DNA from: Vermamoeba vermiformis
Taxonomy: Eukaryota
DNA: 64,000 bases
NCBI GenBank assembly: GCA_045837725.1
Contig: JBEWZL010000257.1
Location: 124,001 to 188,000 of the forward strand
Direction: 5' to 3'
Part shown: positions 1 to 64,000 of the stretch, piece after piece
How the letters are laid out: every line of letters begins with the position of its first letter
Position numbering within the stretch: position 1 is the first letter of the stretch
The notes under the pieces: generated by a model
Seen by the model: only the letters and a program-made list of their open reading frames with translations
The model's database searches: none
Told to the model about the DNA's origin: nothing
Program-made: the position numbers and the translations under genes

Positions 1-285
1 TAAATCGTTTTTTGTTCCCGCATAATCTAATTAATTTATTGTAAATAATTTATTCCAAATCTTGTAGTGTTGATTACTCCTACCTAATAAATTCCATCGT
101 AATCTTGTCGCTTTTAAATATTGCAAGTATTGAAGAAAAACTTCAGAATCCATGCGCCTTTAAAAGAACAATCTTCTTCTTGTTGTTATATGTGGTATGC
201 TACGCTCGTTTAACAAACTTGCACACACGAGTTGTTGTCATTTGTTTTATTAAATAAAATTGCAATAATAGATCTAAGTTTGATA

Positions 286-3200
286 TTAAAATACAGCTTC
301 CTGTTCTTCACCGAACTTCTTGCGCATCGAATACACTTCGCGCCACATTGACCGAATGAACGGGTATGGCAAGTATTGCTCGACTTCACTGCGCACCAAC
401 AACGGGCATCCCTTGATGAACTGTAACAAGTAGATTAGTGAACTGAAAACAGAATTGTATTGACACGTGTCAACATACCATGTCCAAGAAGACAACGACA
501 GACGGCAAGTCCTTAACAGTCTTGTCAGTCTTAGAGCGAGCCATACGCATCAAGATGACACTTGACATCTCGACAAAGGCGTTCAACAGCGCTACAATTT
601 CTTCTTCGCTGTTGTTCTCGCTGGTCAAACTCTTAAAGTGAATGATGAGCTCGTTGATGGCCTTAGCCAACACGTGCACGTTGTTGTCGTGTGCCTCGAT
701 TGAAGGCACGAACACAGCTTCACGCCAGTAAGTTGACACAAGGAACGACATGGCAAACATTGTCGGCAACAAGTCCCACACCTTCTTATCTGATTGTGCG
801 TCTGTGATACCCGCTGTTAGTTAGTGCCCATAGAGTCAACGGCAATACTTACCTTGGATGAGTGCGTCCTTGACCTCAGGATCTGCAAGGCCAGGGTTAA
901 TACCAGCCTCCACGGCAAGCAAATCAACAGGCTGAATAAGTCTAGTTAGATACCATTATTACTCTGAGCTTTCTCCTTACCGTGAACTCGGCATTCTTGA
1001 ACAAATTTTGAGGGTACGAAGAGAAGGCCGTTGTGATAGTCTTGTGAATTAAGGGCGTCGTGTTTTGAATGACGTCACCGCAAGCTTGCAGTAGTAAGTC
1101 ACGGAACAAGAGTAACTTGCCAATGGCAATAGAATGGGCGATGAATTCGTCAACGCCGTGAGGATCAGCAGGCTTGAGGGGCTTGACGAGTGCAACAACC
1201 TTGGGCTCTTGATGATACACCTTGTTGAACTCTTCCAGCACTTGTCTGTTGGTCTTGAGAGCCTCTTTAATGCCGACAATATGTTTGGTGATCAAGGCAA
1301 TGATTTCCCTATTAAATGCATTAGCTCCATGCAGGCTTTGTTGTTGACGTGCGTGACTTACTTGTCAATATTTTTCACACCATAAGGACCAATCAAGGCG
1401 CACAGTGTTTCTAACTCGACTATGTCGGCGTACTCTTCAGCACGGAACTAGAATTAAGTTAGTATAGTGTTATTTAAAATCTTTCGAGTGCTTACAGGCA
1501 AACCTCTTCGGCTCACAAATCCCTTTCTGTTGGGTGCGTAGCAGACACCAGGCAAATTGATCTTGTTTGTCAGGAACTCGAGGTACCACTGTGTCACAAG
1601 CTTGCTGCTATTGTTAGGAGCATCCTTGGCACCAGCACTGTCACGAATTAGTCTCGAAAAAGGTCTGATAAGTGCTGCAACTTACGGAGCATAAAGCTCT
1701 TCAAGCATGACCGTTGTGGTGATTTTTGTGATGTCAATATCAACTGTCCGAGAGTTAGTGCTGATCCGCGGTCGAAAAAAGAAAGCCGTACCGTAGTTCT
1801 CAATGCTGCGCAACAAAGAAGTGTAGACACTGATCTGTTTCAGCAAGACTGAAGGAGGTTGAATGATACTTTCAGGCTTGCTTGGGTTCTGTTGACGAGC
1901 GATTGGAATGGGCAAAAGTCGCTTCAAGAAGCCCTTCAACAAATTGGCAATCATCTCAGTCAAGTACTAAGAAAAAAGATCAGCAAGGGCGGATGACGTT
2001 GTTCGGATCTTTTACCTCTTTAGGCACGAACGCTGTGTCATAGACAACCAAGTTACTGAACTCATTGCACGCAGAGCAGAGCAAATTCAAGTTCTTTTGA
2101 TACAAGCGCAAGCTAGAAAAAGTGAGTTAGTTAGTAACAACAGATCAGTTTGCTAGAGGCGCTTACTTCTTGTATCGCTCTTTGTTCGCAAACAAACTCT
2201 CAGAACCAGGAATGGGTGGAGGATGGTGCTTTTCGGGTTTGTAGTCTTCCTTGGTCTCCAGCAATTTGTGGATGCCGTTTTGAGGTGCGTGCTTGAAAAA
2301 TGTTAACGTGCTGTCTTTCCTCACGTAATATCAAGTACTTACTAAGTTATCGAAGACAATATATTCGTTGGCGATTTGGTCAAAGACGGCACTGGCGCGT
2401 TCAACGATCTTGCCAAAAAATGATTCAGCCATGGCAACAACTTCTTCACCAATACGAGGAGTCTAATACATAAAAAGTAAATAATAATGCTCCATAGAGA
2501 AAGGAAAAGCCGAGTCGAAGGGGCTGCTAAAAAGCAAAAAAGTAGTCGACGTCGATGGGATTCGAACCCATGCGGGACAAGCCCAATGGCTTAGCAGGCC
2601 ACCACCTTAAAACCACTCGGTCACGACGTCTTGATTGCTCCCTCGTTTTCGAAAGAAATGGTCCTGACCAGACCGACCGCCTGATTCTTACCTCCGCTGG
2701 CTCCCAAGCTGTGCCGTTCTCGGGGAACTGCGATAACAAAACCATCATAGTCATGGCGTATGCTGGGAACGCTTGAAGAGCAACTTCGAAGAGCTAGCCA
2801 CGTAATTAGTCACTAGCCGTTAGTAAAAAGTGCGCGTAACTTACCCCAATAAAATCGTTCTTGAAGTAGTAAAGCTCGCGTAATGAGCAAGCCTTGCTGA
2901 TCACTTGTTCCGTGCTATCGATATATTCAGTGTGCTGCATAATGAAATTGATCTTTTCAATGAGTTTGATGCTCTTCATGGCGAGAGGTGAAAGTCCAAC
3001 TTCGACTTGGCACCAAAGAAGTCGCAGCGCTTCAAAATCTCTGCCACTGTCGGTTTCGGGGTTGATCTTTGAGAGGAACGAAACCAGCTCGGACACAAAG
3101 CCAACCAGTTCAGGACCGTGCTGTTGGAAGTTGGCTTCCTGTTGGAATTCACGCAGACGACTCAAGTCAGTGCGATTCAAGAATTCCAAATAGTATCTCT

Positions 3201-5176
3201 TGATGACTACACGGCAATGTTAGCGATGTTGCATGGAGAGTAAATGACTTACTGTCAATGTTGTCGCGGAGCAACAATTGGAATTTGACGACGTAGTGAA
3301 TAAGCTCAACAATGCGCGGGTCTTGGAAATCTTCAGGCTTGCCTCGCTTGCCAGGGATCTTGTCCTTATGCCGCACGAACCACATAATTTCTTCCTTAGC
3401 GCCAGACAAAGCAGCAACCAAGATCTGTCCCAGGTCAATTTCCGTTGTTTTACGGGATTTAAAAGGTTGGCTTACCTGGAACTTTGGGCCTATCAGACCA
3501 GGGGTATCACTGAGCAAATTGTAAAGGTTTTCAATTTCTTGACGGTAGAAGATACGTCGTTCTCTGTGATGCATTGCTGCCTCTGCAAAACCAGCAGTAG
3601 TTCCTTCTCTGTAAATAGGGATATTAGTACAACGTTAACTCGTCGACCATTTGACCACGTACTTGAAGAGAGGCTTCAATTTGCCTAACTTGACAGTCTT
3701 GCTCTTGTAGTTATCGAACATGTACTCGTAGTTCATGTACAAAAATGCTGATTCGTCGCGAACAAGAGGAGTGTTGGGACCTTCAGACAACACGAACTTG
3801 ACGAGGTTCATTGCGCCTTGGTACTCCAAATCCTCGGGAGAAACAAGCATTCCGAAAACGAACCACAAATACATCTTGCGGGCCAAAGCCATGTCTGACA
3901 AGGTCTGCATGAAAATTAGTACGGCACATTCAATCGCACTCGTTGTTGTTATCTGATTACCTTCAAACTGATGGGTGCCGTCAATTTTTGAGGCTTGGCA
4001 ATAATGCTCAAAATGGCCTCGTTTCTCAAGCCAGTCGTGTTGCGAACTTTCGTGTAGCTTGGCAAGAGTGGCACTAAGGCCTGCACGATCTTGCTGCTCA
4101 TTGGACGGAACTCTTCTTGAATTTTTCGGATTGGCTTATCGTAGGCACCGAGGAACTTGAGTATTCTAAAACAATAATATTATTATCAGCATCATGTCGT
4201 TTCTAACTCGATCGTTATTGCGTACTTGTCCAAGTTGACCTCGCGTTGATTGTACGCTAATTTGTAGCAGAGTTGGTGCAACATAATCAAGGTCTTCTTC
4301 TCTTCCATTTTTTGGACTAACAGAATGAGTTGAATGTACACCACGATCAAATCGAAAAATTCTTCGGTCACGTGTGCATTCAATTCAAGCTAAAAATAGA
4401 AAAACATGTTAGGTACCAAAGCAGTAGGTTAACGTCAACAGTAATTGCGTCGTAGGTCATCGTGTCACCGGGCGAAAAATTGTGTCACGTATTTATAAAT
4501 TATTATTTGGTCATTATTGAATTATTTTGGATCCGTTAGATAGTTGGGTATTGTAATAAAATTCTTACCATAAAGAAGTTGACTTTCGCGTTAGTGTCCA
4601 ATAATACTGTCAATGCTGTGGCTTGAAAGTCTGCGACATCAACGAGAGCAGTATAATAAGGTGTAAATAAATTAATGACTTCTTGGGCTTTGTCTTTGTA
4701 AATTTCAGCTCCAGTCTGTAGATGCGCGTTGTTAGTTTGTTATTAAGATAATTAAACAGTATTTTATATGAAAAATAATAAATGACAATTAAAAGAGCAA
4801 CAGAAAGATATTGATATTTTTAACTTGCTGACCGTTTAGCAGATTTGATGAAATTTGGCGTCTATAAGTGTAAATATGTAACAAAAAAATAATTTATAGT
4901 TATAAAAAGCGAGTTTAATCGGTAAATGAGTTTTTCTATAAGAATCCGACAATTTAAAATTGTAATAATTTCTAAGCTTTAATTTACCTTCTCCAATAGC
5001 GGTAGTTCGGGATATTTGGGCACAATTAATTTGTTTACACGCACGAAAGCAGGATCAGCAAGAAATGGAGCTCTTTTGGGGTTATTGATCAGCTGCTTCA
5101 GATTGTGCAGTTCGATCAGCAGGCCTTGTCCTAATTGGTTCAGGACATGCAGCCTGGTAATTATTTGAGAAGCCAT
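286..5176 (-). CDS. NCKAP1: Nck-associated protein 1 (NAP1/Hem, WAVE/SCAR complex subunit), multi-exon
   Basis: N-terminus MASQIITRLHVLNQLGQGLLIELHNLK and internal HRERRIFYRQEIENLYNLLSDTPGLIGPKF / EIMWFVRH resemble NCKAP1. Many short GT-AG introns join the minus-strand ORF fragments. Confidence 0.88.
2547..2630 (-). tRNA. tRNA-Ser(GCT), inside an intron of the NAP1 gene
   Basis: Reverse complement GACGTCGTGACCGAGTGGTTTTAAGGTGGTGGCCTGCTAAGCCATTGGGCTTGTCCCGCATGGGTTCGAATCCCATCGACGTCG. It has a 7-bp acceptor stem, anticodon loop CTGCTAA, long variable arm, GGTTCGAATCC T-arm and discriminator G, and is followed by a T6 Pol III terminator. Confidence 0.95.
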
Positions 5177-5362
5177 TGATATATACTAGTGGACTATATT
5201 CAATCTAAGCCTTCTCTTGCCAGGTCGAAAAAAATAACGAATAACAAAATGGACTCGCAACTAATTATTTTGTTCCTCGCTGCCACTAGAATAGCACATA
5301 TATTCTAAGAGATAACTGCGTATAGACAAATAGCTATTGGTGGCTGATTACTTAATTTCAAA

Positions 5363-6879
5363 ATGAGCGAAGAGCCAGTTAAAAGATCTACACGCGGCAA
5401 GCGGTGAGTATTTTTACTGCCTAAGTATCGATTATTATAATGCATATTAATTTTGAAAATCAAGTATTGATGTTACAAAACTCGCTGAACTCGAAGCTGA
5501 ACAAGATGAGTTCTGGGGAAAAGGCGGGCAAGGAGGAGATTTATTCGCGGTGAGTATATTAATAAATAACTGAATAACAACGAGGCTTTGCTACTAATTT
5601 GCCAGCTTAAAGCAAGATCTTGAAAATTTGATTATTTTGTTATTAAAAATCGAGCTAAAATTGCTATTTAATGTACATTACTGATAAAATGCCATGATAA
5701 CGTATTTTTGTCGCCATTAAATCCGAAATAATATTGGATCCATTGTAGGAAGAATCAGACGACGAGTCCTTTGACACGAGCGAAGAAGAGAGTGAGAACA
5801 AAGAAGACAGCGAGGACAGTGACATTGACAACCCCGAGAACGAGAAGGCTGAGGCTGTAGAGGTCAATGAGAACGAGGACAAGGACGATGCGCCTAAGGT
5901 ACTCAGAACAGCACTAACATGCATGCATAATACTATAGTCTCACCATAATTATGCTTGTAGAAAAAAAGAATGTGTACGTCGATCCAGCGCGCATGAAAA
6001 ACAAACCAGCAAAACCAAAGCCAAGCACGAGCACCACCAGTGAGGCCCCGACTAGCGAGGCCGGTACCGCTGAAGAGACAGAAGCACCACGACGAGGACG
6101 CAAAAGAAAGTTGTTAGATGGCGAGTCTGAACAGCAAGAGGGCAGTGAAGCGAATGACGGTGATGAGCCTGCGAAGAAAAAACAAAAGAAAGATGATGAC
6201 GCGCGTCAATTGAGAAAATCTACCGTGCAGAAGAGTGAGGAGGGAAAAATCATCAGACAAATCGAAAAAGACGAAGCTGATCAGCGACGAGTATGTTATT
6301 TCCTTATTTGGACATAGAACATTATCCTGTCTCGAGTTTCATTCATACTCACGCCTTCCTATTAGAAAAAACGAAAACAGAACAAAAAAGTCGTGAAACA
6401 GTTCTCGCAAGCAGAGTTGTTAGCCGAGGCGCGTGAGACTGAAAAGATCAATCAAGAGTCACTTGCAGAGATGATGAAGCTCGAAGAAGAGCGCAAAAAG
6501 ATTGTTGCCCCGAAGGCCAAATATCCTTTCAATTGTTTATGACTTGCTAATACTATTATATATCGTGCTCTATTGTCCTTAACCCTTCGTCTTACAATTC
6601 TAGGTCCACGCATCATCACACTGTCACGTGCCAAAAGTCACACTGTCACATTCACTGACGTCGATGATTTGCCCGCATTTTTACGTGCCAAGGCACCGCC
6701 ATGTAAGCACGCTCATATTATTATGTTGGTAGTTACTCGCCCCTAATCGCAATGCAGATCCAAATCAAGCAATGTGCGTCATCACCGGTCTTCCGGCCAA
6801 GTACTTCGACCCAGTCACACAAATGCCCTATGCCACTTCCGAGGCATTTAAACAGTTGCGAGCCAAATATGTCAAATAA
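5363..6879 (+). CDS. VPS72: Vps72/YL1 (SWR1/SRCAP complex H2A.Z chaperone), multi-exon
   Basis: Starts MSEEPVKRSTRGKR and contains DEFWG, an acidic tract, QAELLAEARETEKINQESL, and the YL1-C motif CVITGLPAKYFDPVTQMPYATSEAFKQLR. Confidence 0.88.
6521..6595 (+). other. U12-type (minor spliceosome) AT-AC intron in VPS72
   Basis: 5' end ATATCCTTT, branch TCCTTAAC at 6576-6583, 3' end TTAC. Removal gives in-frame KIVAPKAK-ILGPRIITLSR. Confidence 0.85.
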
Positions 6880-6905
6880 CTTGGCTTCATGCGTGAACGA
6901 TAATT

Positions 6906-7073
6906 TTTGTAAATAAAGATGGCTAGGCCGATTTTGAGCCCGAACTGAAGTACACAGCAGCTGAAATTTCCTCCACAAACTGTTCTAATAGCATATTGTT
7001 AATATCGTTATTAAGCTCGTAGAAGATGGAAAAGAGCACTTGCGAAGAAGTACGGATCGGATTTTCTTGGTTT
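6906..7073 (+). repeat. Direct repeat copy 1 (duplicate of the Kelch gene's upstream region, exon 1 and splice donor)
   Basis: Matches 9257-9431. By manual alignment there are 8 substitutions over the 153-nt core plus a 7-nt indel. Confidence 0.93.
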
Positions 7074-7213
7074 AGTGTCAGCCGTTTATCAGGCTAAAGA
7101 GTTTAGAAACAAAACAACATAACTTTATAAACATTAAATACAAAACATCTACAATTTACATTTAACCAGTCTGTACTTGACTTTTAGTCCAAGCACATTT
7201 CGTCATCGCCACT

Positions 7214-8782
7214 TTAAAGCGATTCGACCGCTTCGTTGAATACCGGAGCTCTCAACGCCTGCTCTGCTGATAATCTCACTGAATAAAATTGTTAATTGCT
7301 GAGTTATTCTTGAGAGTCATTGCATTTACCGTTTGCGGTTGTTAATAATTGACTGATGAGATCGAGCATTGAACCGTTGCACAATGGAGTAAGTTCTTTG
7401 GCTTCAATTCTGCTGACTACCTGTTTGTAGTCGTCATCGTGTCTTGGTTTGAATTTCTACACCTATTATCGTGTTATTAAGGACAAATATTATTGATTGG
7501 TCACTTACAATTGAGGCCAATATCATTCCGACAGAGAACATATCATCAGCGGTAGTGACTTTGTCCGTATCCAGTACCTCAGGTGATGCATAACCGTGGG
7601 TGAATCCAAAGCATTGGACTCTACAAATTATGTTATTGTAACGCAATCAATTCAGGGCAATACTTACGAAAGATGAGTGTATTTAACAATTGACGAGTAA
7701 CTGAAATCAAAAAGTTTGACGTGTCGTTTGTCCTTGAAGTACCGCAGATTACTAGGCTTCAAATCACTGTGGATCACTCGTCTTTTATGCAACGCATTCA
7801 CTGCCTAAATAACAACATTAATTATCATTAATTATGTTAAAAATACGCACCGTGCCTAGTGGATCCACTGCAAATAACTTAACGTCTTGCTTCGATTCTA
7901 GTGCGAGCGGTTCATCGCCAAGATCTTCCGTGACCAGTACATATTCATCGTCTTTGCAATGAGTTTTCAGCATTCGAGGCATGTACCTGTATTCTTGTTG
8001 TACCAAGTGCTCGTACACTCGAGTTTCTCTGCACAGGTCATCAAATTTATCAAACCCTTTGAGGACCGCTGGTGCTCCGTTCGCCAGCAGGTAACCGCGA
8101 TACACAAAGGTATCTCCGGCTTTCTGATAACAAGAGTTAGCCCTCACAAACACTGGCACTCTCAATTACTTACGCCAAGATTGGTGTTGTCACACGGCAT
8201 GAATCCATTGTTGCTTAAAAAGGCAACTAATTTGCCGGTAGGCCTGTTCGCGTCGGGTTTATCGCCACTCGATCCGTCTGATTCCGATGACGACTTTCTT
8301 GAAGATGAGTCATCGTCATCTGTAGCAGCGTCGCTAGGAACATTCTCAACTTGTGTTAGTTCAATTTTGTTGCCAATTTGCATACTTACGTTTAAATCGT
8401 TTAGCAAGATAGGTACAGTGGGATGTCTTAGAAGTCGGACTGCCTCTACTTGCATTGTTGCTTCCTCGATACCCTCTTCCGTGAGATGACGATCATAAAC
8501 ACGAGGAGTTATTGACTCATCGCCAGGGGGTGTAGGAGTTGGTACATGTTCGATAAGGAGAATAATGGCGTCTCCATTGTTCAAATTAACTTTCTGATTT
8601 ATACCGTAGATTTTATGGTCTACCATTATGGCAACGACGCCTGAAAGCTTTTGGTTTGCTCCATCTACGCCGAAATGTTTATGAACGGCTGCTGTAACAA
8701 CCGATTTAGCCGGTTGGTTGCCAAGTTTAGTAACAACATTAATAATACTACCACGGAAATGACAGGTCACATTAATACTCAT
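7214..8782 (-). CDS. Ser/Thr protein kinase with a short N-terminal, possibly ubiquitin-like, header domain; multi-exon
   Basis: The spliced reading contains LGKAGDTFVYRG, AVLK, IHSDLKPSN, KLFDFS, GYASPE, DMFSVGMI and RLSAEQAL. Start taken as MSINVTCHFRG. Confidence 0.8.
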
Positions 8783-9256
8783 TTGTGGTATTGAATTCAA
8801 AAAAATAAAGGCGCCTTTAAAATGGCGCGCAAAAAAAAAGACAAACTTTGCGGGCAAATAATTGAGGCGAATTTGACAAAATAAAGCTTCGGTAGAAGGA
8901 ATAAATATCTATCTTCACAGAGGTTGGAAACCCCAGATCAAGCCAATGCTAGTCTGTGGATGTCACAATATTTACAACATAAGCTTAGCAGATCTTATTT
9001 GTAACGTCTACTAGCGGTTGTCTTGCTTTGCTAACTTTCCCACCGTCCTCTTTTGTAGATCTCGCATTAAAATACTCGTCTTGTAGTAATTCTGCTGCAC
9101 GAAACGTTATTCGAGATGCGAGGTACAATTTTTTGTTTGAGCCGGAAATTACAAGCATGCTTTTATATCACCAACGTACATTACTATGACAGCTTACAGC
9201 GCCTACTACGACTTTTGTTGTTTCGGGTAATACAGTTTTTCGTTGAAAAAATATCC

Positions 9257-9431
9257 TTTGTAAATAAAGATCTTTCCTGGCTAGTCCGATTTTGAGCCCG
9301 AACTGAAGTACACAGCAGCTGAAATTTCCTGCACAAACTGTTCTAATAGCATATTGTTAATATCCTTATTAAGCTGGTAGAAGATGGAAAAGAACACCTG
9401 CGAAAAAGTACGGATCGGTTTTTCTTGGTTT
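9257..9431 (+). repeat. Direct repeat copy 2 (functional upstream region and first exon of the Kelch gene)
   Basis: Matches 6906-7073 and contains ATG 9384 and donor GTACGG. Confidence 0.93.
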
Positions 9432-10704
9432 CTTGCCACGAAATTAATTTACTAATTGTAAATACAGAATCACTCTATAGTTTATAATTCGGAAGAGGCA
9501 CCAGAATTCATGAGCGGTAAGTTTTAATTTTTAAAATAAAAAGTATAAAATAATCGACTTTAATTATTAATACAGGACACAGTGCCAACATTATGGAACA
9601 AAATTTATATGTATTTGGTGGATACGATGGCGATACTAGATTCAACTCTCTTTGGCAGGTCCAAAACATCACTTCTATTCGTAAGTGCGCGACACTCTCA
9701 ATTGCCTATTAACGCAGCTAACAGGTACTAATGGCGACGACTTGAAGTGGGAGCGAGGTAAGAACTAAGCTCTAACTGACAAGCAAACTGATGTAATATA
9801 TGCGTAGTTCCTTTGCAGTCTCAACGACCAATCACAGGCCGTGCAGGTCACGTGTGTCAGTCGCTGTTGTTTCCCAACACGAACACACCACAGCTGTTCA
9901 TACACGGTGGTTATGACTCAGATAGAAATGTACTCTCAGACTGCTTCAGAATCGACACTTGTACGTACCTTTAACAAATCAATCGGTCCCTTATTAACGC
10001 TTATTAGTATTGCGTGAATGTCACGTGGTGACACCTAAAGTCAACGATGCAAAGCTAGTGCTGGACAGACGGTGGCACACATCGTGGGCGTACGACAATA
10101 AAATGTTCATTCACGGTAAGATGAAGACACTGAATAGTGCAATAATTGACGTTTGACAGGTGGTTGGAATGACGCTGGACCACTTGATTCTGTTGGATAT
10201 TACGATGTCAAAGACAATTCTTGGAACTCGTTGGTGACTGAAGGAAACAAACCATCACCGCGACGATGGCACGCGACCACTCTTGTGCCAAATACTTCAA
10301 GAGTAATCATGAGTGGTGGCTATGATGGAAGTCCGTTGGGCGATCTATGGGAATTAGATTTAGAGCGAGGCCGATGGATGCAATGCAAAATCAAAGCAGA
10401 CCTGGCTAAAGGTTTACAGCCTCGGTGCAGGCATAGTTTGGTCATATTTCCGCACAGACCTAAAGAAGTGTATTTTATCGGTGGATTCAGTGGTCAAGCA
10501 GCTTCGAATCCAAGTTCAAAACCAGTCTTATTAACTTTAGATAATATGACGTTTAGAGAGGCATCAATTGAAAACTTTTTTGACTTGGTTAGAGCAGGTC
10601 AGTCAGCGACCTTGTTGCCAGACAATTCTTTTGTATTGTTCGGCGGCATTGACGCGCAAGGAAAGACTACGAATGACTTGCTGTCGGTGTACACAAATGA
10701 CTAG
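9384..10704 (+). CDS. Kelch-repeat beta-propeller protein, multi-exon
   Basis: Repeats GHSANIMEQNLYVFGGYDG, GRAGH..IHGGYD, RRWHTS..IHGGWN, PRRWHAT..MSGGYDG, PRCRHSL..FIGG and RAGQSA..LFGG. Confidence 0.85.
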
Positions 10705-10805
10705 AAATAAACTGAACAAATTATACTAACCACATTTATATCACAAAAATATTACAAGAGTTTTTACAAGAATTGGGCGCGTTGTTGAGCATCGCGCTTT
10801 TGGAC

Positions 10806-12758
10806 TTAATCGACTTCTTCGACAGTAGGTCCGGCAGTGGATCCAGTGTGAGGACCAGCAGTAGCACCCATACCTCCAACATTAGGCACACTACCGCCTG
10901 CACCAGATTGGTACATCTTGGTGAAGATCGGGTTGATAACTTGTTCGAGCTCTTTGTGCTTGGCGTCGAATTCGCTCTCGGAGGCATCACCGTTGCTCTC
11001 GATCCAGTGCAAGATGTCTTCAACTGACTTCTCGACCTTGCTCTTGTCGTCGTCAGAGAGCTTGTCCTTAAACTGCTCTTCTTTCACTGTGTTGCGAGCG
11101 CTGAAGGCAAAGTTCTCGAGCTTGTTCTTGGCCTCAATCTTGCGCTTGGCCTTCTCATCTTCTTCCTTGTATTGCTCGGCTTGCTTGACCATGCGCTCAA
11201 TGTCTTCTTTGCTCAAGCGGCCCTTGTCGTTAGTGATCGTGATCTTGCTGCTCTTGCCGGATGCAGTGTCGACAGCAGAGACGTTCAAAATGCCGTTGGA
11301 GTCAATGTCGAATGAGACTTGAATCTGAGGAGTGCCACGAGGAGCAGGTGGAATTCCGGTCAAGTCGAACTTGCCCAACAAGTGGTTGTCCTTGGTGAGT
11401 GGTCGTTCGCCTTCGTAGACCTTGATAGTGACGGCAGGTTGGTAGTCAGCGTAAGTAGTGAAGGTCTCTTTCTTGTTGACTGGAATGGTCGTGTTGCGCG
11501 GGATCAGCACTGACATGACACCACCAGCGGTCTCGACACCAAGGGACAATGGTGCGACGTCGAGCAAGACGATTTGGTCGAGTTGCTTGCCCTTCTTGCC
11601 TGCCAAAATAGCTGCTTGGACTGCGGCACCATAGGCGACGGCTTCGTCAGGGTTGATGGACTTGTTGAGCTCTTTGCCATTGAAGAAGTCTTGGAGCATC
11701 TGTTGCACCTTGGGGATACGAGTAGAGCCACCAACGAGCACGACTTCATCGACCTTGGACTTGTCAATCTTGGCGTCACGCAAGACTTGCTCAACGGGTT
11801 CAAGGCAGCCACGGAAGAGGTCCATGTTGAGCTCTTCAAAGCGGGCACGAGTGATGTTAGTGTAGAAGTCAACACCCTCGTAGAGCGAGTCGATCTCAAT
11901 GGAGGCTTGAGTAGACGAGGAGAGCGTTCTCTTGGCTCGTTCACAGGCTGTGCGGAGACGTCTGATGGCCTTGGCATTGCCTGAAATGTCCTTGTTGTGT
12001 TTCTTCTTGAATTCTTTCACGAAGTAGTTGACGAGGCGATTGTCGAAGTCCTCGCCACCCAAGTGAGTGTTGCCACCAGTAGCCTTCACTTCGAAGACAC
12101 CTTCGTCGAGTGTCAAAAGTGTCACATCGAAGGTACCACCGCCCAAGTCGAAGATGAGCACATTCTTCTCGCCACTTGTAGCTTTGTCGAGACCATAGGC
12201 AATGGCAGCAGCAGTAGGCTCGTTGATGATTCGATGCACTTTGAGGCCAGAGATAGTGCCTGCGTCCTTGGTGGCTTGTCGTTGTGAGTCATTGAAGTAG
12301 GCAGGCACGGTGACGACGGCATCCTTGACTGGACCTCCGACGTAGGCTTCAGCAGTCTCTTTCATCTTGACGAGGACCATGGCTGAAATTTCTTCGGGAG
12401 TAAAAGTTTTGGTCTCGCCCTTGAACGAGACTTGGATGTGCGGCTTGTCGTCGTCTTTGCGAATCACTTTGAAGGGCCAGTGCTTCATGTCTTCTTGCAC
12501 TACTGGGTCGGAGAACTTGCGTCCAATTAAGCGCTTGGAGTCGAAGACAGTGTTCTCGGGGTTGAGGGCGACTTGACTCTTGGCTGCATCTCCGATCAGA
12601 CGCTCACTTTCGGTGAATGCGACGTATGAAGGAGTAGTTCTGTTGCCTTGGTCATTTGGAATGATTTCCACTCTGTCGTTCTGCCAGATACCGACGCAGG
12701 AGTAAGTAGTACCCAAGTCGATACCAATGCAGGGCCACGAAGCTGTTTGTGATGACAT
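10806..12758 (-). CDS. HSP70: Cytosolic heat shock protein 70, intronless
   Basis: 650-aa ORF with [31 protein letters not shown] and C-terminal GPTVEEVD. Confidence 0.98.
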
Positions 12759-13273
12759 CTTTGTGTTGTGTTGTTGTATTCTCTTTTGAATTGATTGAAT
12801 GAAGTGTGCCAGTTTCTTTCCTATTTATGTTCATGGCATTTCTGCGTTTGGGACTGTTTCAGCGGGATCCGCTTCAAATTTCAATGACATTTCAATTATT
12901 TTTCGCTGAAACAACCGGAGTTTGGCTATTCTTTCCTCAATTCTTCTTCGCCCGAGATTGCTCTATTCTCGATAGTACAGAAATTGTGAGGTAGACCACG
13001 AATGATGCACTGAAATTGTTCATGATCTGCTCCGTTCGGGTGCATCTGCGTACTGCGGCTGTTAGAAAAGAGGAGCACACGGAAATTAGAGTGGTTACAT
13101 GCCTGTGGCAATATTGCTATTTGCTGGTCCAAGTTCTGCCTATGTTGAGAAGCCTCAGAGTGTTGAACGGGATCGGATAATAATAATTTATTTCGCGAGC
13201 AAAAAGGACAAAATCCAATCGTACATTATCGTGCGATCAGGAGGGTATAGATAACAAAATATATCGAAATAGT

Positions 13274-14700
13274 TTACCAGTCACGATCGACCAAGTAAGA
13301 AGCGAAAGCCTTCAATTTCTTTCGGCCTTCATTGTCAGGGAACTTGCTTTCAATTTCTTTCCACGCCTTGTTGACAATGTCTCTAGCAACACCAGCGGCG
13401 TATTCCAAGCTGCCTGTCTCGCGCATAATGCCAATAGCTTCTTGGATCTTGGCTTGGTCATCAGTGTGTTCGTTCAAAATAGTCTTTATAGGTCAAAGTT
13501 AGTATATGTATGGCTAATATATTCGGGCAATTTAATTTAAAATAGGAATTGAATTCTGGAAAGAACAGATCGCGATCAAAATATTTTCAGAATTTAAGAC
13601 AAATATTAACTGATAATATGGAACTTACTTTCAATCTTTCGGCCTTTTCGGGAGCAGCGTGCTTGAAGCTGTGAATAACCATCAAAGTACGTTTGCCTTC
13701 GTGGATGTCTTCACCTTGAACAGCGATCTTAGCGGCAAATTTCTCGCCAGCAATGTTCAATAAATCGTCCTATTAATTAAATAAATATTTGTTTGCATAA
13801 AAGCGAAAGGGCGCGATCTTACTTGGATTTGGAAACCAACACCAATGGCTTCAGCGAAGAGACCAATGGCTTCAATTTGTTCTTGAGTAGCGTCAGACAT
13901 CAAAGCAGCCAATTTGGCGGACAAACGGGCCAAGGTACCGGTCTTGTAAGCGCACATCTGTAAGTACTCATCTACAACCGGGTCCTTGTGGCCGTGGTGC
14001 CACCAAATATCGAAACCTTGGCCAAAGTGTAAGTTGCTCAACTCTTGTTCGTACAATTCGTGAGCTTGGCAGACTTTGACGGGATCAACGCCTGCGATCG
14101 AAAAATTTTAATATCGGGCGCAAAAATATCTTTGTCGTAAGAACGTACCCTTGAGTCTCAACTCCTTGAAAATAACGGTGGGCAAGAAGTACATGGCTAT
14201 AAAATAAATAGAAAGCGTCAGAAAAGAACATCCGAAATAATTAATTCAAAATAATTATCGGGTTGAGTTCAATAAATTATTTAACGTTCCCTACCGTTAC
14301 CGGCATTAATAGCAACGTCAACGCCGTAAATCAAGTGCAGGCAAGGCTTGCCGCGTCGCAGTTTGCTATCATCCTCGATGTCATCAACAGCCAAAGTACC
14401 GTTGTGGACCATTTCACAGAGGTAGGCGCAAGGAGCAACGAGATCTTCCTTTCCACCCAAAGTCTCAGCGACGAGCAAGACCAAAACTGGGCGCCATCTC
14501 TTGCCTCCGCGATCAAGCATATCCCAGATGGGGTCCAAAACAGACTTGGTCGCAGTTTCAACGTCATAAGCATAGCGAGCATTGCCGGCATAACGCTTCA
14601 AAGTGTCGTTATCGAAAGTACGAGGCAATTGTTGATCAAGGATTTGCTTGACCTTGGGCAAGTATTGCTCGAAGACTTGATCGATGGTGATGTTGCTCAT
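13274..14700 (-). CDS. GGPS1: Geranylgeranyl diphosphate synthase (trans-isoprenyl diphosphate synthase), multi-exon
   Basis: GGKRWRP, first Asp-rich motif DDIEDDSKLRRG, GQGFDI, YKTG, FQIQDD and EDIHEGK. Confidence 0.88.
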
Positions 14701-15076
14701 ATTGATATTAAATAATACAAGTTGCTCGCTCGTCTGTTGCTCAACGCAAATAAAAAATAAAAATGCTGATCGAGAAAACTAACAATTTTAAATTAAAACG
14801 GTGCACAAGTGAGTTCCTGCTGTATTAGTTGTAGTACAATTCTGGTGTAACAATTACGAATGGTTTTCATTGAGTTCAAACGGTATTCATTGAAAAGGCG
14901 GAGGTGGATCTGATCCGAAAATAGAGCCGTTACATATTCAGTGTTACGAATTATAGAAACCAAAGATGTAAAACTCACGAACTAATCATATTGGGAGGCG
15001 AGATTGCTTTCAGAATCCTCGCCGCACGAAATGCGAATTTACGTTCGAAAAGTTGATTTTGTAATTCACAGCCAGC

Positions 15077-16975
15077 ATGTCAGTAAACGAGAAGACCCCG
15101 CTCATTAATACGGGAGGGGATTCTAAGCCTAGTGGCACTGTTTCAACAGGAGGAGGCGTCTTTAATGTGACAAACAGCATTATCGGAGGTGGCATCTTGG
15201 CTTTGCCGTCTGCTTTTATGGCCGCTGGTGTAGTATTAGGTATAGTTATAAATATTAAGCTCAGTATAACAATTCCGCAAATTTTATTGCACGTTTGATT
15301 GCGGATCAGATCAGATCAAAAAATCGAAATATTATTGAATTTATAGAATTTATCACGCATGGATTTTGTTATATTAGTGATAATTTATTACATGAGTAAT
15401 TAATTTTAATTTTAGGTGGCAGTTTAATTATTTTTGAGGCGTTTGTTGCCATCTACGCTGCTTGGTTGCTGATGGCAGCTAGCAATTATGCATTCGGTTA
15501 TGGTAAGTTATTGTCATAATATGTACCTCTTCCGCAGCGTTAGATCCTTCAGCAAAAAGCTTAACGTCTTCTTTTTAGGAACATCATTTAAAAGCTTAGG
15601 AAGACTTGCTTTCGGTAAAGCAGGCCCTATATTAGTTGAACTTGTAGTATTTTCATATTTATTCGGTGCTATGACTGGCTACCTCGTGATCATTCGTAGG
15701 TATCTAGATCCACCTAACCGACTCGATTAACACCAATTGCAGGTGACTCTTTGTTCGGCGTTGTGAGCGAGAACTTTGGCTGGGACATTCCTAAACAGTA
15801 CGTAGCTAATAGAATGATGATAAAGACGGTACACATTGAAATAACCTTCTATTCATCTTAGAGTCGTGTTGTTAGTCCCCACTGTGTTGATTGTATTGCC
15901 CCTCACGTCACTGCGCAGCATTGCTCCGTTGCGCATCACAGGCTTGATCTCATTCGTGCTGATCTTGTTCTTGTCTGGCTGCATCATCTTCCGTGGTGTG
16001 CAACACATAACTGAGCGTAAGCGTGTGCCTGTCATTTGCAATCAGGAGCCTTGATCTAACGATACTGTGCGACAGACCCTTTGACGCGCGAGGAAGTCCC
16101 ATTGGCCAATCTCAACTGGTCGTTGTTCAGTGGTTTGCCCTTGATTGCCTTCGCGTACACATTCCACGGCAGTTTGTTTGCTAGCTGGGGTGCGATGAAG
16201 GACCATACTCCGCGAAGTACGTGGCATTTAAATGTGATCCATTGAACTAACATGTTCTAATTAGGCATGACTATCTCCGTGTTCTGCGGTGTCTTGTTGT
16301 GCATGACTATGTACGTTGTCGTCGGTCTGTTTGGCTTCTTGAACTTCTTGCAAGACACCGACAAGAACATTCTGCTCAACTACGGCGAACACGACATTCT
16401 CTTGCGCGTGGCTCAAGGCTTGTACTCGTTTGTCATTTGCTTTGCCTATCCCATGTTGGCATTCCCCGCTAGACTCATCGTCGATTCAGCTTTGTTCACT
16501 GGCGAAGCTTCGTTCTTGAGACGATTGATTGAAGCTGTTATCTTAGGTATATGTGCTATTGCTATATTTAGTGCTACAAGTACTCATGTTGTTTCAATTG
16601 AAAGTCGGTGGATCTTACGCCTTGGCTATTCTCCCAATTGACATTGGTATTGTCTTCGGTCTTGTCGGCGCTACTTTTGGTCAATTCTTGGGTGCTATAT
16701 TCCCTGGTTTGTTCTACATTCTCATCGTCGACAATCCTCGTGTGGATCTAGCTCGTGTTGATTCGATCAATCACGATAACGTAAGTACCGCTCAAGAGTG
16801 GCTGTTATACTCGATTATGAATTGAAAAATGTTAAAGGATTATGCATTACAGAGAGGCAAGTCGAGAAGCTATTTGTGCTCAGCGAAGAAAATTCCAGCT
16901 TACTTGTTGGTCTTGCTCGGTGCCTTCTCGATGGCCATCGGAGTCTGGCAACAATTCCCTGCTAAGAAGAACTAA
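15077..16975 (+). CDS. Amino acid transporter (AAAP/SLC38/AVT family), probably lysosomal or vacuolar
   Basis: GGVFNVTNSIIGGGILALP, many TM segments, FGFLNF..DKNILLNY and an N-terminal dileucine-type motif EKTPLI. Confidence 0.88.
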
Positions 16976-17106
16976 TTTGTACTCATTATTATTTATTAAA
17001 GTTAACTTCTGCGATCCTTCGACACAGTAAAGTTCGTAAGAAGTTTCGCGCTAGCGAGGTAAATGTCGCACAAATTTTTTATCCTATCTTTCGTTGCGAT
17101 CTTACA

Positions 17107-19234
17107 ATGAGAACACAAACTCTGTTTTTGATTGCAGTTCTTGCTGCTTTGTTTGTTGCCGGAGAGGCTCAGATCAGATTCCCCAAATATCGTGCCAGAC
17201 CCGCACCAAAAGGTACCTTAATAATTAACCTTTATTTATTAGCAATAAATTCGGGACAATTATAAAACAAATAAATATGATGTTGCTATATCATTTATCC
17301 ATAAAAATCTAATTTTATTCTTTTATTTTAGATGTGCCTTCTTATCAAACTAAGTGGTACTTGCAAACCCTCGATCATTTCAACTTCAACACTCAACCTT
17401 TGACTTTTTATCAACGCTACTTGGTTAACGGTAAGTTGTCCCATTGAATATTTCGCTGATCACGATCTAATCGCCTCCTAGATCAATACTACAAGCCTGG
17501 AGGTCCTCTCCTTTTCTACACTGGTAATGAAGGTGATGTTGTTATGTTCTGGAACAATACTGGCTTCATGTTTACTCTTGCTCAAGAGTTTGGTAAGCAC
17601 GTTAACAAGCCCTCTTTCTCGTCTAATTAATTCATAACTAAGGTGGCTACATTGTCTTTGCTGAACACCGTTACTACGGTCAAAGCTTGCCTTTTGGCCA
17701 AAACTCTTTCACCAACCAAAACATCAGCTACTTGACTGTTGAACAAGCTTTGGCTGATTATGCTCAATTGATCCCCGACTTGAAGTACGTGCATAATTTA
17801 GCTATACTATTACTAGTACTAATCACGTGCTATTAATAGGAAGTCCATCCCGGGCTTGGCTAACAGCAAAGTCATCTCATTCGGAGGTTCATACGGTGGC
17901 ATGTTGTCTGCTTGGTTCAGAATCAAGTACCCGCACATCGTTGATGTTAGTAGCATTCAAAATGCGCATTATTATATCAGCTTGTGACCCTTTGTAATAT
18001 TCAGGGTGCTCTTGCTGCTTCAGCTCCTGTGCTCCAATTCCAAGGCTTGGTTGACCCCGAGGCCTTCAGCAAGATTGTCACCGACGACTACACCAAGTAC
18101 GTGCTGCAATGATAGATGCGAGGCATCACTGACTCACTGTTGAATAGGGCTAACACTCAGTGCTCTGCTCGCATTCGCTCTGCTTACAAGCAAGTCAACG
18201 TTCTCAGCTCGAACCCTAGCGGCTACGCTGCTTTGACCAAGGCTTTCAGTCTCTGCAGCCCCATTCAAAATCAAAACGACGTTGCCAACTTGTGGAACTG
18301 GATCAACAACGCCATCATGTACGTCAATTACTTTTGATACATACACTCAGTTACTGACATGTTTCAACAGTTACATGGCCATGACTGACTATCCTTACCC
18401 CACTGGCTTCTTGCAGCCTTTGCCTGGCTGGCCCGTTGAAGTTGCTTGCGCTCAAGTGATGAAGGTAGGCGCTTATTATAGTGAAGTTTATGGCATGCAA
18501 CTAATGGCACCTCACGAAGTACTCAAACGTCTTGACTGGCTTGGCTCAAGCCGCTGGTGGTAAGTTGTCCTCGTGATCAATAAGTATTACACATTGTTCT
18601 CACACCCTCGCTAGTCTACTACAACACCACTGGTGATCAACAATGCTTCAACATCAACGAGGGTGCTAGCGCTGGTCTCGGTGATGCTTCGTGGAATTAC
18701 CAAGTACGTGAGACTAACGTGGCTATTCGTGTGATATTCACCGATTATATAGGCTTGCACTGAGCTGGTATTGCCCGTTTCTTCTGACGGTGTCAATGGT
18801 AGGTGACTTCTTGATGAATGAAAGCCACTCTAACGTGTCTGTGTTGCAGATATGTTCTTGAACCAAACTTGGGACATCAATGCCTACGCCATGGGCTGCT
18901 TCCAAAGCTACGGTGTGACCATCAGACCTCACTGGATTCCTTTGTGGAGCGGTGCTGACAAGCTCCAAGCTAGCTCCAACATCATCTTCAGCAACGGTGA
19001 GTTGGATCCTTGGCGCGGTGGAGGTATCACCAAGAACATTGGCTCGTCTATTTACGCTATCTACATCGAGAAAGGTGCTCACCACTTGGACTTGAGGTAC
19101 GTTATTTGGCACCGGAAAATGTTTTGACGTACTAACAAATCGTACCCAGATCACCTGACCCTCGTGATCCTCAAGGTGTCATTAAGGCCCGCAAGCAAGA
19201 GACTGAGATTATTCGCAGCTGGCTCAAGCAGTAA
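17107..19234 (+). CDS. PRCP: Lysosomal Pro-X carboxypeptidase (peptidase S28), multi-exon
   Basis: Signal peptide [19 protein letters not shown], then [22 protein letters not shown], catalytic [14 protein letters not shown] and GAHHLDLR. Confidence 0.93.
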
Positions 19235-19967
19235 ATTGAACAACTTAGCGAGGAATAAAGTTGTAATTTCAACAACGTGCGCAGGATATGATTGCTAGCC
19301 GCCTTATTGTTGAATTTGGTCAATATTATCAGGAACTAATTTAAAGGACTCGCGGGTACGATTAAAGGAGTATTATAAATTATTAGTTATATTAAGGGCT
19401 ACAAAAAGTACAATATTACAAGTTAAGAAGACGATGCAGAATGGTCACCATCAGAATCGGTAGAACATTTTCGGATTGAACTACAGCGAGCAAGGTTCTG
19501 CTGTTACTTATGTTTGAAAGTACTTATGCTGAAGTGCCTGTTTAGCACTAATTCTCTGGCGATAATCTTTTCTGAGTATGCGCTGCAACAGATCCGCTGC
19601 GTCCTTGTCCTCGACTTCGCGGCACAAAGCCCCACACGATGTCTTCGTCGGAGGCAATTTTCGAGCACTCAACTTCTACAAAGCATTAGATGTCAAAATC
19701 AAAGAGACATTCGTTTGGTAGAAGACAGTACGGCGATTATCAGGAGTGAGTCATTCAACGAACAAACGTTCGTTATCCACATCAAATTTCAAAGAACAAC
19801 CCAAAATATTCAATGGTAGAGTTTTCTGTGACTTTTGGTCGGGTCAAAGTTCGGTCAAGTTCGCCAAAAAAACAATTCTTTGCCCGATCTTGGCGAACGA
19901 GCGAACATAAAAGCCGCGAAAATGTCTCAAATTGCATCAATTCATAATAGCACAAAGCTTTTAGTAA

Positions 19968-22598
19968 ATGAACAAAAACAGTCGCAACATTCTAGATTCT
20001 TCTTTTCGTCTCGTGCGCGGAGCCGTCAGCTGGCTTCAAGAACTTCAAGGACCAATTTATACCATTGTTCTTTCAGGTGTGGGTCGATGCGGCAAATCAG
20101 AGATTGCGTCAAGTAAGCAAAATCTTTTTTTATTATTTTTTCAATAATAATTCAAAAAAAGCAATTCTTATCGAGTATTTTAAGTACCGTATTCAATGTA
20201 ACGTATTTCTGATTTTTACTTTTTCTCAGGACTCGCCGCACTCCTGGCTGGTGATCCGAATCTCGCACCTTTTCGCTCGGCGCCTGACTACGAACCAGTG
20301 ACAATTGGAGTACAAGCGTACCCTATTCGGCGTGAAGGAGGAGGCACATGGCTTATTCTCGACACCGAAGGCACGGACAATGGTTCGACTGAGATGCATT
20401 CACGCTTGCTTGCCTTGCTTGGCAGTCTGTCATCAGCTCTCCTGTTCGTAGACGCTCAAACATTTAATACGCGAGTAATCAGTGCTCTAGCCCGAGCCGC
20501 TGGTTACAGTTCGTTGGTAATGAACCAAAACCAGTGGCCCGAATTGTTTGTGGTAATCAACATGAACCCTCTTGGCGATCTTGCTGCCTCTGTCCTTGAG
20601 GATAATCTAAAGAGTAGACCGAATGATGCTCTAAACGTTGACCGCCAGGTATGTAAACTTACTTTGTATGACAATGGATTCTTACTTAACTTTAGACCGT
20701 TTCATTGGCTTATCAACATCGCAACCTATATTCTCTGCCTTACTTCGGTGCTACTTTTGGCGCTAAGATGAATGATGTCAAGAACGGCATCGTCAGCTCA
20801 CCTTTCCTCGTGCCTTTCACTGCTCAGGCTATCGTAGAGCGCATCAATGCTGTTCACGATATTATTGATAAGAATCCACAACTCTTCGGACAAGACAACG
20901 GCACTATTTACAGTTCTGTTATGGAGCACATTGTCCAACAGCATCGAAGGACTCTAATGGTGGAATATCAAGAACGGGCCGCACATCTTCCTCGAGATGG
21001 CCGCACTTCTGATGATGACATACGAAAACAGCACGGCGAAATTGTAGCTATCATTTTACAACGTTTTGATGACCTTACAGAGTCGTTAAACGTGGCTGAC
21101 ATAGCGGAGACTGAGCGTGGCAAGATGGTTGATGACACCGAAGCATCACTGCTAGGCATTCTCTTAGTCAATCAGGATCAGCGTCAAGTCACATCAATCA
21201 GTGAAGAAGTCAAAGAAGAGACTATCGGCGATGAGCGACATATAATGGCAGGAAGATCTGAGCGCACTGTCTGGTTCCACACCGATATTGACATTACTGT
21301 CCGGGTCTATCGCCTCAAAATCACTTACAGCCGTCGGCGCACAGTTTTCAAAAATGGTGTCGAAACTTTTACAGCATGGGTGGAGAAAGCTCGCAGCGAC
21401 ACACTCATCAGAGAATACACAGTCAGCTACACCGAAATGTCAACTTTGGGTCACATTACCTGCGGCGTTGTTAGCTTTGCAGTCACAGCTGGCTTGGCGA
21501 TAGTTACTGCAGGTAAGTTAATATGGTGTTGGTTCGAATTCGTTCGGAATTTGTTTTTAACGTTCCAAAATAGGAGCCAGTATACCTGCCGCTATTGCAA
21601 TTGGAGCGGCCACGGGAATTCCGGCAGGAATCAACGGCACTGTAGAAGCTAATGTCTCGTTTCCCATTGGCAATCCTGCGCCCCCAACGCAACCATCAAC
21701 TCAACCTAACACTGGTGAGCCAACTTCTGATCCGTCCGATGGACCCACCGCGCCGAAAAATGATAATACCAATCGCGCACCCAGCTCAACTCCAAGTCCA
21801 ACAAAGCCTAATGGCCCGCCTCCGAAAATTACGATGGACTTTGCAATGCTTGGATCACTGTCAAGCAATTTCGAGTCTGGAGGCAATCCTGGTGCTATCA
21901 ACAAAGACAAGAAAGATCCTGGGGGCTTCTCGTACGGCATCTATCAATTCGCTACGAAAAAAGGAAGTGCGACGGAGTTTTTGAATTGGCTGAATGCCCA
22001 CACAGATTACAAGCCAATGTACGATTCTTTGGTAAAGGATCAGGCCAAGCCAGGCACTTTGGACTTTAACAAGCACTGGGAGAGCTTAGCTAAGACTGAT
22101 GGACCTACTTTTGGCTATGCCCAGCACAAGTTTTGGGTCGAAACGGCTTTCATTCCCGCTTTGAGCAACATCTCTCAACAGGTGCCAATCATCAACTGGC
22201 TCAACGCTTCTCCTGTTCTTCATGACGTTTTGTTCTCGACAGTAGTTCAACACGGCAAGAGTGGAGCGTTAGATATTGTCAGCAAAGCAATTGGATCTTC
22301 AAGTGGTCCTTTATCCGAGAGTGATGTCATTAAGAAGATCTACGATGAACGTGGCCGGCGAGGTGAAAACGGACAATTGGTTCACTTTAAAAAATCTGCA
22401 ACAAAGACACAAGAGAATATCGCGAAAAGGTTTAGAGCCGAGAATCAACTGGGACAACAACGACTGAAAGAGTGGGAGACACATATCAACACGCACCCCA
22501 GTGAACCATTCAAGCCTAATTGGAATATTCCACACAAGCCTACCAAAGCTGTTCCCGACCCACAGCCAACGGACATTCAGCCAATTGTAGTGCCGTAA
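19968..22598 (+). CDS. GBP/atlastin-like GTPase + helical region + hydrophobic segment + Pro/Thr linker + VgrG3-C-like lysozyme-fold muramidase fusion. Exons 19968-20112, 20230-20648, 20696-21512, 21574-22598; about 801 aa
   Basis: G1 GVGRCGKS, G2 VTIGV, G3 LDTEG. All three GT-AG introns preserve frame. The C-terminal domain contains LGSLSSNFESGGNPGAI..DPGGFSYGIYQF, AQHKF, DVLFSTVVQHG, IKKIYDER and RFRAE. Confidence 0.85.
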
Positions 22599-22898
22599 AC
22601 TTGTGTGCATCAACAGCGCAATGCTTTTATTGTTATAAACTCGTTTTTAGATCTCGAAATGTCAAATTAATTGCATCATACAAACTAAACTGGTGGTGCT
22701 TGCTAACCACTTATCGCAGTCCCGATCGTGCGAAACGCGGAAATAATTCTGTTGAACTTTTAAAGGATAGATCCGGCCTCGATAGAGATTGTTGCCGTCG
22801 CTCAATACTTGTTGTAGACCGCAAGCTCGGACATGTTTCACCTCATAGCCGCGGAGGTTAACTGGCAGAGGTTGCTGCACAAGTTCAGCAATAGTTAT

Positions 22899-25039
22899 TT
22901 ACAGTGGTAGTATTACATTCTCCATTGTATTTAACAATCGCTTCCACTTCGGAGTCAGGGAAATAGCTTTGTTTTTGTACACTTGCATCTTCACGCCGCG
23001 AATAGATATACCAATCATGCCCAGCACACAGGCGTAGCTCTTACTCAAGTCGTAATACCTCTTGCACTCGTCAAATGTAAAGTCTTTGACACCGTGCGAC
23101 ACGAGCGTGCTGTGATAGTCTTGCAGCGCTTCATCTTCAATCGCTGTGAGCAGTGCTGGATCTGCTTGAAAGTACAAGAAGAACGCGACGTCTATGAGAG
23201 GATTGCCGCGACACACGGACTGCCAGTCAATCATGTGCACTGTCTGCCAGTCGTTCGAGAACAACATGTTGCCGAGCCAATAGTCCCCGTGACACAGCGT
23301 GACAGGTCCTTTCATCAGCTCATCGAGCACACTTGGGAACACGAGGGCTAGTGTTGCACAGATGTCGTGTGCCTTGTCACTTACGACACCTTTCAAGTGC
23401 TGTGATACTTGTTTCCAGTTTGCGTTGTACTTAGAAGTCAAGGCGTCTTTAGTGGAGGGATCATTGAGTGCTGGCAGCCAATCATATTCGTTCAACTTCG
23501 GAGATTTCCACCACTCTGCATGTAACTTGGCAACGGCTCTCAGGGCCGACAGTGCAACGTTCTTAGTGAGTGCCTGTCTCTTGACATTCAAGAACTTCAA
23601 GTGCGACAAGTCCTCGAGCAACAAAGTACTGCGGCCAGTGCCCTCGTGAATTGTGGAGAAGAAGCACTTTGGCAGGGCAATGCTCTTGACTAGCGAGGCC
23701 ATTTGTTGATAAAAGTGCGGTTCTGCAATTGTTTTTTTGTTGTTCCACACGCCCAGCGACAATTTCAGCACGAAACTGGGCCACAGCTCTTCACCCAAAT
23801 CATTATTGTCCACATCCATAGTGTTATTATTATTGCTCTTCACGGTATTGAATCCATTCAATTTAAACACTTTGCCTCCGAATCCGACGCCCTTGCCAAT
23901 CTGTTCTGCGGTAAAATTTGTGACGTGAATGTGTGGCCAATGAGCTTTGATCATGTCGGTGAACACATCGGCAGTGATGTCACCAATGTCACTATACGGC
24001 CAAGAGTGGTCGCTGAGTGCTGTAACTGCACTGATGTTGCGTTTTTTTGCGTTGGAACTGGGACTCTTTGTTGGGGTTGATTTGCTCGAACTTGAAGCGG
24101 ATCTTGATTTCCTCGGACTGATGTCCATTTCTTCAATAGTAGTGTCGTTATTAATAGGAGTATTGGGAAGTACTGGGAGTGGTATCTTGGGCAGTTTGTG
24201 CCACAGTTTGCGCTGGAGAATATACTCGGCTACTGCGGGTATACCGACGAGCGAACTGAGTTCTTCGAGTGAAGCATCAGATCTAACCGCGCGTCGCACT
24301 GCCGTTGAAGACATGTTGTAAATGTGTTCTGATTTGACCACGTGCAGTCGTTCTGGGTGTGAAATCTTCTCTTTGACAGTTGCCAAGCCATGACACGTGT
24401 CATCTTCGCGATTGATCACTACACAGACGTGCATAAATTTCAGCAAAGTTTGAGGCGGAACATTAGCTCGGATGTCATTGCCAACGAGATAAAATATCTC
24501 GAACTTGTCCGGTTGCAGTAGGTGGTGCTTGGACTCTAAGAGCCGACGATGGAAATTGTGCAATAACAACCAAAACTGGCGATATTGACGCGGCAAGGTA
24601 CTTTCATAATCATCGACGAATACTATCACAAAGTGTCAATAAGTAGGGTTTGAATTGAGCGGATCTTACCCCAATCGTGACATGACACCGCTAACCGAGC
24701 CATGGCGAGGCGATGATTAAGGTCAATTGTCTCTTCTTTCAATTTTTTAGCTGCATATTTAGGTGAACTGGGCGACATGTAAGCGCCTATTACATCGTAA
24801 CCCTCTTTTAAGCCTTCAATATATTTTTTAGCTGTCGTCAACACATCCACATGTCCTACAACAAACAAGTTATTAGGCACCAAATTAACAATAATTATTA
24901 ATATTGAGCGACTTCGTTTACCTTTGTGGATCGGAGTAAAAGTGCCGTTGAAAAATAAAACAGCACCTTTTCTGCCCTCCTTCGGCGCCCTTAAGTGCGC
25001 TGTATATATTGCAGCTTCGTCTTGTGTCTCTTTCTCCAT
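22899..25039 (-). CDS. Cytidylyltransferase-family (NMNAT-like) nucleotidyltransferase fused to an APH/choline/ecdysteroid-kinase-like domain; 3 exons
   Basis: FNGTFTPIHKGH (HxGH), HRLAMARLA, LVGND and SSTAVR are followed in the same ORF by EPHFY, LLLEDL, CHGDYWLGNMLF and IDWQ. Confidence 0.82.
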
Positions 25040-25157
25040 TGCAAGATCGCGAGAAATGCTGCGAAATGAAGGGGAACAGAAAAATCACAGCAGATTATCA
25101 TTCAATAGACAGAAATTTCAAAGAACGCACGTGATCGGTATGCCTTGACGTGTTTAT

Positions 25158-27135
25158 TCAAATTAGCAGCGTCCAGTCACGATTAGGAATGCTCTTCAAT
25201 CGAGATCTGTCGGTGAAGTTGACACAGTGACTCACATCCAACTCGCGCAGTTGTTTTAATTCGCTGAGAGTTGCATAGGACTGATTAGTGATCCCACGAC
25301 AGCTGCTGATATTCAACGAACGCAGACTCGTCAAGTCACTCAAGTACTCGATGGCCGCGTCATTGATGCTGCTGCACCACGAGAGGTTCAGTTTGGTCAA
25401 TTCCTAATTAGGAAGCAAACATTAGACTACAATCAACGACCTCAATCTGACACTACCTTCAGTCTCGACAACGAGTGAATGCCTTTCTCGCTGATGTACA
25501 CATTGCTCGCGAGGTTCAAGTCGCGCATTCGTTTCATGTACTTGCCAATAGCTTCGAGCGAGACATTGGTGAGTCTAAGAATAAGAATAGGTTAGTGTGC
25601 GAAGAGATACACGTGTCAACGGTACTCACTTAATGCACGTGCAGAGGTCGAGAGAAGTGAGGCGAGTGAGGGACGGTGCGATGGACACAATGCCTTGGTC
25701 AGTAATGGCTTGATTGCCCCACAGCTGCAGTCGTTCAAGCTGATTGAACACCGACAACTTCTTCACGGCCTCGTCTGTCAGACTGCAGTTCTTCAAGTTC
25801 AACGACTAACAGAGCATTAGCAAGTGACTCACAGCTACACTATACACGTACTTTCAAGTTCTTTTGTCGTGCCAAGTACACGAGTCCTGACTCGGCAATC
25901 TGTTGACAGTTCGACAGATTCAACTGCTGCATCTTGGTCATGAGTGCGAGTTGGAGCAGTGCGCCGTTAGTGACTTTGAGACAGTCGCTCAAATTCAACT
26001 CGGTCAATTCTACCAGGTCACTGATGTGTTCGAGACCTTGCGCTGTATATTCAAATAGATCATATTAGCGCACAATAGTTGATAAGGAATCTCACTTACC
26101 ATTGAGGGCGGCGTTGTCACTTAGATCCAAATAAGTCAATGAACGCAGTGGCATCAAATTGACCATCACAGAGTTTGACAGTTGACACGAGGCCAGTGAC
26201 AGCCAGCGCAGTGTTGTCAAGCTCGACAGAACCTGTGCAGTGATTGGCACGACTATATTAGGCAATTAGCACTAGCTACTTACGGCCATGCCATTTTTAG
26301 TAATTTTTGCGCTGCATTCGGAGAGGTCTAGTACTGTCAGATCTGTCAACTGAGAGAATTCTTGCAATGTTTCGTCGTCCAGCAAGCGACAGCTGCGTCT
26401 AAAAATAGTGCCAATGTGAGTGGGGTTGCAGCGTAATTACAACGCAAATGACTCACAGTCTCAATTCTTGCAGCGAATAGCGTTGAATGAGTGCTTTGAG
26501 ACCCACGCGCGTGACTTTGCAGTTGTAATTGAGATTGAGTGCTGTCAAATAAAAAGAATTGCCCACTGAACTGCGCAGCTGCATTGAAGGATTGAACGAC
26601 GCTAGTGCGAGCATGGCTTGGTCTGATATTCGCGAACAATATTCCAAATTTAGTCGTCGCTGTGCGGGAGGTGAGTATTGTTCATGAACCATTCGAATGT
26701 GCGCGTACTTACCATATTAGGCAATTTCATGATTGAAATAATACACTTGTCTGTGATGGCTGAACATCTAAATAACGACAAAGACTAGTAATGTTAGTAT
26801 CATAGCAAGCACATATAGCGTTGTTAAGTCAAATTGAAGGCTTACAACCAAGTGTTTGCATCGCTCGCAGATCCACTGCACCACTTTGTCATTGACATTG
26901 TCACGTGCGGGACTCAAGTCGAGATCAGTCTGCCAATACCACGCCAATGTGCGCCATCGTGTGCACACCACTGCACAGCGCTGCACTTGAAATACCTGCA
27001 ATTCAAGGTCAGAATTACTCTCAAAAGTATTCTTTACGTCCAACATGCTGTTGAATTGTCGTTGCTTACATTTAAAAATGAGAATATCAGCCCTAATACT
27101 TCCGCGGGACCTTCTCGCCACAGCAAATTGTCCAT
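25158..27135 (-). CDS. F-box/LRR-repeat protein (FBXL-like), multi-exon
   Basis: N-terminal F-box PAEVLGLIFSFLN..QRCAVVCTRWR followed by cysteine-containing LRRs (LNLSWCSSIND, LNISSCRGIT, LNLEYCSRISD). Confidence 0.85.
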
Positions 27136-27802
27136 GAAATTTACTAAAATTTAAAATTAATTAAAATATATTATGCACGGACCTCAGCCAATATTAAATT
27201 ACCAAGCTTGATCAATATTATTAACGAATTATTATATTTAAATTTTCGAAGGATTATTGAGGATTAAAATTTAGTTTCGGCTTTTGACATTGCTCAATTG
27301 CGTGGGTCATCTCCCTGCTTACCCTAAAATTATATTTACAATATATTATAATACAAAGCAATGCACTTGTTTGCGCTATTGCTGTTCTTTGATCGGCAAA
27401 ATGAACTAATTTAGACCTGGCAAAGTTTCAACAAACACGCAACAAGCGACCACACGAGAAATATATTATTAGATCATCAATTTATACAAGGGTGTCGCGC
27501 AATTCTAACAGATCCGCTTCTGGCGTCACCGTGGCAGATCCGTAAATTCTTTTTCGGTTGAATTTCAATATTTTTCAATTCTCAAACATGATTGGCTCTT
27601 CATGCATCTAAACATCGTTGTTTTTGTTCGTTTTTCTCCTTTTAAGCTGAAAATCCGTCAATAAAATAAAATTAATATTTTGGCTGTCTTTTGCTTTTTG
27701 GCGCGGTGTTATTTTCAATCTTCCTCAGAAACTAGCAATAGCCACGACTAGTGGGATTATTTCCCAAGCACCTCTCCCTAATAGACAAATACTCGTCTTT
27801 CA

Positions 27803-29726
27803 ATGTCCAATATCCTTTTTAACCGCGATCTGGATCAGATTTACAAAAAATAGCCCCGAAATGCATCATAAATTGATTTATTCAAATTTCCTTCACTAAA
27901 AACTATTAAAAATATAGCTCTATATAAAATAATAATAGTCAATTCATATTGACCCCTCTATTATTTGCAAAACTTCCTTAACCACTTTTACGTCTGCCTG
28001 CTGGCCTCAGAATCTGCGTGCTCGAGAATACCCGCGAAGAGAACACCGTGGAATTCAGCATATACAATCCAGACCACACCTATGATTACGTTCTAGTCAA
28101 TAAAGCCACAGCGGTGAAGCAGATTCGCGAGCTGAGCAAGAAGAAGTACGATCTTTTCATCAATCTGTGCGACGGAGGTTGGGACACAGACTGTGCAGGC
28201 ATAGAGGTCATAACAGCTTTGGAACGATTCAATCTACCATTTACTGGCGCCAATTCAGCCTGTTACGAGCCCAGCAAGGAACACATGAAGATGATCGCGC
28301 TGATGAACGGCGTGGACACTCCTGCCTTCGTCTTTGCTTACGACGAGGATGATATAGCCAAAGCAGCACAGAATTTGAATTTTCCACTCATTGTCAAGCA
28401 CTTCAACGGTGCTAGCAGCATCGGAATGACGAAAGACTCGCGCGTTGAGAATCCAGAACAACTTCGCGTACAAGCATTGCGATTTATTGAAGAATATGGT
28501 GGTAAGTCTATAATATGCATATTTATCAATTGAAATCTTTCGGTTTGAATAACCGAATTGACTGAGATCCGTTGACACGTTAGTGCGATCCATAACTATA
28601 TTACGTTGCTTGAATATAAGCATAATTGCCTTGACTTATTAGCTTAATCAACTACCTATCCAATTCAAATTGTTTTTCGCCGTTACAAAGCAAAAACTTT
28701 CAATGTCATCACCGTTCATTTACGTTGAAACTCAAGATGAAAAGCAGTCGAATCACGAGGAATTAAACCGCAGTAGCGAAGATATTGCCAGGAATTTTGA
28801 AGATTTAACAACGCAAACGGAGTCTTCGGAGAATTGTTCGGGAAAGTAAATAGTTATCAAAACAACAACTGTTGGACAAATCAAATTATAATATAAACTA
28901 ATTATCACTACTAGGTGCATTGATCGAAGAGTTCATTGAAGGACGTGAGTTCACAGTGCTCGTGACTGAGAACCCCTTGGACGAAGAAGATCCGCTCACC
29001 TTCACGCCAGTTGAGTGTCGCTTCGGTGAGGGCGAGACCTTCAAGCACTACGACCTCAAGTGGACCGACTACGAAAAGATCTCGTGGTTCCCCGTAGACC
29101 CTGCTGCTCCCCTCACTGCCAAGCTCAAGTACGCCACTCAGCGCGTGTTCGTGGGTCTGCGCGCAGTGGGCTACGGGCGCTGCGACTTCAGAGTGGACAA
29201 CAACGGCCGCGTATACTTCTTAGAACTCAATCCCAACTGCGGTATATTCTATCCACTCGACGAGTACGGCAGTGCTGATTTCATTCTCAAAAATGATCCG
29301 ATTGGTCACCGCGGGTTCTTGGAGCACATCATGAAGTGCGCTCTTGAACGCAGCAAGAAGTTGAGCAAGAAATTTCAAGTCGGATTCTCGCGTCAAGCGG
29401 GTTACGTGTGGTACGCGAACAGAGACCTGCGCGAGGGCGAAGTGATCAGCAATTACGAAGAGGGCAATCACTTTGTCGTGAGCAAGACGCACGTTGACAC
29501 GGCCTGGTCCACGGCACAGCGCGAGTTCTTCAACAAGAATGCGCATCAAGTCGGCGATCAGATCTACCTCATGTGGTCCACACCCAATGGCAGCTCTGTG
29601 GACTGGTCCCCGTGTAGCCACAGCGACGAACAAGTCAATGCACGTTATGTCGGTCTCAAGGTCATAGCTACACGCGCTATTACTAAGGGCGAGGCTATTG
29701 TTGTGGCTAGCTCTGGCCGTCAATAG
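27803..29726 (+). CDS. D-Ala-D-Ala ligase-like ATP-grasp protein with a degenerate C-terminal SET-like domain; 3 exons
   Basis: LRICVL..YDLFINLCDG, LPFTGA, FPLIVKH..ASSIG, IEEFIEGREFTV, GYGRCDFR and FLELNPNCG, then YANRDLREGEVI..SHSD..VIATRAITKGE. The start MSSLPAG is obtained via an AT-AC intron. Confidence 0.82.
27810..27991 (+). other. U12-type AT-AC intron (first intron of the Ddl-like gene)
   Basis: 5' ATATCCTTTT, branch TTCCTTAAC at 27974-27982, 3' TTTTAC. Splicing links ATG TCC A to GT CTG in frame and removes an in-frame TAA at 27979. Confidence 0.87.
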
Positions 29727-30238
29727 CGCCACATCCACTCAGTCACCCGCGAGTAGTAGCTCTACTCTGCGAGCACTAGCTCAGCGTTAATTAGCATACC
29801 ATTAATACGGCTATGTTATATTGATTATGAGCTGGCTCGCTGTGTATTTTAATTTTTGTTTATTAGTCGTTGGGATCGAGTGCCTTTCCATGTACATTTT
29901 CAAACTCTATTTAAGGCCCTCGATACTAACTCTTGTAGATCTATTTTTGCGCGCGTGACTTAATTCAAACTAGCGAATATATATAATAAACAAAGAGTTT
30001 GCGGAAGTTCTTCTGTCTGGTCATCATCAAGGTCAGATCGTCTAAGGCAGGCAATGAGCTCGCCCGACATTGTTTGATATTACGGGTAAATATTTGTCTT
30101 ATTTAACCGTACCCGACCTATTAGTCGGCAGTTTCGGGTCTCGGAATTCTCACCAGAAATAAAAATCACTCGCGGCCGTTCAATCTTGTTCTTTTATTTC
30201 TGGCGACAAAGACCATATTAGCAACATATATAGAAAGA

Positions 30239-32280
30239 ATGTCTAACTCAGCCACTTATGTAAGTTTGATCGCTGTAGAGACGATTTAATGACCAGATCC
30301 GAAGATATTTTTTCGGGTTGAATCGAAATTCGTCAATTAAATTCAGCAAATAAAATTTCTAATTTATTATGTATGTTGGTGTAGAATAATCAATCGGTTC
30401 CATTATTTCACGCTCACAATAATTTATTAATTTATTTTTCTCAGCGAAAAGTGCTTGTTACTGGTGCTAGCGGCTTTTTGGGCTCTAGAACAGCCATCAT
30501 GATGCTTGAAAAGGGCTTAGTCGTTAAGGGATTCGATATTCGTCCTCAAAACCCGCCAATTGAAGGATTGGATTTCATTCAAGGTGACATCCGCAACTTG
30601 GAAGACTGCAAGCGTGCTGCTGAAGGTGTTGATGCTATCTTCCACTGCGCTGCTATTGCACAACTCGCCAAAGGTAAACACCTCACCCGATCCAAGATCG
30701 CGAACGTTGTTAATTCGTTTTTGCCCTGCAGAGGGTGTCGAGCAATTGTTTTGGGACATCAATGTTGGCGGCACTAAGAATATGATTGAGGCTGCTTGCT
30801 TTCACAAAGTAGCTCGCTTTATTCACGTGAGCAGCGGATCTGTCGTATTCAACTTCAAAGACATTCTTGATGCTGATGAGAACTTGCCTTATGTCTTCCA
30901 CGGTATGATTACATAGCTGTATATAATGACAGTGTAGTTTTCGAGCGATACTAATCTTTTTTTGGCAGATGTGTACGGCGCAACCAAGGTTGAGGCTGAA
31001 AAGGCTGTATTAGAAGCTAATGGCAAGGACAACGGCACCAAAGACAAGCTCATGACTGTTGCTATTCGTCCCCACTCCATTTACGGTCCTGGCGATCGTT
31101 TGTTCTTCCCTCCTGTTGTTAAATCCGCCAAGGTAATTACTCTACTCAATTATTATATTTGTGTAATGTTAATATAATTATGATTATAGCAAGGCAAATT
31201 GAGAACTATTTTGGGTAAAGGAGAGAACTTGTCTTCGTACACTTATGTCGACAACTGCGTGCACGTAAGTTGCAGTGTTCTATTTATAGTAACCTGAGTG
31301 CTGAACACCGCTCTACCAGGGTATGTACCTCGCAGGTCTGGCCCTCGTCAACGCCAGCTCTCCTGCTTGTGGTCAAGTGTACAACATCAACGACGGCAAG
31401 GACCGTAAGATGTGGGAGGTCATTTTGAATGTCGCCGAAAAAGTCGCAGGTGTACCTCGCGAGAAATTGGCCAAGATTAAGATGCCTGTTGGCTTCGTTT
31501 ATTACATTGGCTGGTTGAACGAAATGTACTGCAGTGTAAGCTAGACGATGTCATTCATAGGTGTGCATTAGACTGACGCGCCATTAAATCAGATCGCTGG
31601 TGGCAATCCTACATTCACACGCTTCTCAATCACAGTGGCCACAACAAATCACACTTACTCGATCAAGAAGGCTGAACGTGATTTGAAGTACAAACCTCTT
31701 GTGCCTCACGACGAGGTCAGTGTTTGACACGTGTCACAATTGACATTTTGCTCACACAATGTACAGGGCATGCGACGCGCGATTGAATGGGGCAAGGCAC
31801 AAGGAGACAACTTGTGGAAGGGACTCGAGCCTCCCAAGTCCAAGACTAAAGGACTCTCTTTGTGGCTCTTCTTCGTCTCGCTGCTCACACTCACTGGTGC
31901 TTTGCAAGTCTTCATGGGCCCGCAGCCTGTTCAACACTTGTTCAGCAGCAAGCCCACTGAAGGTAAGTCCCATATATCCTTGTTTGCGTCAATCTCACAC
32001 TCGTGCATTAGTCACTGCGTTGACCAGCCGATTGTTCGCGTGCTGGGCTCTCTTGGCCTCAGCTGTTGGCTTCAACACTGCCATTGACGTCAACAACCGC
32101 GCCATGTACAGACTGACGCTGTTCACTTTCTACGTCGCACTAGGTCTCTACGGCTTCGAATCATGCGTCACGAAGACAATGCCGTTCTTCCCGTCATTGC
32201 TGCCCATGATCATTCTGGCCGGTGTTTGCATTTCAATCTTGTGGATGACATTCGGCCACAGCACAGACAAGACCAATTAA
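30239..32280 (+). CDS. 3-beta-hydroxysteroid dehydrogenase/C4-decarboxylase (NSDHL/ERG26-like) fused to a C-terminal ERG28-like membrane domain
   Basis: VTGASGFLG, YGATK (YxxxK), IRPHSIYGPGD, TYVDN and DLKYKPLV. The reading continues without a stop into LSLWLFFVSLL..KPTEVTALTSRLFACWALL..MYRLTLFTFYVAL..E (ERG28 pattern). Confidence 0.85.
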
Positions 32281-32321
32281 ATTTTGCGAATAACTTCACT
32301 TTACTGTACAAAACGTGTTTA

Positions 32322-34017
32322 TTATTCCACAGGAAACAGCGTGTTTATGTCCACACCCTCCACGTACGAGAATATCTTGACCCAGATCTCCAACGGAAAC
32401 ACCTCCAAGAACGCGTCTGGTCGCTGGATCAGCATTTTGAGGAACACAATTACACCATTGAAGCGATCTCTGTTCTGCTTCAGCCGACTGTCCACTAATG
32501 GGTCACTTTCACCGTTGATTGTCAGCTGGCACAGTGAATAGTTTGGCTTGAGCACATCACCACCGCGAAGAAAGTCCCATTCAGGGTGATATTGCTCTTT
32601 CATCTTGTCAATGTGCAGCACTCTCAACGCGTTGTTCCGTGCCAGTGCCATCAATACAGGCCTCATGGACAAGGAGGTCGGTGTGTCTCTCTTAATGTGC
32701 AGCACTCGCAGTGTAGTATTCAGGTCTAATAATGACGCCAATGCATTGAGTGCTGGCTCTTGCAAAGGAATGTTCCTCATTTGCAGATTGGTCAGCGACT
32801 TGTTGTCTGCCAGTTCTTGGAATAAGTACGGACAGTCTCGTGTGTCCACGGTGCAGTCATTAAGAATCAAGCGTTGCACATTTGATTTGTGCAGGAACGG
32901 CTTCAGTTTCTCGCCTCTGACTCTGTTCTTCGCGAGTGACAGCCAAGTGAGAGATTTGTTCAGCGTCAAGCCCTTGGCAATGTCATCAGTGCACACGTGA
33001 CAGTCAGCCAGCGACAACTTCTTCAACGTGTTCGTCTTGAGGACAGTTGTGAGCTCGTCTGTAACTGCTTTGTCGTTCAAATTGATTCCGTCGAGTGTGA
33101 GCGAGGTAATGGTCGTATTCTCTTTGAATATCTGCAATATCTTGACCATGTGTGGGGTGGTGAAGTTGGCCAATGAGAGATCGAGGTCAGTGATCGATGT
33201 GTTCAGCTTCAATATGTCATACAATGGGTCAGTCAGCGGATCAATGTCGCAGTAGTTGAATGTCAGGTGTTTGAGTCCCTCGTTGTATCTAATCATGCTC
33301 GCTAATGTACTGCTGGTGTCGGTTGAGAAGGTTAATGCATTGAATTTGCATTTGACAATGCCTCGGTGCTCTTTGAGTGCTTTGAATAGCGACAAGATTT
33401 TGCCCGAGGGTACTGCAGACCTAGTGAGTGGACCATCAAGCTCGAATGACGTGAGTGCCTTGCTCGTGGTCAGTGCACTCGCGAGCTCTTCAATGTCCTC
33501 GTCGGGCAGTGTGAATGGTATCACGAGTCTGCAGTCTTTCAACACTTCGTGGACTTTGAGTGCTTTTCCTATGTACGACAATCTGTTGGAACTTGCACCG
33601 AAGTGAATCGTAGTGATTGAATTGTTGATTTGGAGCGCCAAAATAACAAACTCCCATTGCTCCGGACTAATATTCGCGTGTAGCCAGAGCTCCTTGATCG
33701 TCGTGTTGCGTCCAATAGCCTCCATTAAATACCGATACTCCAGTAAGTTGTTTGGCACGTAAACTTGGCCTCTCTGAAAAGCAATACGATCAACACCATC
33801 AATGTCGAATTTTGTGGATGTGGTTACAAGCTTGTTGATTTCGGGAATCGATGTTGCTGTTGGCAATCCCTGCAAATAAATTATTAAAAATAATGCGACG
33901 GCTTTGACCCTACTTCTGTACTTGGCGTAACCGACGGATGGGTTTTGCTTTATCTAAAGCGAATTTTGCCAATCTAAAAGCTGCTTTAGCAACTACAGGA
34001 TCAGCTTTAGCTTCCAT
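32322..34017 (-). CDS. RNI-like LRR protein with C-terminal F-box-like motif, paralog 1
   Basis: NxxLxxLxL repeats (LKLNTSITDLDLS, LTLNKSLTWLSLAKN) and C-terminus FLEVFPLEIWVKIFSYV. Short first exon MEAKADPVVAKAAFRLAK is predicted; its donor is uncertain. Confidence 0.8.
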
Positions 34018-34197
34018 TGTGTGTTAGGGTGGGGCATTTCTTTCTTTTTGGTTTTGTAGGACACATTTTCCAGGACAACATCATTTATTGAAGGATTATA
34101 CTGATTATACGACGATATCGATAGGCTTAAATCCACCCGTGCATTAAGTGCTTCATCGCGATCTGAGGACTAGACATTGTACAATACGATACGCCTG

Positions 34198-35875
34198 TCA
34201 CCCTGAAAATATTGCCCTAATGTTCACACCACCCACGTACGAAAATATTTTGGTCCAGATCTCCATTGGAAACACTGCAAAGAAGACATCTTGTCGCTGG
34301 ACCATCATCTTAAGGAATGCAATCACACCCACGTAGCGATCTCTGTTCGCCTTCAGTCTGCAGTCCACGCCGTAGTCATTCTGGTGGTTGATAGTCACCT
34401 TGCACAGCGCGTAGTTGGAGTCGAGAGTGTCGCGAATGTAGTCCCACTCTGGATGGTACTGCTCTCTTTGCTTTTCAATGTTCAGTGATTGCAGTGCGGT
34501 GTTCTCTTTCAGTGCCTGCAGCACGGGTTTTATGGGCAAAGAGGTCGCGGTGCCGCGTTTGAAGTGCAGCACGCGCAGAGTGTTGTTCTCGCGCAACATG
34601 TTCGCCAGGGCCGCGAGTGCGATGTCGAACAAACCAACATTTCTGATTCTTAGATTTGTCAGCGAGGTGTTGTGCGTCAGTCCCTCAAAGATGTGTCCCC
34701 AAACCTCTTGATTGACTTGGCACTCATCGAGGATCAAGTGCCGCACACTTAAAGTTTGCAACACTGGCTTGAGATCCTGCTTTTGAATCGTATTGTTGGC
34801 CAGAGACAGCCGAGTGAGTGACGTGTTCTGCGCCAACCCCTGCACAATATCGTTGACGCACAGATTACAGCGGCTGAGCGACAGTCTCTGCAACTTGTTG
34901 TTTGCGAGCACCTTATTTAGCTCTTCTGTGACCGACCTGTCACTCATTTTAATGCAACTAAGATCTAATGAGGTAATGGTCGTATTTTCTTGGAATATCT
35001 GCAATATCTTGACCATGTGTGGGGTGGTGAAGTTGGCCAATGAGAGATCGAGGTCAGTGATCGATGTGTTCAGCTTCAATATGTCATACAATGGGTCAGT
35101 CAGCGGATCAATGTCGCAGTAGTTGAATGTCAGGTGTTTCAGTCCCTCGTTGTATCTAATCATGCTTGCTAATGAGTGCCCTGTATCAGCTGAAAACACC
35201 ATGGAAGAGAATCTGCACTTGACAATGCCTCGGTGCTCTCCGAGTGCATTGAGTAGCGGTAAGATTTTGCCTGGTGGCATCGCAGGCCTATCGAATGGAC
35301 CACGAAGCTCGAATGACGTGAGTGCCTTGCTCGTGGCCAGTGCACTCGCGAGCTCTTCCACTTCATTGTCTTGCGCATTCTCTTCCAGTACAAAGCAGCC
35401 TGTAGTCAACTTTGCGTGTGCTTTGACTGCTCTGCCGATGTATGCCATGTTATTGGAACTGAAGTATATCGTATCAATAGAAGAGTTGCGTTTGAGGGCC
35501 TTGATGATGAACTCCCACTGCTCGGGAGTCGCATCACTATGTAAAAACAGCTGCTTGATCGATGTACTGCGCCCAATCGCTTCCATTAGATAGCGGAATG
35601 TTAATAAATTGGTCGGTAGGTCTACATATCCATCCAAAAACGTTATATCTCCAACTTCCTCAATGTCGAATTCGACCGCTTTAGATGCAGCAATAAATTT
35701 GTTGATTTCAAAATTTGACTTTGCTATCGGCAATTTCTATACTGTAAATTAGAAAAATTTAAAGAGATATTTGGGTTAATACTTTTTTGTTTAAATCCGT
35801 TCGTGGCGACTGATCCAGGGCAATTTTGGCCAATTTGAAGGCCGCAGTAGCAACCGCGCTATTATTTTCATTCAT
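34198..35875 (-). CDS. RNI-like LRR protein with C-terminal F-box-like motif, paralog 2 (tandem duplicate)
   Basis: Colinear with paralog 1. C-terminus FFAVFPMEIWTKIFSYV; first exon MNENNSAVATAAFKLAK. Confidence 0.8.
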
Positions 35876-35928
35876 TGCTGTATGTGTGCTTATTCTTTCG
35901 GTCAAAGTAACGTTTGACAATTTCAATT

Positions 35929-38484
35929 TTATTGCAGTTTAGTAGAGCGAACAACATTGGTCTTAATACCACCAACCTCACCTCCGTAAGGCTTCAACTG
36001 GTCGCGGACCTTCATGACTTGACCAGTACGGCGGATCTTGGCCTTGTCGTACTTGTTTCTTAACTTGACACGCGGGTTTCTGTTCTCCTTTTTAGTCTTC
36101 TTGGCCAAGCCCTTGTTCTTTCTGATAGCGTAGTTGATGTTTCTCTTGCCGCCCTCACGCACTGTGTCCTCAGTGAACAGCACTCGTTGTGCCCTAAACA
36201 AAAAGTTAGATCGAGCTCTCAAGCAAGGTGTGTTTAACTTACTCTTCACGTCGTTGTTGCTCCATCTCGCGCTTCTTCTCTCTTTGTTGCATCTGCGCTG
36301 CTTTGACAGATCTGTAGAACTCGTCTTCATTGTCAGAGTCATCAACACCCTCGTCCTCTGAGCCCAGGTCTCCAACGTCCCCTTCATCCTCTGAATAGTC
36401 GCTGAACACATCGGCATCATCGTTCTCCTCTACGGGCTGTGACTTCTTGGACTTCTTCGACTTGCCATCATCTTCATGCAAGTACGACACGAAGGTCTCT
36501 TCGGGCTCGCTGTTCTTAGCTGAGCCGTCATTCAACTTCTGTCTCTTCATCGCCACTTTATAAGGCAGGTCTTCATCACCACCGACCACGACCTTCTTCT
36601 TGTTCTCGTTCTGCTCCAGTTGATTCATCACCGCGGCATATTTGCGCTTCTGACCAGTGAGACGTTCCACTGCTTGTGCGTCACCCAAGTCTTCGAGGGG
36701 TGTGAACTCGCTTGCTTTCTTAGCGCGCTTAGTGTCCTTGACTTTGTACCGCACAAATTGATCCTCGCTCGAAGGGTCAGCACTTTGTGGTTCAAATCCA
36801 TTCTCGTCCAGATCACTCTCTTCTGACGCACTTGACAGCTCGGGGCTGGGCTCTTTTTTGTTCTTCTTTTTGTGTGTCTGCCCATTTGATTGTTCTGCTG
36901 CGCTCGTTTTTTTGTGTGATTTGTCTTTCAAAGCGTTAATTAGTGCTCTAGAGCGAGCAGAACGTTAAATATGCTTACTTTTAGGAAGTTCAGGCTCGCT
37001 CGTGCTCTGTTCATTGCTTTGGTCCTGACCATTCTTAATCAATTCGAGCAATAATCGCGCTTGGTCTTTGATCTTCTTGTCCATAGGACCGAGTTTGTCA
37101 ATAAGAGCCTTGGTGCGGAACAACTGGTCAATGACTGGGTGATCTTTGACTCGTTTGCCCGCTGCTTTCATCATCAAATAAAACGCAATATTTGTGCTGT
37201 AGTTCATCAACAGTTGGTATTTGAGCTGGAGATAAATTAAACCGTTGGATTTGGGCAGTTTTTTTCCTCTGCACAAAATCATTAGCCGCAGTTAATAACA
37301 AAATATGATTCTTACGCAGTGATAATAGGCTGTAACTGATTCTTGATTTCTTTCAGTGACTTGCCAAACTCAGCAAGTAGAATAGTGAACTCGGGCGACT
37401 CAACAGAGATAATTTCAAGCTTCTCTTCGCGGGACAATCCTGCGATATCTTTGCTGACACGCTCAACGCTGACACCAGTGTCTACATTGTGCAAATCAAT
37501 CGCTTCGAGGTCCTTGTTCATCGACTCCAACAGTGCGGTGTCGCTGCGCTTAGTTTTCTAGTGCAGAGTTAGTTATGTGGCACTTGTCCAGCAGATGAAT
37601 ACTTACAGGCTTGTCTTCTTTCTTGTCAGCCTTCAATTTAGACAAAATGCCGCCAAATGTGTCGTCGTAGTCGTCTTCTGACACTTCTTGTGCCTTCTTT
37701 TCTTGCAATCGCTTGACCTCTTCTTCTTCGTTTTGTGCTACAACCAAAAGTTAACCAAAGCCTCTATAATAATACTTTAATAACTGTACCATATTCCTCG
37801 TCTTCAGAATCACCGAGTTCATCATCAACAAAGTCAGTGTAATAATAATCCTTTTTTTTGCCCCACTTCGATTCATCAATCTCTTCTTCCTCCTCGTCAT
37901 CGTCGTCGTCAATAACTAATACATTGATTGTTAATTCGTCTAAAAAAAGAAAAATAAATCGTCTAATTACATTTTTTGCGTAATCCAGGAACAGGCGCGT
38001 ATGCAAGATCTTCATCTTCGTCACTGTCTACATCCTCGTCGCCACCATCATTTTCTTCATCAACATCTAAATCCAACACGCCCTCGACGTCTGAGTCGTC
38101 TGTGGAGGAGTTAGAATTTATGACATCCCGATCCGATCTGGATCCAAAAACAGATTTGACGTTATAAATTTCAAATAATTATCTATTTAGTATGTTAAAA
38201 AAATTCCAGGTCCTCTAATCAACGTTTAAAATAAATAATGCATCAGGAAAATTACCATCATTTTCTTGCCGTTTATCGAACTCCACTTTATCACGAGTGG
38301 CAGTGACTGCATAAATAAAATGTTAATTATTGTTATACACTTGGTGCTAAGCGCAGCACTACATACAATCATCGATCTCATCGTTGAAATCCTCCTCCGT
38401 GAATCTCTTTTCTCTTTGTTGTTCCTTTCGGCCACCACGTCCCTTAGGGCCACCACGTCCTCCTCTACCTCTACCTCTGGGCAT
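35929..38484 (-). CDS. UTP3: Sas10/Utp3 small-subunit processome component, multi-exon
   Basis: WGKKKDYYYTD, ESPEF, YLQLKYQLLMNYSTNIAFYLMMKA..VKDHPVI and the Sas10 C-terminal KRNINYAIRKNKGL..NPRVKLRNKY..YGGEVGGIK. Confidence 0.92.
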
Positions 38485-38668
38485 TGTTGTGTTTGTGGCT
38501 GTTACTGTTTGAGAAAATAAATGACAAATTTGGATCACAAAAAGATCGCGATCTTCACGCGTGGGCAAGTTGCGCGTGCGACTCAATGCAAAGAACATCA
38601 ACAAACGGTATTATTTAAAAATTAACTTTTATTAAAGCAAACTCCTCAAAAAAGTTGCTTTTTAGATT

Positions 38669-41446
<2,778 letters not shown>

Positions 41447-41576
41447 GTTGCGAGTTGTGTGTTTTTGTTTGAGTTAAAAATAAGAATGAAAGTTTTCTGG
41501 CTTTTGAGTTTTTTTGTCGGTCTTTTTTTGGCTTGAATTTCGCAGCAAACTGTTCGCCTAAATAAAACGGCCCAAG

Positions 41577-43239
41577 ATGACTCACGAAGAAAAATACGAC
41601 CGCGGGGTAATGTTGTCCTCGCGATCTTCTGGAAGTGCCTTGTCAGCACTTCCGTTTTTTTTGTTGTGAGTAAATTTTTGTCACGTTTTGAACGGCGCAA
41701 TTGCTGAGGCTACTTCTGGTACGGCGACTTCGGCCTTATTTGATTTAGCCTGGAGATTGTCAGTTCAGAATTCTCGGGTGAGTGTCTCCTTTTCTTTGAA
41801 ACTCACGTTGGCTTCGTGTCTTTCACTAAGGAATGTCTATAACCAAAGTGATCGTTCCAGTACACGAGGGGCATTAGATACTTAAAGTAATTCACAGAAC
41901 CGACTGTTTGATTTCTGATCGATGTTCAGCAACCAACAGAAGTACCAAAAGCTCAGCACTGCAGTGCTGCAGACATTATACCCTACTGACAGACGTGGCC
42001 AATACCTCAAATTGTTGACACACGCCTTCGACTTTTCAAGATTTGACTTGATCACACTTCTATTTGAATGGACAATATTCGCATTATTTTTCTTGTTTAT
42101 ATTCGCTAAAGTGGAGTATATGATAGATTGGAGCTGGCCCATTGTATTTATCCCATTTTTTGTTTCAGCTTTTTTGGGATCTGTACGGAGTGTCGCCTGT
42201 GGAAAGCGGAGTCGATGCGCCTTATGGACAAGATTTATAGCATATATATTTATCATATTATTCACGATAGTTTTGGTACTCAAACTTGAAGGAACGATAG
42301 ACTTGTCGTGGCGAATCCTATTCTTTCCCATTTATATTTTAGAAGGTAAGCTCACACTTAAATCACCGGCAATACGTGCCCCATATCATACCTACTTTTT
42401 ATTTTTAACGTGAAATTAACTTTTCTATGAACCTTTCTAACCAAATCCAGGCCTAATCGTACTTTCCCTTTGTCTTGGTGGCTGTTTTATGTTGATTATG
42501 GTCTTGGATGATGCCCTCATCAAAATAGGCACTATCTTCTTGATGCTTGCCTCGCTTTGTTTGACAGTCTTTTGCGTACTGCTTTCAGCGAAGATTGGCG
42601 AAGAAGAAAGTGACATTCAGCAATGGTATTAGATATTACTTGCCATATGCATTGCGTTAATTAATTACGTTATAGGCATTGGTTCGCCGTATTTACACCG
42701 CTTTGGGCGATGCACGTACTGCTTATCATCTCAGGGGTTGTATTCCTAGTAGTAAGCAGACTTTCGATTGCAAAAGTGCTTACGTGTCCACTCATTTCCT
42801 AATTAGGTATTCCCTGATGAGTCATTCGTATCCGATGACTTGACACGTGGCCAAGACACGCGCAGTCGCCTACCTTCAATCAAGCCCCGCTACCGCATCA
42901 ACTTCTTCTTGCTTGCCACAGCCTTGCTCAATCTACCCCTCACTGCTGTGCGTATTGCTCATTATATGTTTCGTTAGGTTACTAACTTGCTTCCTTAAAG
43001 TTTGACATCATGTTGTGCCTCTATTTGGACTGCAATATGTTCGCACAAGTGTACGTGTTCCTGCCGCTCTTTCTTGTGCTGGCTGCGGGTCTTGGCAGTA
43101 CGTCATCCGTGCTTTTAGTTGACAAGACTAACACTCATTTGTAGTTATCATTGCCCTCATTAACGCGCACAAACAACGAGGCACCTATTGCATTCGAATT
43201 GACAAGGGCATCGGTGCTCGTTCAGAAGAGATCTGGTAG
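41577..43239 (+). CDS. TMEM185/FAM11-like multi-pass membrane protein (5' end uncertain)
   Basis: Repeated units KVEYMIDWSWPIVFIPFF, KLEGTIDLSWRILFFPIY, WFAVFTPLW and VYVFLPLF, joined by GT-AG introns. Confidence 0.6.
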
Positions 43240-43381
43240 TCGTGATTAGACTGCTTTAGCTTGTAAATAAATACCAATCGTCACTGTAACTCGAGCATGC
43301 ATTCAATTGAAAAACAAAGTTTATTCGGGCATAAGAGTTGTTCTTAGCACCGCATGCTATTGTGACAATAGGGCGTATATC

Positions 43382-44059
43382 TTATTTTCTACCAGTAGGG
43401 ACTTGCTTGTTCACACGACCAGCCACTATATTCATCCAGAAGAGCACTGCTCCCGAGAACAAGAAGCTGAATGGACCACGTCAGCGAGTGCAGGACAAGT
43501 AAGATTGGTTACAACAACAGAATTCTGATCGTATAGCGATCGTTTTAATACTTTTAATAATTGACTTACCAAGTAGTGACGCTAATTCTGTGCACGGTGG
43601 ATGCGCAGGCCATAGCAACAATCATTGAAAGGATAACTGAGCAATTTTAAGTAAATATCAGAATAAAATTACCATTAAATTATTACCATCGAACCAGCCA
43701 CTTTCTCTCCTCAAGCTACCAAGGATCTAGAAGAAAGGTGAGCAGTCAAGGAAAAATTTTGTATTCGCATAATAAATATTCTTTCGGTGTCCATAAATTG
43801 TCTTAGGATACGACCATAGTAAAAAAGAATAATAACGAGCCAAGGAAGCCACCCAAAGTAATGAAAGCTGGGGATTGTCTCAAAAATTCTTTGGAGACTT
43901 GCATGACGGAGAATGTAATAACAAACATAGTAGCCGAGAGCAAGGCTGAAGTGCCTCTAGCTGGTTGTTGTTGTGCTGCGAGTAGCTGAGGGTTAGTCGG
44001 ATGGAATAAAAATGGTGTTACTAATTAAAACTGTAGTTAAAATATTACTTACCCTTCAT
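43382..44059 (-). CDS. KRTCAP2: Keratinocyte-associated protein 2 (KCP2, OST complex accessory subunit); not in the ORF track
   Basis: Spliced reading MKAQQQPARGTSALLSATMFVITFSVMQ..ITLGGFLGSLLFFFTMV-ILGSLRRESGWFD..ASTVHRISVTTC-FLFSGAVLFWMN. Confidence 0.85.
43727..43811 (-). other. Probable U12-type GT-AG intron in KRTCAP2
   Basis: 5' GTATCCTA and branch TTCCTTGAC shortly upstream of the 3' TAG; splicing preserves frame. Confidence 0.7.
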
Positions 44060-44230
44060 TTTATATGCTACTGCTCGATTACAAGTCGAAAATAAAGTTC
44101 GTCTCGTAGGTAGCCAGATATTTTGATAACGAAGTCAAAATTTGTCAACGCAGGAAGCCCTTGCCAGAAATTTAGCTCCAGCCACCACTTTGTGCAAGAA
44201 GCTCCAACTAAATTCAACAGAGTAATTAAA

Positions 44231-45591
44231 ATGGACCGTCGAAGGTAAGCTAACGATGTTTGTGGACCTTACTTTTAAGCGATCGCCCTTTCAATCCATG
44301 CCGCTCAATTGAGAAACCCAACTGTTATTAATTTCCATAAATGCCTTTATTTTTTTCCTATTAGTCCCTTAAATGGCCGCTTGGCACGAACTAAATTATT
44401 TTATGCTTTTTCAAAGAGAATTATTTCGTAAATTTTCATGTATTATTTACTTGGTACGCAATTAAAACGTACTACAATATTTGGTGAAATAATTGGTTGT
44501 AATAATTCATTATTCAAGCCGGTCGAGATCCAGAAGCAGATCCCGCAGCCGCAGTGACAGCTACAGACGCAGAAGATCACGTTCGCGCTCAGTGTCAAGA
44601 AGTCGCAGTAGAAATCGCAACAGGAGTCGAAGTCCTCAATATCGCCGCGACAACAGTTCACGAAGACATCGGGATCAAGATCGACACTAGTAAGTTATTT
44701 ACTTGCTATCGCTGCAATTATTTACCTTCTTATTCGCAGTAATGGATCGCAAGACAACTTTTTAGAGAAGTAAGTTTACGGTGCTACTCTATAATACGCC
44801 ACTGGACTAATCTCGTTGACAGGCGCAAAAAACAACGCGAAGAGTCAATGCCAGGCCGCGCAGTGTGGGCCAGATCACCACCACGACCAGCAGATGAAGA
44901 GAGCTATAGTGACTCTGACAGTGCGAATAGAAGAATGCATCGCAAAGAGGACAAGAAAGACAAACGAAAACACAAAGACAAGAAACATCGCGATAAGAAA
45001 GACAAAAAGGACAAAAAAGATAAAAAAGACAAGAAAGATAAGCGTGACAAACGCAAGTCCAAGAAGAGAAAGCGCAGTAGAAGTCGTGACAGCAGTGACA
45101 GAGACCGCAAACGACAGCGCCGCGAGCGTGAGAGTTCATCGAGTGAGAGCGAGAGCAGCGACGAAGAACAGGTCTGGACTGAAAAGAAAGTAGTGCCAGT
45201 GGTCGTGAATACAACTGAAGAAGAGGACTTTGGACCCATGCCGCTGCCACAAGTCGGTGCCGTGCAAAAGTACGGTGGTCAAATGTTGCCCGGTGAAGCT
45301 GAAGCTTATGCACAATACGTGCAGCAAAACAAACGTATTCCACGTCGTGGTGAAGTCGGTATGAGCAACGAACAAATCGAGAATATGGAGACCTTGGGCT
45401 ATGTGATGAGTGGCAATCGAAACAAGCGCATGACAGCTGTACGAATCCGCAAGGAGAATCAAGTGCTCACAGCTGAAGAGAAGCGCCAATTAGTGCAGAC
45501 GACACTCGAAGAGAAAGCGAAGAAAGAGAACAAGATCATCGCGGACATGCGCGAGTTAGTGGCACAAAAGTTCAAACAACAACAGCAATAA
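44231..45591 (+). CDS. NKAP: NF-kappa-B-activating protein (NKAP) homolog, RS-rich splicing-associated factor
   Basis: RS repeats, a KDK tract and C-terminal YGGQMLPGEAEAYAQYVQQNKRIPRRGEVG..GYVMSGNR..AVRIRKENQV. Confidence 0.92.
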
Positions 45592-45761
45592 GGAACGACT
45601 AACTGAATGCGAAGATTGTACAAAGTAATTTGAATGATAAACCCCGTGTAGATATTGTGTTGTAACCTATAGATATTTATTCACATGTGTTCGATTGTTG
45701 CGCAGATGAAATACACAAAACTCGTCGCGCAAGACAAGAGCTAGACTGCTCTGATTTGTTT

Positions 45762-47103
45762 TTAATTCAACTTGGCCTTCTCTTCTTCACTGGGCAAGTC
45801 CCTGTAAGTGCCGAACATCTTGTCGAGAATGGTGAAGCGAGAGGCGTAGTTGTAGTACCAGCTCTGGTGGTGATAGTCGTGGAAGCGAGTGCCACCGTAG
45901 AACGGCAACCAATCGAGTGGGGTCGGGAAGTGATGACCACAGTGCGTGATGACTGCATCGAACTGACGCAACACAATCCAGCAGTAGAATGTGAACAAAT
46001 GAGGCTGCAACATGAGTGCAGGGAAGTAAGTAGCCAGACCTAAGATGATTGTCTCGAGCGGGTGCGCAAAGTCAGTGGCAAAGCTGAAAGGTGTCTGGAA
46101 GGTGTGGTGGACCTTGTGGATGTAAGGGTAAATGGCCTTGATGTGCAATGCACGATGGAACCAATATTGGAAGAAGTCCTCGAGGAAGAAGAATGCCGCC
46201 AAGTGGTAGATCACGGTGCCGCTACGATAAGACCGAATGTCAGAAAACTGGTAAGTGAAAGAGCTAATCGCATTGTAACGCCTTATGTGAATATATGGTA
46301 CTTATACAATACTACTAAAAGTAGAATAGAGGCTAATTGTAGCGAGATGAAAAATTTTAATGAACGCCCGAGATCTAAGATCGTGTGGAATACTGATACG
46401 TTTAACGCAAGTACTTACGCGTTGGGCACAGGAACATCAAAACGAATGCCCATAAATCCAGCAAACGGCCATGAGAGCAAACCCAAAGGCAAGATGACAC
46501 CGAACCAATTCAAACAAATGTTCTTCAAGCACAACATATAGTTGGCGTTTGAATTGATTTTCTATAAAATAATTATTTAATTGCTGTCGATGAATAAGGG
46601 TAAGAAGCTAAGGAAAGTGAATGCGATCGGACAATTAATAATGTTGTTATCACTTACACGTTGTAACTTGTATTTAGGGAACCAGCTACGTTGTTCGGCA
46701 AAATACCAGAATAAACCGCAAGCAAAGTAAGACACAACTACGAAGCTATAGAAAGCGGCGTAGATGTAGAACGGTTGATATTTCTGATGGGCAGTTTCCC
46801 AAAGAGCTCCAATCGAGTCCCAGCGTAATTGAACATTATCTGAATTTTTCTAATAAGATAAATATTAGCTTATATAATAAGACAAGGTCAGAAAATTGGT
46901 TATTAATTCGATCTCAATAATTTTTCATTAACGAAAATTATCCAACTTACAGCAATTGTATGATTGTAAAATCGCTCTCTAATAAATGACCACATTTCAT
47001 CTCTGGGAGGCATAGGTTCTCTCATAGAGGCAGCAATCACGGGCACGATAAACAGACCCACCAAACAAGTGAAGCCGAGGGTGACGGCGAGCCAGGTCTT
47101 CAT
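45762..47103 (-). CDS. ERG25: Sterol C4-methyl oxidase (ERG25/MSMO1-like, fatty acid hydroxylase superfamily)
   Basis: His boxes YWFHRALH, IHKVHH and FHDYHH, plus AHPLETIILG, HCGHHFP and NYASRFTILDKMFGT. Confidence 0.8.
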
Positions 47104-47625
47104 TGTGTGGAATTCTATTTAACACAAGTGTTGTGTTTAGTAGCTCAATGGGCGGACAATTGGTGTCGGGCGACCGAGCACGCGTTACTTTCACAGCGCC
47201 GACGCGGGCAAACAAAGTTCGGGTTCCAAAATCACCCGGAGTAACCTTAGTACGGATTGAATGACCCCCTTTCAGTCTACTATATCATGCGGGTACATTA
47301 ATTACATGCATTCATGGTTAAGTGAGAAACGCGACTGCACAAAAAGACGCAGATTTCGAAAACTAGATCTATGTTCGTCGGATCAACAGGTTATTCTATT
47401 CTGAAAGAAAAGAATGAAAAGGTCTTATACTGCTTTATACTATTACCACATTAGTTAAAAAAGATTCAATAGGCGCGAGTTTTCTAACCGACGCGGTTCT
47501 ATTCTTGTTTGGCCGAAAAAACTTGGCCAGCATTATTTGGCTGCGGTCTGATATTCTGTATTTATCAACCCAACAGAAGGATTGTACAACACATCTCTCT
47601 GTATAACGTGCAGTGATCACCCACA

Positions 47626-49810
47626 ATGATTGCCGCATTATTTGTAGATAAACGACGCGTTTCTTGGGCCATCTGGAGCATCTGTCTCTTAGAATTCTTG
47701 CTCTGGTCTGTACCTCTTGTTGCGGCCGGCAAAATTCAAGGCAATGGCGACCAAATGAAAGAGTATATCAACCGTGAGGTTAACAACATGGGTTATTATG
47801 TTAACCACGGAGATTCTCAAGCTCAAAGATTAGAAAAAATGCGCGAAATGGAGAGACTTGGAGACGATATTAAGCACGTAAGTATTAAAACATTTTTACA
47901 AATAATATAAATAACCAATTTCTAAACGTTAATGAATTATTAATCAAAATTAAAAAGGCGCAATCCAGTGGCAAGGACAGCCTCAAGCCAAGCACTACCT
48001 GGAATGTGCTCACTTGGAGCCTTATGAGCGCATTGACCTTTGTCTTGGGTATTCAAGAAAAGAAGGTCGGTAGCTTGGGAGAAGTTTCAACCTCCAGCGA
48101 CAACTCCGAAGATGCCTCCTCATCAGACCGAATCGAGACTAGCAACCCGAAAAAACAAGCCAAACATGCTGAAATGCAATCATTTCAAAACACCCAAACC
48201 GAAATTAAGCGAAACATCGATGAACAAAAGCGACGTGATGCTAGACCCGAAGGAGGAATTAATGATTTAACTGATGAGGAAATTTTGGAGCAGATTGAAG
48301 CCGGAGAGGTTAATTTGTACAACCTGGAGCACAAGCTTAGTGATTCTACTCGTGCCGTAGCCATTAGAAGAAAGCACTTAGGTAAATCCGCTCAAAATAA
48401 TTTTTATTCTCCGGTTTTCTAATTTCGGTCTTTAATAGCCCAAAAATTAAGAAGCAGAATGGATTTGAACTCCATTCCTTACGAGAATTACGATTACGAC
48501 AATGTTACTGGAAAGTGTTGCGAGAACGTTATTGGGTGAGTTGAAAAGACACGAAAAATCTTTTTAGTGAATCACAACAATTGCTAGATCCGCTCCATTG
48601 TTCACGGTTTACTAATGTACCCTTTTGTAGTTACGTTCCTATCCCAATTGGTATTGCAGGCCCTATTTTGATCAACGGAAAGAAGGTCCGCATTCCTATG
48701 GCCACCACTGAAGGTTGCTTGGTTGCATCCACCCACCGTGGAGCCAAGGCCATCAGCATGTCCGGTGGTGCTAGCTGCGAGATTGTTGCTAACGGCATGA
48801 CTCGTGGCCCCGTCGTTCAAATGCCTAATGTCCAACGTGCCGCCGCTTTGAAGAAGTGGATCGAGGCCCCCGAGAACTACAAGAAGGTCGAAGAAGCTTT
48901 CAACTCTACTTCTCGTTTCGCTCGCCTTGTGTCCATCAAGACCAATCTTGCTGGTCGCAATGTCTACTTGCGCTTCAAGGCCAAGACTGGTGACGCTATG
49001 GGCATGAACATGATCTCCAAGGGTGTCGAGCAAGCCCTCGATCTCGTCAAGAAGACCTTCCCTGATGTCGATGTCTTGGCGATTTCTGGCAACTTCTGCA
49101 CGGACAAGAAGCCCGCAGCTATCAACTGGATTGAAGGCCGTGGTCGTTCCGTTGTCTGTGACGCTGTCATCAAGGGTCAAATCATCGAGAAGGTGCTCAA
49201 GACTACTGTTGCTGGCCTCTGCGCCGTCAACATGAGCAAGAACCTTGTCGGAAGTGCTATGGCTGGTTCTATTGGTGGTTTCAACGCCCACGCTGCCAAC
49301 ATTTTGACTGCTATCTTCTTGGCCACTGGTCAAGATCCCGCTCAAAACGTTGAGGCATCTAACTGCATGACCTTGCTCGAGCCCATCAACGGTGGCAAGG
49401 ACTTGTACATTTCAGTTACAATGCCTTCCATTGAAGTCGGCACTGTCGGTGGTGGTACTGGTTTGCCCTGCCAATCTGCTTGTCTTGAGCTGATCAATGC
49501 CAAGGGCTCGTCCACTGAGAACCCTGGCAGCAATGCTGATGCACTTGCACGCTTGATTGCTGCTGCTGTCATGGCCGGTGAACTCTCGCTCTTGTCGGCC
49601 TTGGCTGCTGGTCACTTGGTCAAGTCCCATATGGCTCTCAACCGTGGTCACCAAGCCCCTGCTGCCACTACCACCTCTGCTGCTGATCAACACGCTGTGC
49701 CTCAAGTTGTTGCGTCACCCACTGCCGCTGCTGAAGGAGTTGAGATCCGTCCTTCTCTCGCTTCCGAGAGCAGCCCTTGTGGTGGCCAGCCCTTGATGTG
49801 CAAGCTTTAA
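47626..49810 (+). CDS. HMGCR: HMG-CoA reductase (class I) with a short N-terminal membrane region
   Basis: [49 protein letters not shown] and GHLVKSHM. Confidence 0.96.
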
Positions 49811-50299
49811 ACAGCTCACTTGCATCACTTCAGTTACAACCTCTTTGTTTATATTGTTACATAGTTACGCCCGTTCCAGATCCTCGTTAATTCTCCAGCT
49901 CTATCTCAGTTAATCCTTTCTTTACTTCATTAAGATCTATCCTTGTAGTGTCTAGTTTCACGCAATCGTGAATAAATTGTATTGTATAGAAAATGTGTTT
50001 TCTCCCTTGTTTGTTTCAAAAACTTGACGATCTGGATCGCAAATATTTCTCTAATTTGGATCAGCAGTTAACGAGAAGTCAAAGTAAGTGCGAAAACAAG
50101 ATGACGGGGTTTATATTATTAACCCTCAGAACAATGCTCTATCAAACGTTGAAGGATCTGCGATCGAGAGTTGCGATCCAGATTCAACTCGACATTTAAT
50201 GCCAAAAAAATACAATAATGCTTTCAATTTTATCACATTTATTTGTTACACGTTAGTTAATGAATTTTGAATATTTTGGCTAATTATTATTGGTAACAG

Positions 50300-53200
50300 A
50301 TGAAGCGGGCTGGACAGAAGAGGAAGGCGCAACACGAAGATGACATGCCCATAAAAAAGGCCAGAAAAGTAGAGGATGCTATTCAAGCAATGGGCCAATA
50401 TGACGATGATGACAACTTCGTGGATTCGGATCAAGATCTTGACGACAACAATAACGGATACAGTGATGAAGATAACATGGATTCCGACGATGGAAATAAC
50501 TTTGAAAACGATGATGACGATGATGGAGATCAATTCGATGACGAGGACATGCCTGAACTGGCTGACATTTCTAATGGTAAGCTGTAGCAATCACAAGTAA
50601 TTGCTTATCGCATTGTTAGACGACTCCGCTAGCAAGGGAAATAAGAAGAACCGAAAGAAGAAGAAAGATCCGCTAACAAAGCTTCCTTCGAGTGACGAGA
50701 TCCGCTTATTGAAAGAAACCGAGTCGATGTTCAAGTCCAATCTGTTCCGCATGGAAATGGAGGAGCTGTTGAATGTATGCAGACCTGGCGAGTCAGAGGC
50801 GTTAAAACAAGCTATCAAAGACCTCAAGAGTGTACTCGATAAGCTGCCAGATAGAAATGTACGTAGCTTAATAAGCGAATGCGCAACTAACTGAAGAATA
50901 GGTTAAAGCTGTCAACTACAGAAAGAAGTTCCCTGGTCTGCAGTTAAAAAACAATGATGTTGCATTCGTATTCAGAGCTCCAACTAAAGTGGCAGTGGTT
51001 GGCAGTTATTTAACGCAAACAATGTCCAAACCCGAGCTCAATATTGACTTGACGGTAGAGATACCTTCCCCTTGTTTGAAGCAAGCGGATGTCAAGGACT
51101 ACAGATATTTCGATGTCAGAGCACTCTACTTGGCCGTCATTGCGGAGGAATTGACGCGTCATCAAGAGTTTAGCGAGCTACAGTGGCAGCTGTGGAGTGA
51201 GGACCCATTGAAGCCTATTCTCGTGTTGCGTCCTCAACTGAACAATCAAAAAGTGAGCAAGACCATTGTGAAGATCATTCCGTGCATTAAGAACGGTGAA
51301 TTCAAGCTGAACAAGCTGTTGCCGCACAAAGGCAACTTGACCACGGACAAAGAGAGCGCTGACGAGGCAGTGGAGGGTGAGGAGACGAGTCCTTCACCGC
51401 GCTACAACAACGCAGTGATGGAGGACATGCATTACAGCACTCACCTCGCACTCATTCACAACGCTATTGGCTCGAGTGCTTCGATCATTGATGCCGTGGT
51501 GTTGCTCAAAGTAAGTGCAATGTGAGCTGCAGGATTGGATATTGATTTGCTGCTTAGAACTGGTTGCGCAAGAGACAGAACTACAAGCACGACAGCGAGG
51601 CCGTGACTGGCTTTGTATTGACCATGTTAGTCGTGCACTTGGTGCATATTAAGCGCGTCAACAGCTTGATGAGCTCGTATCAAATCATCAAAGTGGTCCT
51701 GCAGTATTTATGTACGTACACTCGCCTTAGTATTTTATATGCCATATTTAACTCGTGTTGCAGCCACTAGCGACATATTGACAAAAGGTCTGTTCATGAA
51801 CACCGCACTGCACTCTGACGCCAAAGAAGTGCCCAGTGACGTGGCAGCAGTGAAAGAACAGTTCTTGGCTGCATTCGATGTGGTGTTTTTAGACCCCTCG
51901 TCGCGTCTGAATTTGACAGCACGTGTCTCCAAGTACGCTATGAGTGAGGTACGTCATTGTATTAGTGAATATAACAAGCGTGTGATTAACCACGGCGCAT
52001 CAGATCATTGAAGAGGCGCGCAAGTCCCTCGCAATCCTCGATGATCCGCGACACGAGCGCGACTGCTTTGAGGCACTGTGGTCCCCTGCTGGTCCCTGGC
52101 CCCTGCACTGGGACCGACACATGCGCTTGCCTGCCATGTCTGAACGCGAACTGCGCCGTGTCATTTCTATATTAGGAAAAGCTTGGGGCGAGCGTGTCAA
52201 ATTCATTCGCGTGCTGAATGTCAACGGCCCTACGACATGGGATGTGACAGGTGTCAGACCTCAACCCGCACCGATTGTCATAGGTCTGACCATTGAACCC
52301 TCCAAGGCCACTAAAATGGTTGAGATTGGTCCTGCTGCCGATGACCTCGTGTTGGCGGAGAAATTCCGAGAATTCTGGGGCGACAAAGCCGAGATTAGAC
52401 GATTCAAAGACGGCACCATTGCACTGTGTACTGGTACGTAGTGACACTATTATTAAAGTAAGTATGCAGTATACTTATCCGATCGCTAGTGTGGGAATGT
52501 CCGCTCGAAGACCGTCACGCCATCATCGAACGCATGGCGCTGCACGTGTTAGCGCGTCACGTGACACTGACCTCGCAGTACGTGCACTTCACTTCCGACC
52601 AGCTCGACTTTGCACTCGGTCATCACCTCTCGTGCGTGTCCAAGCTCGGCATGGAGCCCATGGAGGCGTGGACTGCCCTCAGCAAACACATGCGCGGTCT
52701 GTCGGGTCAATTGCCACTTGCCATCAAAGACATGCTGCTCGTGGACACCGTGTTCCGATTCACTGAACCAGTGCCCATGAAGCCCTATCCATTCACCGAC
52801 AAAGCGGGCAAGAAGTCTGAACATCCGAGCTATATTCGCCCCTTCCAAGCACTCATTCAGGTACGGCGATAGATCATTCACCGAACGGCGCATTAACCTT
52901 TTTTGGTAGTTTGAAGCGAGTGGCAGCTGGCCAGATGACTTGACGGCCATTCAAAAGATCAAAACTGCGTTCTATTTGAAGATCTCAGAAGTGTACGTAT
53001 TGACGACATATGACGACATTGTGTTTGTACTAATACGCGCCTAGTCTGAGAAAGCAAGGTGATGTGATGAGCAGCGTGACTGAAGAGCACATCGACATTT
53101 ACTATCAGGGCTACATCTTCAGATTTGAGATCTTCTATCCTCGCGAGGTGTTGTTGCTCGACAAGCTGATTGTGCATCGCAACAGCACCGATGCAGTCAA

Positions 53201-54365
53201 TGAGAAGCGCATTCATATGATCGATCGGCCTAGTCTCGCAGGGCTGATGCACTCGCTGCACTTGAAGCACTCGTCATTCGGCCTCGCTACTCGGTGAGTA
53301 TACCACTGCTAGTCATATGAACAGTGACTGACACGCACGCAGCATTGCCAAGCGATGGTTGAGCGCGCACGAATTGAGTGCTGGCCACTACTGCAGTGAA
53401 GAGCTGATTGAGCTCTTGATGGCCTATATTTACACTAGTGTCACTGCACATCGCACTCCTGCCTCGCAATTCACTGCATTCTTTAGGTACTAGTACTCGC
53501 ATGAATGATATCACTCTATAGGTACTGATGATTGCACTAGATTCTTGCACCTCTTGGCGTCATTTGATTGGTCGAACAGTCCGCTGATCATCAACTTTGA
53601 AAATGATTTGACCAAGTCTGACTTGGAGGACGTATATACACACTACGAGAAGTTGGCGGTCAAGCCTGTCGTATTTGTGGCCTACAGCCACTGCAAGATT
53701 GACAACATTTGGGTGTCTAAAAATAGACCTTCGCACCTAATTTGGAAGCGCATTGTGGCACTAGCACGCCACACGCTGGACTTGGCAGTGACCACGCAGT
53801 TTGACTTCAAGACCGGCATTGCGAAGAACTGGCGCGTCTTGTTCACCCCGAGCACGCGCGACTTCGATGTGGCGATTACATTGAAGAGCGAAGTGCTGCC
53901 ACGTCACTATCAACAGCTGGCTGGTGAGGGCGTCAAAGTGCACGTCAAGCAGTTGAGCAACAAGGTGCAAGTGACGGCATATAAGAACCTCTACAATCGC
54001 AATGTCTCGTCCAATCTGCTCGTCGACTTTGATCCCGTGCAGTGCTACTTGACTGAACTGCGCGTAAGTGTCACGTGACTGTGTACTCTTGCAGCCACTA
54101 ACCACTGCATCGATAGGAACGCTTCTCATCGCTGGCACTCTTCTTCCACGACACGTGGGGCGGTGATGTGATACACGTGGTGTGGATCCCGACCAGCTTC
54201 ATGCCGCACAAGAAGTTCAAGCTCGAGCAGAGTCTGTGCAGCAAGACTACGCGCGACGAGCACGGCAAAGTGGTGTTTGTGCCCAACAAGGACGAGATCT
54301 TGAACGACATGCGCGTGATGGGCGAGGGACTGGTGCAGGACATTGTAGCGCTCAAGAAGAAATAG
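50300..54365 (+). CDS. NOL6: Nucleolar protein 6 / Utp22 (Nrap family), multi-exon
   Basis: FKSNLFRMEMEELL, VVGSY..NIDLTVEIP, FREFWGDKAEIRRFKDGTI, FEASGSWPDDL and LLVDFDPV. Confidence 0.92.
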
Positions 54366-54446
54366 CGAGTGTTATATATAAAGCGACTTTAAGACATAAA
54401 TAGCGTGCCTATTCAATGTAGGGTTGATATTTTACAAGCGAAGAAT

Positions 54447-55516
54447 TTACAAGAAGCGTGACACCACGAGTGCCACTACGAGCACGAGCACGGAGACTAG
54501 GAAGATTTTAATATTGCGCTTCAAGTGCGAGGGCGGCACTGTCATCAGGGCTGGGATGTCAATCTGCGCATCGTGCCAGTGCTCCACAATGCCCGCCACG
54601 TGACCGAGTCCGACCACTCCGACCACGACTTGACCGCGTACTGCGCGCTGTAGGGATGTGATTGGTCAGCGAGCACGTGACTAGTCGTGCAGATCACTTA
54701 CCAGGGCGTGACAGAGATAGAGATCGCGCTCGTCCAACAAGTGTCGCTTGAAGGCTGGGAAGTGCTTGGACAGCTCGGCAATGGCCTCCGTCATCTCGTC
54801 TTTGTTCTTCATGCTGCACAAGTGCCACGTGTCAGTACCGCATATAGAAATATAAATAGTTGCAAACACTCACCTCTCAATCTGTTCCTGCGTGACGAGC
54901 AGCTTGTTGTCCTTGAGCTCCGTCATCAGCAGATAGAGCAGCTTCACTTTGCTCCACACGGACAGACCTCCCCACGTGCGTTTGATGGTCACATCGATCG
55001 GTCTGTCGCCCAGCACCACGTGCGCGGGGGGTGTCAAGCGCTGTGCCTCCTCGAAGGCCGCGCGGAACTCAATGCCCGGCACAATGTTGAGCTGTGCGAG
55101 CACGCCACTGTAGAGCTTGGTCAAGAGGTAGTGCAGCAGTCCACTCGTGCCCTGTTGACGCACTTGGGCGCGCACACTCGGCTTGGATGTGGCTGCAGGG
55201 GTGGTGTTGGTGGTGTCTGTGGGCTTGGCGTCACTCTGCAACAATATGCCTAGTCTGCTGCGACACAGCTCGAGTACCACGGTGTCGGGCTTGACGAGTT
55301 GCATGATCTGTGCAGTGTCAGTCGTGTGCGTGCACTTTGGCCGCTACGTACGGTGCGAACTTCCCGCGCACTGATCTCAGAGACGTGTGCCGTGCCCACG
55401 ACATAGACCGTGGCACCTGTGACGGGACTCTTCAATAGCTTGACTGTCGGGGGCAACATTTCTTGCGTGATCAAGATCTGCGGTTGGGCTGGAGGGGGCA
55501 CATAATTCAAGTCCAT
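54447..55516 (-). CDS. TRABD: TraB domain-containing protein with C-terminal TM anchor
   Basis: VYVVGTAHVS, KPDTVVLELC, PGIEFRAA, LGDRPIDVT, LLDERD, VVGVVGLGHVAGI and a C-terminal hydrophobic helix. Confidence 0.9.
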
Positions 55517-55815
55517 ATTTATGTGATATTTTAAAAATTAGTTTGGTGTTATTTTGTTGGTGTCAGTTGAGTTGGATCCTGTTTAGAATTTTAGGTGGAA
55601 TAAATCGCTTAGTAAGTCGCCAATAGGACGATCGTATTAATATCCACAGCAATGGTCACTAGTGTTACTGTCTATATTACAAGCTGACGAGTGCTGCATC
55701 ACTCCAGTCAATTTTGTTCTTCGACTGTCACGTGCCGGCGTTGAAATTTCATCAAAAATAATGCAATCAAGATCAGTACAATGAGTCACGACGTCATTTT
55801 AACTCCGGAGTGCAT

Positions 55816-57153
55816 TTATTTTCTGCGCATGAGAGTGACTTGATCGGCCACATTGTTGTTCTTGCTTTTGTACAGTTGGAAGCTGAGCGAGTCAGATGTG
55901 ATCTGCAACAGTCCGTAGCCGTGATGTGACATGGAGGCAGCACTCCACGAATAGGGCTGATCCATCCACTTGTCATTCAGCTTGGCTCCAGCAGTGCCCA
56001 CAGTGATGTGCACGGTACCTGCGCTGTTCTGCTGATTGTTGTACACCGCCACCGTGCGCTCATAGGCGTGCACGTGTCCTGCAAACACCACTGCCACGCC
56101 GTACTTGTGCAGCAGTGGCTCGATGGAGCTGCGCATCTGCACCTGTTCGGCACTGTTGCACCAGTGCTTCAGCGTGCAGTACAGTGCGCGGTGCATGGTG
56201 ACGATCAACCAGGGCTGCGAGCTGTCACGTGACCACCGCGCCAACTCCTGCTCCAGCCACGTGTACTGCGCACTGCCCGGGGCGAGAGAGTGTTCGCTGG
56301 ACACGGCGAAGAACACTGCTGGGCCCCACTGCCACGCGCGCCAGTACTGCGTGCCGAGTGCTTGTCGTGCCATGTACTGCGTGAAGCTGCAGCACGACTC
56401 GTTCTCGTGATTGCCCAGCGTGGTCTGCAGCATGCCGCGCGTGGCGAAGGGCATGACGAGTTCATACCACTGGTCCCAGAGCTCGGTGCTGCCGTCTGCA
56501 TAGGCCAGATCACCGAGGATCATCGCGCCGTGCAGCTGTGTCGCGCGTGCCGTGAGCAGTTGTGACACTGTGACTGCGGCGTCAGTGGTGCCCATGTCTC
56601 CAAATATGGCAATCGAGAGCGCTTGACCGGGCAGCACGTGCTTGAAAGTGAACCAATCAGACCACGAGGCGGCAGTGAATGAGGAGTCAGATCCGACGCG
56701 ATAGGTGTAGGTACCCGCAGTGGTGAGGTTAGTGAGTGCTACGCGGTGCAGATAGCCCGTGTACTGCGAATAGGTGTAGGAATAGCCCTTAAATACGAGC
56801 TTGGTGTTGTTCGGGGTCACCACTTGCACCACCGAGGGTCCATCTGACTTTGTGACCCAGAGGGCGAGCACAGAGGAGCCATCTTGCACTCTATATATAT
56901 ACATGTTATTAATTGATTGTGTACGAGGGGCATGGAGTGCGTTGTAGTTAGTGCGGGCAATTAACAAGCAAATTTCTAATTACAACCAGATCTCGCCTCG
57001 CCTACAATGACTATACACCCATATATACATAATAATAATACATATATTGCTAGTAGCTACGTACTGTGGATCGTACACCAAGTGCACTTGTTTTGGTGTC
57101 AGTGCGTGAGCCAGCGCGACACAGATCAGCAATAGAACACACAGCTTGAGCAT
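55816..57153 (-). CDS. Secreted purple acid phosphatase (FN3-like + metallophosphoesterase); 2 exons
   Basis: Signal peptide MLKLCVLLLICVALAHA and motifs FGDMG, LGDLAYA, GNHE, MHRALY and GHVHAYER. Confidence 0.9.
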
Positions 57154-57404
57154 GATTTACGAGAGCTGTTACGTGACGATGATATACAGTAATGATATAT
57201 ATATATATCCGATCGCTTGTGGCGCTGTGATCAGATCTGGTCTGAATATGTCAACGATTTTTCTTGAACACGACTACCTCGTCATACTTGGCTCACCTGT
57301 CCATTGAGTGAGACTGTATGGCATGGCAGTATGACCTGAATCGAGGTCTGCAGGGGTTCAGCTGATCTGACTGAGATAGATCCGGAGTTAATTTCACCAT
57401 CGAA

Positions 57405-59317
57405 ATGGAGCAGATCAGAACACAGCTCGAGCAACAACTCTTCAAGCTGAGTGATGAAGGGTGGGCCTATATACTCGCTGAAGTGGGCGAGCAGAACTCA
57501 TTCGCGGACATTAAACGGTTCGTGCTCGAGGTACGCTCCATCTCACTCGCGCGTGCCTCCATATTGACAGTTGTATTTTAGACCGACTTAAAAAAAATAG
57601 CAGAGCCTAGTATCCCTAAAGATCTCAAGAAGTTGCAGAATGGAGAGGTACATCTGAATTACCCAACTGAAATTGAGAAATTAATTCCAAATAATTCCTA
57701 TAATTAGATCACCGAGCGACTAGTGCTTCAAATAACATCCATAGTCGATGTCAGCGTGCCCAAAGCTCGGCGTGAGAGGCGAGGACTAGATCCGCATCGT
57801 GCTCACATGTGCGTGGTCAATTTCACCGACGGGCACGCGACACTACACGGCATTGAATACCACGCCATCGCTGATCTGCACGCACTCTCTGCTGGCGCCA
57901 AAGTGGTCATTGAACGCGCAGTCATTCGCGGGGGCTATTTGCTGCTCGACCAGCACTCGTTCAGCGCGGTATTGTTCCGCGGTCTGCAGCACGACACACA
58001 GCTGGTACGTCGCGCATAATAATAGCGATGAGATATATATATAGATATATAGATATAGATATATAAATCGATGCATGTGACTGATCATCGGTGCAGATGA
58101 TGCGCACACACGGCCAGTTGACGGGCACGCAAGGACCACCGCCCTTCACGCCACTGCCCCTCGAATCACGTGTCAATCACGTGCCTGACCAGCGCCGTGA
58201 TCAGCGGAACAATAGTCAGGACAAAAAAGGCAACAATCAGCAGAAGAATGAGAGCAAGCCAGACACAGCCAATAATAGCAACACCAAATATGGCAATCCC
58301 AACAAGCACAGTGGCACTAAGCAGGGCAATAAGAACGGTCCACAGCACAGGAATGAGGACAACAAGGGCGAGAATAGGAACAACGGTCATAGTAATAGTA
58401 GCAATACGAATAACACCAATAACAATCATAACACCAACAAGAGTGCTCGTCACACCAACACCAGCAGTGCCAATCAGAGACCGAGTCACAGTGCTAATAA
58501 TAGCAACACCAGTGCTAACACCACTCAGCGGACCAACACCCACAATACTAGCAACAAGCATGCTAATAATAGCAACAACAACACCCCTGCGAATACCACT
58601 AACAATAGCACCACCAACACCCATCACAGTGCACCAAAACAGACTGAGCACAGAACCAATGAGCCTAAAAATAGATCTAACAATCCCAAAAACAATGCTA
58701 ATAATAGCAACAAGAGTGCGGAGTACAAGCCGAAGAATGACACGCGACCTGTCAACGAGACACCTGTCAAACAGAGTGTCGCACACACCAAGCCCGACAA
58801 CACCAGAGGCACCAAGGCACGTACTGACAGGCCACAGTCCAACACTGCCAAGTACGCGCCCAAGTCCGCGCCACACGAGCACAGACGTGCAGGCCCGCAG
58901 CAGACACGGCCTGACACGAAGAGCGAAGTGACCGACAACAGCGCGTATTATCAGTCCATCACTCCGCTGCTGCAGGCACTGGTCACATTCAGACCACCGC
59001 AGCACAGCGAGGCGACCTTCATGTCCGTGCAAGTCACTTTGACACGTGTCATGTTGAGCAGTGTCACGCTGATGAATGACACGCTCGTCTGTCTCGCGCT
59101 GAGTGACTCGCTCACCGTGCTGCAAGTGGGCTGTGAACTCGCACTGCTCGCGGACATTCTCGGTGTGGCACCTGACAATGTGCCACTCGTGCTGCAAACA
59201 GCGTATCAAGTGATTGGTGCTGCACAGCCCGTGTACCATCTTGTAGCGCCAGTGCAGATCAATCAGCCAATGAATATGATCGCTGGCTATATCATGCTCA
59301 CGGACATTGAGTTGTAA
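57405..59317 (+). CDS. RMI1/TDRD3-family OB-fold protein (topoisomerase III partner) with a long Asn-rich linker
   Basis: LETDLKKIA, LVLQITSIVDVS, FTDGH..HGIEY, AGAKVVI..IRGGYLLL and GPPPFTPL, then an N/T/H-rich low-complexity region and a C-terminal beta-rich domain. Confidence 0.72.
58031..58065. repeat. Intronic (AT)n/(ATATAG)n microsatellite
   Basis: agatatatatatagatatatagatatagatatata. Confidence 0.8.
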
Positions 59318-59385
59318 CATAAATTACAGGAAAAAACAAGGCAATTTTTACAGTAATATCACAATTCTATTAACAAGGGGTGAAT

Positions 59386-60803
59386 TCACGACTGCGAGTT
59401 CGTATTATTAGTGTTCGTATGATTAGTGTTGTTCAGATCAGTGCTGTCAATGCGTGCTCGTTTAGCCACGTGTTCATCAGTGCTCTGTTCGAGTTTGCGC
59501 TTGTCACCCAGCTGCTGCAACACGAGCTGATTGATCGAGTGCCACACCTGTGTTTGCACTTCTTGCGGCTGTTGTGACAGCAGTGTCAACACGCTGCTCG
59601 AGTGCGCGTTGACGGCTGAAGTGTCGCTCTTGCTCGGAGATTGCGGATTGAGTCGTGGTGACACGCGTCGGGGCGGGGAATTGAACGTAAATGTCAGCCC
59701 AGTGCGGGGAGTGACACTTGACACGATGACAGGTGCCACTGACACAGGCACGTGTGGCACTGTTGGTGAAGGTGTGGCAGTGACAGTGCGCTCTTTGAGT
59801 GCTTCGCGTCTCTTTTTGACTGGCAACGACTGCACACTCGATGCAGCACTCGCGTTGACACCTGTCACTGTGGACTTGTTCTCCGCTGATCGACACGATG
59901 AGTACGCGTACATACTGCTAGCACGGCTCTTACCTTCGAGCTGATAGATCCATCTGAAGCTCGGCTTGCGACTCTTTGTTTGCACTTTTTCAATCAGTTG
60001 AATGCTCGCCAAGATATTTGCAATGTCGTACAAGCGTCGAATCTTGGCTGCAGTGTCACAGCGTTAGTTGATTGGACACAGACACTAGTGCTCGTTATGT
60101 AACGTTACATACTCTTCAGCTTGTTGTTCGCTTCACCCTCTTGCGCTATCAATGCTTCGGCGGCCTCATCCAGCGACAACGTCTTCTCTTCAATCTGCGC
60201 TGCGTGGAGCTCGCCGTGCAGAAACAAGTGCAAGAACTTGCGACAGGTGATGCCGAGGGACTTGTCTTTGCGACTCTCGCGCCGACTGCCGCGACTGGTG
60301 GTGCTGCTCTCGTCTTGCTGTTGACTGCTCTGTGCTTCTGCGCGCAGCTTGGGTATGGATGTCTGCAGTATCTGCAAGCCACACCAGGCGTATTTGTTCT
60401 TGGCGCGTCGCTCTACTACCTGCACACTCTCCAGTACGTTGATAATGTCGTAGATCCGCCGCCGCTCTACACCGAGCTGTTCAGCTGCTGTGTCCAAACA
60501 GATGTCTGCATTGTCACTGGCGGAGTACAGGGCCACAAAGCTGCATAATCAGAGCTCAGTATTGGTGTTGTCGTCAGCACTGCCCCTCTGAAGGTCGGAG
60601 GGGCCAGATCTAGATCCAACTTACTCTTTGCATAGCTTCTTCAAGGACTTCTCTTTGCGATTATACCGCTTGGTGGACTCATCCTTTTCAGTATTTTCAT
60701 CGCAAGGCTCTGGTGCGCTGTTCGCGGGCTGGTTTTCTTTGTCAGCATCTGCGTGTCGTTTCTGTACCAGGCCCGCCCTCGTTTCTAGCCGTTGTGTCAA
60801 CAT
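59386..60803 (-). CDS. Atypical E2F transcription factor (E2F7/8 / plant DEL type, two DNA-binding domains); start uncertain
   Basis: DBD1 [33 protein letters not shown] and DBD2 [38 protein letters not shown]. Confidence 0.9.
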
Positions 60804-61196
60804 CCCATGCAGACCTACATGCTGTTAATATGCATACTGCAATATTATATGAGGGTAACTAAGCGCCTAATCGATAGACCAAGAGAATAACTGATTGAAA
60901 GAGAAAGAAAGTTTTGGATTTGATAATTCAGCGTAATTAAAGGTTATCTTCGCTGAGTATTTGTTCGTATGATATAAAGTACATTATAATTAAATAGTAA
61001 CGCTGCAAAATAGCCTTGTTGTGTGTTTAATGGCGGATGACACCTTTTCCAATAACTATCGAGAGTGTAGAATCGATACAAGTGAGTAACTTACTTGATG
61101 TGAAGGCTTCAGTGCAAGGTGAATGAGGGAGTGTGCTGTATTCAACGCGCAGTCAATAATTGTCGTGTCGAATTCAAAAATTTTAATTTGGCAGAA

Positions 61197-61206
61197 GGCG
61201 CGAAAA
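61197..61206 (-). promoter_or_regulatory. Candidate E2F binding site TTTTCGCGCC upstream of the atypical E2F gene
   Basis: Plus strand GGCGCGAAAA matches consensus TTTSSCGC on the minus strand. Confidence 0.45.
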
Positions 61207-61341
61207 AAAGAGCGCGATTAGCCGTTGTGAATTATTACTTACGAGGGCATAACACGCATGAGACGTACATTAATGATATGATATTAACGTTTATATTACA
61301 AGTAAAACGATACAAAGTGAGCAGTAAAACAAATAACTTCT

Positions 61342-62850
61342 CTACCAGTCAGTTTTAGCACTAGATGCGGCCTTAACGTTGTTAGCCTTGCGAATAATTG
61401 ACTTAAAATACTCCAAATACGGCTTAAGAGCGGTGTTCTCGTAATCGCGAACAGAGTTCGATGCAGAGCCAGCAGCGGTAACTTGATTCACAATCTGCGC
61501 GAGGGTGGGCACCGTGTCAGGATTGAAGCGCTGCATGTCTGCAATGGGCACGCAGATTCGACCAGTGTCGCGATGGGGCACGAAGGGACTCTTCAGCAAG
61601 TGATTCATCTGCTTGGTGACTTCAATATCGAGACGTGGATAGCTGAACGTGAAGATGATGTCGCGGATCGGATCCGATTTGATGGCAAATTTCTGTGTAC
61701 AAATTAATATGTAACGATATTAGCGCACTCCACGCACCTCCTTATAGCTAGCGACGCTGTCCACGATCAAGCGCCACAAGGCTGCACTGTCATTCGCATC
61801 CACTTCACCGGTGCCAATATCAGCGACGAGCCCATCAGCCAGATCTGTTAGCAACAATTGACGTTAATTAATTGCATTCAAACGAGGCACTACGACCGTA
61901 CCAACAGGCAAGTAAGCCAAGATCTTGTTGCGCACCTCCTCGCGAGCCAACAGACCACTCTCAACACGCTGCTTGAAATAAGGCTCCAGCACGTGATCAT
62001 ATGCCCATTTTAGGGTCGGATGCAGCACCGCGTAGAGTTCTGGACGAGTAGGCACGCCCTCCCCGCCCTTGAGCGTGACTGAGAGGTACTGACCAATCGC
62101 TGCGCGCTGTTCGTGCGTGAGAGTGCGCGCTCTGCTGTCGAGCACCCAGCAGTGAATGCCTCTGCGGCCTGAGTAGATGAACATGATGTGCTCGTAGCCG
62201 AACTCCTCCTTCAACACGTGCTCCAACACTTGCGCCGCTACACGCATGAGAGGCCAGCAGAGTGCACACATGGGCGTGCGCTGTTGTTTGCAGTCACAGC
62301 CGCGCACATCGTCGTAGTCCGTCATGTCCACGTCAAACACCAGCTCTTTCTCGTCGGGTGCCATCGTGGTTTGGTGTTGCTTCGGCTGCAAGGGTCGTTA
62401 ATGGGGAATAGTTATGCGCGTATAGTCGTGACGTACTGCGACGTTATAAATAGCGCCAATATCAATCTTGAGCACTGGGTTGTTCGCGCGTGTTTTTACT
62501 AGATCTCGGCGCCAATCATCAACGTCCTTGTAGCTATTATAACGCGAATATACATCGCTACCATCGCGCATTGTTGTTGTAAAGGAGAATTCTCTGCGAG
62601 AGAAGCGAGTGTTTGGTTGATCTTTATTTTCTATTTCGACGGATTAGTTTATATTTTAATGTTAGCATGCAATTTACCTCCATATGAAAGCCACTCGCCC
62701 ATTAAATCGAACGGAAAAACGCGATCTGATGAAATTGTTAATACTACGTTATTAAGCTCTATTTCAGCTCTGTTTACCATAATAAATCTTTAGGTACTGC
62801 TTAACCTCATCGGGGTTCATAGGTTCGACTTCCATCGCGCTATTAGCCAT
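61342..62850 (-). CDS. PRIM1: DNA primase small (catalytic) subunit, multi-exon
   Basis: RREFSFT, KIDIGAIY, KELVFDVDMTDYDDVR, YSGRRGIHCWV, YPRLDIEV and HLLKSPFVPHRDTG. Confidence 0.95.
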
Positions 62851-62916
62851 AGTGACGCGTGTGTTATTGTTCAGCGAGTGATTAGGACTGGAAGAATAAT
62901 TCAAATTTTTTGAATT

Positions 62917-62924
62917 TTTGGCGG
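62917..62924 (+). promoter_or_regulatory. Candidate E2F site TTTGGCGG in the 111-bp divergent PRIM1/APC15 promoter
   Basis: Matches TTTSSCGS and lies between two head-to-head cell-cycle genes. Confidence 0.45.
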
Positions 62925-62961
62925 GCTCGTGCTTTTTGCGACCAAAATCAACAGGACAACC

Positions 62962-63529
62962 ATGTATGCTGTTAATATGCCAAAAGTTATAGTGCCTATG
63001 CCCCGAGTGCGGGATTCGGCTTGGTTTTTTGGCACTCAACCGAAGTTGATTGGGAATTCGTATCTGGTAAACGAAGAAGACATCCTCGATGCACTTGAAC
63101 GCGAGCTTCATGATAGGGTACATTAGTAGTACTAATGTAACATTATGGATATAATATAACTGCTCGATAGGACATCAAAATTCAGATGGCACCTGCGCCA
63201 ACACCAATTGGCACGCGCACTGACAAAGAGAAGGCTCGGGTAGCAGTTGGAGTCGACCCAGTTAATAATAGTGGCGAAGAAGAAGGTCAAGAGGCGATTG
63301 TAGCAGAAGAGGATCCCGACCTCGATCAACCTCTTATGTCATCCATTCAAGACGAGCAACAAGAGGGTGTCCAAGAGGAATTTATCGATGTTGAAGGGTT
63401 GGAAGAGATGGAGGGAATATACTCAGACGAGGTAATAGAGTTTCGAGCGTTGGATGCGCTTTGTACTGACACAGCTGATTGCAGGTGATTGATGCAGGTG
63501 AGTTTGAGGACTATGAAGATGACCAGTGA
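62962..63529 (+). CDS. ANAPC15: Anaphase-promoting complex subunit 15-like; 3 exons
   Basis: PMPRVRDSAWF..EEDILDALERELHDR..APTPIG followed by an acidic tail, the pattern of APC15. Confidence 0.65.
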
Positions 63530-63595
63530 AGCACCTTCATATTCGTGTAGTATAAATGTACATAAATCGCTATTAACTGTACATAGGCTTTATAT

Positions 63596-64000
63596 TTAAA
63601 AGTCCTTAATGATCATCAGCGTCTCATCGAGCTGCAGCAGTGAATTGAGCAGCAAGTCTTGAATGGTCTTCAATCGTTGCAGCGCTTGTTTGTCTTGATT
63701 CGATAGCACTGATATGTTTGTACCTTGCGCTTGCAACTTCTCTTCTTCTTCGGCCTTGTTGAGCACATCCGCGCTCAATTCCATGTGATGGAACAGACGC
63801 AGCTTCATATTGTGCATGGCCTTATATATCTCATTGACGAACAACAAATTGACTTGTTCTCGACGCACTGACCACAAGTAAAATGTCTTGGCGGGCTGAT
63901 GGTCTGCCATCTTGGGCACCTCTTGCAATTGCACCACGTCCTTGCTGAGCATCTTGTACAAGCGATCGCGCGTGTCTTTCACGGGGATCATTGCCAGCTC
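63596..64000 (-). CDS. POLR3C: RNA polymerase III subunit RPC62/RPC82, 3' portion (runs off the window)
   Basis: MIPVKDTRDRLYKML..VQLQEVPKMADHQPAKTFYLWSV..EIYKAMHNMKLR. Confidence 0.82.
   Translation of the reverse strand, partial: ELAMIPVKDTRDRLYKMLSKDVVQLQEVPKMADHQPAKTFYLWSVRREQVNLLFVNEIYKAMHNMKLRLFHHMELSADVLNKAEEEEKLQAQGTNISVLSNQDKQALQRLKTIQDLLLNSLLQLDETLMIIKDF

Follow-up and report, generated by a model that had tools for sequence, protein, structure and literature searches.

An expressed amoebal gene joining a probable GBP-like GTPase, a putative membrane anchor and a VgrG3-C-type muramidase domain of bacterial ancestry in Vermamoeba vermiformis

The window analysed here, a 64,000-nucleotide stretch of Vermamoeba vermiformis DNA, contains a real, expressed, four-exon eukaryotic gene in which a hydrolase domain of the VgrG3-C family follows a GTPase-like N-terminal part and a hydrophobic stretch within a single polypeptide. 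Two of its three splices are seen in RNA. The hydrolase is an old acquisition from bacteria, the N-terminal part is probably a GTPase of the GBP/atlastin/RHD3 kind, and the arrangement of GBP-like GTPase, anchor and bacterial muramidase is one of which we found no description in the literature. The features of the gene are as follows.

19895–19967, forward strand: 5′ untranslated region, at least of this length (record 6 of RNA run X2 covers 19895–20045).
19968–20112, forward strand: exon 1, with the start codon and the P-loop GVGRCGKS (aa 37–44, 20076–20099); RNA contigs X1 record 1 and X2 record 7 continue into exon 2.
20113–20229, forward strand: intron 1, 117 nt, GT..AG, 22% G+C, four in-frame stops; removed in RNA contigs of two runs.
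20230–20648, forward strand: exon 2, predicted core of the G domain, with VTIGV, DTEG (aa 93–96, 20361–20372) and LLALLGSLSSALLF; Atlas neighbours GBP/RHD3, and GBP2 6vkj_A at E 1.4.
20649–20695, forward strand: inferred intron 2, 47 nt, GTATGT..TAG, with the sole acceptor and the better of two in-frame donors.
20696–21512, forward strand: exon 3, a middle region (aa 189–437) of no recognised family and the first half of the hydrophobic stretch; no Pfam, NCBIfam, Atlas or significant PDB match.
21443–21632, forward strand: hydrophobic stretch (aa 438–480) by Kyte-Doolittle hydropathy, a putative membrane anchor, single span or hairpin, with intron 3 inside it.
21513–21573, forward strand: intron 3, 61 nt, GTAAGT..TAG; removed in X2 record 10 (781 nt), with an X1 loose end at 21572.
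21574–22598, forward strand: exon 4, with the second hydrophobic half, a Pro/Thr/Ser linker (about 21648–21842), the muramidase, a Pro-rich tail and the stop, from translation and hydropathy.
21849–22442, forward strand: VgrG3-like C-terminal glycoside hydrolase domain (aa 553–750), from PF21277, 4noo_A, a structure model and Foldseek.

The initial annotation had joined three open reading frames through three GT-AG introns into one protein of about 801 residues, and coordinates, splice sites and frame all agree with it; every sequence motif it quoted is present in the translation. The four exons form one frame of 801 codons plus a stop (spliced coding length 2406 nt, no internal stops), and introns 1, 2 and 3 begin with GTAAGC, GTATGT and GTAAGT and end with CAG, TAG and TAG, with a G+C content of 22–33% compared to 46–52% in the exons. 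A stop codon lies immediately 5′ of 19968, and an upstream ATG at 19922, out of frame with the gene, starts a reading frame of 71 codons in the spliced transcript. The RNA evidence consists of contigs from two RNA-derived runs, X1 and X2, with a root metatranscriptome as source. The intron 1 joint (20112 to 20230) is present in contigs of both runs, and RNA depth is 0.3–0.5 in intron 1 versus 6–10 in the flanking exons and zero beyond 19807–22588. The joint across intron 3 appears as 21510 to 21572 in X2 record 10, which is the 21512/21574 junction with the cut shifted by +2; this contig has 231 nt to the left of the joint and 550 nt to the right, reaching 22121 within the muramidase, and so links the anchor exon to the muramidase in one RNA contig. 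A contig of X1 has its loose end at 21572, corresponding to the end of exon 3. The muramidase lies wholly within the last exon, as had been stated. The window also encodes HSP70, Cdc48 and HMG-CoA reductase, with eukaryotic genes flanking the fusion gene on both sides, and it contains no paralogue of the gene. The best named matches of its HSP70 are from Physarum (76% identity), Planoprotostelium (73%) and plants (72–74%), while one protein without a name is 97% identical.

The topology of the protein hinges on its only hydrophobic stretch, whose significance the initial annotation did not take up. Kyte-Doolittle values in 19-residue windows lie at 1.5–2.0 across aa 438–480 (43 residues), and no second such stretch is present. 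The linker beyond it (aa 486–555) has 17 Pro, 9 Thr and 8 Ser in 70 residues, and there are four sequons after the anchor versus two before it, numbers too small to weigh. There is no N-terminal signal peptide, and Arg and Lys are common before the stretch and Asp and Glu after it (charge judged by eye), so that a single span would separate the muramidase from the GTPase across the membrane. We favour this reading, with the GTPase cytosolic and the muramidase lumenal or exposed on the outside, over the cytosolic protein that both coats and lyses bacteria that was first proposed. Acting as a signal anchor, the hydrophobic stretch would leave the GTPase and middle region in the cytosol; the Pro/Thr/Ser stalk and hydrolase would face the endocytic or phagosomal lumen, or the cell surface, and the exposed hydrolase could there digest the peptidoglycan of bacteria that have been engulfed or lie close by. 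On the opposite, cytosolic side, the G domains might pair in a GTP-driven manner and cluster the enzyme, or tether and fuse the carrier membrane, much as has been suggested for Gnbp, a membrane-anchored GBP homologue in Dictyostelium. We give about even chances to the account as a whole, that of an expressed, membrane-anchored 801-residue GTPase-anchor-muramidase with a lumen- or surface-facing enzyme; its most specific form, in which one polypeptide crosses the phagosomal or surface membrane with a GTP-responsive GBP/atlastin-type GTPase in the cytosol and the captured muramidase digesting the wall of prey on the opposite side, is put forward tentatively.

Both halves would instead be cytosolic if the anchor were a hairpin or peripheral, with a GBP-like module coating bacteria or pathogen vacuoles and the muramidase lysing them. 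The stretch could indeed be an atlastin-like two-helix hairpin, as its 43 residues and a Gly-Ala-Ser-x-Pro break near the middle fit two short helices, and two short membrane helices are described for atlastins (PMC8565484). The GBP-like Atlas neighbours also agree with such a protein. However, the latter half of the stretch, rich in Ala, Gly and Pro, is weakly hydrophobic and, judged on a hydrophobicity scale, would presumably not insert independently; moreover a cytosolic hydrolase must cross the outer membrane of Gram-negative prey, and Pro/Thr/Ser stalks are usually extracytosolic. We consider this alternative unlikely.

The N-terminal 190–290 residues probably form a P-loop GTPase domain akin to those of GBP, atlastin and RHD3. 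The G1 motif matches GxxxxGKS, the G3 motif matches DxxG and a hydrophobic helix comes next. The Atlas, which uses language-model features, returns a first match at 0.94 (194 of 256 features), with the ten best family-bearing matches all in the GBP family or clan, and the neighbours of exon 2 are of GBP/RHD3/VLIG type. In the PDB, GBP2 (6vkj_A) alone comes up at E≤10, a non-significant match in which the P-loop, DTEG and next helix are aligned; the profile that gave it was built from the read-through and two exon pieces with all 227 columns kept, intron columns included. With ESMFold2 the exon 1 peptide placed on the exon 2 chain gives an ipSAE of 0.41 versus 0.01 for the best of three controls (partner pLDDT 68–69, runs agreeing in 96% of contacts or more), a result classed as 'weak support': among solved complexes 51 of 78 reach the mark, as do 2 of 108 mismatched pairs, and its range up to 0.60 holds only 5 of the 78 solved complexes but all four mismatches that passed.

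Family searches place the other side of the balance. Neither Pfam (E≤1) nor NCBIfam gives a family for the N-terminal exons, RHD3_GTPase has no Pfam match, and at E≤10 Pfam finds no family in the read-through of exon 1, intron 1 and exon 2, although the unspliced query weakens this as a test for GBP (PF02263). A phmmer search of the PDB is empty for both exon 2 and the read-through, whose single-sequence AF2 model has a pLDDT of 37. GBPs carry an RD-type G4 motif, (T/A)LRD; no RD was seen by eye in the N-terminal part, where the likely strand reads VINMN in an alignment by hand. Exon 3 has no match to the GBP_C helical domain in Pfam, Atlas or PDB, and its PDB match to the FAT domain of PTK2B (E 1.5) is not significant. 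Exon 1 matched six designer pentatricopeptide-repeat proteins from the PDB, but this is artefactual, being made up of many repeated 17-residue hits whose individual E-values are 780 or higher. Searches with exons 2 and 3 for homologous proteins, confined to 'longer' lengths and thus possibly missing fragmentary gene calls, gave none; no pattern match was confirmed in a metagenome scan with exon 3 (0 of 61) or in viral scans with exon 2 (0 of 2) and exon 3 (0 of 3), and phmmer of aa 1–470 against 164 collected proteins gave a best E of 1. The original assignment of a GBP-like N-terminus is thus moderately supported, standing on the motifs, the language-model neighbours and the non-significant GBP2 match, and finding none in Pfam or NCBIfam.

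These searches bear on the possibility that the N-terminal part is not a working GBP-type GTPase, being instead a P-loop protein of a different class, or a degenerate scaffold for anchoring or oligomerisation. Apart from the missing family matches and G4 motif, the RNA contigs show seven differences from the window, all seven change an amino acid, and five fall within aa 17–85; the all-replacement pattern could mean relaxed constraint. Set against this are the intact GxxxxGKS and DTEG motifs, the helix aligned to GBP2 and the uniformly GBP/RHD3/VLIG-type neighbours, and we judge a non-GBP or inactive N-terminus improbable to much the same degree as the cytosolic protein above.

The identity of the C-terminal domain is firmer: it is a VgrG3-C (PF21277) hydrolase by sequence and fold, with the conserved Glu and Asp retained. 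Pfam matches PF21277 (T6SS_VgrG3-like_C) at E 1.7e-31 (110.1 bits against a cut-off of 27) over model positions 1–182 of 183, and the PDB sequences matched are 4noo_A (E 1.2e-9) and likewise 4nso. An AF2 model of the domain (pLDDT 89.6, pTM 0.84) has 4noo_A (E 6.4e-7) and 4nso_A (E 1.6e-6) as Foldseek ranks 1 and 2, with TM scores by target of 0.77 and 0.80, and GH46 chitosanases at ranks 3–11 (E 3e-4 to 2e-3). The acidic pair, the Glu of xES and the Asp before GGxSYGxYQ, corresponds to E10 and D24 of P0001, which are at least 90% conserved among 51 sequences; it aligns with that of VgrG3C and is present here as Glu561 (21873–21875) and Asp575 (21915–21917), candidate catalytic residues by analogy with GH46 enzymes. 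Pfam, PDB sequence, Foldseek and conservation thus agree with the lysozyme/chitosanase-fold hydrolase of VgrG3-C type predicted by the initial annotation. A type VI effector proper, as VgrG3 is, was rejected: the N-terminal part has no VgrG spike or PAAR domain and the gene is spliced and eukaryotic, such that the domain family is held in common but not the system.

We infer peptidoglycan as the substrate. A domain whose substrate is chitosan, chitin or some other glycan, such as those of fungal walls, would suit the GH46 chitosanases as the next best folds after VgrG3C, a weak GH46 Pfam match in the relative P0002, and the origin of the RNA in a root metatranscriptome, where fungi are abundant. 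Against it, LysM or PG_binding_1 modules are present in eight of the ten closest relatives scanned, and the solved member of PF21277, VgrG3, is cell-wall-targeting (PMC9927483); a different glycan seems to us rather less probable than either of the two alternatives already considered.

The second splice bears on whether one gene is present or two. No RNA contig bridges intron 2, with 20612–20711 uncovered in the contigs, which would accommodate a small GTPase gene of exons 1–2 and an anchored muramidase gene of exons 3–4 starting at an internal Met. However, 20695 is the one acceptor here and just two donors keep the frame, 20649 (GTATGT) and 20637 (GTTGAC), leaving one consensus in-frame pair; exon 3 is open from the acceptor on, and RNA depth is continuous on either side in the same runs. 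Pile-ups of starts or ends were not reported there either, although contigs are unable to reveal them. Two genes are therefore very improbable.

The bacterial ancestry proposed for the hydrolase is borne out by its relatives. The best non-self matches are 37–43% identical (2825 library matches), and among 18 relatives looked up every organism-bearing name is bacterial. All ten relatives scanned carry PF21277, three with LysM and five with PG_binding_1. The top five of 521 confirmed genome loci are from Myxococcaceae or Archangiaceae, and Myxococcota are nearest both by E-value and by path length. In the tree the window muramidase sits on a long branch (1.54) with no supported sister group or clade, so that the expected phylogeny gives bacterial kin with Myxococcota nearest but no supported placement. 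A metagenome scan with P0001 confirmed none of 163 pattern matches. The GC3 of the muramidase domain is 0.48, compared to 0.45–0.47 in exons 2–3. Because the nearest relatives are bacterial and the base composition is host-like, the domain is an old acquisition and not contamination; an assembly chimera or bacterial contaminant can in practice be set aside, given that composition, the spliced RNA contig uniting exon 3 with the muramidase exon, and the eukaryotic genes on both sides. A likely origin is that a tail-anchored GBP-like gene captured a downstream bacterial hydrolase gene, and the capture would have gone through a new intron placed within the anchor.

Comparison with known systems shows several partial likenesses. 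First, the C-terminal domain of Vibrio cholerae VgrG3 (4NOO, 4NSO) is alike in HMM family, sequence, predicted fold and Glu/Asp pair, at 23–24% identity in structural alignment, but the window protein has neither a VgrG spike nor a type VI context, and its domain lies behind a GTPase and anchor in a spliced eukaryotic gene. The closest sequences are instead secreted PF21277 hydrolases, linked to LysM or PG_binding_1, from Myxococcota and further soil bacteria, in which, as here, low-complexity Pro/Thr/Ala linkers precede the domain; these use peptidoglycan-binding modules, whereas the window protein has none and carries the anchor and GTPase instead. Secondly, animal GBP1–7 resemble it in the P-loop, DTEG and next helix aligned to GBP2 and in the GBP-family Atlas neighbours, but it has no Pfam GBP or GBP_C match and no CaaX end, having an integral hydrophobic anchor and an attached enzyme. 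Thirdly, Gnbp, compared by description, and atlastin/Sey1/RHD3 share the order of G domain, motif-less middle and late hydrophobic anchor; a GBP homologue made up of a G domain, an unknown middle and a C-terminal transmembrane segment occurs in macropinosome and Legionella-vacuole proteomes (PMC8565484 for both). To this class the window protein adds about 320 residues past the anchor, and its stalk and enzyme take the place of the cytosolic tail of atlastin/Sey1/RHD3. Finally, the tick dae genes encode a peptidoglycan hydrolase acquired from bacteria. Trichomonas has likewise acquired bacterial NlpC/P60, GH19 and GH25 peptidoglycan hydrolases (PMC12612818, with separate papers on NlpC/P60). 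Both are bacterial cell-wall hydrolases domesticated by a eukaryote, but unlike the window fusion these enzymes are stand-alone, secreted and of other families.

Our literature searches turned up neither a eukaryotic PF21277 protein nor a fusion of this domain to a GTPase, and as far as they reached this would be the first VgrG3-C family member from a eukaryote. Eukaryotes domesticate bacterial cell-wall hydrolases, and GBP-type GTPases act against intracellular bacteria; hydrolase domestication and GBP defence, hitherto separate, are here combined in one expressed protein, with the membrane apparently between its halves. The gene neatly illustrates how a domain gained by horizontal transfer may be attached to a host gene via a new intron, and it makes it possible to examine directly how an antibacterial enzyme might be guided by an ancient large GTPase. 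If the membrane-spanning reading is true, the join arose by way of an intron inside the anchor of a tail-anchored GBP-like ancestor, and in a protist antibacterial defence of the GBP type (or feeding) would be permanently coupled to a lytic effector.

The gene at 19968–22598 reads as a single protein, as the initial annotation described: the four exons listed below join in frame into a coding sequence of 2406 nt (801 codons) with a single terminal stop and no other, and all of the motifs quoted in that annotation are found in the translation.

Exons and introns of the gene
19968–20112, + strand, exon 1, in-frame join
20230–20648, + strand, exon 2, in-frame join
20696–21512, + strand, exon 3, in-frame join
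21574–22598, + strand, exon 4, in-frame join
between exons 1 and 2, + strand, intron 1, 117 nt, GTAAGC..CAG
between exons 2 and 3, + strand, intron 2 (predicted), 47 nt, GTATGT..TAG
between exons 3 and 4, + strand, intron 3, 61 nt, GTAAGT..TAG

The introns have a G+C content of 22–33%, compared to 46–52% in the exons, and a stop codon lies immediately 5′ of the ATG at 19968. Besides a short stretch in the G domain, only aa 438–480 are strongly hydrophobic, with intron 3 located in the middle of this segment, and aa 486–555 contain 17 Pro, 9 Thr and 8 Ser in 70 residues. A further ATG lies upstream at 19922 (A at −3), in the 5′ part of the transcript. Its 71-codon frame on the spliced mRNA overlaps the main start out of frame and could reduce translation from that start.

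The N-terminal part probably carries a G domain of the GBP/atlastin/RHD3 type. The motifs GVGRCGKS (aa 37–44) and DTEG (aa 93–96) are intact, and Atlas, a protein-language-model neighbour search, gives GBP and RHD3 clusters as the neighbours of exon 2 (top match 0.94, with 194 of 256 features common; recognition 3099; all ten of the best family-bearing matches in one family or clan). The sole sequence at E≤10 in a PDB profile search is guanylate-binding protein 2 (6vkj_A, E 1.4), with an alignment spanning DTEG and the LSS helix after it. ESMFold2 gives 'weak support' for pairing of the exon 1 peptide with the exon 2 chain in the presence of GTP and Mg, with an ipSAE of 0.41 versus 0.01 for the best of three controls, a partner pLDDT of 68–69 and agreement between runs in at least 96% of contacts; 51 of 78 solved complexes attain its mark, as do 2 of 108 mismatched pairs, values of 0.60 or below include only 5 of those 78 but all four mismatches that passed, and this job differs in kind from the calibration set. 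Exons 1–3 translated separately match no Pfam or NCBIfam family, and a read-through of exon 1, intron 1 and exon 2 (X at four stops) matches no Pfam family at E≤10 and no PDB entry, null results limited by the use of single exons or the read-through as queries rather than the spliced protein. The AlphaFold2 model of the read-through, made without an alignment, has a pLDDT of 37, too low to use, and exon 3 (aa 189–437) has no Pfam, Atlas or PDB match. GBPs have an RD-type G4 motif, which is not seen by eye in the N-terminal part. The protein is GBP-like in its motifs and neighbours, which falls short of placing it in the GBP family proper.

No hydrophobic signal is present at the N-terminus, and aa 438–480 are the only candidate membrane segment. 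By eye, the residues before it are rich in Arg and Lys and those after it in Asp and Glu, followed by the Pro/Thr/Ser stalk; the large folded N-domain and the positive N-side favour a cytosolic N-terminus. On a hydrophobicity scale, the first half of the segment would be borderline as a span and the other half would not insert alone, which leans to one span. In that case the stalk and hydrolase would lie in the lumen or outside. The initial annotation proposed a protein that coats and lyses bacteria; with both halves cytosolic, this requires a hairpin anchor, and we consider it unlikely. In PMC8565484 the Dictyostelium GBP homologue Gnbp is described as having a G domain, then a long motif-free middle, then a membrane segment at the C-terminus; it is reported in macropinosome and Legionella-vacuole proteomes, and is proposed to tether in the manner of atlastin. 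The protein here has the same look of a tail-anchored GTPase, but with a bacterial hydrolase added past the anchor, and for these reasons the membrane-spanning model is favoured. The cytosolic GTPase would cluster or tether, and the hydrolase would meet bacterial walls in the phagosome or at the surface; taken as one statement, we regard this as evenly balanced between true and false.

The C-terminal domain has the VgrG3-C, lysozyme-type fold that had been predicted for it. Translated exon 4 covers positions 1–182 of the 183 in PF21277 (T6SS_VgrG3-like_C), with an E-value of 1.7e-31 and a score of 110.1 bits (cut-off 27), and phmmer against the PDB finds the VgrG3C chains 4noo_A (E 1.2e-9) and 4nso_A. 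An AlphaFold2 model, from an alignment of the window's own 250-residue muramidase fragment (P0001) with 50 relatives of at most 350 residues taken from the best 150, has a pLDDT of 89.6 and a pTM of 0.84, and the same two chains are its top Foldseek matches (TM by target 0.77 and 0.80). Ranks 3–11 are GH46 chitosanases, followed by GH80 chitosanases and pesticin with non-significant E-values; the GH46 matches speak for a chitosanase-type substrate, which we nevertheless think improbable. Glu561 (of FES) and Asp575 (before GGFSYGIYQF) are kept in at least 90% of the rows of the 51-sequence alignment, and by inference from GH46 enzymes they are presumably the catalytic pair. VgrG3 of strain N16961 is described as cell-wall-targeting and as having a lysozyme-like domain (PMC9927483).

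An exhaustive HMMER search with the domain finds 2825 proteins at E≤1e-3, of which 1372 reach 1e-10 and 21 reach 1e-30; P0001 is the top match and the next are 37–43% identical. Consistent with the proposed bacterial ancestry, every organism-bearing name among 18 non-self relatives looked up is bacterial (Myxococcaceae, Archangiaceae and Archangium in one cluster, then Archangium sp. and Microcoleus sp.), the others having no name or a function only, such as 'LysM repeat protein'. All ten relatives scanned contain PF21277, with LysM in 3, PG_binding_1 in 5, Peptidase_C39_2 in 2 and DUF4214 in 2. By eye, two bacterial relatives, P0019 and P0138, start with what looks like a PAAR-type module, where most close relatives have LysM or PG_binding_1, and may be true type VI effectors. 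With one genome per prokaryote species, at least 521 of 590 pattern matches were confirmed as loci, and the best five among those listed (E 2e-43 to 2e-40; the sixth 8e-36) are all from Myxococcaceae or Archangiaceae. In a tree of the domain with 72 of the 80 loci (eight with a short or stop-containing best segment were left out), it sits on a long branch (1.54), nearest by path to Myxococcota and in no supported clade. Its GC3 (0.48) matches that of exons 2 (0.47) and 3 (0.45), and the window also carries genes for HSP70, a Cdc48-type AAA ATPase, HMG-CoA reductase, purple acid phosphatase, an S28 peptidase and part of a kinase; the gene is resident and long-ameliorated, and bacterial contamination is rejected. 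The HSP70 is 97% identical to a JGI protein, and its best matches with a name are from Physarum (76%), Planoprotostelium (73%) and plants (72–74%); the host may be amoebal.

No relative of the N-terminal part or of the fusion was found among longer proteins in a protein-library search or in metagenome and viral scans, the 150 best relatives of the muramidase include nothing like the N-terminal part, and the 64-kb window contains no paralogue. Because the libraries use prokaryote-style gene calls, as P0001 illustrates, spliced eukaryotic relatives would be fragmented, and this absence is thus weak evidence.

At least part of the gene is present in 15 of 20 listed RNA runs (9 studies), two of which, a root metatranscriptome (X1) and 'organism A' (X2), were compared with the window in detail as contigs. 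X18 and X19, two runs of raw reads, gave no aligned read and carry no weight either way. The joint 20112>20230 (117 nt skipped, GT..AG) is present in one contig from each, so spliced RNA occurs in two independent samples. The 21512/21574 junction, for which an RNA check had been suggested, is seen in X2 record 10 (781 nt; 231 to the left and 550 to the right) as 21510>21572, the same splice with the cut placed two positions further right; this record ends at 22121, within the hydrolase domain, and so joins the muramidase exon to the anchor exon. In X1, a loose end of 16 letters at 21572 is identical to the end of exon 3. Contig depth is 0.3–0.5 in the intron 1 bin against 6–10 adjoining, with no coverage 5′ of 19807 or 3′ of 22588. 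No X1 or X2 contig covers 20612–20711, and intron 2 is thus a prediction; this gap holds a single acceptor (20695), and either of its in-frame donors, 20649 (GTATGT) or 20637 (GTTGAC), keeps the frame open. Two separate genes are highly improbable.

Seven single-letter differences separate the window from these contigs, some of which have a depth below 5 (20016, 20037, 20286, 20289, 20338, 20777 and 22453), and in these small numbers all seven change the amino acid (R17S, Q24K, D68N, Y69H, G85E, V216I, G754A), five of them within aa 17–85 of the G domain, which could reflect diversifying selection or relaxed constraint. In one X2 contig, 90 letters ahead of 19981 differ from the window; by eye, if 19981 is the first aligned base, the end of this segment has an ATG at the window's start-codon position with codons 2–5 different, and on that reading would be a diverged allele or a second copy with another 5′ region.

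Neighbouring genes in the window
18834–19127, + strand, serine carboxypeptidase S28 exon, about 0.8 kb upstream of the fusion gene
22902–25084, − strand, long ORF with ecdysteroid-kinase-like/APH phosphotransferase domain match
27982–28530, + strand, D-Ala-D-Ala ligase C-terminal/ATP-grasp ORF (E 6.9e-4)
28902–29723, + strand, D-Ala-D-Ala ligase C-terminal/ATP-grasp ORF (E 1.2e-11)
32325–33953, − strand, ORF of 543 aa, no Pfam family, shares blocks with 34201–35736 by eye
34201–35736, − strand, ORF of 512 aa, no Pfam family, adjoins 32325–33953

S28 is a lysosomal-type peptidase family. The phosphotransferase-like ORF is convergent with the fusion gene, and ahead of it on the same strand is an ORF with a weak cytidylyltransferase-like match. 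The two ATP-grasp ORFs represent an enzyme of peptidoglycan-synthesis type in a eukaryotic window, and may be another bacterial acquisition.

In the literature searched, neither a GTPase–anchor–muramidase architecture nor a PF21277 protein from a eukaryote is reported, in line with the novelty suggested initially. The gene touches two known kinds: the acquired peptidoglycan hydrolases of protists (PMC12612818) and the membrane-anchored GBP homologues (PMC8565484).
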